Shown: piece by piece, positions 1 through 64,000 of the stretch
Layout: each line of letters starts with the position of its first letter
Position numbering within the stretch: position 1 is the stretch's first letter
From: an uncultured Methanomicrobiaceae archaeon
GTDB taxonomy: Archaea; Halobacteriota; Methanomicrobia; Methanomicrobiales; Methanoculleaceae
Direction of reading: 5' to 3'
DNA: 64,000 bases
Assembly: GCA_963826525.1 (NCBI GenBank)
Contig: CAWGXH010000005.1
Coordinates: 256,001 to 320,000, forward strand
Made by a program: the position numbers and the translations under genes
The notes under the pieces: model-generated
Seen by the model: the letters and a program-made list of their open reading frames with translations, nothing else
Databases searched by the model: none
Told to the model about the DNA's origin: nothing

Positions 1-18
1 CACATATTAGGTACTGGT

Positions 19-1125
19 ATGGACGGTATCTACTCTGGAATAGGAATTATCGTCGCCGGAATCGTGGGCGCGTACATCGTCCACGAGATCTTCCGGTGGC
101 TGCAGAAGAGGGCTGACCTCACCGAATCGAAGATGGATGACATCATTCTCTTCTCGCTCGCGAAACCGGCCACCATCGCCGTTTTCCTTGGTTCACTCTG
201 GATCGCAGTTACTATGTACATCGATTCTGCGACCCTCCTCGGCGATTATGCGTGGCTCCTCTCGAGCAGGTACTTCACCGCCGCCGCAATCCTGATCGGT
301 GCCTGGATCGTATCGAGTTTCTCCTATAGTTTCATCAACCTCTACGGCCGTTGGATGGCATCGAAGACTGAGACGGACATCGATGACCGGATCATCCAGA
401 TTCTGGAGATCGCAGCGAAGTACATCGTGTGGTTCATCGCCGTTCTTATGGTGCTTCAGACGCTTGAGATCGACATCACGCCCCTGATCGCAGGCGCGGG
501 GATCGCCGGCCTTGCCGTCGCCCTGGCTGCGCAGGATATCATGTCGAATTTCTTCGGCGGAGCGTTGATCCTGGTCGACAAGCCGTTTCAGGTCGGCGAC
601 CGGATCAAGGTAGACAACTACCTCGGCGATGTGATCAGCATCGGGCCGCGGAGCACCCGGATGAAGACGCTCGACTACCAGCTCGTTACCATCCCGAACT
701 CGACGATCTCAAGCAACATCGTCGTCAACTATGCGATGCCGGATGTGAAACTGAAGATCAAGATCCCGGTCTCGGTCGCCTACGGCAGCGATGTTGCCCG
801 GGTGAAGGAGATCCTCCTCGAGATCGGCCGGGAGGCAGCAGAGCGGTCCGAGTACGTTCTCGATGACCCGGCACCCTCGGTCTACTTCCTCGAGTTCGGG
901 GCGTCGAGCCTGAACTTCATGCTGGTCATCTGGGCACGTGCATTCAATATGGCCTGGGATGTGCAGGACTTTGTGAATACCCGGATCGACGAACGGTTTA
1001 CGGAGGAAGGTATGGAGATCCCGTTCCCCCAGATGGATCTCCACATCAGGGACGGATTCTCCTCTCCGGGAAAACTGCCGGAAGGGGTCTATCAGGTCAC
1101 GGACAGTACCGATGCCGTCATATAA
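19..1125 (+). CDS. mscS: Small-conductance mechanosensitive channel (MscS family)
   Basis: N-terminal TM helices; GAGIAGLAVALAAQDIMSNFFGG, KPFQVGDRI, IGPRST, IPNS, GMEIPFPQ motifs. Confidence 0.93.
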   Translation: MDGIYSGIGIIVAGIVGAYIVHEIFRWLQKRADLTESKMDDIILFSLAKPATIAVFLGSLWIAVTMYIDSATLLGDYAWLLSSRYFTAAAILIGAWIVSSFSYSFINLYGRWMASKTETDIDDRIIQILEIAAKYIVWFIAVLMVLQTLEIDITPLIAGAGIAGLAVALAAQDIMSNFFGGALILVDKPFQVGDRIKVDNYLGDVISIGPRSTRMKTLDYQLVTIPNSTISSNIVVNYAMPDVKLKIKIPVSVAYGSDVARVKEILLEIGREAAERSEYVLDDPAPSVYFLEFGASSLNFMLVIWARAFNMAWDVQDFVNTRIDERFTEEGMEIPFPQMDLHIRDGFSSPGKLPEGVYQVTDSTDAVI

Positions 1126-2056
1126 GGCGGAAAAATAATCCCCGTTCTTCCGCTACCGCCTCAATCTTTCCTTTTTCAAGCAGTATCCCGAGGTACTTGT
1201 TCATCTCGTTTGGATGAAGCGAAAAGATCCTGCAGAGATCCTCGGTGGTGCACGGCCGCCGGGCAAGGGTCACACAGACCGATTCGAGGATCTCCGCCCG
1301 GAAGGTGCGGATCGCCTCCCTGCACGTGCTGGCTGCGATCACCTCGACCCGGGGGTCGCCCAGGAATGCGGCGATCCGTTCGAGCGATGCCCGGGGGACA
1401 GGCGTCACCCAGATCTCCGTCCCGGGACGATCGAGCGTGTTCAACTGCACCCGATCGGGGTCGATCGCTGAAATAGCGTCGCGGATCCGGGCGAGTTCCT
1501 CCTCCGAGTCGTTCAGTCCCGGGACGATGAAGATCTCAAGCCAGATCTCTCCGGGAAAGTCGCGGGAGAATGCGATCAGGCCTTCGAGGGCGGACGCAGC
1601 CGTTACACCGGTGCACGGGCGGTTCACTGCGGTAAAGACCGATTCTGAGACCGCATCGAGGGAGGGGACGACGAGATCCGCGCTCGCAAGGTCGCTTCGC
1701 ACCTGCGGGTCGGTGAGAAGGGCGCCGTTCGTGAGCACCGCCACCCGGTATCCGGGGTAACGCTCTTTGAGGAAGCCGATGATCTCCCCGATACCGGAAT
1801 GCAGCGTGGGCTCTCCCGATCCCGCGAAGGTGATATGGTCGAGTGCCGGTTCCATCCGGAGATAATCGTCAAGTTCCCTGATGACATCAGCCGTCGGGAC
1901 ATATTCGCGCCGCTCACAGGTCTTGCGCGTCGTCCTGCCGCACTCGCAGTAGATGCAGTCATACGGGCAGGTCTTCCGGGGGATGAGATCGACGCCCAGG
2001 GAGACACCGAGACGGCGGGAAGGGACCGGGCCGAAGAGATGTTTGTAAACCATCAA
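1118..2056 (-). CDS. Radical SAM protein (TYW1/COG0731-like Fe-S oxidoreductase)
   Basis: FGPVPSRRLGVSLGVD, CPYDCIYC (CxxxCxxC), GSGEPTLH, LTNG. Confidence 0.88.
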   Translation of the reverse strand: MMVYKHLFGPVPSRRLGVSLGVDLIPRKTCPYDCIYCECGRTTRKTCERREYVPTADVIRELDDYLRMEPALDHITFAGSGEPTLHSGIGEIIGFLKERYPGYRVAVLTNGALLTDPQVRSDLASADLVVPSLDAVSESVFTAVNRPCTGVTAASALEGLIAFSRDFPGEIWLEIFIVPGLNDSEEELARIRDAISAIDPDRVQLNTLDRPGTEIWVTPVPRASLERIAAFLGDPRVEVIAASTCREAIRTFRAEILESVCVTLARRPCTTEDLCRIFSLHPNEMNKYLGILLEKGKIEAVAEERGLFFRLI

Positions 2057-2258
2057 AACTCCGTCGTGCTGCTATCCTGAGTATGTTGCACCGGTACGTA
2101 TTTAGGAATGCGCGCCGGAAGAGATGATCGCGATAAACGGGAGAGAGTCAGATGACAGCGGGAGAAGCGGGACGCGGATACGGCCTCATGGGCGGTGTGT
2201 TCTTCGATAATATACGGGGGAGGCGGGAGCACCCCACGGCGCCCGGGATGGTGCTGCC

Positions 2259-3119
2259 ATGATGATCGCCGTCGTAAGCGGGAAAGGGGGTACCGGCAAG
2301 ACGACGCTGACGGCGGCACTTGCCGCTCTCGCCCCGTCCCCGGTGGTCATGGCGGACTGCAATCTGGAATCTTCGAACCTTGCCCTGCTCCTGCCGACCG
2401 GCACGGTCTCGAAAAGACCGCTGACGGGAAGACCGTGTGCCGTCATCGATACCGACACCTGTGTCGAGTGTCTCTCCTGTGTGGAGCACTGCGCTTTCGG
2501 GGCGATCTCGTACAGGGCGGGCAGGTTCGTTGTCAGTCCGGTAGCATGCGAGGGGTGCGGTCTCTGCACGAGGGTCTGTCCGGCATCCGCTCCGCGTATG
2601 GAACCGTGGTTCGTCGGGGATCTCTGTCTTGCGGAAACCCCGTACGGCCTGCTCTCGCATGCCCGTCTTCTGCCGGGCTACAGCACAAACGGCTTTCTGG
2701 TGGCCGAGGTGAAGCGGCAGGCGCGTGAGGCTGCCGGAGAAGAGCCGCTCCTCCTCGTCGACGGCCCTCCGGGAACCGGGGGTGCGCTCCTTGCCGCCGT
2801 GGCAGGCGCGGATCTCATTCTGGTCGTGACGGAACCGAGTGCTGCGGGTATCCGCGACCTTGAACGTGTCGTGGCTGCCTGCCGGGACGTTGGCGGGGTA
2901 ATCGGGGTGGTGATCGGCAGAGCAGGACAGGATCTCAAAAAGACGGATGATATCCGGAGATTCTGCCGGGATGAAGGGATCGATGTCTTCGGCGAGGTTC
3001 CGATCGATGGCGCGGTGCTCGCGCAGATACGGACTCTCACCACCTCCGTGTCTCCTGGAGCTCGGGCTTATAGGCAGATCTGGGACTGTATCGAGAGATA
3101 TTGTGCTAAGTCTCCTTGA
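2259..3119 (+). CDS. MinD-superfamily P-loop ATPase with inserted 4Fe-4S ferredoxin domain
   Basis: Deviant Walker A SGKGGTGKTT, two CxxCxxCxxxC motifs, DGPPGTG, VTEPS. Confidence 0.88.
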   Translation: MMIAVVSGKGGTGKTTLTAALAALAPSPVVMADCNLESSNLALLLPTGTVSKRPLTGRPCAVIDTDTCVECLSCVEHCAFGAISYRAGRFVVSPVACEGCGLCTRVCPASAPRMEPWFVGDLCLAETPYGLLSHARLLPGYSTNGFLVAEVKRQAREAAGEEPLLLVDGPPGTGGALLAAVAGADLILVVTEPSAAGIRDLERVVAACRDVGGVIGVVIGRAGQDLKKTDDIRRFCRDEGIDVFGEVPIDGAVLAQIRTLTTSVSPGARAYRQIWDCIERYCAKSP

Positions 3120-4416
3120 TCCCGAGCATTCGCTGGCAGTAATTATCGACCGACCGGAAGACTGCACCCCTGATTCCCTCGACCTTGCCGGTTCCCTCGA
3201 CAACGACGAACTCCAGAAGATCGGCATAGTAGTTCTGCGAGGGATATTTGCGTTTAAAACTCTCGAGACAGAGTGTGGACTCCGTCTGTTTCCCCCGCAG
3301 GAATGCATGAGCGAAATCGGCGATGGCGAGCACGTGGCCGGCCATGCCCTTCTCTGCAGCGAGCCGCCGGAACTCGTTGAACTCTTTATCCCCGGTGAGG
3401 TAAAAGGACGTCCGGATACCGTAGTAGATCGGCTCGATATCATCCGGGTACTTCTCCCGCATCGCCCTGACGAGGCCGAGCGCATCGCCAAGCTCCGCCT
3501 GATCGAACCGCATGTAGTATGCCTCCCGGAAGAAGATCATATCGTCGGGGAACCGCACCAGGGCGACCTGGAGCATCTTGACCAGAACCACCTGATTTTT
3601 GTCGTTCTTCGCTTTTCTAAAACCGATCTGGATGAACCAGCGGTTTTCAGGGAACCACTCCGTGGCCGAGAAGATCATCATCCAGAAGGGCTCGTCGAGC
3701 CAGCGGTCGCTCTTCATCTCGCCGCGGACGAGGCGGTTCAGGGGAGGCTTCCACTGGCTGAGTTCCTCGAGGTACTGGCGCGCAAGTTTGAGGTAATTCC
3801 ACCGTTCACCGGATGAAAAGCCAGGTTCCGTCGAGCCCTCTTTGTAGAGGGCATAGTGGCAGTATGCATACAGGCAACCGACCTCTGCATCGTGTTTCCA
3901 GTAGGGCTTGAGGAAGGTGAGCGCTTCGAGGTACCTGCCGATCTTTATCAGCTTGACAGCAGCGGCGAGGTGGACTCCGGCTATCCTCTCCTTCTTTCGT
4001 TTTATTCCGGCCGCAATATCACAGAGACGGAGAATGAACTTCGTATCGTCGGCGCGACGGGTGGTATCGAATACTTTGTACGTGACCGCATCGACGAATT
4101 CGTCATACGCCTGTTCGGGAACGGGTATGCTCATCTGATCGAAGAGCGATGCGACCTTGCCAAAGAAAACAGGAAAGTTCCCATCGATATACTCAACGTT
4201 TTTATTGATATAGTCAAATAATTCTGCTTTGGATTTATCGAGCATACTCGAGACGACGACATCCGGGACGAACCCTTCCTCCATACAATATACTCGGGAA
4301 ATACGGTAATAAATTAACCGAAATTCTTGAGGGGCTGCTTCACGCCGCTCGGTAAAATTATCCCGATTCCGGAGCTTCGCCCAATCTTCGCCCTCTGAAG
4401 CAGTCTTCCTCTCCAT
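3106..4416 (-). CDS. Hypothetical alpha-helical (TPR-like) protein
   Basis: 436-aa ORF with natural composition, AT-rich promoter-like region upstream; no catalytic motif recognised. Confidence 0.65.
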   Translation of the reverse strand: MERKTASEGEDWAKLRNRDNFTERREAAPQEFRLIYYRISRVYCMEEGFVPDVVVSSMLDKSKAELFDYINKNVEYIDGNFPVFFGKVASLFDQMSIPVPEQAYDEFVDAVTYKVFDTTRRADDTKFILRLCDIAAGIKRKKERIAGVHLAAAVKLIKIGRYLEALTFLKPYWKHDAEVGCLYAYCHYALYKEGSTEPGFSSGERWNYLKLARQYLEELSQWKPPLNRLVRGEMKSDRWLDEPFWMMIFSATEWFPENRWFIQIGFRKAKNDKNQVVLVKMLQVALVRFPDDMIFFREAYYMRFDQAELGDALGLVRAMREKYPDDIEPIYYGIRTSFYLTGDKEFNEFRRLAAEKGMAGHVLAIADFAHAFLRGKQTESTLCLESFKRKYPSQNYYADLLEFVVVEGTGKVEGIRGAVFRSVDNYCQRMLGIKET

Positions 4417-4419
4417 CCT

Positions 4420-4560
4420 GAAAGAAATGAAATGTACTTTACGTTTCCCATAATTCCAATCTCTCTTATATATCCTTTTAAAACATTAAAACTCAGTAAA
4501 AATCGCCATATTTATCTGCAAAGGTATATATATCGAGATAGGCTGTATATTCATTGTTTC
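4420..4560. promoter_or_regulatory. AT-rich divergent promoter region with TATA-like boxes
   Basis: CTTATATA near 4465 and GGTATATATATC near 4523, between divergent genes. Confidence 0.5.
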
Positions 4561-4597
4561 AGAACTCCGTTGAACACGATCTGTGAGGTGCCGTTCC

Positions 4598-5767
4598 ATG
4601 ACCCCGAGTAACGAACTCGAACTGAAAAAATTCGTTGTTCCCGAGTTTATCTTCGGATCCGGCTCACTCGGCCTCGCAGGACGGTATGCCCGCAATTTCG
4701 GCCTGCGGAAGGTGCTGCTCGTCACCGACCCCGGGGTCAGGAGAGCCGGCTGGACTGCACGGGTCTCCGAAAGTCTTACCGAGGCCGGAATCTCTTATGA
4801 GATCTTCGATCGGATATCCCCGAATCCACGTGCCGGCGAGGTCATGGCCGGTGCCGGGGTCTACCAGGCAACGGAGTGCCAGGGGCTCGTCGCAGTCGGC
4901 GGCGGAAGTCCCATGGACTGCGCGAAAGGGATCGGGATCGTCAGCTCGAACCGGCGATCCATTCTGAGTTATGAGGGTGTCGACCAGGTGCTTCTGCCGG
5001 GTCCGCCGCTCATATGCATTCCCACAACCGCCGGGAGCTCGGCGGATGTCTCTCAGTTCGCTATCATCACCGATGAGCGGGAGAAGCGGAAGATAGCGAT
5101 CATCAGCAAGACGCTCGTTCCGGACATCTCGCTCCTCGATCCTCTCCCGCTGACGACGATGGACGCCGAACTTACCGTGGATACGGGACTCGACGCACTC
5201 TGCCACGCGATTGAGGCGTACGTCTCGAATGCAAGCTCGCCCATGACCGACCTGCATGCCCTGCAGGCGATACGCCTGCTTGCGTCTTCTCTTCCCGATG
5301 CCGTTGCCGCACCGGACGATCTGCACTTCCGTTACCGGACCATGCTCGGCAGTCTCCACGCCGGCCTCGCGTTCTCCAATGCAAGTCTCGGCGCCGTCCA
5401 TGCAATGGCACATAGCCTCGGCGGTCTGCTCGACCTGGCACACGGACGGTGCAACGCCCTCCTTCTCGAGCATGTGGCGGCCTACAACTACGACGCGGCA
5501 CCTCGAGCGCTACGACGCGATCGGACAATGCTCTGGGGGCTCGACCTGTGCGGGGTCGGGCACGATGAGAGACGGAAGCGCATCCGCGATGCGATCGCTT
5601 CCTTCCGCCGGTCGCTCGGCATCAGCGTGACGCTCTCCGACCTCGGGGTGACCGAGGGCGATCTCTCCGACCTGGCATTACGGGCGCTCAACGATCCGTG
5701 CATGGCCACCAATCCCCGCCGGCCGACGCACCGGGAGGTGGAGATGATCTATGCATCGGCACTCTGA
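4598..5767 (+). CDS. ercA: Iron-containing alcohol dehydrogenase family, ErcA-like regulatory protein (local compensating indels ~5500-5540)
   Basis: LKKFVVPEFIFG start, GGGSPMD, PTTAGSSA, DALCHAIE, HAMAHSLGG..HG metal ligands. Confidence 0.8.
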   Translation: MTPSNELELKKFVVPEFIFGSGSLGLAGRYARNFGLRKVLLVTDPGVRRAGWTARVSESLTEAGISYEIFDRISPNPRAGEVMAGAGVYQATECQGLVAVGGGSPMDCAKGIGIVSSNRRSILSYEGVDQVLLPGPPLICIPTTAGSSADVSQFAIITDEREKRKIAIISKTLVPDISLLDPLPLTTMDAELTVDTGLDALCHAIEAYVSNASSPMTDLHALQAIRLLASSLPDAVAAPDDLHFRYRTMLGSLHAGLAFSNASLGAVHAMAHSLGGLLDLAHGRCNALLLEHVAAYNYDAAPRALRRDRTMLWGLDLCGVGHDERRKRIRDAIASFRRSLGISVTLSDLGVTEGDLSDLALRALNDPCMATNPRRPTHREVEMIYASAL

Positions 5768-6891
5768 CATGGAGCCTGACTGGGAATCGCTCCGGGAGCG
5801 TATCATCGGCCTCGGCGAGCACTCGATTCACAAGAGTTATTACCCCGAGCTCCAGGACCGTCTCGCCGAACTTGAACGATTCCGCGCACTTCTGGATCAG
5901 ACCAGCGATGCCATCTTTCTCATCGATGCTGAGACCGGCCTTCTCATCGATACGAATGAGTCGGCATGGCTGCAGCTCGGCTACGACCGGGACAGGCTGA
6001 TGCGGATTCCGTTCTGCAGCCTGATTGCCCCGGCCAGCCGCTCCTGGTTCCTCGAGTTCTTCGCGTCCGGGCAGAACCGGGCCCGCCGGGAGCAGGTTAT
6101 GGTAGCCGGACTCATGACCTCCGACGACCGTGAGACCCCCGTCGAGATCACCATCAGATTCGTGACCTTCGGGGACGAGCGCTACGCTGTTGCCGTGGCG
6201 CGGGATATCGCCGAACGGATCCGGACAGAACGCGAACTCCGGATCAAGGAGAGTGCGTTTGAATCGTCGACGAACGGTATTCTGATCGCCGATCTCGAAG
6301 GCCTCCCGATTTACGCAAACCCTGCCCTCCTCAGCATGTTCGATTACGAGGGCGTCCACCTCATCCAGGAAAAATCCGTCAGCGACTTCTTCTCCTGCAC
6401 CGGCACTAACACAAGGCTGCTTGAACGGCTCTATCGTCAGGGATCGTTTGCCGGTGAGGGGCGCGGGAGACGGAACGGCGGGTCGGTCTTCGACGTGCAT
6501 CTCTCGGGAAGTATCGTTCGGAACGACTCAGGCCAGCCGCTCTGTATGGTGGTTATCTGCATGGACATCACCGAGCGGAAACAGATGGAGGAGATGAAGC
6601 ATGATGCGTATGAGCAGCTCCGGAAGAATATCGAGCAGTTTGCAATCCTCGGGGATCATATCCGGAACCCGCTGCAGGTGATCGTCGGCATCGCCGAGAT
6701 GATCGACGATCCCCTGACCGGCAAGATTCTCAACCAGTCGGAGCGGATCAACGATATCATCACCGAGCCTCGACCGGGGATGGGTCGAGTCCGAGAGCGT
6801 GCGGCGCTACCTGAAGAGGCGGGAGAGGGCAGGGGAGCGATTGGAGGGTACCTCTGCAAAAGCGTCCCGGTACCTGCAGAGTCAGGAGTGA
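5751..6891 (+). CDS. PAS-domain sensor with ErcS-like N-terminus and C-terminal HisKA-like H-box, no HATPase (frameshift ~6769)
   Basis: IIGLGEHSIHKSYYPEL, two PAS/PAC units, EQFAILGDHIRNPLQVI; shifted frame continues LDRGWVESE to TGA at 6891. Confidence 0.82.
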
Positions 6892-6928
6892 CGATCGGTT
6901 TTTTGCCGTCCGGAGTGCCATCTCTGGT

Positions 6929-7643
6929 ATGTTTGGCATCTCTACGTACTGCCTTCACCGTGAACCGCTCGAGACGGCGCTCGACCGGCTCGCACCGGTC
7001 ACCGACTATGTCGAGGTGATGGATGAGGGGCTGCACTACCTGGAATCCGCAGAGCCCCTCGAGAGTTACTCGTTTGCCTGCTCCATCCATGCACCGAGCC
7101 GCGGCGTGAACATCGCAAGCCTCCTCGAACCGATCCGGAGGGCGAGCGTCGAGGTGCTCGTCGAGACCTTCGCCCTTGCCGGGGAGCTCGATGCCGACGT
7201 CGTCGTGCACCCGGGGTATTACGCATGGCGCGAGGAGCGGGAACGCGCGGTGGCGAGGTTCCGGCAGTCCCTCGACGAACTGCTGCGGGCGGCGGACGAG
7301 TTCTCGATCTCGTTTACGGTCGAGAATATGGGTAACTGGGAGGTACTTCTTCCTCAGGACGCCCGACGAACTCCCGCTCATCGACGGGATCGGGTTTGCA
7401 CTCGACGTCGGGCATGCCAACCTCAATGATGGCAGCCTCCCCGGGTTCCTTGCCCACCCGATCGCCCATTTCCACCTCCATGACAACGACGGCGGAAAGG
7501 ATACCCACTCCACCGTAGGAGAAGGGACGATCGACTTTCGCGCGGTGATGGATGCGGTGCGGAAGAACAACGTCATCCCCATCGTCGAGGTGGATACGTT
7601 CGACGGTGTGCTGGCAAGTATTGAGGTGCTCAGGAAGCTCTGA
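6929..7643 (+). CDS. Sugar phosphate isomerase/epimerase, AP-endonuclease-2 TIM barrel (frameshift ~7340)
   Basis: SIHAP, VVHPG, VENM, LDVGHA, HLHDNDGGKDTH, GEGTIDF across two frames. Confidence 0.85.
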
Positions 7644-7756
7644 TTGTGGTTCTGGCTGCATTAAGGCTTTATTCCCTGGCGGAACGGGGTGTCTTCGCAA
7701 AAATTCAATCCGTAAAATTTTATTAGGACGAGCACCCACCTATGTAGGTGCGCCAT

Positions 7757-7829
<73 letters not shown>

Positions 7830-7959
7830 TCATTTCGCGGAGTTCTTAACCCCTCTTGTTAAAAGAACCCGCAAATTCGATAGTTCTGCCGTCGCGCAAG
7901 ATCGATCACTTTTACGGATTCGATCTGGTGCATTTTTCTGGAAACTCATAGTTGTCCTC

Positions 7960-8065
7960 GTGCAGATTCTAGTCGAGCGCTATGGCGGGAAGATATGGGC
8001 CGAAGACAGAGTGTCCGGCCATCACGAGGAAGGGGCGGCGTTTAAACTCACGCTCATAAAAGCCA
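7960..8065 (+). pseudogene. C-terminal remnant of a HATPase_c histidine kinase
   Basis: LVERYGGKIWAEDRVSGHHEEGAAFKLTL closely resembles LVERYGGRIWVEDRVPGHPAEGAAFRFTL at ~24220-24310; no upstream kinase sequence. Confidence 0.7.
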
Positions 8066-8093
8066 TGCAGAACAGTAGATATCTTCTGAAAAA

Positions 8094-8354
8094 TTATTTT
8101 CCTGCCAACAACCGCCGCACCGCTTTTGTATGCGGCTTGATATCCGCCCCTTTCCGTATCCGGTCCTTGATACTCTTGAATACCCCTCGTCTCACATCCT
8201 TCTGTGGCATCTGCAGGATGCGTTGCAGGGTTTCCACTTTGTTAAAAACGAGACCGTCCTGGGATAAACCGCAGTTCCAGGATATCCAGTTCGAGACTAT
8301 ATGCGACATTTTGCCTTGTTTATACAAAAGGTTCCGGTTCCCCGCCGGGATCAT
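8094..8354 (-). CDS. Small basic hypothetical protein
   Basis: 86-aa ORF, no motif recognised. Confidence 0.3.
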   Translation of the reverse strand: MIPAGNRNLLYKQGKMSHIVSNWISWNCGLSQDGLVFNKVETLQRILQMPQKDVRRGVFKSIKDRIRKGADIKPHTKAVRRLLAGK

Positions 8355-8440
8355 AACCGAACGCCGGTTCCCGGCATATTTGTCGTTATGAAGGAATCAC
8401 CTCTGCTGGTAACATCGATTTCACTAATTTATTATGTTCC

Positions 8441-8645
8441 ATGAGCCAAAAGGATCGTATCGTCAGGGGAAATGATACGCTATCCCGCACCCTTGAAACC
8501 CCCTGGCAGAATCTGCTCTCAATTTCTGCTCTCTCCCGCATGACAGGTCTTGATCGCCATACCGCAGTAACTACCCGGAAATCCTCCTCTTCCGTGCATG
8601 GTGGAGGATATCCAGCAAGGCAGGGCTACAATGTGCTCACATACA
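8441..8645 (+). pseudogene. Degenerate winged-helix HTH gene
   Basis: LSISALSRMTGLDRHT, then in shifted frames NYPEILL..MVEDIQQGRA, resembling the wHTH N-termini of methanogen PAS regulators. Confidence 0.45.
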
Positions 8646-8768
8646 GTGTTCTCCCATCCCCCCATGACCCCAGAAGAACAGCGGAGTTACTACCTCCCTT
8701 TCTCCCGTCACCAGATGTAAGATTACCATGCCCGAAGGAATGTGGCGGACAGCCAGGAGGAGTGGATA

Positions 8769-11759
8769 ATGCAAGAGACCTTACGCGTCCTCTATGTCGA
8801 TGACGAACCCGCCCTTCTTGAGATCGGCAAACTCTTCCTTGAAAACACCGGAGAGGAATTTGTCGTCGATACCCTCACTTCGGCCACTGAAGACTCTCAC
8901 CTGCATTCCCACGGAGCAGTATGATGCCGTCATCTCCGATTACCAGATGCCCGACATGGATGGAATCGAATTTTTACGAAGGGTGAGAAATTCGGGCAAT
9001 GCCATCCCGTTCATCCTTTTCACCGGCCGGGGCCGCGAGGATAGTTGTCATTGAAGCGATCAACAGCGGTGCGGATTTCTATCTCCAGAAAGGCGGCCAG
9101 CCGCGGGCGCAGTTTGCCGAACTTGCCCATAAGGTCAGGCAGGCGGTACAACGACGGCGGGCGGAAATTTCGTTGCAGGAGAGTGAGGAGCGGTAACCGC
9201 ACCATCGTCAATGACCAGACCGAGATGATCTGCCGGTTCACCCCGGATGGCATCGTTACGTTCATCAACGATGCCTATTGGCGGTACCTTCACTCCATGC
9301 TGCTCCTCACCGATATCGAGGGAAAGAAGATCCACGACCTCGTGCAGATGGGACATCATGAGAGAATGGATAATTTTCTTGCCTCGCTCACACCAGAAAC
9401 ACCGATTCGCGAGATGGAGCACAAGGTCACCGGCAGGGCCAGAAGACGTACTGGCAACTCTGGTCGGTCCGTGCGTTGTTCAACGCCGGGGGAAAACCCC
9501 TCGAATATCAGGTGGTCGGAAGGGATATCACAGAGCAGAAACTGGCTCTGGCAGCACTGGCAGACAGCGAGTCCCGGCTCCGTTTATTCATCGAGACGAC
9601 CCGGGAATCGGTCACCCTGGTCGATGAAGAAGGAAAAGTGATCGAATGGAATCCCGGGGCTGAACGGATCACCGGCATCACACAAGAAGAAGCGCTTGGC
9701 AGACTCCTTATGGGACGTGACGTTCCGGATGCTCCCTCGTGAGCACCGCACGGAAGAACACCGTGCAGCGCTTGAGCAGAAGATCTGTACGATGCTCAGG
9801 ACGGGTGTCCCGATATTCGAAGAAACCCGGATTTTCGAAGCGGAGCGTCCCGACGGCGCCCGGATCTTCCACCGGCAGACAGTCTTTCCGATCAAGACCG
9901 ACAAAGGATTCCGGTTCGGTTCGATTGCGCAGGATATCACCAGTGAAAAACGGGAGGAAGATGTCGTGCGGGAGAGCGAAGCGAAGTACCGCGAGCTTGC
10001 CGATCTCCTCCCGCAGATGGTTTTTGAGATGGATCCGGATTTTCAGGTAACCTATGCAAACCGGCATGCATTCGCCACCCTGGGATATACCGAACAGGAC
10101 CTCAAAGACGGCGTAAATGCCATGTCCATAATCGAACCTTCCCAGCATGGACGGGTGAAGGAAGACATCCGGAAACTCCTCAACGGAGTGGCTCTTGAAT
10201 CACAGGAATATACGTGCCTGCGGAAGGATGGGAGCAAAATTCCGGTTTTTATCGATACAGCGCCGATTTACCGGAATGGGAACCTTACCGGATTCCGCGG
10301 CGTCATTATCGATATTTCCGCACGGAAAAAAATGGATGCCGAACTCCGGGAGAGCGAGGAGAAATACCGGCTTGTGGTCGAGAATAGTGATAATGTCGTG
10401 TATATTTACCGTGGTAGCCAGATCCTTTTCGCCAACCGCAGGGCAACGGAATTCACCGGTTATACCAATGATGAACTCATCAGCATGAACATCTGGGATC
10501 TCGTCCATCCCGATGACCGGCCCCACCTGCAGGAAAACGCGAAACTGAGGATCTCCGGAAGCACGCCCCCTCCTGACTTTACCGCGCGAACCATATTAAA
10601 AAGCGGTGAAGAACGGGAATGTGAATTCTTTGTTAACCAGATCCTCTATCAGAACCAGCCGGCACTTCTCGGTATTCTTCGTGACGTTTCCGAACGAAAA
10701 CGCGCTGAAGAGGCGATGCGGGAGAGCGAAGCGAAGTACCGCCTGCTGGCAGACCATGTCCATGATGTCATCTGGACTGCTGACATGGATATGCGCCTTA
10801 CCTACGTCTCGCCGTCGGTCACCGCGCTTCGGGGGCTGACGCCCGAAGAAGCTCTGAGAGAATCCCTCAGTGACGCCCTGACCCCGGCATCCTACAGGAC
10901 AGTCATGCTGATGCGCGAGAAGGGAATCAACGAGATGCGGAAGAGCGGAACGATCCAGAAATACCAGACCATGGAACTTGAATTTTTCAGGAAGGACGGT
11001 TCCACGGTCTGGACCGAGACGATTCTCTCCCCGACCTTTGACCGTGACAATAAACTTTTCGGGGTGGTTGGCGTCATACGGGATATCACCGAACGCAAGA
11101 AAGCGGAAGAAGCCCTCCGTCGGGCGAACCGCCAGCTCAACCTGCTTAACGGTATTACCCGCCATGATATCCTCAACAATGTCTCGATTGCCCTTGGGTT
11201 TCTGGAAATCGCGGAGATGAAGGTCGAAGACCCCGCGCTGGCCCGGTACCTGGAGAAGATGGAATCCGCGATCACTACAATCCAATCCCAGATCGAATTC
11301 ACAAGGGTCTACGAGGATATCGGCACCCATGAACCGCGGTGGATTGACCTGACCACCGTCATGCCACGCGACCATGTCCCGGCAACAATCAGCCTGACTG
11401 CTGACGTGCAGGGTGTCGGGGTATTTGCAGATCCGATGTTTGAGAAGGTTTTTTTCAACCTCCTCGACAACGCGGTCAGGCACGGCCAGCGGGTGACGGA
11501 TATCCGGGTGTCATATCACCTGTCGGGGAAGGATCTGGTCGTGGTGTGGGAAGACAACGGGGTTGGTATCGCTCCTGACGAAAAGAGGCTTATTTTCGAT
11601 CTCGGATTTGGGAAAAACACGGGGTTCGGGCTTTTCCTTATCCGGGATATCCTCTCCCTGACGGGGATCATGATCACCGAGACCGGGGAACCGGGCAGGG
11701 GTACACGGTTCGAGATGACGGTCCCGAACGGTTGTTACCGGCTTGTCGGCAAACAATAA
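8769..11759 (+). CDS. Hybrid receiver/multi-PAS histidine kinase (several frameshifts)
   Basis: RBS AGGAGG; VLYVDDEP, ISDYQMPDMDG, FTGRG, GADFYLQKG receiver; ~5 PAS/PAC; ITRHDILN H-box; NLLDNAVRHG, EDNGVG, GFGLF. Confidence 0.88.
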
Positions 11760-11957
11760 ATCCGGATGATACTATTGCGGGAACCATCGGGCGAAGAACG
11801 GGGATCTCTCGTTCTTTGCATCGGAAAACCATCTGTCGAAAACACGCGCAGGAAGAGGTAACCAATTCTCAATGAAAACATGATGTGCGAAAAAAGGTGG
11901 GCATATAACCCTCCGTTCAGACGCCCCGGCCGGGATATGCATGGAAGGTTGCATTCC

Positions 11958-12413
11958 CTACGTGACGTCTTCCGGAAAGATTTTCTTTCCTTTTTCGGTG
12001 TATGCGATAATACCCAGTTGTTCGAGGAAGTTCAATTCGTTATCGACCTCCCATCCCTCTGCAAGTCTGCCGTTAACGACGCGCCAGATGAAAACCATCC
12101 TCATTGTTACTTTCTTGCCGGTAGGGGGCAGTGGAACTCCGGACAGATTCCACTCGCCCGTATGGGTCCCTGTAGCGGTAACACAAACCCACACCTTATC
12201 CCCTTCGGCAATGATATCTTCAATATGTTCATGCCAGTCGGGGAAGGCTTTGAAAGCGAGCGTAAAGAGCTGTTTGAAGTTTTCCAGACCGTGTTGTTGA
12301 TGGGTATGGTCAACATAATCCGGTGCCACCAAATCGTCAAATAAATCCAGGTTTCGCGTATTATAGGCTTCAATAAACCTGCGAACAATCGCCTTATTCT
12401 CTTCCGATGACAT
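11958..12413 (-). CDS. SnoaL-like ester/polyketide cyclase (NTF2 fold)
   Basis: EENKAIVRRF, AFPD, IAEGDKV, GTHTG, PPTGK; RBS GGAGAGGTGA; lower GC than flanks. Confidence 0.9.
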   Translation of the reverse strand: MSSEENKAIVRRFIEAYNTRNLDLFDDLVAPDYVDHTHQQHGLENFKQLFTLAFKAFPDWHEHIEDIIAEGDKVWVCVTATGTHTGEWNLSGVPLPPTGKKVTMRMVFIWRVVNGRLAEGWEVDNELNFLEQLGIIAYTEKGKKIFPEDVT

Positions 12414-12645
12414 GGAGCATCACCTCTCCTTGAATCCTTTTTAATATTTAACAGATGTCGTCTTCGTGTGAGCATTTATTTCCAAAAAAGCATTCGCATC
12501 GAATAGTTCAGCCATTCACTATTTCGTACAAACGTTCCGGGGTCATCCATCTCTTCACGCACCTTCACGAAGAGACCGCCGGCGTGGAGGAAGCAGTCGC
12601 CGGTGGTGTGAGTGAGGCAGTAGAGGTGGGCAGGAGCGCGTCCGC

Positions 12646-15600
12646 TCAGCCGCGTTCCCAGGATTCTGAAACCCGAAGCACGGTCAGCGAGGCACCTGCC
12701 GCTCCCTCAATCCGGTCGAGGTCAAAGACCCGCTCGCCGCCCCGTGCACGGCAGAACTCCTGGAGGTCGAGCATATGCAGCAGACCTAAAGAAGCCTGTT
12801 CGTTCTGCAGCAGGTCGAGCGGCGGTTCGAGGAGCGGCCGCGGCAGGAAGACGATGCATTTCGACCGGCTCCGGGTCACCGAGACGTTCAGCCGGTTCCT
12901 GCTGTAGATGAACTCCGCCTCGGAGAGCGCCGTCTCGAGATCGCTCACGCCGTAGACTGACGATGACCGCATCGGCCTCCTGCCCCTGCATTTTATCGAC
13001 CGTATCCACGAAGGGGCGGTACTCCCAGTTACGAGTCTCCGCGAGAAGGCTCCGGACGGCATGGATCTGGGCGTGGTGCGGGCTGACGATAAACAGTCCC
13101 TGCCGCCAGAACCGGTAATCGCCGTCTTCCGTTGCGGGATAGGGCATGCCGGTACCGGGATCGGCGAGCCGCTCCCGTAAGCCGGAAGCAAGAAGCGCGA
13201 CTAGCTCCGCTTCCAGCCCGTTCTCGACAGCGGTCCTGACATTCTCAAGGACGCAGAGCACCAGAGGGTACGCCGGATCGAGGATCCATTCGACGAGCTC
13301 CCGGTCGGGCGACGCCGACGAGGCCGGGAGGAGGGGGAGCCGCTGTCGGGCGATCGCATCGGTCGCAGGAGCGTAGCCGGAACCGTAGAGCGTCTCCGCC
13401 GGGAACCGCGAAAGGGTGGCGTTCATCCGCCAGTTCTCGAGGAGCTGGCAGGTGAAAGTCGGATTATCGGGGTCGTCCCGGTGGCGGAGATAGGCAAATA
13501 TGGAGTCCTCAAGCCCCGGCAGCCCGTCTTCGGGCATGGGATACTCACCGAGCACGATAGGGGGGAGCTGCAGGTCGTCCCCGGCAAGGATCAGCCGCCC
13601 GTCCTCGCCGAGAGCCGTGATCACGAGAGCCAGCTCGGCCGGTTTCATCTGCGAAGCCTCATCGACGATGAGGATATCGAGGGACGGGAGGAACTTCTCG
13701 AGCCTGCCGAAACTGTGCACCGTCCCGCCGAGGACGAGGGCAGGGTAGTCGACGACGCTCTCGACCCGGTCGTGGGGGAGCACCTGCAGGCACCGCTCGC
13801 CTTTGGCCGTCCGCAGGTCGCGGAGTTTATACAGGGGAAGATCGGCGGCAAGGCCGTACTCGTCGATGGACTCCTGCATCTTGACGAGCAGGTTCTCGAT
13901 CGCGGCGTGGGTGAAGGCCGTCACCCCCACCCGGACCCTTCTCCCGTGCACCTTTCTCGCTTTGACGAGGGCAAGGACGGCGGCAGCGAGAAAATGCGTC
14001 TTCCCGGTCCCGGGAGGTCCCCAGACCAGGGTGAGACGGTTTGCAAGCATCCTCTCAAACGCCCTCGCCTGGCTCGGCGTGAATCCGGCTTTGCCTGCAA
14101 GCAGACCGGCCTCTCTCCGGATCGCTTCGGGTTCGGGCACCGGAGCTGCGAATGAGTGCGGATCGTCGAGGAGGCGGAGGAAGGCGTTATCCGGTTCTGC
14201 ATCCAGTTCGAGGAGGCGCTCCCGGTACCGGTCGGCCGTAAAATCGGTGAAACGGGGATGCAGCACCGCTTGGTCCCCCTCGGAGAAGGGTGCATGCCCG
14301 CGGCCGTACCCCACCTCGAGGGCGAACCCCTTGATCAAGCCCGCTTTCCGATCGGCGATCGTATCGCTGACCCTCGCAAAGCAGACGCCGCTCTTTCCCG
14401 GGTTCATGCTGTCCCGGTAGCGGGGATCGTCAAAACCCGCCTGCGCCTGTTCGCCTGCGTCGCCGTCCGGCACAAGGAGGTAACTGAACGTCGCCGACTG
14501 GTCAAAGAGCATACTATCGATCGGGCTCTGCACCTTCCAGAAGTTCCCCATGCTCTTCCGGACGGGTATGCTGATCCCGTCACGCACCCGTGCAGCCCAC
14601 GGCCGGCTTCGGAGTTCCTGCACCCGCCGGGCACCGAGCGCGGACTCATACTCCATGATAAAGAGGAGGCGCGATATCTCGGGGGTGGCAACGTCCCACT
14701 GCCGGGGAAACCTGAAGTTCGCGGGCCACCGCACGAGACCGCCCCGCACCCGCTCCCGGAGGCCGTCGAGCAGGCTCCCGGTCGCGAGCAGGCGGCGGGA
14801 GAGTTCGCTCCGGATCCAGTCGATACCCTCCGGCTTCGTCCCGCCCCATGCCATGACGATCGCGTCGCCCTTGAGAGCGTTGCCGTGATCGTGCCAGAAG
14901 AGGCTTCCCGGGTTCAGCTCGAAGGCAAACCGTGAACTCTTGATCTCCCGGACGACCTCGGGCATCCTGAGAGAGAACGGGACGGGGAGCGCGAGCAGCC
15001 GCCGGAATCTCCCGGGTCAGGACGACGAGCGGGTAGGTGACGGCGGTGTTCGGGTGGCTTTGCCCGTCGGCCATCCCGGCATCCTGGTAGTAGAAGCGGA
15101 GCAGTAAGGCATCCTCGGCGACATCGGGATCGCCGAGCGCGTCGGTGAGAAGGCGGGAGAAGAGATCTGCTTCGTAGGTATCGTAGACGTAGGTCTGCAC
15201 CGACTTCTGGTCGGCCCATTCGCGCTGCCGGTTGTAGTCGTGGACTGTCCGAAGCTCGCCGGCGAGCGCCCGGATGTACTCCCTCTGCACCCGGATGCAG
15301 TCATCGGGGTCTTCTGCAACGAGGAGAACCTCGTGCGACGGGGATCCGTAGACCGCATCGCCCCTGAACCGGCGGAATCCCGCGGCATAGATCCGTCCCG
15401 AGACGGGATCGCGCTGGAGGGTTGTGATGATCCCGATATCCTCGTAGATCGGGAGCGCCCGTGAAGTTCCGGTGTGGGGGACCACCTCGCCGGTCTCGAG
15501 CGCCCGCACGGTCGCGGAGAGGCGGTCGCGCTGGTGTGCGAACGAGCCGCAAGCGTTCAGGTGCCGGTCGCTATCGGGCGTCTCGAGGAATCGTGCCAGT

Positions 15601-16439
15601 TCCGGGAGGGTATTGATGCCGAGGTCGTCCCGGAGATACCTGCGCCCGATGGTCGAGAGGCCGGGAATGAGCGAGACCGATCGGCACGAGGCTGCTTCCG
15701 CCCGGCAGCTCCCGGAGAACTCGCAGGACTCGCACCGGGAGGTGAGGTGCCAGGAGACCTCACCGGGCGGAGCGGCAAGGATCGCCGGGAGGCGGAAGCG
15801 GAGGAACTCTTCGATCACCCTGATGTTCAGGGAGAGATCGAATGTCTCCGGCTCGTCCCGGTCGTAGAGCCAGATCCCTGCCCGGCGCATATCGACCGGA
15901 CGGTCGATGCCGAGTAGGTTCAGGGCATGGTCGAGGAACAGGGTATACAGTGTCGCCTGGATGCGGTGACTGACGCTGAGCTCCTCGCTCGCCTTGATGT
16001 CGATGACCCGAAGTGCGGTCCCGTCACGCACCACCAGGTCGGGGCGGCAGGGGGCAAACCGGTGCACCGCCGGATCGAGCCCGTACTTCTGCAGGAAGTG
16101 GATGGAGACCGGAATCGTAGGCTGGTAGATCGCTTCACCGGGTGCGAGACCCGCGAGCAGTTCGAAACTCTCCTCGATAGAGAAGGAACGATCGGCGAGC
16201 GCGCCTGCTCCGTCGGGGATCCGAACCCTGCCTGCACATCTGGTGCGGATCACCTGCTCCTCCCACGCGATGCCCGCATCGAGGAGTGCCGCCGTCACCG
16301 GGCTCGTATCGGGACCGGCCGCGGGGATGCCGGATGCCTCACGCTCCTGTTCCGGGGTCGCATGATAGCGGAGGTAGCGGTCGCAGTCGTGGTAGAAGTA
16401 CGACCCGATGAGCGACGGACTGAGATTGAACCTGACCAT
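12646..16439 (-). CDS. PD-(D/E)xK nuclease fused to Upf1/Dna2-like SF1B helicase, ~1260 aa (frameshifts ~15000 and ~12958)
   Basis: CDRYL..RPDL..IDIKAS..QATLY..CESCEFSGSC; GPPGTGKT, TAFTHAAIENL, DEASQ, GDDLQLPP, ENWRM, TVDKMQGQE, RLNVSVTRSR. Confidence 0.88.
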
Positions 16440-16668
16440 AGCGGATCACGTATGCCGATGAGGGGAGGGGCGCTGAATAAGAACAATATTCGTGGGGCAG
16501 GGAGAAAACAGTTATTCTTTCAGGCGGAGTACAGATTGCACGCTTTTCCTCTGTCCGGGATCGGAACGGTGGTTTCGGGCGTGCAGACCCGGGATATCGG
16601 GATCTCCGGCCACCACAGTGCGAGGCGAAAAACAGGTGGGAGCGATCGGGGCGTGGTCCTGTATCTCC

Positions 16669-16880
16669 TCATCTCTTCGCAATACGCATCTCCTGGCGCT
16701 TTGCGATCATTCGCTCTCCCGTTGTTGTCTGGACGTCGGGTGTTTCCGGTGGCAGACTGCTTTCGGGAGGGCCTTCGTCGATATCCTTCTGAACAGGATC
16801 GTAGACAAACATCCGTTCCTTTCTCGTCGAACGGCTTCTCGGGGTTGGGTCGTTTCCTACCTCTGCGTCTCTTTTGCCAT
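16669..16880 (-). CDS. Small hypothetical protein (probable early frameshift)
   Basis: RBS-like GAGGGGGAAGTGAT before ATG at 16880; open frame AEVGNDPT..FVYDPVQKDIDEG..IAKR after a 1-nt shift. Confidence 0.35.
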
Positions 16881-17179
16881 AATTATCACTTCCCCCTCGG
16901 ATAGACCCCATCCTATACATGAGCCCGGTATGTAAATCTCCCGGCGGATAGCGTGACCGTAAGCACGGGTAACCATTCTTCGGTCGATGACCGGGAAAGA
17001 GCGGACAGCCACCGGATATCGACGAACCTTGCGGATTTTGCCGTCGGCAGGCCCCTCTCCCGTGAAGAATGCCGGAGCAGTGCAAAGATGGTCGTTGCCC
17101 GGGTCATCCGTAAAGCCGCAAACATCCGGGAGCCTCTTGATGAAACCGTCTCCGTTCGCCCCGCTATGGACGGCGGAGA

Positions 17180-17893
17180 TCAGCCTGGTATAAGCGGCCT
17201 TTCGACCCGCGCCCCGTCTCTCATCCTTCTCAGGTAGGCTTCCTCTGTCTTTGCCCACTCGACCTTCGAGTACATCTCGTTCCCGGTAAGCCACCTTCTC
17301 CGGGGAAGATCGTACTCGGCATGGATGCGCATATTCTTCCCGAGAGTTACCCGCACGACATCAAAGGTCGTCTGGAGCGGGCGGAGATTCTGGTGACGCT
17401 GCAGTTCGTTCCAGAGCAGGTCCGCCTCACGTCGGTGGAGGTGCCGCGCTATCGTAATATGCAGCGCTTTCTCCTCAGGATACAGATCCGTCCGGTTCTC
17501 GGCCTGCGCGATAGGGATGTTCGGCGGGAAGATCGAGAAATGAAAGAGCCTTTTGGAGAGGGGATGCCAGAACCCGATAAGATCGCGCGAGGGGATGACC
17601 CTGTGTGCGATAGCCTGGTTCTGTACGGAATGATTGGTAAGCCGGATGAACCCGTCGACGCTGACCGTGAGGCGATCGAACGGTTCGGCCGCATCTTCGA
17701 TGACCGACTTCAGCCTCTCCTCCGAGAAGTTCGCGCGAGGCCAGAAATGGCTGACCAGGGTAATGTGCGGATACCACTGGATCTGGCTGGTCAGCCGGAA
17801 GGCGCCCGCTATCTCGCGAGCAATTTGGGTAAACTTCCCGTCGTGCATCGTGATGTGCAGGTTATAGCAGTCAGGCTGCGGGGGCATCGGCAT
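17180..17893 (-). CDS. 2H phosphoesterase (2'-5' RNA ligase superfamily)
   Basis: Two HxT motifs, PHITL and LHITI, about 100 aa apart. Confidence 0.75.
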   Translation of the reverse strand: MPMPPQPDCYNLHITMHDGKFTQIAREIAGAFRLTSQIQWYPHITLVSHFWPRANFSEERLKSVIEDAAEPFDRLTVSVDGFIRLTNHSVQNQAIAHRVIPSRDLIGFWHPLSKRLFHFSIFPPNIPIAQAENRTDLYPEEKALHITIARHLHRREADLLWNELQRHQNLRPLQTTFDVVRVTLGKNMRIHAEYDLPRRRWLTGNEMYSKVEWAKTEEAYLRRMRDGARVERPLIPG

Positions 17894-18119
17894 GCAATTG
17901 CTCTTTTTGGTTCAAGAATCTTTTTCATGCCGGCCCCTGTATTGCAGGAAGAGCGTCTCTGAAAAAGAAACCAGCGTGTCGGGAACCGTGAAGTGATATC
18001 ATTACGGAGCCCGTTTCGCTTCCCGGCGCCGGCAAACCGTCGATGGATCGCTCGACGGCGGCATATTCGGTCATGAAGATTGGCGCACCGGTAAGGCCGC
18101 AAGCACGGGATAGGGTACA

Positions 18120-18532
18120 TCCTTGCGGCCTTTCAGGGATCAGGTCTCTTTGGTTGTGCACTCGGTACTCCCTCATGATGCGTTTTCTCCGGCATCGGGC
18201 ATCTCCGGAGCGGCGATCCGGGGGATGGCCAGTGCAGGGATGGTGATCGACCCGATCACGAGGATAACGGCGTTGATGAGTGCCGCAAGAAGTGAGAAAC
18301 GCCGGTAGCCGTAGGAGAAGAGTGATGTGCGCTCCCGGCGGGCGGCACGCTTGAAGAACCAGGAGAGACGGAGGGAGAAGGAGTCCCCGAGGTCGTGCAG
18401 CGCGTTGGCCGTGATCGCAAGGCTCCCGGTATACGCCCCGCCGATAGACTCGAGGAGCGTAAAGGAGAGGTTTAAGAAGAAAGCTGTCCGGATATTCCGC
18501 TCGCTGCGGTCTTTCCGGGGTTCCGGGGGCAT
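18120..18532 (-). pseudogene. Cation diffusion facilitator (CzcD/ZitB-like) with large internal deletion
   Basis: AFFLNLSFTLLESIGG..GSLAITANALHDLGDS..FSYGYRRFSLLAALINA; stops after ~TM4, then joins a C-terminal-like RIMREYRVH. Confidence 0.75.
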
Positions 18533-18748
18533 AATTTCTCAATCTGCAAGTCTGCAGAAGACCATTTGTCTGCCTGGCTGACGGCTTGATATCAGGCAGG
18601 CGTCCGGTCGGTGATGCCGACCCGGAGTACGATCTCGAAGGGCCGCCCTGATATGCGCAGTCTCCGATCAGGGGATAGAACAGCAAAAGTTTTGCCTCCG
18701 GGGATCAATCATACTGGACAAGCGTTGCGGCGCCCCCTCACTGGAACC

Positions 18749-20467
18749 ATGACATATGCCGATCGGACCGAACCGCTGCTCTTTGCCATGGCGCTTGACG
18801 ATCTGGATGATGCCATCCTGATACTCAACGAAGAGCGGCGAATATTCGGGGTCAACAGAGCCTTGCAGAATCTCCTTCGGATCAGGCAGGAAGAGGTTAT
18901 CGGAGCGGATGCCCTTGAGTTTACCAGGGATGTTCTTGCACCGCTGCTCGGGGATGCGGCGGCGCGGTGCATCACGGATACCCTCTCCCGCCGGGCTGGG
19001 GCAGAGCCGATCACCTGCTGGATGCGGGATCCCGCCGGTGCCGGGAGATCCGTCTCCATCACCATTCATCCCCCAAGAGGCGAGTACCAGGCTGTCCGGA
19101 TCCGCGATATCACCGATACGGAGCACTGTCGTTACGTTAAGATTGCACTTGATCACTCCCCGGTGGTTGTTTTCACCCAGGGTACCGATCTCCGCTACAC
19201 CTGGACGTACAACCAGCAGTTCGGGCAGACCGATACCGGGATGATCGGGAAGACCGATGACGAGATCTTCTCACCGGACGATGCCGCCCGGCTGACCGCG
19301 CTCAAGCAGCGGGTACTTGCGACCGGGGAGGTTATTCATGAGAGTGTCCCCCTCGTCATCGGCGGCATTCAGCGTGTCCGGGAGATGACGCTCGAACCCC
19401 TTCGCGATATGCGAGATCGGATCATCGGCATCGCAGGCGCGGCGTATGACGTCACCGAGCAGCAGAAGAACGAGTACGCTCTCAAGGAGAGCGAGGATAG
19501 GTTCCGCGGCATCTTCGAGAACGCGGGCATAGGTATCATGCTTGCAGATCTGGACGGCCGTATCCTCGAATGCAATCAGGTGTTCCAGGCGATGCTCGGG
19601 TATGCCGCAGGGGAACTTGCGGAAAAGACACTGAGCGAGATCATCCACCCGGGCGATCTCGCAGCAAGTCTGCGCCGCTATACGGAGATGCGTGCCGGAA
19701 ACCTTGAGCGGTTCCTGAGCGAAAAACGGTACGTCACGAAAGGCGGTCACGTTATCTGGGGCCGTCTGTCCGCCTCGCTGCTGCGGGATGCGGCCGGCCG
19801 GCCGTATCGCACCATCGGTACGATTGAAGATATCACCGAACGGAAGCGGATGGAGAACGATCTTGCCTACCATGCCGACCTCCTCGACCGGGTAAACGAT
19901 GCGCTCATCGCAACCGATGAGCATTTTATAGTGACGGCATGGAACCGGGCTGCCGAAGAGATGTACGGCTGGAAGGCGGACGAGGCGCGCGGACGCTGCA
20001 TATCGGAGTTCGTTCGCCCGGAGAATCCCGGTGCCGGGCAGAAGGAGCTCTTCGATGCTGCGGTTACAACCGGGCAGTACCGTGCCGAGACCGTTCATCA
20101 CCGCCGGGACGGCAAGCCGATCCATATAGAGTCGAGTATCACCCCGCTTTTTGACGCCCAGAACCACGTAACCGGATACATCACCGTCAACCGGGATATC
20201 CTCGAGCGCAAACTGGCTGAAATGGTGAAAAAGAAGGCTTTCGACCAGATAGAGCAGAATATGGAACAGTTTGCGATCCTCGGCGACCACATCCGCCACC
20301 CTCTCCAGGTGATCCTGGCGCGGGCGGATCTCCTCGGAGACGAGGCAGCGGCGGAGAGGATCCGCGAGCAGGTCGTCAGGATCAACGATCTGATCAGGCA
20401 GCTCGATCAGGGCTGGGTCGAGTCAAGTAAAATCCGGGAGTTTCTCCGGAGGAATGAACTGGTCTGA
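18749..20467 (+). CDS. Multi-PAS protein with C-terminal HisKA-like H-box, no HATPase
   Basis: Four PAS/PAC repeats; EQFAILGDHIRHPLQVI..LDQGWVES. Confidence 0.88.
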   Translation: MTYADRTEPLLFAMALDDLDDAILILNEERRIFGVNRALQNLLRIRQEEVIGADALEFTRDVLAPLLGDAAARCITDTLSRRAGAEPITCWMRDPAGAGRSVSITIHPPRGEYQAVRIRDITDTEHCRYVKIALDHSPVVVFTQGTDLRYTWTYNQQFGQTDTGMIGKTDDEIFSPDDAARLTALKQRVLATGEVIHESVPLVIGGIQRVREMTLEPLRDMRDRIIGIAGAAYDVTEQQKNEYALKESEDRFRGIFENAGIGIMLADLDGRILECNQVFQAMLGYAAGELAEKTLSEIIHPGDLAASLRRYTEMRAGNLERFLSEKRYVTKGGHVIWGRLSASLLRDAAGRPYRTIGTIEDITERKRMENDLAYHADLLDRVNDALIATDEHFIVTAWNRAAEEMYGWKADEARGRCISEFVRPENPGAGQKELFDAAVTTGQYRAETVHHRRDGKPIHIESSITPLFDAQNHVTGYITVNRDILERKLAEMVKKKAFDQIEQNMEQFAILGDHIRHPLQVILARADLLGDEAAAERIREQVVRINDLIRQLDQGWVESSKIREFLRRNELV

Positions 20468-20748
20468 AGCCAGGCGGCTGTATGCCTGCCCTGCCGATCA
20501 ATACCTAAAGCCAGCCTCTGTAATACCCGTGACGATAGCAATACGGTATATCTCTCCTGCCCCCCTGCTCAATGCAGATCTGCGACACGTATGGAACCGG
20601 TATGCCGAAAGCGGCTGAGGGCAGCCGGGAATGGAGCCAGGGTCCTGCGCAAGCGAACGACTCTCTCGAATGCCGGTAAAACCAGGATGCGTCACCGAAA
20701 GAGATATCCCCCTGCAGAACCCCGATGCCGGCACAGGGGGTATACCCG

Positions 20749-21030
20749 ATGGTTGATGTCGTCAAGCGAGACGGGAGAAGAGAGCCGTTCGTTCCCGAAA
20801 AGATCACGGTCAGCGCCGTGAAGGCCGGCGCACCGCCCGAAGAGGCACGTCGGATTGCAAAGGCGGTCGAGCGGGTTGCACGCGATGGTATCTCGACGGA
20901 TGAGATCCGACGCCGTGTGCTCGAACAGCTCCGGGATCAGAACCGCACATGGGAGCAGAACTGGATAATCTATGACCAGGCCGTAAAAAAGCGTACCGAA
21001 CAGGAGATCCCACAGCCTGTCGGCCACTGA
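20749..21030 (+). CDS. Stand-alone ATP-cone domain protein
   Basis: VVKRDGRREPFVPEKI..ISTDEIRRRVLEQL. Confidence 0.85.
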   Translation: MVDVVKRDGRREPFVPEKITVSAVKAGAPPEEARRIAKAVERVARDGISTDEIRRRVLEQLRDQNRTWEQNWIIYDQAVKKRTEQEIPQPVGH

Positions 21031-21457
21031 TCCTCTGGAGGGTTTCCCGGGTTCTGCCGGAACACCGGGAGGCGTTCCCGACTGCATTTTTCTGCAATTG
21101 GTATCCCGAACAACAGGTGCCTTCTTTGTTATCGGAGCCCCGTATCCCCGGTTTCGATGCGTACTCCGGCGAACCCATCCGCTGGGTCTGACAGGTCAGG
21201 CGGAGCAGTGCCCCCTCCCGGCAGATGGCCGATCGTTCTCCCGTGAGGGCTGGTATAAGACCTGCTTTTTCTAAAATAAACTCCATTTCGGAATAAACCG
21301 GGCAATGCCCGACAGGAGCAGGGATCAGTTGGATTTCGAGCCGTGCTGTTTTAGTATCCAGGTACTATTGGATTTTTCCAATCCCATAGGACTAAATCTT
21401 CGAACGGATGGATTGGTAGAACACAGGGCATATGGGGGCTGACCGATTCCGGCGGAC

Positions 21458-24355
21458 ATGACAGCCAGGGAAAGAAGGGCCTATCGGCGGGTGCCCCGGT
21501 ATCCCGCCATCTCTGGAGGACGGATACCTCACCGCCACTCCTGATCTGGCCATCACCTGGCTAAACCCGGCTATGGAACGCATGCTGGGAGTAGCGGAAG
21601 AAGCGGTGCGAGGAGCATCTGCTCTGGAGCTACTCGCTTCGCACCTCATCCCGCTGATCCCTGATGGTGACCCCTGTAAAACAACACTCTTCAACACGCT
21701 TCTGCAAGGTGAGGAGGTCGGCCATCTCATATGCCGGATCCGGAGCCCGACCTATTCGGGCCGGGTCGAGGTACTCGAGCACCAGAGTCCCCGTGAATGA
21801 AACCACCGATATGGTATGGCTCATCCACCTGCGCAGGATCACCGGAGAGAAACTGGTCGAAACCGAACTGCAACAGTGCCGGAGGAACGCATCTATCCTC
21901 TCGGAAGCGGCAACCGAACTTGTCGGACTGTCCCCGGATGCCGATATCTATGCCGTCATCGGCAGGCATCTCCACACCCTTATTCCCGGCTCGACGGTTA
22001 TCGTCAGTACCGGCCGATATCCGGAGAGGTACCCTGACGACGCGGGCGGTCGTCGGGGATGAGGCCCTGCTGGCCGGCGTGATGCAGATCCTCGGTGCGA
22101 ACCTGCGGGGGATCACGCTCGCCCTGCCGCAGGCGATCCGCTCCATCATGCTGGAAGGGAGCATTGAGACGATTCCAGGCGGCCTTGCGGCGGCGGTGTT
22201 CGGGCAGATCCCGGAGGAGATCTGTTGCAGGATCGAGGAGTATGCCCGCTTTGGAGCAGTATACGGCATTCCGTTCACCTGGAAGGGCGAAATCTTCGGA
22301 TCTGCAGTGATCCTTACCAACCAGGATGCCGCAGAGATCAATAGAGATGCTGTCGATACATTCCGCAGCCTGGCCGCCATTGCACTGCAACGGCGGTGCG
22401 CCGAGGAGAAACTTCGAGAGGATGAAGAGATGTTCCGGCTGCTCACCGAGCACGCTCAGGATATCATCTACCGCTTCGCCTACACCCCGGTTCCGCACTT
22501 CGCGTACGTGAGCCCGTCGGCATCCGCGATCATGGGCTACACACCGGAGGAGTTCTATGCCGACCCCGGTCTCTACGCCTCGATCGTTCATCCGGACGAC
22601 CGGGAGAAACTCACTCCCCTGATCGCAGCGGGATATCAGCGAGAGCGTAACCCTCACCCTCCGCGAGAGAAGGAAGGACGGAGCGGTTCTCTGGATGGAG
22701 CACCACGTCACGCCCATCTTCGACGATGCCGGGAACCTGATTGGCATCGAGGGGATCGGGCGGGATATCACGGAGCGGAAACGGGTGGAGGAGCAGCTGC
22801 GGATCCGGGACGCAGCCATCGAGTCGTCCCCAACACCGTTCATCATCACGACGCCGGAAGGCACCATCACCTCTGCAAACGCCGCGGCGCTCGACCAGTT
22901 CGGGTACAGCGATCTCGACACCCTTATCGGCCGGAACATCCGGGAGTTTGCGCCGAGCCCCGACGATACGGAGGCGATCGGCCGGGCACTGCTCAAGATC
23001 GGCAGTTACCACGGGGAGATCACCGGTCGGAGGCGCGACGGTAGAGCGACTACCATCCTCCTCTCCGCCAGCGCCATCACCGGCGCTGCAGGACAGCCCT
23101 CCCGCATCGCCGTCTCTTTCGTCGATATCGGGGATCGAAAGCGGGTGGAGGACGAACTGAAACGGCGCACCCGGTACTTTTCGGTATTGAACGAAGTCAT
23201 CGGGGTTTCGGTCGCATCGCTCTCGCTCGACGAAATGCTCGAATCCGTGCTGCGGAAGGTCCTGTCCATGCTGGATATCGACCGCGGGGCCGTCTACCTC
23301 CTCGATCCGCAGCCGGAATCAGGCAATCCTTCGCAATCACCACGGAATCCCGGAGGCGTACCTTGCACGGAACCGGATACTCGACACCCATAACCGGCCT
23401 GAAAACATCGTCTTCATCACCGGGCAGCCCCGGTACGTCATCAGGACACCCGGGATCAGCGCTTCCGGGAATAGGCTCTTAAAAAGGCTCGATGTCTCCG
23501 CTCTCGCCTGCATCCCCCTGCTCGCCGATTCGGTCGTTGTCGGGGCGATTCTATCTCGGAAGCAGGAAACGGACGGTTTTTTCACCCGATGAAAAGACCA
23601 TCCTCGAGGCGGTAGGCCGTGCTATCGGTTCTGCAATCCTCAAGATGATGCTTCTGCAGCAGCTGGAGGACGCTCACCTGGAGGCGAACCTCTACCTCGA
23701 TATCCTCACCCACGACATCGGGAATACCGAAAATGTCTCTACCCTGTACACCGATCTTCTGCTGGAGACGCTTGAGGGAGAGAATGCCCTCTATGCGGAG
23801 AAACTTCGGGCAAGCATCCAGAAGAGTATCGAGATTCTCCGAAGCGTCTCCACCATCCGGAAGATTCACGAGGAGAGCAGGGCGCTCAAACCGGTCAGCC
23901 TCGACGAGGTTATCCAACAGGAGATCAGCCAGTTCCCGTCGGTTTCGATCCGCTACGACGGCTTCCCCGTCACGGTCTGGGCAGACGACCTCCTCGCCGA
24001 GATCCCTGCGAACCTTATCGGAAACGCTGTAAAGTTCGGCGGTCAGGGAGTTTTCGTGACTATCACCGTGGAGGGAACCGGAGACGAGAGCGTCTTCGTA
24101 ACCGTCACCGATACCGGCCCCGGTATTTCCGACGAGCAGAAGGAGGAGATCTTCCAGCGATTTGAGCGGGGCAAAGAGAAAGGCAGGGGCGAAGGGCTCG
24201 GGCTCTACATCGTCAGGATGCTCGTCGAGCGTTACGGTGGCAGGATCTGGGTCGAGGATCGGGTGCCGGGGCACCCGGCTGAAGGAGCGGCATTCCGGTT
24301 CACGCTTCAAGGAGTTACCTGCCGGGATGCAGCGGGCGTTGCGCCGCCGTCATAA
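21458..24355 (+). CDS. PAS/GAF sensor histidine kinase (several frameshifts; start approximate)
   Basis: PAS and GAF segments; LYLDILTHDIGN H-box; NLIGNAVKF, DTGPG, GEGLGL. Confidence 0.82.
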
Positions 24356-24384
24356 TGGAGTAGTCGTCAGAAAAAAAGGAGCGG

Positions 24385-25996
24385 TTATTCTCTCTCCCGG
24401 ATCTGCTCATCGAGCTCCGGCAGAGGTTCGATCCGGGAGACTGCGGCAGGTCCCGGAGAGGGGAGAGGAGTGCCGACAGAGAGGGGTTGGATGTACCAGC
24501 CGGTCATGGTCTCGTCGAGAACCGTATCGGTATTCTTCTGGGTCAGCAGGCTGACGACGATCATGGTCCCGATTGAGATGAACAGCGCGTAGAGGCTGAA
24601 GTGCACCGGCAGTTTTGCCACGTACTGGTGCCAGTAGCCGAAGACCCCGGCAGAGATAAGGCCGAACGCCATGCTGGCGATCGCCCCCTCTGCGGTTGCG
24701 CCCCGCCAGTACAGCCCGGCCAGAAGCGGGACTGCGAAGGTGGCGAGCATGACCCCGATACCCATCCAGATCAGCCATGCCAGCATCGGCGGCGGGCTGA
24801 TGGCAAGCAGGAGCGTTCCGCCTGCTGCGATGATGACCGCAACCTTCGAGACGAGGAGCACCTCTTTGTCGGGTGCGGACGGGCGGAGGATATTCTTGTA
24901 GATGTCCCAGGCAAACATCGTCCCGACGGTCAGCATCAGGCGGTCGGTCGTGGACATGACGGCTGCAAGGACGATGACGGCGAAGAGCGCCCATAACGCA
25001 ACGCTCGGCATCGCATACTCCACACCGGAGATGAACGCAAAATCCTGGGCGTTGACCATATTCGGGAGCACTATCGTCCCCTCTTCGACGAGCGAGCGGA
25101 CTGCAAACCCGGCGAACTTCACGAGGAACATCACTACCGCATAGATGACGAAGGCGACGAGCGGCGCCCACTTGAAGTACTTGGCCTCTTTTGCTGCGAG
25201 AACGTTGTTGATGACGTGGGGTGCACAGGCAAGCCCGACGGTCAGCAGAATCCCGAACGAGAAGAGGAACTCGGGTGTTGCGTAGGCGTAGGGTGCGTAG
25301 GCCGGTGACGGGTACCAGGGCTGGATGAAGTTCGGGTCGACGCCGGCGAGCACCACGTTGATATGCTCGAGCCCTCCGGCGGCGAGCACCACGAGCGGCG
25401 CCATCACGAGGACTCCGATGATCAGAATGCCGCCCTGCACCAGGGTCGTCCAGGACACAGCATAGAGCCCTCCGACTACCGTGTATGCGGTGATGATAAC
25501 GCCGGAGATGAGAAGTGCCCAGGTATGCGGGATCTCAAAGAGCCAGACGAGGACGATGCTGATCGCCGTGTACTGGCCGACGAGGTAGATCAGCGAGACG
25601 ACGATGCCGGCGACGGCGGAAAGTCCCCGCAGCGCCCCCGGACTCTCGAACCGATGGGCAAGGTAGTCCTGCACGGTGAGGTAGCCGTGGGATTTTCCCA
25701 CGTGGTGGAGTTTGACGCCGAAGACGACGATACAGAAGGCTGCAGCGAGCGGGACGAAGATCTGCTCCCAGATCCCCGGCCATCCGGATGCAAACCCGAA
25801 CCCGCTGACCCCGAGAAGCGTCATTCCGCTGCAGATGGAGCAGACGATAAGGATGGTGAAGACCCAGAACCCGAGCGACCTGCCTGCAAGGATGTAGTCC
25901 TCGGTGTTGTGAATCTTTCCCGATGCCCAGCTCGCCGATGCCGATCAGGACGATGAAGTAGAGTGCTATCAGCCCGAGGGTTATCGGATCGATCAT
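24385..25996 (-). CDS. Sodium:solute symporter family protein (frameshift ~25930)
   Basis: EDYILAGRSLG, YTVVGGLYAVSWT, LAAVMSTTD, GLYWRGATAEGA; many TM helices. Confidence 0.9.
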
Positions 25997-26106
25997 CAGC
26001 ACCCTGCCTCCCTAAAGTTCATGCCCCAGAGGAAGAGCAGAACGACGATGGCGACGAACGCACCACTTACTGCAAGCGCCGTTTCAAGAGGAAGACCAAG
26101 GATCAT
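25996..26106 (-). CDS. 36-aa single-TM symporter accessory protein
   Basis: MILGLPLETALAVSGAFVAIVVLLFLWGMNFREAGC; TGATG overlap with the symporter start. Confidence 0.7.
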   Translation of the reverse strand: MILGLPLETALAVSGAFVAIVVLLFLWGMNFREAGC

Positions 26107-26203
26107 AGTGTGCTATATGTTAGCGTGCTACATATTAACATGATCGATCCGGACGTATACCGCCAGGCGTTCGGCAGCAGAAGAAAAGAGGGGAGAGTTA
26201 CTC

Positions 26204-26709
26204 TTACTTAGCGCTCTGAACGGTCTTCGAACCGCGGAGAATAGCGATCTTCCCCGTCCTGACGAGTCTCTTTGATGCCGTACTGGCGTAGCAGCTTCTC
26301 GAGCGCATCGATCTTGCCGGTATCGCCGACGACCTGCAAGAGCAGCGTCCTCGTGCCGACATCGACGATCTGCGCCCGGAATATATCGGCTATCTGCATG
26401 ATCTCTGCACGGGACGTGCCCGGCTCTGCGGACACTTTAATCAGGGCGAGCTCCCGGTCGACGCTCTCGCGCTCGGTGATGTCGGAGACCTTGATCACCT
26501 CGATGAGTTTGTTCGCCTGCTTCATCACCTGCTCGATCTTAACGTCGTCACCGTTCACGACGATGGTTATCCGGCTCATATTCGGCTCTTCGCAGGTGCC
26601 GACGGCAAGGCTCTCTATGTTGAAACCCCGCCGGGAGAACATGCCGGCGACGCGGTGAGAGAACGCCCGCCCGGTTCTCCACGAGCACGCTGAGTGTATG
26701 CGACTTCAT
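26204..26709 (-). CDS. ilvH: Acetolactate synthase small subunit (frameshifts ~26655, ~26265)
   Basis: HTLSVLVENRAGVL, FSRRGFNIESL, RELALIKV, ELVRTG; ATGA overlap with ilvB. Confidence 0.92.
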
Positions 26710-28385
26710 TTCTGGTGCACCCCGATCATCTCGTTGATGGCCGCTCCCGCAGGTGCCATCGGAAAGACGTTCTCCTCGCGCTCGATCCGGAAGTCGAGGA
26801 CGAACGGCCCGTCGGTCGCAAGCGCCGTCTCGAGCGCCTCGCGGACGGCGTCCTTCGTCTCGACCTTGATGCCGTCAATGCCGTAGGCCTGCGCTATCTT
26901 GACGAAATCGACCGGCGGCAGCTCCGTGTAAGAGTAGCGCCGGTCGTAGAAGAGCTCCTGCCACTGCCGCACCATCCCGAGGTACATGTTGTTCAGGACG
27001 ACCACTTTCACGGGGATATCGTACTGGGCGACCGTCCCGAGCTCCTGGATGTTCATCTGGAAACTGCCGTCGCCGGCGATATCGACGACGGGCATATCGG
27101 GCCGGGCGTAATGCGCACCGATCGCGGCCGGGAAGCCGTAGCCCATCGTGCCGAGCCCGCCGGAGGTGAGCCACGTGCGCGGTTTTGTGAAGCAGTAGTG
27201 GAGCGCCGTCCACATCTGGTTCTGCCCGACCTCGCTGACGATGATCCCCTCGCCCTTCAGGATGTCGGCGAGCTGGCGGATGATATACTGCGGCCGGAGA
27301 TGGTCGTCGTCGGGGAAGCCGATCGGATAACGCACTTTCCAGTCCGCCACCCGGCTCTGCCACCCGCTCGTCTCACCGTGCTTCTGCATCCGCTGGAGCA
27401 TCGCTTGAAGAACAAGCCGGACGTCGCCGACGATCGGGACGTCGACCGGCTTGTTCTTCCCGATCTCCGCGGGATCGATATCGACGTGAACGATCGTCGC
27501 GTTCGGCGCGAACGCCTCTATCTTTCCGGTCACCCGGTCGTCGAAACGGACGCCGATGGCGAGGAGGAGATCGCACTCGGTGATGGCGTAGTTTGCCGCG
27601 GGCGTTCCGTGCATCCCGAGCATCCCGAGATGCAGCGGATGGTCGCAGGGGACGACGACCGAGCCCCATCAGGGTGGTGGTCACCGGGATTGCCGCCCGC
27701 TCCGCAAACTCCACGAGTTCGGCCGATGCGTTGGAGAGGATAACCCCGCCGCCTGCATAGATGACCGGCCGCGCAGCCTCTGCTATCAGGGAGAGGGCTT
27801 TGTCGATCTGCCGGGCGTGCCCCTGGTACGTGGGCTGGTAGCCGCGGAGGGATACCTCTGCAGGCAAGGCTCTCTCGGCTCGTGACCTGGTTCGTGGTAA
27901 CGTCTTTCGGGAGATCGACGAGGACGCGGGCCGGGCCTGCCGGTTCCGGCGACGTAGAACGCCTCCCGGATCACGCCGGCGAGGTCGGCACCGTTCTTCA
28001 CCAGATAGTTGTGCTTCGTGACCGGCATGGTGATCCCGGTGATATCCGACTCCTGGAACGCGTCGTTGCCGAGCATCCCCGTCGGAACCTGGCCGGTGAG
28101 CGCGACGACGGGGACGGAGTCCATATACGCCGTCGCGATTCCGGTCACGAGGTTGCATGCACCGGGACCTGATGTGGCGAGGCATACACCTACCCGGCCG
28201 CTTGCGCGTGCATACCCGTCGGCTGCATGTGCCGCTGCCTGTTCGTGCCTCACCAGTATGTGCCGGATCGACGAGTCGTAGAGCTCGTCGTAGATCGGCA
28301 GCACCGAGCCTCCGGGGTAGCCGAATATGGTGTCCACCCCTTCGCGCTGCAGCGCTTCAATCAGTATCTTCGCTCCGGTTTTCAT
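26706..28385 (-). CDS. ilvB: Acetolactate synthase large subunit (frameshifts)
   Basis: [50 protein letters not shown]. Confidence 0.95.
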
Positions 28386-29915
28386 GCTCTTCCCGTAATA
28401 GTCTGTTCATACCTGCGATAACTGCTTCGACGCTCGCCGTGATAATATCCGTCCGGGCACCACGGCTGGTCACGGTCTTTCCGTCTTTCGAGAGTTTCAC
28501 CGTCACGTCGACGAGGGCATCCGTACCGCCGACGATTGCTTCGACGTGGTACTGCTCGAGCCTGACCGTGCCGACGGCGGCGACCGACCGCTGAAGCGCG
28601 CGGATAGCCGCATCGACAGGGCCGTTCCCCGTGGCGGCGCCGGTGATCTCCTCTCCATTTACGAGCAGCGTCACCGATGCGGTCGGCATCGCGTTGCTCC
28701 CGGAGACGATCGTGAACTGCCGGAGTTCGATCGCCGGGGTATACTCGATCTCGAAGACGGCATCGGCGATCGTCATCATATCGGCGTCGGTGATCCGTTT
28801 CCCGGCGTCGCCGAGTCTGCTTTATCCGGCTGACGATCTCTGCGAGCTGGTGCGGCTGCGGGTGGTAGCCCATCTCGTGAAGGGCGGTCTCGACGGCTGC
28901 AGACCCCGAATGCTTGCCAAGGACGATCCGCCTCCTGCGGCCGACCCGTTCCGGGGTTATCGACTCATAGGTGGTCGCATCCCGCATCACCCCGTGGGCG
29001 TGGATGCCGCTCTCGTGCGTGAAGGCCATCTCGCCGACGATCGGCTTGTTCGTGGCAAGCGGAACCCCGGTCAGCCGGGAGACGACTGTCGAGAGGTGGT
29101 AGAGTTTCCCGGTCTCGATGCCGGTTCGCCGCCCGTACAGCACTTCGAGCGACATCACGAGTTCTTCGAACGCCGTGTTCCCCGCCCGCTCCCCGAGGCC
29201 GTTGACGGTCGCGTGAGCACAGGTCGCCCCGGCACGGAGCGCGGCGACGGTGGTTGCGAGCGCAAACCCGAGGTCGTCGTGGCAGTGGATGGAGAGCGGT
29301 GCCATGCAGAGCGGCGGGATGACCTCGGCTGCCCGTTCGGGCGTTAAGAGGCCGACAGTGTCGCAGAAGCAGAGCCGGTCGGCTCCGCGCTCGATACCTT
29401 CCCGGAAGATCTCGCGGAGAAAATCCTGATCCGCCCTCGATGCGTCTTCACCGCTGAGCTCAACGATAAGCCCGCGGCTTTTCGCGTACTCGATGGCACT
29501 CCAGGCCATCTCGCAGACCTGTTCGCGGGTCTTCCTGAGTTTCTTCTCGATATGCAGGTCGCTTACCGGAACAACGAGGTGTACCGAGTCTGCACCGAAA
29601 TCGGCAGCGAGATCGATATCCTGAGGCAAGCGCCCGGACGTAGGTGCAGCATTCGGCGGCAAGGCCTGCGTCGGAGATGAGCCGTATTGCTTCGCGTTCG
29701 CCGACGGATGCGGCAGCGGAACCTGCCTCGATGACGTCGACGCCGATATCGGAGAGGTGCGATGCAATCTCGAGTTTCTCTGCCGGGGTCAGCGATACGC
29801 CCGGGGTCTGTTCACCATCACGTAGTGTGGTGTCAAAAAAGCGAATCCTACTTCCAGATGAATCCTTACGGTCAAACGATCCGTGTAGCTTCGATTCACC
29901 CAATAAAACAATCAC
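28357..29915 (-). CDS. cimA: (R)-citramalate synthase, LeuA family (frameshifts ~29640, ~28825)
   Basis: [49 protein letters not shown]; upstream of ilvBH; leuA cannot be excluded. Confidence 0.75.
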
Positions 29916-30001
29916 TCATGGACAGTTGTCACCAGGAATAGGTGCGCCGGAGAGATACTTAAATGTTGAGCCTTATCTTGTCCAAAAAAGGGGAACAGTG
30001 T

Positions 30002-30682
30002 TTATGCCGGTGCAGGAGCGCTGTCGTAGATCAGCGTGATGTACCGGTAGGAGAATACGACGAATGCCGGCGCCAGCAGGAAGAGGAGCAGCCATCCGAT
30101 GAGCGGGATCAGGAGCAGGACGAACTCGACGATCAGGAGGACTATCCCGAGGATGATGAGGGCGGCGAAGTAGGAGAGCCACCCGACCTGCCCGATATGC
30201 TGGGTGATGGCACGGAGGTTGAATGCCTCGCCGAACCTGCCGGTGCGGGCGTAGCGGATACCGCCGAAGTTAGCCATAAGGCCGATGGCGATCGCGAGAA
30301 GGACGATGACGACCGCCAGGATGACCGCGACAACAGCCCCGAACGGGAGACCGGCGGAGCCGACCGGGTCGCCGGTCATCGCAGGCCCGCTCGTGACCGT
30401 TGCCGGGATGAAGTACAGCGCCAGGGAGACGAAGGCGATCAGGTAGATAGGGATAGCGTAGACGAGATAGATCACGAAGAGGACAATTCCTTCGATGAAC
30501 ATCGAAACGAGATTATCTGCCTCGGGAGCCGGCTTGGTGCCGCGCATGATCCGGACGGTATAGCCGTAGATCAGCGGGAAGACGATCGTCGAGATGAGGA
30601 GGATGAGCCATCTTCCCCAATTTCCCCAGAGAGCATCTTTCGTATACTCGTATGAGTCTTTAAGCATCGATCCGAATTCCAT
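30002..30682 (-). CDS. DUF4013 family membrane protein (copy 1 of 4)
   Basis: YEYTKDALWGNWGRW, GYTVRIMRG..PAPE, RYARTGRFGEAFN. Confidence 0.85.
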   Translation of the reverse strand: MEFGSMLKDSYEYTKDALWGNWGRWLILLISTIVFPLIYGYTVRIMRGTKPAPEADNLVSMFIEGIVLFVIYLVYAIPIYLIAFVSLALYFIPATVTSGPAMTGDPVGSAGLPFGAVVAVILAVVIVLLAIAIGLMANFGGIRYARTGRFGEAFNLRAITQHIGQVGWLSYFAALIILGIVLLIVEFVLLLIPLIGWLLLFLLAPAFVVFSYRYITLIYDSAPAPA

Positions 30683-30845
30683 GAATATCACCGATTCTTT
30701 TCTGATGAAAAGGTTTGTTTTCGCTCAAATATAGTTATCCAACATCCAGAGGGTATATTCCAGGTAAATAGACGGTTTTTGAGACTATCCGGGGGGCCGT
30801 GCACCTCGTGCGTCCTGGCCGTTCGGCCATCGGAAAAGGGTGGGA

Positions 30846-31532
30846 TTATCTGAATTCTGCCCCGCCGCTGTCGTAGATGAGGGTAATGTACCGGGCGATG
30901 AAGATGAGGTACGCCGGGTACAGGAAGAGCCCGATCAGCCACCCGATGATCGGGATAACTCCGATAATACCGATGATTATGGAGTAGACGATTCTGACGA
31001 TCCAGAGGATGATGAGCGCGATGATATACTCTCCCCACCTGATCCGGTTGATCTGCTCGAAGATTGCGGTGAAGTTGAAGGCTTCCGCGATGTTGTTCGT
31101 CCTCGCGTACCTGACGGCTGCGATGATGAGCACGATGTAAATGATGATCTGCAGGATCATGACGAGGACGATGCCGATTGCGAGGCCGGCGAGCGTGCTC
31201 AGTACCGTATCGACCAGTGCCACCGGATCGCCTGCCAGGTAGAGATCGATGAAGGTATTGTATGCCCCCCCGAAGAAGAGTGCCATCACGATCCAGACCG
31301 GTATGAAGTAGATGATCCCGAGGACGAAGAGTTTCAGGCCGTCGACGAACATCTTCACCCCGTCGGTAAGTTCGGGTGCAGGTTTTGCTCCCCGAAAGAT
31401 TCTGAACATATACCCGAGGATAAATGGAAAGATGATCGTCCCGATCGCGAGCAGTATCCATTTTCCCCATTTTCCAAAGAGCCCGTCTTTCGTATACCCG
31501 TACGCGCTCCCAAGCATCTCTGCGATATCCAT
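30846..31532 (-). CDS. DUF4013 family membrane protein (copy 2 of 4)
   Basis: YTKDGLFGKWGKW, GYMFRIFRGAKPAPE, RYARTNNIAEAFNF. Confidence 0.85.
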   Translation of the reverse strand: MDIAEMLGSAYGYTKDGLFGKWGKWILLAIGTIIFPFILGYMFRIFRGAKPAPELTDGVKMFVDGLKLFVLGIIYFIPVWIVMALFFGGAYNTFIDLYLAGDPVALVDTVLSTLAGLAIGIVLVMILQIIIYIVLIIAAVRYARTNNIAEAFNFTAIFEQINRIRWGEYIIALIILWIVRIVYSIIIGIIGVIPIIGWLIGLFLYPAYLIFIARYITLIYDSGGAEFR

Positions 31533-31722
31533 AGTTGCTTCCCCCTAGTAGCGGGAAGGCTTGCCATAGCCCTATTTAAATCTATCTGCCTCCTGCATAG
31601 GTGGAGAACCGGAATCTCCCCACTCTTCCGCTCTGCTTGAAGAGGTGTAACTAGGCAGAGATGGGCAGCGGACAGCGGCTGAGCCCGGACACGAAAAAAT
31701 AGGGGAGGTTGTCGGTTTGCCG

Positions 31723-32418
31723 TTACGCGGGCGCCGGTTCGCTCTCGTAGATGATGGCAAAGTAGCGTGCGACGAAGACGGCAAACGCCACGCCGAGGAA
31801 GAGCTCGATGATCCACCCGAGGATCGGGATCATGCTGAGAATTCCGACGATAAGGCCGTAGATGAATGAGAGGACGATGAGTATGATGACGGCGAGGATC
31901 CAGGTTCCCCAGCCGATCTTCCCGATGTGCTCGAGGATGGCGCCGAAGTTGAATGCCTGGCCGAAGCTCTCCGTGTGGGCGAACCGCAGCATGCCGAAGG
32001 TTGCGATGAACGAGATGATGATCGCAATAATGGCTGCAATGAGAATGCCGCCGAGGAGACTGGCTACCGCTGCCGCTGCTGCAGAGGGGTCGCCACCGGC
32101 TGCTTCCGAGGCGATGGCGCTGAGTGCGGCGAAACCGCCGAAGACGAAGAGAACGATGAACACCGGGATCATGTAGATGAGGCCGATGATGTTCAGCTTC
32201 CACCCGTCGACGAAGAGTTTTCCCCACTGGTCGACCTCGGGAGCGGGCTTTGCTCCGCCGTAGACCCTGACCATGTATCCGGTGTAGAGCGGGACGAGGA
32301 AGAGCGTAAAGATCTGGATGAGCGAGAGGACGATCAGGATGATCCAGCGTCCCCATTTACCGACGAGACCTTCCTTAGCATAGTCGATCGATTGACCGAT
32401 GACGTTACCGTAATCCAT
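31723..32418 (-). CDS. DUF4013 family membrane protein (copy 3 of 4)
   Basis: YAKEGLVGKWGRW, GYMVRVYGGAKPAPE, RFAHTESFGQAFNF. Confidence 0.85.
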   Translation of the reverse strand: MDYGNVIGQSIDYAKEGLVGKWGRWIILIVLSLIQIFTLFLVPLYTGYMVRVYGGAKPAPEVDQWGKLFVDGWKLNIIGLIYMIPVFIVLFVFGGFAALSAIASEAAGGDPSAAAAAVASLLGGILIAAIIAIIISFIATFGMLRFAHTESFGQAFNFGAILEHIGKIGWGTWILAVIILIVLSFIYGLIVGILSMIPILGWIIELFLGVAFAVFVARYFAIIYESEPAPA

Positions 32419-32705
32419 AGGTACCAGTGGATCGGTAATGGGAGAACGTCTCTATATAAAGATGTTGAAGAGGATTTCGAAAACCCTTCTCCTTAACACC
32501 TGCGCCGTCCGGCGTCCCATCGGAAGGATCCCCGGGGGCTTATCCGAAGCAGGGCAGACCCTTCCCTGCGGTCCGGAGTATCCAGTCTCCTCTCCGTGAA
32601 AGATCATACCGGAACCGCAGGGTTTGGGGTAACTGCCCCTCAACGAGACCACAGCCGGTATCGCAGGGCTTTCCGTAGCCTCTCTTAAAAAAGGTGTTGA
32701 CTGTT

Positions 32706-33354
32706 CTATGCCGGTGCCGGAGCGCTCTCGTAGATCAGCGTCATGTAGCGTGCCGTGAAGACGATCCAGGGCGGGTACAGGAAGAGCATGATCAACCAGC
32801 CGATGATCGGAATAGCGCTGAGCACCGTGATGATAATGCTGAAGACGATCCCGACGATCCAGAGCACGATCAGGGCGATGATGTAGCTTCCCCAGCCGAT
32901 CTTCCCGATGTGCCCGAGGATGGCGCCGAAGGCAAACGCCTGGCCCATGCTGTCCTTCCGGGCGAAACGGATCGTGCCGATCGCTGAGATCAGCGAGATG
33001 ATGATCGCGACGATGATCATGACCAGCAGGCCGAGACCGGCCGACCCGATGGCGGCGGTCGGATTGCCGTTCGCCAGCATCATCGCCGGTATGAGGGAGA
33101 CAACCGCGATGATGAAGATCGGGATGGCATAGATGATGCCGATGACGAAGAGCTTCAGACCATTGATGAAGAGCCCTCCCCAGTTTTCAAGTTCGGGAGC
33201 CGGTTTTGCGCCGCTGTAAATGCGGACGATATATCCCATGATGAGCGGGAAGACGATCGTGCTGACGACAAGCAGGACCCGACCGGCCCCACTTGCCCCA
33301 GACGGCGTCCTTTGCATAGCCGAACGAATCGCTCAGCATCTCTCCGTAGTCCAT
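32706..33354 (-). CDS. DUF4013 family membrane protein (copy 4 of 4; frameshift ~33285)
   Basis: MDYGEMLSDSFGYAKDAVWGKW, GYIVRIYSGAKPAPE, RFARKDSMGQAF. Confidence 0.85.
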
Positions 33355-33565
33355 TGGTTAAACACCTAATCGATAATGGGAGAATTACGATATAAATGCG
33401 TTTTGAAATGTATTTCGGGCATCAGGAATTTCTCTACAGAAACGAGGGGATTTTACGGGTTTTCAGGGGCAGAATATCCTCCCGCGGCAGTTGCCCGGGC
33501 TAAAAATGAGATCCGGTTTCCCGCAGGGTGCACGGGCGGCACCGAAAAAAAAAGCGGAAGGGTTT

Positions 33566-35050
33566 TCAGTGGCGGAAGTAGCGCACGCCGGTGAAGACCA
33601 TGGCGACATCGAGGCGGTTTGCCGCGGCGATCACTTCATTGTCACGAATCGATCCGCCGGGCTGCACGAGAGCGGTGGCGCCGGCCTCTGCTGCGACCTC
33701 CAGGGTGTCGGGGAAGGGGAGGAAAGCGTCCGAGGCGACTGCCGAACCCTTCAGGGATCCCCGCGCCTTCTCGGTGGCGATCTTTGCCGAGTCGACCCGG
33801 CTCATCTGCCCGGCGCCGATCCCGAGGACGGAGGACTCGTCCGCGAAGATGATGGTGTTGCTTTTGGTGTGCTTGCAGACCCGCCACGCAAGAACCATCG
33901 CCCGCATCTCGTGAGCGGTAGGCTCGCGCTCGCTGACAACCTGCCAGTTCTCACGGTAGGCCGGCGTCCGCTGGAGGAGAATGCCGCCGTCGATGGTCCG
34001 GAGTTCGTCCTGCTCCACCGGTGCCGGAAGAAGCAGCACCCGCATATTCTCTTTTGCCTTCATAATATCGAGCGCCTCGGGGGTGAACGAGGGTGCCACG
34101 ACGACCTCGACGAAGGTCTTTGCTATCTCTTCCGCAACCTCCTTCGTCACCTCCCGATTGAGGGCGACGACCGACCCGTATGCGGAGATGGGGTCGACCT
34201 CGCGTGCGATGACATAGGCGTCGAGCAGGCGCTTGCCGACCGCCACGCCGCAGGGGTTGTTATGCTTGACGATGACGGCACAGACCTCGTCGAACTCCCG
34301 CAGCAGTCCCACGGCGGCGTTGACGTCGAGATAGTTATTATAGGACATCTGCTTGCCCTGCAGGGGCAGCTCCGCCGCAATCCCGAGGTCGCCGTAGACG
34401 GCCGCCTGCTGGTGGGGGTTTTCGCCATAGCGGAGGATGCGGCCGTTCCGGAACTGGACGGTGAGAACTTCGGGGAACGGCCGGTCGATCGACGTTAAGT
34501 AGTTCGTGATAGCCCCGTCGTAGGCTGCCGTCCGGGCAAACGCCGTGGCGGCGAGCTGCTGCCGCTCTTCAGCAGTGAACCCTCCTCGCCGGACGGCCTC
34601 GATCGCCGTGCCGTAGTCCGACGGGTCGACGATGACCGCTACGTCCTTGTGATTCTTCGCCGCTGCCCGGATCATCGCCGGACCGCCGATATCGATGTAC
34701 TCGACCATCGCATCGAGGCCGAGCCCCTGCCGGCTCATCTCCTCGAAGGGATAGAGATTGACCACCACAAGGTCGATCGGCTCAATGCCGTGCTCTTCCA
34801 TCACCGCATCGTCGATCCCGCGTCTTCCGAGGATCCCGCCGTGCACCTTCGGATGGAGCGTCTTGACGCGTCCGTGCATCATCTCCGGCGACCCGGTGTA
34901 CGACGAGACGTCGGTGTAGGGGATCCCTGCTTCCCGGAGAACGGATCCCGTTCCCCCCGAGCTCAAGATCCCGTAATCTGCATCAACAAGAGCCTTTGCG
35001 AGGTCCAGGATGCCTGTTTTGTCCCAAACAGACAGCAATGCCCATTTCAT
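33566..35050 (-). CDS. purH: Bifunctional AICAR transformylase/IMP cyclohydrolase
   Basis: ALLSVWDKTG, GRVKTLHP, IDIGGP, RYGENPHQ, KHNNPCG, SDAFLPF, RYFRH. Confidence 0.96.
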   Translation of the reverse strand: MKWALLSVWDKTGILDLAKALVDADYGILSSGGTGSVLREAGIPYTDVSSYTGSPEMMHGRVKTLHPKVHGGILGRRGIDDAVMEEHGIEPIDLVVVNLYPFEEMSRQGLGLDAMVEYIDIGGPAMIRAAAKNHKDVAVIVDPSDYGTAIEAVRRGGFTAEERQQLAATAFARTAAYDGAITNYLTSIDRPFPEVLTVQFRNGRILRYGENPHQQAAVYGDLGIAAELPLQGKQMSYNNYLDVNAAVGLLREFDEVCAVIVKHNNPCGVAVGKRLLDAYVIAREVDPISAYGSVVALNREVTKEVAEEIAKTFVEVVVAPSFTPEALDIMKAKENMRVLLLPAPVEQDELRTIDGGILLQRTPAYRENWQVVSEREPTAHEMRAMVLAWRVCKHTKSNTIIFADESSVLGIGAGQMSRVDSAKIATEKARGSLKGSAVASDAFLPFPDTLEVAAEAGATALVQPGGSIRDNEVIAAANRLDVAMVFTGVRYFRH

Positions 35051-35304
35051 GAAGGACATATGAGCTTGACACACTTTTATACTTGGCGAGCAGACCCGGA
35101 CATCGGGTCTCGCCCGGATACGGTACCGTTCCCTCAGGGGCTTTCGGGGGAATGCGGGCTGAATGATGACCGAACGTTCGCAGATCCGCCATGTCGATCG
35201 CCTGGCGCATTCCGCGCCGGAAATCCGGGAGGAGATACAAAATGGCTCCAATTTAGCGGTTATATCGGAAAAGGCCTGATTATCGGAGTGTTTCTCTCCG
35301 GACG

Positions 35305-35360
35305 TTAGATAGTTATATATAGAACCACATTACAATACTTATCTATACCTATTATTACAC
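35305..35360 (+). promoter_or_regulatory. Putative promoter of grpE-dnaK-dnaJ
   Basis: TTATATATA TATA-like box in an AT-rich stretch; GGAGGT RBS before the grpE ATG. Confidence 0.55.
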
Positions 35361-35389
35361 GAGATACATCTTTTCGTGGAGGTAATCGT

Positions 35390-35903
35390 ATGACTGAGGA
35401 ACAACCACGACAGACTGATGCGGAGAACGCCACTCTCGCGAGAGAACCGGAGGCATGCTCTTCCGAGGTCGAGGATCTGCGGAAGGAATACGATGACCTC
35501 AACGATCGCTTCCTGCGGCTTGCAGCAGATTTTGACAATTACCAGAGACGGATGGCGCGGGAACTTGAGACCCGGACGACATTTGCGATTGAATCATTTG
35601 CAGTAGAGCTGACTCGACGTGCTCGATAACTTCGAGCGGGCTACAGCCGCGGACGATGCCAGTCTCCGCGAAGGCCTGGACCAGATCAAGAAGCTCTTCA
35701 CGGCGATTCTGCAGCGGCACGAGATCGCGCCGATCGACTGCTGCAACCGGCCGTTCGATCCCCGGGAGCACGAAGCAGTTGCGTATATCCCGGCAGACGC
35801 GATAGAGGGAACCGTGATCGATGAGGTAATTCGCGGGTATTGCATGAAGGACAAGGTCATCAGATGTTCAAAAGTCGTAGTATCACGAGGTAAGGAGGAG
35901 TAA
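35390..35903 (+). CDS. grpE: Nucleotide exchange factor GrpE (frameshift ~35612)
   Basis: [29 protein letters not shown]. Confidence 0.93.
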
Positions 35904-35908
35904 AACAC

Positions 35909-37735
<1,827 letters not shown>

Positions 37736-37740
37736 GTCCA

Positions 37741-38886
37741 ATGGGTCCGGGAGAGCCTACTATGATATCCTCGGCGTTGCCAGGGATGCAAACGAGAAGG
37801 AGATCAAAAAGGCGTACCGAGACCTCGCTCGCAAACACCACCCCGACGTCTGCAAAGAGTCGGGTGCGGAGGAGAAGTTCAAGAAGATCAACGAGGCCTA
37901 CAGCGTCCTGTCGGACTCGCAGAAGCGCGCCCAGTACCGACCATATGGGGCACGACGCATTCAGCCACGCCTCAAAGGGGTCGTACTCCGGCGGCGGCGG
38001 TCCCGGCGGTGGGTTCAACGCGGACTTCTCGGGCTTTGGGGATATCTTCGATACCTTTTTCGGCGGCGGCGGCGCTCGCAGTGCCGGCCCGCGGCCCGGT
38101 GCCGATCTCCTCATGAAGATGCGGATAACCCTTGAGGATGCGGCTCTCGGAACCGAGAAAGAGGTCGGCCTCACCCACTCGGAACCCTGCCCGGACTGCA
38201 ACGGGACGGGCAGCCAGACGAAGAAATTCAATACCTGCACGACCTGTGGCGGAACCGGGCAGATGCGGCAGATGAGCCAGTCTATCTTTGGTCAGTTCGT
38301 CCGGATGAGCACCTGTACCGCCTGCGGCGGACGCGGCAGGATACCGGAAGAGCGGTGCCGGGCGTGCGGCGGGAGCGGCCGCCAGCAGGTGCACCGGAAA
38401 GTCAAGGTTAATGTCCCCCCGGGCATCGATACGGGAATGCGCCTCCGGATGGAGGGGTTCGGTGAGGCAGGAGACTATGGAGCGCCGAACGGGGATCTCT
38501 ACATCGAGATAGAGGTGGCGCCGCACAAGAGGTTCGTCCGCCGCGGATACGATCTCGAGACGCCGGTCACGATATCGGCCGCCCAGGCGGCGCTCGGTTC
38601 GAAGGTCGAGATCGGGACGATCGACGGCCGCACCATCGACCTCTCCATACCCCCGGGCGTGCAGCACGATACCGGGCTGAAGATCCCGGGCGAAGGCATA
38701 CGCCGGCACGGCCGTCCCGGAGACCTGATTGCACGCGTCGGTATCGTCATCCCCAGGTCGCTCTCGGCGGAGCAGCGCGAGCTCTACGAGAAGCTCCTTG
38801 AGATTGAGGGGAAACGACCCCAAAAATCTCATAAGAAGGGATTCTTCCAGGACGTCGTCGACAAAGTGAAAGAGACGGTCAAGTAG
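37741..38886 (+). CDS. dnaJ: Chaperone DnaJ (frameshifts ~37757, ~37940)
   Basis: YYDILGV..KHHPD in shifted frame, G/F region, four CxxCxGxG. Confidence 0.95.
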
Positions 38887-39020
38887 CAAGACCGGCACTC
38901 GCGGCAGAAAAGATCCAGCACCGCTTCTCTTCTCAGCGATCGGCAGATCGCCTCGATACACACCACTGCCGACCGATCACATGCCGGTTTAATAGCGCCG
39001 CAAATCCAATAGATAGGGAG

Positions 39021-39974
39021 ATGAAACTCCTCTTCGAACTCTCCGGCGAGCACCCGGATCTCCCGGTTGCGGAGCTTGCATGCGTCGGCACCCTGCTCGA
39101 CCGGCGGACGCAGGTGGCGGTAGCCGAGTGTCCCGATCCGGGAAAAACATCCCGGCTCGCGCTCACGCACGTCGTCTCCGAGTACCTCGGCGAGTGCGAA
39201 GCGACGAAGGAGGCGCTCGCCGATCTCCTGCGGGATCTCTCCCTGACAACCGACCGGCCGTTCGTCGGCAGGGTGAAAAAGGTGCATAGCGCCGGGATGG
39301 AAACCCCGCAGCTCGAGCTCGAGCGAATGATCGGCGGGATGATCAGAGGTCCGGTCTCGCTGAAAAATCCGGAAGAGGAGTACCGTGCCCTCGTCTCCGA
39401 CAATCGATGTTACTTCGGCCGGGTGATCGACCGGATCGACCGGGGAGCGTTCGAGTATCGCAATCCCATGCGGAGACCCTTCTTCCATCCGGGCGTGATG
39501 ATGCCGCGGACGGCACGGGCTATCGTCAACCTCTCCCTCGTCTCTGAAGGGGAGATGCTCTGCGACCCGTTCTGCGGCACCGGGGGCATTCTCCTTGAGG
39601 CGGAGTCTATCGGTGTTGCGACGGTCGGAAGCGACTTCGATCCGATGATGGTCGAGGGATGCCGCCAGAACCTCCCGAAGGCGCCCGTGATCCTTGCCGA
39701 TGCGACGAACCTGCCCTTCGCCGATGCTTCGATCGATGCCGTGGTGACCGATCTGCCGTACGGCCAGTCGGTACGGATCCGGGCCGATAGCATGGATGGC
39801 CTCTACGCCGGGGCATTTGCCGAGATACGCCGTATCCTCCGGCCGGGTCGGCGGGCGGTCATCGTCACCCACCGGGACGTGACACCGATCGCAGCCCGGG
39901 AGTTCGATATTCTCGAGACCCACCTGCAGCGGGTTCACAAGAGTCTGACGCGGCGTATCATGGTACTTGGGTAA
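39021..39974 (+). CDS. trmG10: tRNA (guanine(10)-N2)-dimethyltransferase Trm-G10/Trm11
   Basis: FELSGEH, RPFFHPG, DPFCGTGG, TDLPYG, VHKSLTR. Confidence 0.88.
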   Translation: MKLLFELSGEHPDLPVAELACVGTLLDRRTQVAVAECPDPGKTSRLALTHVVSEYLGECEATKEALADLLRDLSLTTDRPFVGRVKKVHSAGMETPQLELERMIGGMIRGPVSLKNPEEEYRALVSDNRCYFGRVIDRIDRGAFEYRNPMRRPFFHPGVMMPRTARAIVNLSLVSEGEMLCDPFCGTGGILLEAESIGVATVGSDFDPMMVEGCRQNLPKAPVILADATNLPFADASIDAVVTDLPYGQSVRIRADSMDGLYAGAFAEIRRILRPGRRAVIVTHRDVTPIAAREFDILETHLQRVHKSLTRRIMVLG

Positions 39975-40056
39975 CTGCGAGAGATGCCGGAATTATTCAG
40001 GGCAGAATGTTCCGGGCTATGCCCACCTTTAAGATATAATATTGGTACTTTTATAT

Positions 40057-40426
40057 ATGCAGATCAATTTTAAGCGATACGGGCTGTACCTCGTCCGGTG
40101 GCAGCTTCTCGACGCCGATCCTTGCCGTCGCCCTCTATCTTCTTGCGCCTATCGGAGCGCTGGCTGCAACGGTCGTTGCAAACTTGATCGGCGGGCTCAT
40201 CTTCTTCTGGGTCGATCGGTTCATCTTCACGTCGCAGGCGCTCGCCGCCCAGTGGGAGGTGCGGGAAGAGATCCGATGCGTCGACTGCGGCAGAGTGGCG
40301 CGTGGATACCGGCTGGTGCGTGCCGATAATTACGACCGGAGCGGAGACGCCGAGCCTGAGTTCCGCTGCGAGGAGTGTTCGAAGAAGAAGTCCGAAGAAC
40401 TCCGCAAGAGGGGCATCAGGCTGTGA
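40057..40426 (+). CDS. Small membrane protein with C-terminal Zn ribbon (frameshift ~40107)
   Basis: YLVRWQLSTP..ANLIGGLIFFWVDRFIF; CVDC and CEEC. Confidence 0.7.
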
Positions 40427-40438
40427 CGGAACCTCTCC

Positions 40439-40997
40439 TCACCGGATCAGCGTGAGGACAGCACATGCCGCAAGCGGGACGACCAGGTTATCGTCGATCG
40501 GGGAGACGACCTCGACTATTCCTGTCACCACAGCGACGAAGAGCGCCGTCCATGGCGGGATGAAGAGCGAGAGGGCAGCAGCGGTCGCGATAATCCCGGA
40601 AAGCGTCCCTTCAACCGATTTTTTCCGGTACAGTGTGTGCTTCCCGATCCTGATACCGACAAGCGTCGAGACGCTGTCGAGGATACCGAGGGTGACGAGA
40701 CCGATGGCGGTGAAGAACGCGACCAAAGACGGTGTAGCAGAGGAGTGCGCTGATCCCGTATGCGAGGGTGCCCTTCATCGGCACTCTGCCCCGGCGTTTA
40801 ACCTCATCCAGCAGGGAGACCAGCCCCGGGATCGGGATATCGTAGCCGCGGGTTATGACGTCAAGGATGATAAAACCGGTGAAGAGGACGAGACTCAGGA
40901 AGATCAGGGCGGTTCCCGGCTGTACGGTGACGAGGATCAGAGCCCCGAGTATACCCATCAGGAAATGCACCGTCTGCCGGAACACCTCGTCGACCAT
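40439..40997 (-). CDS. Dolichol kinase/phytol kinase-like membrane protein (frameshift ~40722)
   Basis: EVFRQTVHF, DSVSTLVG..G, KKSVEGT, IDDNLVVP. Confidence 0.8.
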
Positions 40998-41122
40998 CGC
41001 ATGATTCTCACAATCATACTGTTTAAATTCTCCTGCAGCAGGTATCCGGCGATCACCCCCTGTCACTCGCGTTACTTTCTTAAGGTCTTCTCCTATCTTA
41101 CTCCGGAACAGGGGATCTGTAT

Positions 41123-41890
41123 ATGAGAAGAAATGTGTATGCCAACCCGCCTATCTCCGAGGCGGTATGCGAATTCCGGTTTCCACTGGAGATGCCCTGG
41201 GATATGACGTTCCCGGGAATTTTGTTCGAAAACATGAAGAGTATGTATCCGAAACGGGATCAGCGATGGGTCCGTGAGGTGGTCGTCATGCTCGGTCCCG
41301 AAGGGCTCCGGGAAGAACTCCTGGTCACCGAACGCTCCATGCTCTCGACCGAGGACGGCACCTGTGCCGTCCAGGTGGGGCCCCGGCTCTTCTCCGTGAA
41401 CTGCCAGAGACCCCACGCAGACTGGGACGAATTTAGCCAGCGGATCGACGGTGCATACTCCCGCTTCCGTAACGTCATCGGCGTGCCCGGGATCAGGACA
41501 CTGAACCTTCGCTACATCAACACCATCGAGATTCCGGAAGAGGAGATCGCCCTTGGCGATTACTTCTCATTCTACCCGACCTTCCCCGAAGCGCTCAAAG
41601 GGCTGCCGGTCGGATTCATCTCCGGTGCGGAGTTCTCGTTCGAGGAGGGACGGGACAACTGCCGGGTGGAGCTCACCGATGCGGTGGCCGATATGCCCGG
41701 GACAAATGCGTTTCTCCTAAACATCGACTACTACCTGACGGAAGAAGGGGATATTGCACCCGATGACGTGATGGCGTGGATAGGCCAGGCACACGAACGG
41801 GTGGAGATGATCTTCGAGGCCTGTATCACCGATAGGCTGCGGAGTCTCTTCGGGCGACGAAGGGAAGAAGAGGCGCTCGCCGCACCGTAA
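41123..41890 (+). CDS. TIGR04255 family protein
   Basis: YANPPISEAVCEFRF, LRYINTI, LNIDY, IFEACIT. Confidence 0.8.
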   Translation: MRRNVYANPPISEAVCEFRFPLEMPWDMTFPGILFENMKSMYPKRDQRWVREVVVMLGPEGLREELLVTERSMLSTEDGTCAVQVGPRLFSVNCQRPHADWDEFSQRIDGAYSRFRNVIGVPGIRTLNLRYINTIEIPEEEIALGDYFSFYPTFPEALKGLPVGFISGAEFSFEEGRDNCRVELTDAVADMPGTNAFLLNIDYYLTEEGDIAPDDVMAWIGQAHERVEMIFEACITDRLRSLFGRRREEEALAAP

Positions 41891-41948
41891 TGTGAGCGGG
41901 AGGTCATCTCCCGCTCATCTTCGTATCGGCGATCTCCTGGCCGGTCGA

Positions 41949-42365
41949 TCACTCCAGGCTTCCCATGTCGACGCCCACCAGCCCGACGACGGTGCCGTTT
42001 GAGTCCTTTATCGGAGCATATCCGGAGATGGCGGTATACGTGACGTTACCCCACTGTGCGGTGTAGAACGCGGGTTCCGCGGAGGGCTCCACAAATCCGG
42101 CGAGAAACGCGGTGTCCAGAGCCGTTGGATAGCAGACATAGCCGATCGGCGCTCCGTCATTGATACTGTAGTCGGCATCGACGATGTACTCGGTGGCATT
42201 CCCCACCTTCCGCATCGTATAGATATAGAGGATATCGGAGTTGGACGACCGGATGGCATCGAGCTGGTCACGGATATCGCGATGAACTCTTGCGTATCCT
42301 CATCCCCCGGCTTGAGCGCCGCCAGGGCGTCAACGGCGATCTGGTCTGCGATCTCCACTGCAAGG
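41949..42365 (-). pseudogene. Isolated Cache/PDC sensor-domain copy, paralogous to ~43200-43580 (frameshift ~42275)
   Basis: ALKPGDEDTQEF, YIYTMRKVG..VDADY, QWG..SGYAPIKDSNGTVVGLVGVDM; no start codon or TM segment found. Confidence 0.65.
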
Positions 42366-42678
42366 ACTTTCGGATCGCTTTCTGCTGTCTCCGCCGGCAC
42401 CGGTTTCGTCTTAATGCAAAAAGCCGGTTTTCGGACTTCCCCGGCAGCGTTTACCAACCCCTGTGTACTGCCGGTGCGCGGCCCTTATGCCGCGGCGCCC
42501 AGGAGAGCACGAGATCCGTAAAGGTACAAAATCCGCTCGTATTCGCTGGTCCGAACGTAGGGCACGGCACCGGGCTATGAGAAAAGATGGTGGACGATTA
42601 CGGATATCGAGGGGGGTTTAAACCGTTACCCTCAATTACCCGGGCAACTACCACCGTGAGTGGGAGAGGATCCCCCTC

Positions 42679-42909
42679 TCATCCCATGCGGGTAATCCTT
42701 GATGCGAGTTCTTCGGCTTTCTTCTTCTCGATGATCAGTGCCGCCGATGTGCTGACCCATGTGGCCAGTTCGGGGATGTGCGACTTCTGCAGATCGGTGA
42801 ATGCAAGACCGTTTAAGTGGGACTTTGTCTGCCGTTCAAGAAATCGCTCGGCTGCCGGGCCGAGATACTGAAGAGATACTTTCAGTACCTCGTCTGAGAG
42901 CTGGCTCAT
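42679..42909 (-). CDS. 76-aa conserved hypothetical protein (in frame with upstream HAMP gene in this assembly)
   Basis: AGGAGG RBS before ATG at 42909; LQYLGPAAERFLERQTKSHL. Confidence 0.7.
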   Translation of the reverse strand: MSQLSDEVLKVSLQYLGPAAERFLERQTKSHLNGLAFTDLQKSHIPELATWVSTSAALIIEKKKAEELASRITRMG

Positions 42910-42919
42910 CCAAACCCTC

Positions 42920-43740
42920 CTACTTTGTCCCGTACTCAGGTCCATCATGATCTTGAGGCTCGCGACCATTCGGCCGAAGGACTCCGCGAGTTCTCCGATC
43001 TCGTCTTTCCGCTCGACGTCGACGGAGACGTCGGTGCTGCCCATGCTGATCGCATTTGCCGTTCCGTTCAGTTTCTTGATGTCGCGGATGATCGTCCGCG
43101 AGAAGAGAGCGATGAACCCGCCGGCAACGAGAATGGCGATACCGATTACTACGAAGATGGTGTTCCCGATGAAGTCCTGCCGTGCGATCACCCGGGAGCT
43201 GTCCATGTCGACACCCACGAGCCCGACGACGGCGCCGGCCGAGTCCTTCACGGGAGCATACCCTGATAGGACGGTGCCCCACTGGTCGGTGGTGAACTCG
43301 CTGTCTGCAGAGGATTCCACAAATCCGGCGAGCAACTCGGGAACTGTCTCGTCGTAGAGATCGCCGATTGCGGCTCCGTCATCGATACCGTAATCGGCAT
43401 CCACGACGAACTCGACGGTGTCCCCGACGTTCCGCATCGTGTAGAGGTAGAGGATCTCGGGGCTCGAGGACCGGATGGTATCGAGCTGGTCACGGATCGC
43501 GACGAACTCTTGCGTATCCTCGTCCCCCGGCCGGAGCGCCGCCATGGCGTCACCGTCGATCTGGGTTGCGATGACCGCTGCCAGCGCTTTCAGCTCGTCC
43601 TGCGTGGTCTCCTTTAATGCTGATTTCGTCTCTCCATAGGTAAATACAAACGTAAGCCCTGATATAACGAGAATCAGGACGATGAAACTGACCGTCAGTT
43701 TGGTCTGAATGCTCTGTTGCCACGGTGTCAAAACACACAC
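42920..43740 (-). CDS. TM-Cache-TM-HAMP membrane protein without output domain
   Basis: TM1, extracellular DQWG..SGYAPVKD, TM2, HAMP (ANAISMG..RKDEIGELAESFGRM). Confidence 0.85.
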
Positions 43741-43891
43741 TCCTTTCCGGATACTCTATTTTGGAGGGCAAAACTTAAACATTCGTAAATGTTTCGGCGA
43801 TTCTGAATGCCTGTATGGCAATTTAACGGCGTATTTTTGGAGTGCTGGAAAAATACAGTGCCCTGGGATTTTTCCAGTACCCTTGGAAACA

Positions 43892-44585
43892 TCACTTCTC
43901 GACGATGTACCGGACGAGGCTTTCGGGCCTGATTCCGACGGCGTTCAGGACAAGGACCAGAAGATAGAGGACGCTCAACCGGTATTTCCCGACCGCGGCA
44001 TACCGCCGGTGCGAGGCTCTGATCGTCCGGTCAATCCTGATAAGTCTCCCATACTGCCGTGCCGCCCGGGAGAAGACGAAGTCCTCAAGATAGGGAAGCT
44101 GCTCATACCCGCCGATCCGGAAGAAAGCCTCTCTCTCGATGAAGATGCCGAAGTCTCCGAAGTATGTCTCTGTCCTCTCTGCGAGGATGTTGCCGACGGC
44201 ACTTGTCAGACGAAGCAGGGGATCCTGGGTGTCGAAGGAGTGCAAAAAACCACCGCCGATCACGGTATCTTCCGCACACACCTGCTCGATAACCCGCAGG
44301 GAATCGTGCGGGATCCGGCAATCTGCATGTAGAAAGAGCAGAATAGCACCTGCGGCATGTGCTGCCCCGGCATTCATCTGGAGCCCCCGCCCCTTCGGTG
44401 ATGTCAGCAGGAGAAACCTGTGGCGAAGCGACGAGGCGACAGCAGCAATCTCCCGGAGCGTCCCGTCCCGGCTGCCGCCGTCGACGACGATAATCTCGAG
44501 ATCCCCGGCAAGACCGTCGACGTGCGAGAGGTACTCTAGAATAGTTCCCTCTTCGTTCAGGACCCGGTGTGATGATAGATATCAT
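43892..44585 (-). CDS. GT2 glycosyltransferase, TIGR04283-like (frameshifts near 5' end)
   Basis: ISIITPVLNEE, VDGGSRD, QMNAGA, FLHAD, YFGDFGIF, GGY..LED, SHRRY. Confidence 0.82.
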
Positions 44586-44667
44586 AGTCCCCGCATGACT
44601 GCAGTCACCGTCATCAACATATATGATAATGTCATGGTAGGGGGTGTGGCTTCAGGGGCTCGTCGGC

Positions 44668-45792
44668 ATGAGTAATAACCGACAGACGACAGAGATCGAA
44701 GACAGCATAGTTTCCTGTGGGTGTCTCCACCTCGATGCCGGAGAGGTAATCCGCTATTTTGAGGAAGAGCGGGTCTACTCTATCCAGATAGAATCGAATC
44801 TCTCCTGTCCTCAGGGTTGCCGTTATTGCTACGCATCGGCAGACGGTGCGCACGCATGGGAACTTTCGGCCGAGGATATCTCCGCCGTGCTCTATGCAGG
44901 AGCAACGATGGACGTGAAGGCAATCGAATGGCTCGGCGGCGACCCGCTGTGCCGGCCGGACTGGTACGAGCTGATGGTTCACGCCGCGGATCTCGGATTT
45001 GTCAATAACATATGGACGAGCGGGATACCGCTTGCGGACCCTGCCGTTGCAAGCCGGGCAGTCGAGGTGACGGAAGGCGGGTTCATCTCCGTGCATCTCG
45101 ACAGCCTGAACCCCGGGATCTACGGTCTGCTGCATACCGGAGACGCGGACGCGAAGATCCGGGCGATATGCCGCGGTATAGAGGCCGTCCTCTCCCTCGG
45201 AAAGCCTGCCGGCGAACTTGCAAACTGCATCACCTTCACGCGCCCCCTGGCCGGCGACGACGTGAAAGAGACGATGCGGCACTTCTCTGAGGACCTCGGG
45301 ATGAAGATCTGCCTGACCCAGATCTGCAGCGTCGGCCTTGCGGAGGTTCATCAGGAGTGGATACCGACCCCGGGGGAGATCCGCGACGCCTGCAGAGAGC
45401 GGGATAGGATCTGTTTCCCCGATTCGTCATGGTCGCTTGGTACGATGGACGTGAACAAATTCTACTGCGGCGGAACTGTCTGTGTAACGGTGGACGGCGA
45501 TGTCACGCCCTGTTCGGTGATCAGAAAGGGGTATGGCAACATCAGGGAGAGGTCGCTTCGTAAGATCGTGGAAGAGCACCGGGACGATCTGCTCTTCTCC
45601 CGGATGAAGCAGCCGGGTGCGAACCCTTCCTCCTGCACCTGGTGCGAGCAGAGTGCCATCTGCTGGGGATGCCGGGCTCTGGCATACTACGCGACAGGGG
45701 ATCTCTGCGGAGAAGACCCGAAGTGCTGGCGTGCAGCCTTCGGAGGTGAGAAGCAGGGGGTGATCTCGTGGGCAAAAAACGGATGCCGATGA
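44668..45792 (+). CDS. Radical SAM/SPASM domain protein
   Basis: CPQGCRYC, GGDP; C-terminal C..VTVDGDVTPC..GNI..CTWCEQSAICWGCRA..C. Confidence 0.9.
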   Translation: MSNNRQTTEIEDSIVSCGCLHLDAGEVIRYFEEERVYSIQIESNLSCPQGCRYCYASADGAHAWELSAEDISAVLYAGATMDVKAIEWLGGDPLCRPDWYELMVHAADLGFVNNIWTSGIPLADPAVASRAVEVTEGGFISVHLDSLNPGIYGLLHTGDADAKIRAICRGIEAVLSLGKPAGELANCITFTRPLAGDDVKETMRHFSEDLGMKICLTQICSVGLAEVHQEWIPTPGEIRDACRERDRICFPDSSWSLGTMDVNKFYCGGTVCVTVDGDVTPCSVIRKGYGNIRERSLRKIVEEHRDDLLFSRMKQPGANPSSCTWCEQSAICWGCRALAYYATGDLCGEDPKCWRAAFGGEKQGVISWAKNGCR

Positions 45793-46574
45793 TGGATATC
45801 AACGTCGGTGACGTGATGACCGCCTATGAAGGACCGGTCGGCCGGATCTGGGAGATGCTGATGGGAGAAGAGATCCATGTCGGCGGCGAGGAGGAGACCC
45901 GGACTCTTGCGGAGATGGCGGGAATCGGTGAAGAGAGTCGCGTTCTCGACGTCCTTGCCGGTCTCGGAGGGCCGGCGAGGCACCTTTCACGAAGGTATGG
46001 TGCGACGGTGATGGGCCTTGACGTCACGCCCCGCATGGTCGCCGAAGCAGCAGAACGGACGAAGAACGAAGGGCTCGACGATCGCGTCACCTTCAGGCAG
46101 GGGAACGCCCTTGATATGCCTTTCAGATCCGGCACCTTCGATATCGTCTGGGGACAGGACTCCTGGTGCTATGTAACCGATAAAGACCGCCTGCTGAAGG
46201 AATGCAGCAGGGTAACAAAACCGGGAGGCACCATCGCCTTCACCGACTGGGTGCAGACCGGGCCGATGAGCGATGAGGAGCGGCACACCCTCACCACCTT
46301 CATGGTATTTCCGTACATGGAGACGCTCGAAGGATATACCGAACTCCTTACGCAGAACGGATTCGTGGTGACGAGGCGGGAAGATATCAGTGATGGTTTT
46401 GCCCGGCAGATGCACCGCTACCATGCATGTCTCACCGGCGAGCTCAAGCGCGAGATCGTCAATCTCTTCGAGGAAGAGACCTTCCGGGATGCGGAATGCG
46501 GACTCGCACTCTGGAAGAAAGCCGCCGAAGAAGGGAAGGTAGGCCGCGGCCGTTTTATCGGGCGGAAACCCTGA
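45789..46574 (+). CDS. Class I SAM-dependent methyltransferase (sarcosine/dimethylglycine MTase-like)
   Basis: EEIHVGG, VLDV..LGGPAR, GNALDMPF..FDIVWGQD, KPGG..FTDW; ATGA overlap. Confidence 0.85.
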   Translation: MMDINVGDVMTAYEGPVGRIWEMLMGEEIHVGGEEETRTLAEMAGIGEESRVLDVLAGLGGPARHLSRRYGATVMGLDVTPRMVAEAAERTKNEGLDDRVTFRQGNALDMPFRSGTFDIVWGQDSWCYVTDKDRLLKECSRVTKPGGTIAFTDWVQTGPMSDEERHTLTTFMVFPYMETLEGYTELLTQNGFVVTRREDISDGFARQMHRYHACLTGELKREIVNLFEEETFRDAECGLALWKKAAEEGKVGRGRFIGRKP

Positions 46575-47269
46575 TGCAGGCAGCTGCCATCATGGCCAAA
46601 GCGCCGTACGCGGGGCACGTCAAGACCCGCCTTGTACCCCCGCTCTCTCCGGCAGAAGCGGCTCTGCTCTATGAAAGTTTTCTGCTCGATACGATCGAAG
46701 AGCTCGGGCGGGTGAGCGGCATCGCCCCGTTCCTTGCCTATACTCCCCGGGCTGCAGAGCCCTACTTCTCCGGAATCGTACCGAAGGGGTATACGCTCAT
46801 CGCCCAGTCACCGGGGGATCTCGGCGACCGTCTCGCCCGCGTAGCGGAGGCACTCTTTCGTCGCGGTGCGACCGCAGTGGTACTGCTCGGCAGCGATACG
46901 CCGACGCTCCCGATAGAGCTCGTTCACCGTGCATTCCGGAGCCTTTCACACGCCGACGTCGTTCTTGGCCCATCAACCGACGGCGGCTACTATCTTATAG
47001 GAATGCAGAGGCCGACTCCCGGACTTTTTGCCGATATCCCGTGGAGTTCCGGGCGTGTTGCTGCATGCACGCGTGCCCGCGCCGGAGACCTCGGGGTGAC
47101 GGTATCCCTCCTTCCACCCTGGAGCGATATCGACACGGCGGACGACCTGGAGCGGCTCTGCCGCACGCTCGCCGGATCCCCGGAGAATATCGGTCCTGCC
47201 CGGCATACCCGATCTGCGCTTGTACGGCTCGGACTGCTGCCGTCAGAGGCGGCCGATCACGGCCGGTGA
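46574..47269 (+). CDS. TIGR04282/DUF2064 transferase (CofC-like nucleotidyl/glycosyltransferase fold)
   Basis: MAKAP..GHVKTRL, Q..GDLGDRL, GSDTP, LGPSTDGGYYLIG, IPWSS, DIDTADDL; TGATG overlap. Confidence 0.88.
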   Translation: MQAAAIMAKAPYAGHVKTRLVPPLSPAEAALLYESFLLDTIEELGRVSGIAPFLAYTPRAAEPYFSGIVPKGYTLIAQSPGDLGDRLARVAEALFRRGATAVVLLGSDTPTLPIELVHRAFRSLSHADVVLGPSTDGGYYLIGMQRPTPGLFADIPWSSGRVAACTRARAGDLGVTVSLLPPWSDIDTADDLERLCRTLAGSPENIGPARHTRSALVRLGLLPSEAADHGR

Positions 47270-47466
47270 ACCTTCTTGATCGCCTCGAAGAGCTCTGCCT
47301 GGCTGGTGTACTGCCGATCGTCGATCTTACGCAGAGCATTGACGACCTCGTCGGGTGCGTCCTCCTGCTCGGCATAGTCGATGAGTTCCTGCTTGCTCTT
47401 CGGGTACTCGAGAGCGACCATATACTCCTGCACACGCTGCGTGCCGAATCCCATCCTCTGTCCCAT
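47257..47466 (-). CDS. DUF2795 domain protein
   Basis: LEYPKSKQELIDYA..A..V.NAL.KI.DRQY.S; RBS GGAGGAG. Confidence 0.8.
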   Translation of the reverse strand: MGQRMGFGTQRVQEYMVALEYPKSKQELIDYAEQEDAPDEVVNALRKIDDRQYTSQAELFEAIKKVHRP

Positions 47467-47716
47467 ACGCGATCTCCTCCTTTCGGGCTCCGTCCTTGAG
47501 ATCCGGGAATATAAATGTATCGCCATCACGGCGGATCTGCGAAAAGTACAGGATCACGGCAGGTGCTGTGCTGAAAAATCCCCGCGAGCTTTGTGGGAGT
47601 CCAATGTGTGCGCAAAGGCATTCAGAAGAGCACCTGCAGGGTGGAGGACTCGCGGCAGAACAGGTGAGCGTGAAGAGGCATGGTTGCCGCACTCACCGCT
47701 CACCTATCCTGCAGTC

Positions 47717-47923
47717 TCACTCGACCTGGCCGATTCCTTTGCTGACATCAACGGCGGAGTTGTACTGCTGGTCGGGGATCGCCCGCAGGATGTTGATGAC
47801 ATCCTGATCGGCGTTGTTCTTCTTTGCGTGCTCGACAATCTCCTGCCTGCTTGCAGGATAGTCCATACCGGCAAGGAACTTCTGGATGTATGCCGGACTA
47901 ACACTTCCTCGCTGTTCGGCCAT
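47717..47923 (-). CDS. DUF2795 domain protein
   Basis: IQKFLAGMDYPASRQEIVEHAKKNNA..IPDQQYNSAVDV. Confidence 0.85.
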   Translation of the reverse strand: MAEQRGSVSPAYIQKFLAGMDYPASRQEIVEHAKKNNADQDVINILRAIPDQQYNSAVDVSKGIGQVE

Positions 47924-48185
47924 AATTGTCACCTCCGCGACGCTGGGCACCGTCCTCAGTATTTCGTATATACCTTACTACGATTCGAGGATTGAGGGGT
48001 ACCATTCTTCCGGACTGCCGGAGTATCCCGGATACTTCTCCTTTCACCAAGAACAGCCTGCCGGGGGGGAAATCCCCGCCCGGATGCCGGTAGCCTGCTC
48101 TCCTGCGCCTGGTGAAGGCTCCCCCGGTATCCATGGCGTGCGTTGCCGTTGTCAGGAAAAACTACCTGTCAATGGACAGTCCCGA

Positions 48186-48812
48186 CTATGAGGATTTTTT
48201 TCCGCTCGCCGATGCTTCTCCACCCTTCTTCGCGACACGCTTGCGGGTCTCCTCGTCGGCAGCCTGAAGGCCGCGAACCTCGTGCGGGGCCGTGCCGCCG
48301 GCACGGGCGACACGTTCCCGGGTCTCTTCGTCGGCAGCCTGAAGGCCGCGAACCTCGTGCGGGGCCGTGCCGCCGGCACGGGCGACACGTTCCCGGGTCT
48401 CCTCTTCGGCGGCCTGAAGGCCGCGGACTTCGTGCGGGGCCGCACCGCCGGCACGGGCGACACGTTCCCGGGTCTCTTCGTCGGCAGTCTGAAGGCCGCG
48501 AACCTCGTGCGGGGCCGTGCCGCCGGCACGGGCGACACGTTCCCGGGTCTCCTTATCGGCAGCGGCAAGCCCGATTTTTTCACCGGACGAAGCTGATGTC
48601 GATGCAACGTCATGTCCAGCGAGCGCTTTGCTGATATCAATCGGTGAGTGATACGTCGAATCAGGCAGGCTCTTCAGAGTGTCGATGATATCCTTATTGG
48701 CATCATTCTTCTTTGCCTGATTAACGAGGTCCTTCCTGCCGGCCGGATAATCGATGCCTTTCAGATACTTTTCGATTACCACCGGATTTGCCTTTATCTC
48801 CGATTTTGGCAT
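48186..48812 (-). CDS. DUF2795 domain fused to KGG/Con-10-like stress repeats
   Basis: KYLKGIDYPAGRKDL..LPDSTYHSPIDI followed by 25-aa repeats ending RVAKKGGEAS. Confidence 0.85.
   Translation of the reverse strand: MPKSEIKANPVVIEKYLKGIDYPAGRKDLVNQAKKNDANKDIIDTLKSLPDSTYHSPIDISKALAGHDVASTSASSGEKIGLAAADKETRERVARAGGTAPHEVRGLQTADEETRERVARAGGAAPHEVRGLQAAEEETRERVARAGGTAPHEVRGLQAADEETRERVARAGGTAPHEVRGLQAADEETRKRVAKKGGEASASGKKSS
48232..48565. repeat. 75-bp coding tandem repeat, ~4.4 copies
   Basis: GGGTCT recurs at 48245, 48320, 48395, 48470, 48545; unit encodes DEETRERVARAGGTAPHEVRGLQAA. Confidence 0.95.
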
Positions 48813-48815
48813 TAT

Positions 48816-48834
48816 CCGTCACCTCCCGTGACGG
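48816..48834 (-). promoter_or_regulatory. 5'-UTR hairpin overlapping the RBS
   Basis: Minus strand reads CCGTCAC-GGGAG-GTGACGG-ATA-ATG; 7-bp stem. Confidence 0.5.
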
Positions 48835-49184
48835 CGGGTTTCATGGCAGCACTAATATATTAATCCCTATTATGCCACATTCCCCGTCACGACGTACGGT
48901 TCCATCCTTGCGGACATGAGGAAACTGTCGGAACACCCAGCCTGCCGGAGCATCCCGCCGGACTGCCTCTACCATGACAATTTCCAATTTTCCGGCGCAA
49001 GATCCCGATACTAATCAACGGGTACATATCTCACGAGGAGCACACCGTCCGGTCTTATACTCCCCGTATACACTTCGGTAATCACCGGAAGGTTCATCCC
49101 GGCCAGGTGGCGGAGAGGAGATGCGCGGCCGGAGGGGATCGTGATAACTGGCCTGGGGAAGAAAAAGGTGTTCGATCGCCCCCT

Positions 49185-49208
49185 GCCGTCCGACCCTCCT
49201 CGGACGGC
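49185..49208 (-). terminator. Hairpin downstream of Roadblock gene
   Basis: 9-bp stem GCCGTCCGA/TCGGACGGC, followed on the minus strand by a T-rich tract. Confidence 0.45.
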
Positions 49209-49218
49209 GGGAACAAAG

Positions 49219-49978
49219 TCACGCGAATGGTGTGAGATCGCGCAGCAGCCTTCGGATCTGTCCGAAGTGCAGTTCCGGCCTTGCTAGAATACAGAGATAG
49301 TCCTCACCAAACGGGGTGATGAGCAGGTTTCCCTCACGGTAGAAACTGGTCATCTGTACAAAAGAGCCCAGATTGGTGATCGAGGTGAAGCAGGACGCCC
49401 AGCGGATCATATCCTCCGCCGTGGCAACGAGGTAGTCGAAATCGGCATCACCGGCCGAACTGATGACGAGCCCTTCTCTGAAGCGGGCGACTGCTAGTAT
49501 CCCGGGCTCGGCCAGCAGGCAGGCGGGATCGGAGCCCGGGTGTTCATCGCGGGGCTCTGCAGCGTCACGCTCCGTAAGTGATGGTGGCGAGGCTTTCCGG
49601 ACGGGAGTCTCCTCCGTATGCAGGCATTCCGGAACTGCAGGTGTCGGAGGCTCGTCGTCGCCGTATGCAAGAGCAAAACCCTCGCCTGAGCAGGCGGCAT
49701 ACGCTGCCAGAAACTCGTCGTGCGAGTAGCGTCGCATATCAAAGTCAAGGAGAGACTGCTGTGCGAAGTGACTTCTGAGCGGCAGGTCCCTTTAGCATAT
49801 TGGCCGCATACCGGAAGTAGTATGCAAGCGGCGTCCCCTTCCGCACCAGAATGAAGCCTTTTCCGTCCTGAACCGTGATCGCTACGATTCCGACGAACCT
49901 GGCCGTATGCGAATAGATCCACTCAAGCGGTGCCTGCATCTCTCCGATGCTCGTTCCCTGAGGCAGTCTGTCGATCAT
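49219..49978 (-). CDS. DUF2226-like N-terminal domain plus Roadblock/LC7 C-terminal domain (frameshift ~49770)
   Basis: RLPQG..FVG..GFILVRKG..L.G..A; EPGILAV..EGLVISS..GNLLITPFGEDYLCILA..GQIR. Confidence 0.7.
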
Positions 49979-50038
49979 AGGACGAAAGGTGTGGTTTTAC
50001 GGTGTTCACCGGCGGTGCAGAACGTTATTCCTGCAGCG

Positions 50039-50467
50039 TCACTCCGTATCTTCTTTTGCCAGAGTGTCGAGGATCCTGTACGCGTTGACGAGTTTTCCAA
50101 AAGCTACGGCGAGCTCGCCGATCTCGTCGTTGCTGACGACGGTGATCTCGGTTTCATCGAGATTCCCCCGGCTCACGCTCGTTGCAACCTTGGAGAGCTG
50201 CTCGATCGGACTTGTAATGCTCTGTGCGAGGAAGAAACTCCACATCACCACAAGGCCTACCGTGAGGAGGGTCAGCAGGAAGATACTGTTCTGGAGGCCG
50301 AGCAATGCAATCACGCTCCCGGTATCGCCTGCCGACACCAGCCCGAGGAGCGCGACCGGGATAACCGCAACGAAGAGCATACTGGCCATCAGTTTGTAGA
50401 AGATCGGGATCTGGAGTGAAAACCCCTGGGTTCCGAGTTCAAACTGTTTCTGTGCCCATTCAACCAT
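50039..50467 (-). CDS. Small 2-TM HAMP-only protein
   Basis: Two TM helices with a short loop; ITSPIEQLSKVATSVSRGNL..NDEIGELAVAF. Confidence 0.85.
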   Translation of the reverse strand: MVEWAQKQFELGTQGFSLQIPIFYKLMASMLFVAVIPVALLGLVSAGDTGSVIALLGLQNSIFLLTLLTVGLVVMWSFFLAQSITSPIEQLSKVATSVSRGNLDETEITVVSNDEIGELAVAFGKLVNAYRILDTLAKEDTE

Positions 50468-50899
50468 ATGTGATTATAGTCATAGTGTACTATTAATAAT
50501 TAACCATTTTTTCCAGTGCCTATTATTGAGCTATACCAAAAAATATCTATTCTTATTAGCTAAAATTACTAATTACTGAGCTGAAAACAGCAATAGAAAG
50601 ATACGTCTGTGGTGTAAACTAAGTTGCCTTGCCTGCGCATGACATTACATTACCAAATGCTGATAAACCAGATGCTTTTCACATGCTCCGGGAGATATTA
50701 TCTCCCCCGTCTTCAACGGTGCCCTGCCGGGGGGCGCATAATCTCTGCAGAAGTAGATGGAATGAAGCAGCGAGGGTGGAAGCGTGTGAACACTTTCCGC
50801 TGAAGGCCCAAAACCAAAGGGGATATCCGGATAATGAAGGGAATTCAGGGCAGAATAGATGGTCAACCATATAAGCCAGTGATGTTAAACAATAGGAAC

Positions 50900-52213
50900 G
50901 TGAAATCGGCGATACTCGGTGGCGGGCTGACGGGGATCACCCTTGCCCGGCTCTTGCAGGAAAAAGGAGAAGATGTCGTTGTCCTGGAGCGCGAATCACA
51001 AATCGGCGGCCTCTGCCGGTCGGTCACCAGTGCCGGTTTCACCTTCGATATCGGAGGCTCGCATATCATTTTTTCGCGGGATTCCGAAGTACTTGCGTTC
51101 ATGCGTGAGGTGCTCGGTGAGAATAAAGACCAGCGGGCACGCAATACGAAGATCCTCTATAAAGACCGATACGTAAAATACCCCTTCGAGAACGGCCTTG
51201 CCGCCCTGCCGAAGGACGACCTCTTCTTCTGCATCAACGAGTTTGTCAGGACCCTCATCGCCGTCGAGAAAGGGGAGGTACCACCCCCGACGAACTTTGC
51301 CGGGTGGATCACCGCGACGTTCGGGAGAGGGATAGCCGAATGCTACATGCTCCCCTACAACGAGAAGATCTGGAACTACCCCGCAGAACGGATGTCGCAC
51401 CACTGGGTCGACGGCCGTATTCCCCGCCCCCCCGTAGAAGATATCATCAAGTCCGCCATCGGCATCGAGACCGAAGGCTACACCCACCAGGCCGTCTTCA
51501 CCTACCCGGTGGCAGGAGGGATCGAGGCTCTTATCCGCGCAATTGCCGCCCCCGTCACCCCGTCCGTCATAACCGGATTCTCCGTCGCCTCAATCCGCGA
51601 GCGAGACGGTACTTTCATCATCAGCGACGGAGATCGGGAGATCGAGGCCGACCGGATCATCTCGACGATCCCGCTCCAGGCGCTCCTTCCAGCCCTCGAG
51701 GATGTTCCGCCGGAGGTTCTCGAGGCCTGCGACGCCCTCCGCTACAACTCCCTCTGCTCGGTCTTCATCGGCCTTCGGACTTCCGTTCCCGATCTCTCCT
51801 GGGTCTATGTCCCCGAGGAGCGTGTCGGGCTCTTCAACCGGATCTCCTTCCCCTCGAATTACAGCACCGCTGTCGCTCCCGAAGGGCACGGCTCCATCCT
51901 CGCCGAGATTACCTACAACGAAGGCGATGCGATCTCCCGGATGACCGATACGGAGGCGATCGATCATACCGTCTCCTCACTCTGCGAGGCGGGGATCATC
52001 CGCGATGCCGGGGACGTCGTCTACACCGGCGTCGAGCGCCAGAAATTCGCCTACGTCGTCTATGATCTCGACTACCAAAAGAATATCACTCTAGTACGGG
52101 AATACTGCCGTGCCCGGAATATCGCTCTCGTCGGGCGTTTCTCCGAGTTTGAGTATCTGAACATGGACGGCTGCATCAGGAGCGCAATCACCTTTGCGAG
52201 GGCTGATCGATGA
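50900..52213 (+). CDS. FAD-dependent oxidoreductase, UDP-galactopyranose mutase-like
   Basis: GTG start; GGGLTG, GGLCRS..GFTFDIGGSHIIFS, PYNEKIW, WVDGRIP, FTYP..GG, YVVY, GRFSEFEYLNMD. Confidence 0.75.
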   Translation: MKSAILGGGLTGITLARLLQEKGEDVVVLERESQIGGLCRSVTSAGFTFDIGGSHIIFSRDSEVLAFMREVLGENKDQRARNTKILYKDRYVKYPFENGLAALPKDDLFFCINEFVRTLIAVEKGEVPPPTNFAGWITATFGRGIAECYMLPYNEKIWNYPAERMSHHWVDGRIPRPPVEDIIKSAIGIETEGYTHQAVFTYPVAGGIEALIRAIAAPVTPSVITGFSVASIRERDGTFIISDGDREIEADRIISTIPLQALLPALEDVPPEVLEACDALRYNSLCSVFIGLRTSVPDLSWVYVPEERVGLFNRISFPSNYSTAVAPEGHGSILAEITYNEGDAISRMTDTEAIDHTVSSLCEAGIIRDAGDVVYTGVERQKFAYVVYDLDYQKNITLVREYCRARNIALVGRFSEFEYLNMDGCIRSAITFARADR

Positions 52214-53187
52214 GAGTCAACATCTTCGTTGAAGATTTCCGTTTTCTCAAGTATATCGGGTGTGCGACGGCCGCAAGGACGCTCTATAACTACCTCTCCC
52301 GGTTGCCCGACCTCGAGGTGGCGCGAAACTCCTACAGAGACCGTTTCGACCTGACCCACTACCATACCTTCGGACCGTGGGCGATGTACCACCTCAAGTT
52401 CACCGACGGGGTAAAAGTCCTCACCGCTCACTCGACGCCGCGGCTGAACGACGGGAACGTCGCCTTTTCCAAGCGGATTAACAGGGTATATCCGAAGATC
52501 TACCGGCAGTTCGATCACATCATCACCATCTCCGAACCCTGCCACCGCGAGACCGACCAGATGGTGCCCGAGGTCGAAAAGACACTTATTCCGAACGGCA
52601 TCGACCGGGAGTACTTCACCCCGGACGCAAAGAAGCGCCGGCTCTTCCGGGAGCAGTACGATATCGAGCCCGGCCAGAAAGTGGTGCTCTCCGTCGGGCA
52701 GCAGACCCCGCGGAAGGGTATATACGATTTCCTCAAACTCGCTGCAAAGCACCCGGAGATGACTTGGGTCTGGGTGGGCGGGTTCCCCTACGGCACACTC
52801 TCAAAGGACTATACCCGGATCCAGATGGCAAAAAGCCGCTGCCACGACAACGTCATCTTCACGGGCCTGGTCGACGATATCTCGGCTCCGTACTGCGGGG
52901 CGGACGTCTTCTTCATGCCCTCGTATGCCGAGACCTTCGGTCTTGTCATTGTCGAGGCGCTCGCAACCGGCCTTCCGGTGATCGCACGGGACATCTATGA
53001 GTTCCGCGAGATCTTCGGCGACTCGGTGCTCTTCTTCCGGGATGCCGGAGAAGTGCAGGAGATGCTCGGAAACGACACGCTGCTCAAGACCTGCAAGCGG
53101 CAGGCCCGGGAGTCGACAGAGAAATATGACATCAAGCTTATTGCCGGAATGCATCAACAGTTGTACAAAGACCTGGTGGAGCCATGA
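52210..53187 (+). CDS. GT4 glycosyltransferase, CpoA/DGS glycolipid synthase-like
   Basis: VGQQTPRKGIYDF..WVGGFPYG, PSYAETFGLVIVEA, RDI..F. Confidence 0.85.
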   Translation: MRVNIFVEDFRFLKYIGCATAARTLYNYLSRLPDLEVARNSYRDRFDLTHYHTFGPWAMYHLKFTDGVKVLTAHSTPRLNDGNVAFSKRINRVYPKIYRQFDHIITISEPCHRETDQMVPEVEKTLIPNGIDREYFTPDAKKRRLFREQYDIEPGQKVVLSVGQQTPRKGIYDFLKLAAKHPEMTWVWVGGFPYGTLSKDYTRIQMAKSRCHDNVIFTGLVDDISAPYCGADVFFMPSYAETFGLVIVEALATGLPVIARDIYEFREIFGDSVLFFRDAGEVQEMLGNDTLLKTCKRQARESTEKYDIKLIAGMHQQLYKDLVEP

Positions 53188-53882
53188 TATCGATCATCAT
53201 TCCGACCTACAACGAAGAAGAGAATATCACCCGGTGCTTATTGTCGCTCGCCGACCAGACGGTGCCGAGGAGTACCTACGAGATCATCGTTGTGGACGGA
53301 AACTCGAAAGACCGGACGCGTGAACTCGCCGAACCGCTCGCCGACAGTGTCTTTATCCAGAAGAGCAAGAAGGTCGGGGGCGCCAGAAACGACGGCGTGA
53401 TGGAATCACGGGGATCGATCGCCGCGACGACGGATGCAGACTGTATTCTGCCCCGAAACTGGGTGGAGACGATCGCACGCGACTTCGACCGCCGCGATAT
53501 CGTCCAGCTCTACGGGACAGTCTATCCCCTCGAGGGCGGGATCAAGAACAATCTCTCGCTCGTCGGTGCCAACACCTTCTCCCGGTTCGGCTACTATACC
53601 CGCACCATCTACTTCACGCTCGGGTGCAACACTGCGTTCGACCGTGACGCCTTCATCGAAGCCGGGATGTACCGGTGCATCGACGCCGGAGACGACCTCG
53701 AGATCGCGCAGCGGATGCGCAAGCTCGGCAGGGTGATGCTCGACCCGTCCCTTCGTGTCGGTTTCTCCATGCGCCGCTACCAGCAGTTCGGGACGATCAA
53801 GTCGGTCTACGAGTGGCTGGCAATCGTGGCGAGCGGCGGCGATTCTGCCAAAGCCAGCTACTCAAAACGGATCTATAAGTGA
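53184..53882 (+). CDS. GT2 glycosyltransferase
   Basis: SIIIPTYNEE, VDGNSKD, ARNDG, TDAD, GCN, GDD, SMRRY. Confidence 0.9.
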   Translation: MISIIIPTYNEEENITRCLLSLADQTVPRSTYEIIVVDGNSKDRTRELAEPLADSVFIQKSKKVGGARNDGVMESRGSIAATTDADCILPRNWVETIARDFDRRDIVQLYGTVYPLEGGIKNNLSLVGANTFSRFGYYTRTIYFTLGCNTAFDRDAFIEAGMYRCIDAGDDLEIAQRMRKLGRVMLDPSLRVGFSMRRYQQFGTIKSVYEWLAIVASGGDSAKASYSKRIYK

Positions 53883-53894
53883 CGGCCGGGCCGG

Positions 53895-54383
53895 TCAGAA
53901 CCGGCAGCTTGCCCTCCCCTGTTTTGCAAGATACTGCTGGTGATACTCCTCCGCCCGCCAGAACGTCGAGGCCGGTTCGATCGCGGTGACGACCTCTCTC
54001 CGAAACTTACCGGAGCGCCCGATCTGCTCTTTCGACTCCCGGGCGGCGGCCTCCTGCTCCGGGGTGTGGTAAAAGATCACCGACCGGTACTGCGTCCCGA
54101 TATCGGGCCCCTGCCGATTCGGCGTCGTCGGGTCGTGCACCGTCCAGAAGACGTGCAGCAGGTTCTCGTACCGCACCATCGTCGGGTCGTATACTATCTC
54201 GACAACCTCTGCGTGGCCGGTTCGCCCCGTGCAGACATCCCGATAGGAAGGGTTCTCGACCGTGCCTCCCATGAACCCGACCGCCGTCGATACGACGCCG
54301 GGAACCTTCCGGAAGGCCTCTTCGACGCCCCAGAAACAACCTGCACCGAACGTAGCCTTCTCAAAATCACTCTTCTCTGCCAT
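53895..54383 (-). CDS. msrA: Peptide methionine sulfoxide reductase A
   Basis: [30 protein letters not shown]. Confidence 0.96.
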
Positions 54384-54566
54384 CGGTAGCATCCTTGCGA
54401 TGATGGATAAAAAAGGTGCCGACGATACGTGCACGTCAGAGATATAAGCGCCCGCTAGATCTTTTCAAGCCGTTGAAGGCAGGCTTTTCACCAACCCGGC
54501 ATCGCTTGCGGGCGGAGTAAAAGCCCTTTGGGCACGATTCTTTCCTCTCTTCGATACAGCTTCCGG

Positions 54567-54824
54567 TCACGGGCGTTTATCCCGGACGCTCCTCTCCCTG
54601 CCTATCGTCTCGACGGCATAGAAGAGAGCGAGCGTCATGAGCGGCATCAGGACCAGGAACATCAGGTACTCGAGAGACGCTTCCCCGAACTGATCGATCG
54701 AGAAGATCACGGCCTTCTCCGGCGATGAGTATGCTTTCAGGAATGTCCACACAAAGAGCGATGCGACTCCGTAGGTAATGATTAACCCAAGGTAGACTAC
54801 AAATGCCTTTACTCTTCCCCCCAT
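54567..54824 (-). CDS. Small 2-TM hypothetical protein
   Basis: Two hydrophobic helices flanking AYSSPEKAVIFSIDQFGEA. Confidence 0.6.
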   Translation of the reverse strand: MGGRVKAFVVYLGLIITYGVASLFVWTFLKAYSSPEKAVIFSIDQFGEASLEYLMFLVLMPLMTLALFYAVETIGRERSVRDKRP

Positions 54825-54996
54825 TGTTTTTCCCCTAAGCCAGAGTGAACTCTGCTTTTGACGTCGTCGATACAAGCATGAGATACTGGGAACACACATA
54901 TAAATATATCGCTGGGAGCCTGACGAGACCTGCGCATACGGCTATCAGGGCCGTCGGACGGAGATACTAATAGCTCATCGGGATAATACAATCCGC

Positions 54997-55554
54997 ATGA
55001 ACAGCAGCATCGAGACGGAAGCCGTCATCATCGTCGCCCGGTTGATGGCACTCTCCGCGCGGACGGCTCCGAAGGGGAAAGGAGTCGACGCGATAGCGAT
55101 CGCGGTGGTCACGGGAGGCGACCTTGCCGAGCTTGCCCGGTCGATGAACGCCTTCGGCGAAGAGAACGATATGGCCTTCTTCATCAGGGATGCAAAGAAT
55201 GTCGCGGAGAGCGATGCCTGCGTCCTTATCGGGTCGGAGGTGACCAGCGTCGTCGGGATCAACTGCGGGGGATGCGGATTTGCAACCTGTGCAGAGATGC
55301 AGGAAGCACAGAAAGAGAGCCTGAAATGCGATACCCCGTTCAAAGGGTATAACTGCGTTGTCCGCATGGCGGATCTCGGTATCGCCGTCGGTTCCGCAGT
55401 CAAGACGGCATCCATCCACAACGTCGACAACCGGATCATGTATACCGCCGGTGTCGGCGCACTCAGGCTCGGCTGGATGGCGGGGTGCGGCGTCGCCTAC
55501 GGTATTCCCCTCAAAGCAGCGGGCAAGAATATCTTCTTTGACCGCACACGCTAA
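54997..55554 (+). CDS. DUF2148 ferredoxin-domain protein
   Basis: SARTAPKGKG, NCGGCGFATC, DLGIAVGSA, DNRIMYT. Confidence 0.88.
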   Translation: MNSSIETEAVIIVARLMALSARTAPKGKGVDAIAIAVVTGGDLAELARSMNAFGEENDMAFFIRDAKNVAESDACVLIGSEVTSVVGINCGGCGFATCAEMQEAQKESLKCDTPFKGYNCVVRMADLGIAVGSAVKTASIHNVDNRIMYTAGVGALRLGWMAGCGVAYGIPLKAAGKNIFFDRTR

Positions 55555-55568
55555 CCGATTGTGATACC

Positions 55569-56648
55569 ATGGCCGTCATGAAGATCCGGGGAGGCGATCT
55601 CGATCTCGTCGAGTATGATTTCCCCTCATTCCCTCCGGGCGAGAATATCCGAACACTCGGGCTCAAGAATGAGTACGCCCTTTCTCCCGTCACGGGAGTC
55701 GTGCGGGTGCGGGCACCCTCCCGCATCCACCTCACCGTCCTTGATATGAACCGGTTCGCACCGGACAGGCCGGGAGGCGGCGGGATTGGGTTTGCCATCA
55801 AAACCTACTGCACCGCAGAGGTTGCCTGCATCCCGTCCGGGATAGAGATCGACTACTCGCGAAAACCCATCCTGCGCCACTTCATCGAGGTCTTCCGGGA
55901 TGTCGTCGGCTACGAGGGAGGATTTGCCGTCTCGGCGCGCGACCACATGCACGAGCACGTCGGCCTCGGGTCGACCAGCACCATTCTTATCGCCGTTGCA
56001 AACGCCCTGAACGCTGCGGTCGGCGCCCCGTTGACGCAGGATCAGCTTCGCATCCTCCTCGGCAGCAACTACGTCGAAGAGACGGCCGAAGGCAGTGTCG
56101 CCTTCGGGTTCGAGACCGGCGTCGGGCCGGCCGTCAGCACCTACGGCGGCATGGCGATCATGGGCGACGAGCTGACGCTCGTCTACCGCCACCCCTTCGC
56201 CGAAGGGAAGCGGGTCTACATTGCCATCCCGCCTTCGGACATCTCGTCTGCAGGTGAGAAAGAATTCGATCTCCTGATGAACAAGGCACGGACGCTCGAC
56301 TACCGCGACCGCGAGCTCAAGTCGTATATGGTCCTGATGGACCTGATCCCGGCCCTCGAGCGGGACAATCTTGCGAAGATTGGCGAGATCGTCTGGGAGA
56401 TCGAGTTCCGGGGTTCGAAGCGTGCCGAAGTCGAGCACCACGGGTTCGGACTCTACCAGTATATGGCCGCACTTCGCGATGCCGGATTCGAGTTTGTGGG
56501 GATGAGTTCGGTAGGCCCTTCGATCGCCGTCATCACCGACCGCGACGAAGCGGATGTGGCCGCAGTCTTCGGATCGCTCGGTCTGAAGATAGCCATCGCC
56601 ACCGAGGTCGATAACGAAGGCCTGACGATCAGTCTCCCCGACCGCTAA
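55569..56648 (+). CDS. GHMP-kinase superfamily protein, beta-RFA-P synthase (MptG)-like
   Basis: APSRIH..DMN..GGGGIG, HVGLGST, GMSSVGP. Confidence 0.75.
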   Translation: MAVMKIRGGDLDLVEYDFPSFPPGENIRTLGLKNEYALSPVTGVVRVRAPSRIHLTVLDMNRFAPDRPGGGGIGFAIKTYCTAEVACIPSGIEIDYSRKPILRHFIEVFRDVVGYEGGFAVSARDHMHEHVGLGSTSTILIAVANALNAAVGAPLTQDQLRILLGSNYVEETAEGSVAFGFETGVGPAVSTYGGMAIMGDELTLVYRHPFAEGKRVYIAIPPSDISSAGEKEFDLLMNKARTLDYRDRELKSYMVLMDLIPALERDNLAKIGEIVWEIEFRGSKRAEVEHHGFGLYQYMAALRDAGFEFVGMSSVGPSIAVITDRDEADVAAVFGSLGLKIAIATEVDNEGLTISLPDR

Positions 56649-56728
56649 CTTTTTTACGAGTTTTGTGCATCATCTCCCGGTGTGCCGGATAGGGAGACCG
56701 TTCCTTACGACCTGACCTGGAGAGAAGC

Positions 56729-57412
56729 ATGGTGGGTTTGAAAGCGTGTGTACTGCTCCTGGTTGTTGCTGCAGTCCTTGCCGGTCATGTATCGGCGATA
56801 GAGATCCCACTCCTGCTCTTTGACGACTCCTTCGAAACAGGGACTTTTGAGAACTGGGATGAGATCGGGGACAAGTGGCATATTACGGACGACGCCCATA
56901 CCGGAGAGTATGCAGCAGTCTGCATCGTCGAAGGGGAGGTTGATGCGCCCGGCAGGGCGCTCGTCAAGGTGCTGAATTACACGGGCAGTTATATGGTCGA
57001 GGGGTGGTTCAAGACCAACAAACTCGGCACCCTTACGTGCAGCGGCCTGTACATCCTCGGGGAGGTTCCCGGGAAAGAGTCGCTCCTCTATTCGCTGCAG
57101 GTGATCGAGGGCGGCCGGATCGGCTACAACCAGTGGAACGAATCAGGGAAACACCACCTCTACTCCGACGAACCCATTATCAGGGCGGGGCAGTGGCACC
57201 GGTTCAGTGTCTGCTACGACCGTGACGCATCGACCCAGTCAGTTCGGATCGACGGCAGGTGTCTCGGGACGTCTCCGTTAAGGACGCTCTTTGGCGAACC
57301 CATCGAACCGGACGAGTACATATCGCTCCGGATAGGCGGCGGGTCTACCTGGGGGATCGGGGACGAACCCGATATCGCAGTCCTCGACGATATCCAGGTG
57401 ACGACCCTCTGA
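56729..57412 (+). CDS. Secreted beta-sandwich (lectin/LamG-like) protein
   Basis: Signal peptide; DDSFETGTFENW, GQWHRF, LDDIQV. Confidence 0.6.
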   Translation: MVGLKACVLLLVVAAVLAGHVSAIEIPLLLFDDSFETGTFENWDEIGDKWHITDDAHTGEYAAVCIVEGEVDAPGRALVKVLNYTGSYMVEGWFKTNKLGTLTCSGLYILGEVPGKESLLYSLQVIEGGRIGYNQWNESGKHHLYSDEPIIRAGQWHRFSVCYDRDASTQSVRIDGRCLGTSPLRTLFGEPIEPDEYISLRIGGGSTWGIGDEPDIAVLDDIQVTTL

Positions 57413-57434
57413 TAGATGCCGGCGCCGGAAAAAG

Positions 57435-58215
57435 TTATGACGTTGTGAAGGAGAGGGAGATGAGCGTGGTCGGGCTGTCGTTCTCCGACTCCGCGACGAC
57501 GACGCCGTCGGCGACCAGGGCGGCATACAGGGTTCCCGACACCGGCGCGGCCTTCTTCACCGTCACGTACGCGGCTTTGCCCGTGCCGAGCGGGAACTCC
57601 TTCTCCAGATCAATGGTATCCGTCCACTCCGACAGTGAGGTTCCATCGAGTTCCGAAAAGATCCGCACCGTCCCGTTATACCGGATCGCGAGGACGTAGT
57701 CCACCTCGCCGGTCAGCAGTTCCGGCGAAGGATCGACGAACCGCATGGTCTCCGGTGTGTCGTAGACGAAACCTCCTTGCAGGTTTCCGCTACTATCTTT
57801 GATGGGTATCTGCATGACGATCCTCTGCTGGACGACGCCACTCTCATCGAACTCCGGTGCAGCCGCCCAGGTATCGCTCGCCTGATACGGGATGTACACG
57901 TCGCTGCCGGTCCCGAGAACCGGCTGTATCCGGTATGTTCCGTCCGTCGTGTTGGCAGCGGTGATCAGCATAAGTTCAGTCCCGTCGGGAGACGATACGA
58001 GGTCGGCCGCCTGGTACTTCGGTGCATACGGCGTCGTCGGCGTCGTCGTCGACCGGAGTCTCCGGCGTTGTCGCCTGCTCTGTGGGCTCTGCCGTCGGTA
58101 GTGTCGTTGCCGGAGTCTGCTGCTCGGTGGTATTGCCGCTGCCCGTACATCCGCAGGTTAGCAGTGCGACAAGTACCAGCACAAGGGGAGAGAATCGGAG
58201 GATCGCTCTAAGCAT
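57435..58215 (-). CDS. Putative lipoprotein with Thr/Pro linker (frameshift ~58050)
   Basis: Signal peptide with LTCGC lipobox; TP-rich linker; beta-rich C-terminal domain. Confidence 0.7.
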
Positions 58216-58314
58216 ACCGGAGCATTACGCTCTGATGTTCTAAAACGTTCCGGTACGGCTCCCGGCGGTTCTGCGGCGGGAGGCCGGCCTCTCCGCTGCA
58301 GGAAAGATGAGCAA

Positions 58315-58600
58315 AAGCCAAAAGCGGTGCTTGATACCTTCCGGTCGTCCGGCAGCGAAGGGAAACTCCCAATGCTTGAGTTTGCCGTCTGCTATGACAG
58401 GGACGAAGGGAGAGCGAAAGAGATCGCCCGGGGGTGGTTCCCCATCGCCGCACACGAAGGCGAACCAAACCGGGTCATCTGTTCATCGACAGGATAGGAA
58501 CAGCGATCCGGGGGCCGACCGCGTCGCCACTACCCGGGACGGGCCAAAACCGGCGCGGCAACGTCCTCCCCGCGTTCGGGCCGCGCGCTTCCTCGCGGGA
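58315..58600 (+). pseudogene. Degenerate remnant of an F420-dependent LLM-class oxidoreductase C-terminus
   Basis: Across frames: DTFRSSGSEGK..EFAVCYDRDE..AKEIARGWFPIAA..FIDRI..ADRV..NVLPAF. Confidence 0.45.
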
Positions 58601-58692
58601 ATACCTGCCGCCTGAACCGGGAGAGCCGCAGTTCTCACGGAGATACACCCCTCTTTTCGGCAGGTGTGCTGGAAAAAAAGTATTCCGACCGA

Positions 58693-59875
58693 TTAGAAAT
58701 CGGTCATAATCCGGAACTGGTCGATCTCTTCCTGGCTGAGTTCCTCGAGGAACTCCTCGGCCGCATGCTGTATGTTCTTGCTTGCGGTGATGGCGCGGCC
58801 GACCACGAGGATATCCGCACCGGAGGCAAGGGCGTCCTTCACGACGTGCTGCCTGATGCCGCCTGCCGTTGCGACGAGGAGCCTCTTGCCGCCCGCTTCC
58901 TTGATGGCGGGGATGTTGCCCCATGCGTGCGCGGTCCCTTCGACGTCGATAGCCCGGTGGAGGCTCGACGATATCGGGCTTGACGGCGAGGCTCTCGATG
59001 AGGGCGACCGGGTCATCGACGTTCAGCATGTCGACCACGGTGTAGATGCCGGTCTTCTTGGTGTCGCGGATCGCCTTTTCGATGGTGGAGGCAGGCGCAA
59101 GACCGGAGATGACGACGGCATCGGCGCCGGCGTCGGCCGCCATCCGTGCCTCGAGGTTGCCGGTGTCGAGGGTCTTTAAGTCCGCTATGATGAAGGCGTT
59201 CGGCCGGAGTTTCCGGATCTCTCCTATCACGGAGAGGCCGAACTTCTTAATGAGCGGCGTGCCCGCTTCGATGAGGAGGTGATCGTTCTGCGGGAGCCCG
59301 GCGAGCACACGCTCGACCTGCCGCATGTCCACGAGGTCCATCGCCACCTGCAGGTAGGGCGGATCCCAGAGCCGCTGCACCTTAAAGCCCATGACGGCGT
59401 GGGCGGCACGGTCCTTCTCGTGGAGGAGCGTATCCGCGTCGGGGAAGCGGTCGAGCGCACGCCTGACAGCGAGTTTCATCGCCCCGTAGTTGAAGCGGTA
59501 GATCCTGTTGTAGTCCTCTGCGCTCGGGTGCATGAAGACGCTTGCGAGGATGACGATATCATCGATATCGATCCCCTCGAAGACGCCTTCTTCGAGCGAG
59601 TCGGCCACGGCCTTTGCGACTGCTGCCTGCATTGGCCCGAACATCTGGTTCACCTGTGCCTCTTTCTTGAGGGTGACCTTCGGGATAACGAGGGTTGCAG
59701 GCTTCGTCATCAGGTTCGGACGCACGACACCGAGCAGGGGCGTGTGGCCGGCGGAGAGCTGCGAGAATGCATTTACAAAGGCATGCCCGACAGGCCCGTT
59801 TTTGTCCCCGATGATTAAATCGATATGCGCGAGTTCCGCGCCTTCTCCAACGAGTGCTTCGCCAATAAGATACAT
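58693..59875 (-). CDS. fae-hps: Bifunctional formaldehyde-activating enzyme/3-hexulose-6-phosphate synthase (frameshift ~58962)
   Basis: GEALVGEGAELAHIDL, GPMQAAVAKAV, EAGTPL, DLKTLDTG, HRAID, VVGRAIT. Confidence 0.95.
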
Positions 59876-60080
59876 AAACGTCCCCATTATTCTGCCCTCA
59901 TATTAGGAGGGCATATTATATTAACACGCCCGCATCGACATGGTCGCCTGCAGCCCGGGATAATCTCCGGTACTTTGTACAGGAGGAACGGAGATGGAAT
60001 AGCCGGATTATCCGGGAAGATCTGCAAAGAATGCTGCAAAAATCGCAGGCTGCTTCATAACGTCCGGAAGAAGTAAGATG

Positions 60081-60233
60081 TGGGGTCGGTGAGATTTGAA
60101 CTCACGATCGACGGGTCTCTCCGACATGCATCAGTGCTCCAACGGGTCATCATCTCTTCATCAGGAGACCCATTGTTCATCACATGCAAAGACCGCTGGA
60201 GCCCGTCGCCATTCCTGACTAGGCCACGACCCC
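60081..60233 (-). tRNA. tRNA-Trp(CCA) with 79-nt intron (60117-60195)
   Basis: Acceptor GGGGTCG/CGACCCC; anticodon CCA; canonical 37/38 bulge-helix-bulge (CTCC/GGAG); T-loop TTCAAAT. Confidence 0.96.
60117..60195 (-). ncRNA. Intron-encoded box C/D guide RNA
   Basis: Box C GTGATGA, D' CTGA, C' ATGATGA, D CTGA; guides TGGGTCTC and TTGGAGC complementary to the pre-tRNA anticodon arm. Confidence 0.9.
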
Positions 60234-60328
60234 ACGTGCACTGTATAGAGAGGGAGTCTCGAGTATTAAGATTTACGCTATGCCGGTGCAGCAATCTTTT
60301 ATTTTCCCTATCTTCCCATATGTATAGG

Positions 60329-62029
60329 ATGGTTGAGGGCAGTTACGCGTGTGGAAGTTCCGATATCCTCCTGCAGGGTATCACCATAGGAGAGATGCTG
60401 AACAGGATTGCGACACGGTATCCTGAGAACGAGGCTATCGTCTCGGTTCATCAGGATATCCGGTGGACGTATGCGGGTTTTCTCGACCGCGTGAACAGCC
60501 TTGCACGCGCGCTCATGGCCATCGGCGTCGAGCGCGGGGACCGTGTCGGCATCTGGTCGCTCAACTATGCCGAGTGGGTGCTCACCCAGTTTGCCACCGC
60601 CAAGATTGGCGCGATCATGGTGAACATCAACCCCGCCTACCGGACGTACGAGTTCGAGTACGCCGTCAAGCAGTCCGAGGTGCAGACGCTCCTCATCCAG
60701 GGGCGGTTCAAGACCTCCGACTACGTCGGGATGTTCTACGAAGCGTGCCCCGAGGCGTTCGAAGGCACACCTGGTCGGATTAACAGCGATACGTTCCCGT
60801 TCTTAAAGAACGTCGTCTTCATCGGCGATATCCCCTATAACGGCATGTTCACCTGGGACGAACTCCTCGAGAAGGGAGAGGCGATCAGCCCGAACGAACT
60901 TGCCGAGCGTGAGGAGTCGCTCGGGTTCGACGATGCGATCAATATCCAGTACACCAGCGGCACGACCGGGTTTCCGAAAGGCGTCGTGCTGACGCACCAC
61001 AATATCCTCAACAACGGCTACATCATCGGGGAGGGGATGAAGTTCACCGAGGCGGACCGGCTCTGTATCCCGGTGCCCTTCTACCACTGCTTCGGGATGG
61101 TGCTCTCGAATATGGCCTGCGTCACGCACGGTTCGACGATGGTGCTCCCGTCCCCCGTCTTCAACGCCGAGGCCGTCCTCCAGACGATCCAGGACGAGAA
61201 GTGCACGGCCGTCCACGGTGTCCCGACGATGTTCATCGCCGAGCTCTCGCACCCGGATTTCCCGTCGTTCCGGCTCGAGTCGCTCCGGACGGGGATTATG
61301 GCCGGGTCTCCCTGCCCGATCGAGGTGATGAAGGAGGTCAATAAGAAGATGAACATGTCCGATATCGTCATCGTCTACGGGCAGACCGAGACATCTCCCG
61401 GCGTCACCATGACGACGACGGTCGACCCGCTCGAGCGGCGCGTCTCCACGGTGGGAAGGCCGTTCCCCCACACGGAGATCAAGATCGTCGACCCGAACAC
61501 GAAGAAGGTCGTCCCCCGCGGCGAGACCGGGGAGATCTGCGCCCGGGGCTACTGCGTCATGCGCTGCTACTACAACAACCCAAGCGCCACCCACGCCACC
61601 ATCGACGATAACGGCTGGAACCACACCGGCGACCTCGGGACCATGGACGACGAGGACTACATCCGGATCGTCGGCCGCCTGAAGGATATGGTCATCCGCG
61701 GCGGCGAGAATATCTACCCCCGCGAGATCGAGGAGTTCCTCCACAACCACCCGGCAATCGCCGACGTCTACGTCATCGGTGTGCCGGACCAGAAGTACGG
61801 CGAAGAACTGATGGCCTGGATCAAGGTGGAAGGCGGGGCGACCCTGACCGACGACGCGGTGAAGGAGTTCTGCCGCGGCAAGATTGCGCATTTCAAGATC
61901 CCGCGCTACTACAAATACGTCGACGACTTCCCGATGACCATCTCCGGCAAGATCCAGAAGTTCAAGATGCGGGAGCAGGCGATCGAGGAACTCGGTCTCG
62001 AATGCGCCTCGAAGATCGAGACGGCGTGA
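60329..62029 (+). CDS. AMP-binding acyl-CoA synthetase
   Basis: [48 protein letters not shown]. Confidence 0.93.
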
Positions 62030-62056
62030 CGATTCATCCGGAACCTTTTTTTCAGC

Positions 62057-62900
62057 ATGGACGGCGCTGCCCTTCTTCAGGAGATCGAAGCGATTCTCGC
62101 CGATCCGACCGTAAACCGGCTCGCCCCGGATTGCCCGGAACCGGCATGGGCCAGCCCGCTCATCGGCGTCTCCCGGGGCGACGACTCGCTCTACCGGGAA
62201 TTTGCGGAAAGTATCGGCCCGTTCTACTGGACGCCCCTCGAGGCGTTCCGCACTGCGTTCCCCGAGAGCGACAGCACGGCTGCCGATCTTGCCGTCATCG
62301 TCTGGGCGCTGCCGCAGACCGGAGCGACGCGGCGGGACCACCGGGCGTCGGGAGAACTCCCCGCACGCCGCTGGAGCCTCTCTCGCCACTACGGGGAGCA
62401 GGTGAATGACCATATCCGGGACCATCTTGCCTCCCTGCTCACCGGAGCCGGTTACCCGGCCGTCGCGCCCGTCAGGCTCCCTGCGTGGCGGCGTGAGGAA
62501 TCGGAGAGATTCGGGCTTTCTTCCCGCTGGTCGGAGCGGCACGCCGCCTACGCATCAGGTCTCGGCACCTTCGGTCTCTGCGACGGCCTTATTACGGAGC
62601 GGGGTAAGGCGGTGCGCCTCGGGTCGGTCATCGCCAGGATTGATCTATCCGCCACGCCGCGGCCGTACACCGGCCGCACCGCGGTACTGTCTCCATACTG
62701 CCGGGTGTACCGCCTGCATCCGCCGCTGTCCTGCGGGAGCGATCTCCGCGGAAGGGCACGACAAAGAGCGGTGTTACGAGTACATCCGGCAGGTGGCGAT
62801 GCCCTTCGTCGAGAGTGATATCGGCCTCGGGGTCTCAAGCTGCGGCCTCTGCCAGGCCGGTGTGCCCTGCGAAGCACAACGACCCCGCCGTCCCGGATAA
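62057..62900 (+). CDS. QueG/reductive-dehalogenase-like 4Fe-4S protein (frameshift ~62680)
   Basis: WSERHAAYASGLGTFG, RLGSV, CLHTAGCTACIRRCP, C..CGLCQAGVPC. Confidence 0.78.
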
Positions 62901-62910
62901 AAAAAAAGGT

Positions 62911-64000
62911 TTACGAGGCGTCCTCGGACCGGCGAACCAGCGCCGCAGCCGCTTCCGCGGCTCCTTTCAGGATTGCGGCCTCGCCGGGGACGACACGGTC
63001 GTACATGACGAACCTGCCGCCGCAGAGGACGGTATGCACCGCTCCCCCGTTACAGGCATAGGCTATATTCGAGTCGGCGTTGTGGAGCGGCGTTGCGCAC
63101 GCCTTCCGGCGGTCGACGAGCACGATATCGGCAGGTGCTCCGACGGTCAGGGTCCCGGGGCCGATGCCGAGCGCCCGTGCCCCTCCCGCCGTTGCGACCC
63201 GGATCGCCTCGTTCTGCAGGGAGCAGTGTCTGGGAGTTCCAGGCGAACTTCTGCAGCAGTGCTGCAAACTTCACCTCCTCGAGCATATCCAGGTTGTTGT
63301 TCGAGGCGCAGCCGTCGGTTCCGAGGCAGACGTTCGCCCCGGACTCCCGGAGGTGGTGGTAGGGCATGGCACGCCCGACGGCGAGCTTCATGTTGCTTGC
63401 AGGGTTGTGGGAGGCGTTGACGCCCCGCTCCGCAAAGAGCCGGCAGTCGGCCTCGTCGAGCCAGCAGCAGTGTGCGGCGACCGTCCGCGGCGTTAAGCAG
63501 CCGCATTCGTCGAGGAGCACGGGAGGGCGTTTGCCGTGCTGCGCCACACAGTCGACGACCTCTTGCTCGGTCTCGCTGACGTGGATGTGGATGCCGATCT
63601 CCTGCTCGCGAGCGTAGTCGGCACACCAGCGGAGCCCTTCCGGCGAAACGGTGTAGACCGCGTGCGGCCCGACCGCAGCCCTGAGCCGCGGGTTCTTCTG
63701 CCCCTTGATGTGGGAGACGAGCGCTTTGGTCGCTCGTATCTCGGTCTCGCGCTTCTCCTCCATCGCTAGATCGATGAACCCGTGGGCGAAGGTGCCCCGG
63801 ATTCCCATCTCGTCGGTCGCCTCGGCGGCCCGGTCCATGAAGAAGTACATGTCGTTGAAGGCGGTCGTGCCCGTGCGGATCATCTCAAGGCACGCGAGCT
63901 TCGTGCCCCAGTAGACGTCGTCGCCGGTCAGGTGCGCTTCGAGCGGCCAGATCTTCTGCGTCAGCCACTCCTGGAGCGGCATATCGTCGGCATACCCGCG
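62911..64000 (-). CDS. dadD: 5'-deoxyadenosine/MTA-SAH deaminase, 5' end beyond window (frameshift ~63220)
   Basis: RGYADDMPLQEWL, DMYF, GPHAVYT, HIHVSET, AHC, HNPASNMKL, GTDGCASNNNLD. Confidence 0.88.

Follow-up and report, generated by a model that had tools for sequence, protein, structure and literature searches.

The archaeal DNA analysed here (the window, 64,000 nucleotides) carries at 43892..47269 a four-gene cassette that is unstudied, common to several phyla of anaerobic archaea, and not the known arsenic-sugar pathway. A GT2 gene, a radical SAM-SPASM (rSAM) gene, a class I methyltransferase (MT) gene, and a TIGR04282/DUF2064 gene were confirmed at the positions given by the original prediction, and the profile scores upheld all four family assignments. 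We put at roughly 40% the probability that the cassette is a self-contained biosynthetic unit that furnishes a glycolipid or surface glycan with an unusual methylated, sugar-like moiety.

Organization and conservation of the cassette

The GT2 gene lies on the minus strand and diverges across 82 bp from the plus-strand genes rSAM, MT, and DUF2064; the gaps inside the cassette are 82, -4, and -1 nt. The features are as follows:

43892..44585, minus strand: GT2 of the TIGR04283 type with a hydrophobic C-terminal helix (TIGR04283, PF00535)
44586..44667, no strand: divergent 82-bp intergenic region (read directly)
44668..45792, plus strand: radical SAM enzyme with a full SPASM domain, 374 aa (PF04055, PF13186, TIGR04085)
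45789..46574, plus strand: class I SAM methyltransferase of the PMT/SDMT/RebM superfamily, 261 aa (profile matches)
46574..47269, plus strand: DUF2064/TIGR04282 protein with a CofC-like nucleotidyltransferase fold, 231 aa (TIGR04282, PF09837)

The MT start overlaps the rSAM stop in an ATGA at 45789-45792, and the DUF2064 start overlaps the MT stop in a TGATG at 46572-46576. Both overlaps and the 82-bp gap, as originally described, were read directly from the letters. The intergenic region contains a conserved TATA-like element at approximately 44608-44637 (core ACATATATGATAATG at 44617-44631), about 35-50 nt upstream of the rSAM start. The block CCGTCAyCmAC-wTATATGATGATG-yTCATGG was present in 11 of the 12 loci compared (L001-L011) and was not evident in L012; the element is probably a promoter.

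The same four genes in the same order were found in all 11 relatives' loci and in 15 of 29 named genome loci, and rSAM, MT, and DUF2064 stood in a row in 14/14 additional loci of the phylum. Recurrence in every relative's locus and in other phyla is far beyond chance. Thus, the co-occurrence proposed as a check holds in other genomes. None of the flanks outside the cassette was conserved across genera. The assembly comprises 16 contigs and is 87.6% complete.

Sequence features and structure models of the four proteins

The TIGR04283 model scored 183 bits (cut-off 182) on the minus-strand frame 43892..44581, which is the main GT2 frame without its first 7 residues, and PF00535 scored 56.6 bits; the ortholog in locus L034 reached 189.6 bits with TIGR04283. 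The original prediction had treated the gene as uninterrupted and overlooked a frameshift: the frame breaks 21-23 nt past the ATG, so that the gene is not an intact ORF. From the ATG at 44585 it reads MISIITP and is then lost at a CCC run at 44563-44565 (plus strand), and a TGA sits just upstream of the TIGR04283-matching frame. In the GT2 loci of 11/11 relatives, M[LIV]S[IV][IV]TPVLNEE is encoded in a single frame with one base fewer than in the window. The extra base is most likely an assembly indel error rather than the mark of a dead gene, since two more ORFs of a same-genus genome map onto the window in two frames, another rSAM gene of the same genome is also split over two frames, and the assembly is incomplete. 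However, the frameshift could be real, because no read covers 44563-44565: the public sequence over GT2 came from one run (share 0.18, contigs) as two 151-nt pieces at 44133-44405, outside that position. An AlphaFold model of the intact ortholog in locus L002 (pLDDT 88.5) had its best fold match in the archaeal membrane mannosyltransferase PcManGT (TMq 0.76), and the best PDB sequence match, a weak one, was ArnC (E 3.9e-5).

PF04055 (44.6 bits) and PF13186 (26.9 vs 21.5) were the only Pfam domains of the rSAM protein, and TIGR04085 scored 28.5 vs 27. Among 20 aligned orthologs, the CX3CX2C motif (C47/C51/C54) is invariant, as are C187, C267/C272/C282, C323/C326/C332/C335, and C353; the full 7-Cys SPASM auxiliary-cluster pattern is thereby retained, and the protein belongs to the radical SAM/SPASM enzymes. 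No NCBIfam equivalog was found for it, the best model being TIGR04053 with 78 bits vs 395. The structure model (pLDDT 87.3) retrieved generic SPASM and twitch enzymes at TM ~0.5-0.6, mostly the peptide maturases SkfB, SuiB, PqqE, anSME, and CteB, and these matches do not discriminate the substrate; the ESM Atlas look-up returned generic radical SAM clusters only. Forty-six residues without an RRE-sized segment precede the cluster motif. At the other end, the window protein has a 16-residue extension absent from relatives. Selenocysteine was considered and rejected, as the in-frame TGA codons of six orthologs are natural stops and the window protein is merely 16 residues longer. A predicted rSAM-MT complex scored 0.28 (mark, 0.32). 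No DUF2064 fusion was seen in the best 120 of 426 rSAM relatives (proteins of 205-655 aa).

The MT is the most conserved of the four proteins (19 orthologs share 47-82% identity with the window protein) and carries the family motif WGQD[AS]WCY. Its nearest solved relatives, homologous over the full length at E 1e-23 to 1e-32, are PDB 3uj6, 5wp5, 2o57, 6uv6, and 3bus, which comprise phosphoethanolamine, sarcosine, and dimethylglycine N-methyltransferases as well as sugar O-methyltransferases (6uv6 and 3bus, the latter presumably RebM). Since the solved N- and sugar O-methyltransferases score equally, the MT is not assignable to the N-methyltransferases that it had been said to resemble. Nor did it reach the models NF041675 (sarcosine/dimethylglycine N-methyltransferase, 102.4 bits vs 550) or NF045667 (DVU_1556 family methyltransferase, 95.6 bits vs 155). 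The MT shares with PMT-type relatives an N-terminal Y-x7-[WY]E...GG motif and an Asp equivalent to PfPMT D128; however, it has Tyr128, aligned with PfPMT H132, where all five solved relatives shown have His. PfPMT Y160, Y175, R179, and Y181 align with W154, L168, M172, and F174, all invariant in the MT. We take H132 of PfPMT to be catalytic and the other four residues to be polar phosphate/substrate binders; the MT thus lacks both hallmarks of phosphoethanolamine N-methyltransferases. Judging from these aligned residues, the hydrophobic pocket would accommodate a free sugar no better than a lipid or hydrophobic molecule. The wider family showed W-C-Y in 9 and W-C-H in 12 of its top 150 representatives, and the MT profile matched 179 of 1.84 billion representative proteins at E<=1e-30. 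Cassette-type fusions were also looked for and dismissed: the long family matches were MT-MT, GATase-MT, and B12-rSAM-MT, none with the cassette rSAM.

The protein encoded at 46574..47269 belongs to TIGR04282 (195.6 bits, cut-off 134). It scored 119.9 bits with PF09837 and 43.2 and 24.8 bits with CofC models, and it matched PDB 3CGX, deposited as "putative nucleotide-diphospho-sugar transferase," at E 1.5e-29.

Distribution and modularity

The rSAM gene was found in 20 of 401 genomes of the phylum, adjoined in all 20 by the MT and DUF2064 genes. The cassette consists of two separable two-gene modules, rSAM-MT and DUF2064-GT2. We also found the rSAM-MT core in Bathyarchaeia, Asgard archaea, a Thermoplasmatales MAG, and some bacteria. 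The bathyarchaeial loci have it without DUF2064 or GT2, and in genome G030 the latter two genes stand alone as a divergent pair, no other gene separating them. Among metagenome loci, drawn from the best 80 of at least 553 relatives, rSAM adjoined MT in 35 of the 39 that extended 1.1 kb or more in both directions; where at least 3 kb was available on both sides (n=20), DUF2064 was present in 10 and GT2 in 10. Although rare, the rSAM-MT pair has retained 45-57% identity between methanogens and Asgard archaea, a pattern suggestive of one specific product.

The Asgard loci have larger membrane GT2s in place of the small GT2. In 9 of 113 loci the cassette includes GT87-like GT-C genes. Another recurrent feature is a conserved multi-pass membrane protein, assigned to no Pfam family, whose gene lies between those of GT2 and rSAM; this family was not found in the source genome as assembled. 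A TauE/SafE identity for the membrane protein was discarded, as 2 of 13 members matched at E ~4e-4 to 1e-3, probably by chance. Neighbours elsewhere included DinB_2 (6 of the 113 loci), rhodanese (3), AhpC (5), and DoxX (8), together with a sulfur transporter.

Eight of the 18 species of the largest related genus have the cassette, and one fragment was also found there. Named records that carry it include Methanoculleus sediminis, M. methanifontis, M. frigidifontis, and M. nereidis. Three other families of the order lacked the cassette, both in the nine genomes that represent them among the relatives and in the phylum sample (0/6, 0/9, and 0/3).

Relation to arsenosugar biosynthesis

The original prediction that the rSAM and MT are not ArsS and ArsM was borne out. 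The rSAM scored 19.6 bits with TIGR04167 (cut-off 300) and has SPASM instead of an ArsS-type C-terminal domain, presumably DUF3641. No ArsS was found in the source genome, where the best TIGR04167 score was 49.5 bits. With the ArsM models NF008823 and PRK11873 the MT reached ~62-66 bits (62.1 and 65.9) vs 263. ArsM uses several conserved As(III)-binding cysteines; the MT lacks these motifs, as had been noted, C127 beside the catalytic position being its sole invariant Cys in 20 orthologs. A canonical ArsM (361.7 bits) is encoded on another contig (G000:C4:1376716-1377543). Canonical ArsS/ArsM scores, or genes unlinked in other genomes, had been named beforehand as grounds for abandoning the idea, and neither was observed.

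The expectation that the TIGR04282/TIGR04283 pair accompanies ArsS failed in this phylum. A TIGR04282-like gene was detected in 22/401 genomes, 20 of which have rSAM-MT beside it and none of which has ArsS; ArsS itself was found in 2/401, neither with TIGR04282/DUF2064. None of the papers listed by our literature search for TIGR04282, TIGR04283, and DUF2064 dealt with function.

Comparison with known systems

Both transferase families, each above its curated cut-off, are common to the cassette and the ArsS/ArsM/TIGR04282/TIGR04283 set (formerly "rSAM/selenodomain-associated transferases"), which likewise has radical SAM and SAM-methyltransferase partners for them; the cassette differs in its SPASM rSAM without the ArsS-type C-terminal domain and in an MT that is not ArsM. 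ArsS is described as breaking the adenosyl C-S bond of SAM radically (bioRxiv 10.1101/2024.02.01.577332). Nothing in the cassette suggests such chemistry.

In polyprenyl-phosphate routes of the ArnC/ArnT type, a GT2 makes a lipid-linked modified sugar that a GT-C transfers. The ArnC sequence match, the archaeal membrane GT2 fold, and the GT87-like GT-C genes resemble this arrangement; however, the match is weak and no GT-C gene lies in the window cassette. Lipid head groups are remodelled in the HpnI/HpnK/HpnJ (hopanoid cyclitol ether) and calditol synthase (Cds) systems, where a GT glycosylates a lipid and the attached sugar is restructured by an rSAM enzyme (PMC13459092, sections 2.6 and 3). 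These systems, unlike the cassette, do not include DUF2064 or a class I MT, and neither HpnJ nor Cds was among the 25 of 36 NCBIfam matches listed. HpnJ and Cds are not known to be SPASM enzymes. The mycofactocin proteins MftC, MftF, and MftM represent the same three enzyme classes as the cassette, and TIGR04283 is named "glyco_like_mftF"; the cassette differs in scores far below the cut-offs and in that no MftA/MftB equivalents were seen, with no room for them inside it.

Proposed pathway

In the pathway that we favour, the rSAM-SPASM enzyme would tailor a small substrate by radical chemistry, and the PMT/SDMT/RebM-type MT would then methylate it. DUF2064 may convert a phospho-sugar or phospho-polyol into its activated NDP form, and the membrane-associated GT2 may transfer the activated unit to a membrane acceptor, e.g., polyprenyl phosphate or a lipid alcohol. 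We infer the order of the steps, the substrate class (sugar/polyol), the acceptor, and the product; by analogy, the scheme would parallel ArnC/ArnT-type or HpnI/HpnJ-type logic. The PcManGT and ArnC matches of GT2, the GT87-like genes, the recurrent membrane protein, and the Asgard membrane GT2s are consistent with it, as are the CofC guanylyltransferase and 3CGX matches of DUF2064 and the presence of 6uv6 and 3bus among the nearest solved MT relatives. The short rSAM N-terminus and the lack of space for a precursor ORF within the cassette also speak for it. Against it, neighbouring genes provide neither a sugar-1-phosphate nor an evident acceptor, the MT substrate positions are hydrophobic, and the rSAM fold neighbours are mostly peptide maturases; the thiol/redox-type neighbours elsewhere and one ars operon point to other chemistry. 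In addition, the modules do not necessarily serve a common pathway, because rSAM-MT works without DUF2064/GT2 in Bathyarchaeia.

Alternative explanations

An uncharacterised route to a methylated heteroatom-sugar, lipid head group, or osmolyte had been proposed. Its first half stands, as no curated family or paper explains the genes, and the heteroatom substrate fared less well. We regard a non-canonical organo-arsenic (or sulfur/selenium) pathway as unlikely; in it, rSAM would form a carbon-heteroatom bond, MT would methylate the heteroatom, and DUF2064 and GT2 would process the sugar, in line with what has been proposed for arsenosugars made by ArsS and ArsM. NCBIfam places both transferases under "arsenosugar biosynthesis," and in metagenome locus L105 ArsR, ArsP, and an LMW-phosphatase-type ArsC lie directly upstream of rSAM-MT; however, this is the only one of 113 loci in which ars genes flank the pair. 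ArsM is present in the source genome and is enriched with the cassette both in the phylum sample (15/20 cassette-bearing genomes vs 126/381 others) and among relatives (10/13 vs 7/28), but the five cassette-bearing genomes without it are 96-99% complete. In the single genus where both vary, ArsM accompanies 8/8 genomes with the cassette and 8/10 without, so the enrichment follows lineage. The thiol/chalcogen-type neighbours and the invariant MT Cys beside the catalytic position favour a heteroatom; the ArsM-model scores, the possession of one such Cys only, and the failure to find ArsS in the source genome or in any TIGR04282-bearing genome of the phylum sample argue against it. We also know of no SPASM enzyme that acts as an adenosyl transferase, which counts against this pathway.

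It is quite improbable that the cassette makes or modifies membrane-lipid head groups, such as the N-methylated aminopentanetetrol (APT) phospholipids typical of Methanomicrobiales, with MT as an N-trimethylating enzyme. The full-length MT relatives that make quaternary amines, the hydrophobic substrate pocket, and the membrane-linked partners of MT would suit this role. To our knowledge, APT has not been reported from Bathyarchaeia, Asgard archaea, or bacteria, in all of which the rSAM-MT pair occurs; this and the patchy occurrence of the cassette (eight of 18 species in one genus, none of nine genomes in three families) argue against it. APT lipids with one to three N-methyl groups are described as dominant in Methanospirillum and present in Methanocalculus (PMC11346949, PMC6423904), and head-group remodelling by a GT with an rSAM enzyme has precedents in HpnI/HpnJ and Cds (PMC13459092, sections 2.6 and 3). 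On the other side, trimethyl-APT is reported from a range of methanogens including Methanomicrobiales (PMC6423904), and APT was dominant in all four Methanospirillum strains analysed (PMC11346949); our scan of named genomes, which reaches only fairly close relatives, contained no Methanospirillum locus. The outline of a 2026 review of lipid rSAM enzymes names none of the cassette kind. Modification of a protein or peptide by the SPASM enzyme (RiPP-like or anSME-like), followed by methylation and glycosylation as in mycofactocin, is very unlikely. The peptide-maturase folds nearest to rSAM and the triad of SPASM rSAM, MftF-like GT2, and class I MT speak for it, and TIGR03962 aligns to rSAM residues 42-356; however, its 49.9 bits compare with a cut-off of 265 (MftC), and the 33.4 bits of TIGR03965 with 280 (MftF). 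The rSAM protein also lacks an N-terminus of RRE length, the cassette leaves no room for a precursor gene, and the flank is not conserved across genera. We know of no role for DUF2064 in RiPP pathways, which further weighs against this explanation.

Implications

In this phylum, TIGR04282/TIGR04283 genes travel with an uncurated rSAM-MT pair and never with ArsS; the "arsenosugar" names assigned by annotation pipelines would mislead here. As a more speculative and rather doubtful reading, the rSAM and W-C-Y MT pair may represent an undescribed cross-phylum pathway to a new radical-remodelled methylated sugar or polyol, possibly S-, Se-, or As-bearing, that would be nucleotide-activated and mounted on a lipid carrier. 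Its scope would extend over Halobacteriota, Bathyarchaeia, Asgard archaea, a Thermoplasmatales MAG, and some bacteria, with DUF2064, GT2, GT-C, and the membrane protein as optional partners. Cultured Methanoculleus close relatives exist both with and without the cassette, which makes its product directly testable. If the cross-phylum reading is true, the product would represent a new type of head group in lipids or the envelope, and it could serve as a biomarker.

Gene content and layout of the cassette

The four genes (the cassette) were called by ORF listing and translation and by NCBIfam and Pfam profile searches of the window, and all four were found at their predicted positions:

43892..44585, minus strand: GT2 gene; TIGR04283 183 bits (cut-off 182), PF00535 56.6 bits
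44668..45792, plus strand: radical SAM protein with SPASM domain (rSAM); PF04055 44.6 bits, PF13186 26.9 bits, TIGR04085 28.5 bits (cut-off 27)
45789..46574, plus strand: class I methyltransferase (MT); NCBIfam methyltransferase models below cut-off
46574..47269, plus strand: DUF2064 gene; TIGR04282 195.6 bits (cut-off 134), CofC matches weaker

The window sequence itself shows the 82-bp gap between the divergent genes as well as both overlaps, ATGA and TGATG. No curated NCBIfam equivalog was found for the rSAM; its top model was TIGR04053 (78 bits, cut-off 395), followed by AhbD, NirJ2, NirJ, and PqqE. The top NCBIfam models for the MT, all under cut-off, were the sarcosine/dimethylglycine N-methyltransferase (102 bits, cut-off 550), the DVU_1556 family (95.6 bits, cut-off 155), and the ArsM model PRK11873 (65.9 bits, cut-off 263).

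The family identity predicted for GT2 held (183 vs. 182 bits), but its single open frame did not, owing to a one-base offset. The peptide MISIITP is encoded from the ATG at 44585, after which the TIGR04283-matching frame is shifted by one base. At the GT2 start of all 11 fetched relatives' loci, M[LIV]S[IV][IV]TPVLNEE is uninterrupted in one frame, and the window carries one base more than the relatives within the CCC run at 44563-44565. The sole public run with part of the stretch covers 44133-44405, outside the CCC run. An assembly error is likelier than a real frameshift, because two further ORFs of the same-genus genome L066 fall in two window frames, another radical SAM gene of the window's own genome (AhbD/NirJ-like, with SPASM; locus L016, G000:C4:1591409-1592603) is split across two reading frames, and the assembly comprises 16 contigs at 87.6% completeness. 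The two L066 matches, each a single ORF there, lie at about 49772-49778 and about 54958-54984 and suggest indel errors in the window's assembly.

Conservation of the cassette

The predicted linkage of the four genes was borne out in relatives, named genomes, a phylum sample, and metagenome contigs. Among 41 genomes (the window's own and 40 relatives), an rSAM ortholog (E<1e-100) was identified in 13, and a fragment, at a contig end, in a 14th; the four-gene arrangement of the window was kept in 11/11 fetched relatives' loci. A scan of named genomes yielded 29 loci from Methanoculleus species, other Methanomicrobiales, Bathyarchaeia, a Thermoplasmatales MAG, Heimdall-/Hodarchaeota, and one "uncultured bacterium." The rSAM adjoined the MT in 27 of them, and the complete set was present in 15. 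Only one named locus, L019, matched the flanks of the window; thus, the cassette moves as a unit.

In the phylum sample of 401 evenly drawn genomes, 20 had an rSAM ortholog, and all of these were among the 22 with a TIGR04282-like gene. ArsS exceeded its cut-off in two genomes of this sample, neither of which had a TIGR04282-like gene. The order rSAM-MT-DUF2064 was found in all 14 newly fetched phylum loci. MT relatives were encoded on at least 553 metagenome contigs, of which the best 80 were used. When both flanks measured 1.1 kb or more, rSAM lay beside MT in 35/39 loci; in the 20 loci whose flanks both measured 3 kb or more, rSAM was found in 18, DUF2064 in 10, GT2 in 10, all three together in nine, and a recurrent multi-pass membrane protein in six.

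The window has several further features outside the cassette. A HAMP-domain protein adjoins GT2 (42679-43740, minus strand; 353 aa, vs. 274 aa in the same-genus genome), with a paralogous match at 41958-42275. A 208-aa DUF2795 protein is encoded at 48186-48812 (minus strand), and a 77-aa ORF at 47720-47950 (minus strand) has an L019 counterpart resembling the N-terminus of the DUF2795 protein. The operon-like trio at 50834-53882, syntenic in L066 and L019, comprises a PRK07208/UDP-galactopyranose-mutase-like FAD oxidoreductase, a GT4 similar to diacylglycerol glucosyltransferases, and a paralog of the cassette GT2 (TIGR04283 86.7 bits, under cut-off). It is possibly a glycolipid locus, perhaps for galactofuranose.

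Modules and variant loci

The cassette consists of two modules, rSAM-MT and GT2-DUF2064. In one genome (G030), GT2 and DUF2064 form a divergent pair that encloses neither rSAM nor MT, and Bathyarchaeial loci carry AhpC-rSAM-MT and an unknown 180-aa gene, without GT2 and DUF2064. Asgard loci have the order DUF2064, large membrane GT2, GT87-like GT-C, DoxX, and MT-rSAM; they also carry another MT and a gene weakly resembling UbiA. In many loci, a multi-pass membrane protein of 220–250 aa, without a Pfam family, lies between GT2 and rSAM, adjoining the latter:

L075:9627-10283, L064:6675-7415, L030:8584-9747, and others: multi-pass membrane protein

This protein, possibly a membrane enzyme, has the invariant residues D38, R40, H43, N44, E107, H128, H139, R148, E162, and E184. 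Its Bathyarchaeial members are fused with a ferritin-like di-iron domain; the family was not found in the window's genome (assembly 87.6% complete).

An MT sister clade of about 48% identity lacks an adjacent rSAM (L132:4916-12849, L145:3396-11790); its neighbors, a corrinoid protein, a URO-D-type methyltransferase, RACo, and HGD-D/BcrAD, form a corrinoid methyl-transfer context. A DinB_2 superfamily gene lies downstream of MT in L118, L119, L122, L124, and L125, overlapping it in places, and upstream of rSAM in L098. The clade bearing it is high-GC and probably bacterial, with DUF2064 ahead of rSAM.

Protein resemblances and proposed mechanism

DUF2064 matched PDB 3CGX (E 1.5e-29), deposited as a "putative nucleotide-diphospho-sugar transferase," and CofC guanylyltransferase models. 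For the structure model of an intact GT2 ortholog (pLDDT 88.5), the nearest fold was that of PcManGT, a membrane mannosyltransferase from an archaeon (TMq 0.76), and the nearest solved structure by sequence was ArnC. The fold matches of the rSAM model (pLDDT 87.3) were SPASM and twitch enzymes, with all substrate classes represented at TM values near 0.5–0.6; with 46 residues ahead of the cluster motif, the rSAM is too short there for an RRE domain. A DUF2064 domain was absent from the best 120 of 426 rSAM relatives, a comparison that covered proteins of 205–655 aa.

Among solved enzymes, the MT was equally near to phosphoethanolamine N-methyltransferases, a sarcosine/dimethylglycine methyltransferase, a glucose O-methyltransferase, 3bus (RebM), and MitM. 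At the positions matching PfPMT Y160, Y175, R179, and Y181, which presumably bind phosphate, the MT family has W, L, M, and F without variation. Within the family motif WGQD[AS]WCY, Tyr128 stands opposite His in all five solved relatives that were aligned. Of the best 150 representatives in the library, 9 had W-C-Y and 12 had W-C-H, making the Cys the more constant family signature.

The most economical mechanism for the cassette is a putative four-step sugar or polyol route. The rSAM-MT pair would modify and methylate a sugar or polyol, DUF2064 would make its NDP derivative, and GT2 would transfer this to a membrane acceptor; the GT-C, where encoded, would hand the unit on to a surface molecule. 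ArnC/ArnT-type routes are a known parallel. Head-group remodeling by a GT and an rSAM is another, described for HpnI/HpnJ and Cds (PMC13459092 sections 2.6 and 3).

Alternative products

The original prediction, an arsenosugar-type transferase pair with a different radical SAM and methyltransferase, was correct in separating the latter two from ArsS and ArsM. The rSAM scored 19.6 bits with the ArsS model (cut-off 300), and no protein of the window's genome exceeded that cut-off (top score 49.5 bits). Its invariant cysteines are CX3CX2C, C187, and the complete seven-cysteine SPASM pattern. The MT reached 62–66 bits on ArsM models (cut-off 263), and C127 was its only invariant cysteine among 20 aligned orthologs drawn from about 60 loci. 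The same genome encodes a canonical ArsM (G000:C4:1376716-1377543, 361.7 bits) on a different contig, with no linkage to the cassette.

An organo-arsenic, sulfur, or selenium product nevertheless has some points in its favor, although we regard it as unlikely. On one metagenome contig (L105:3505-5785), ArsP, ArsR, and an LMW-phosphatase-type ArsC lie immediately upstream of rSAM-MT, but this was the sole ars context in 113 loci. Neighbors in the same loci (DoxX in 8, DinB_2 in 6, AhpC in 5, and rhodanese in 3) would be compatible with a thiol or chalcogen product. ArsM was enriched in cassette-bearing genomes, both in the phylum sample (15/20 vs. 126/381) and among relatives (10/13 vs. 7/28). 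However, it is common in the phylum (141/401), was not found in five cassette-bearing genomes of 96–99% completeness, and in the one genus where both vary occurred in 8/8 genomes with and 8/10 without the cassette; thus, the enrichment looks like shared lineage. Action on a membrane-lipid head group ranks low and is improbable. Candidate lipids exist in the order: N-methylated aminopentanetetrol lipids are dominant in all four Methanospirillum strains analyzed and present in Methanocalculus (PMC11346949; PMC6423904). The cassette, however, is patchy there, being found in 8/18 species of one genus and 0/9 genomes of three other families.

In conclusion, the label "arsenosugar" is unsupported here. 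The cassette is real, conserved, and uncharacterized, and is a new form of the known rSAM/GT tailoring systems.
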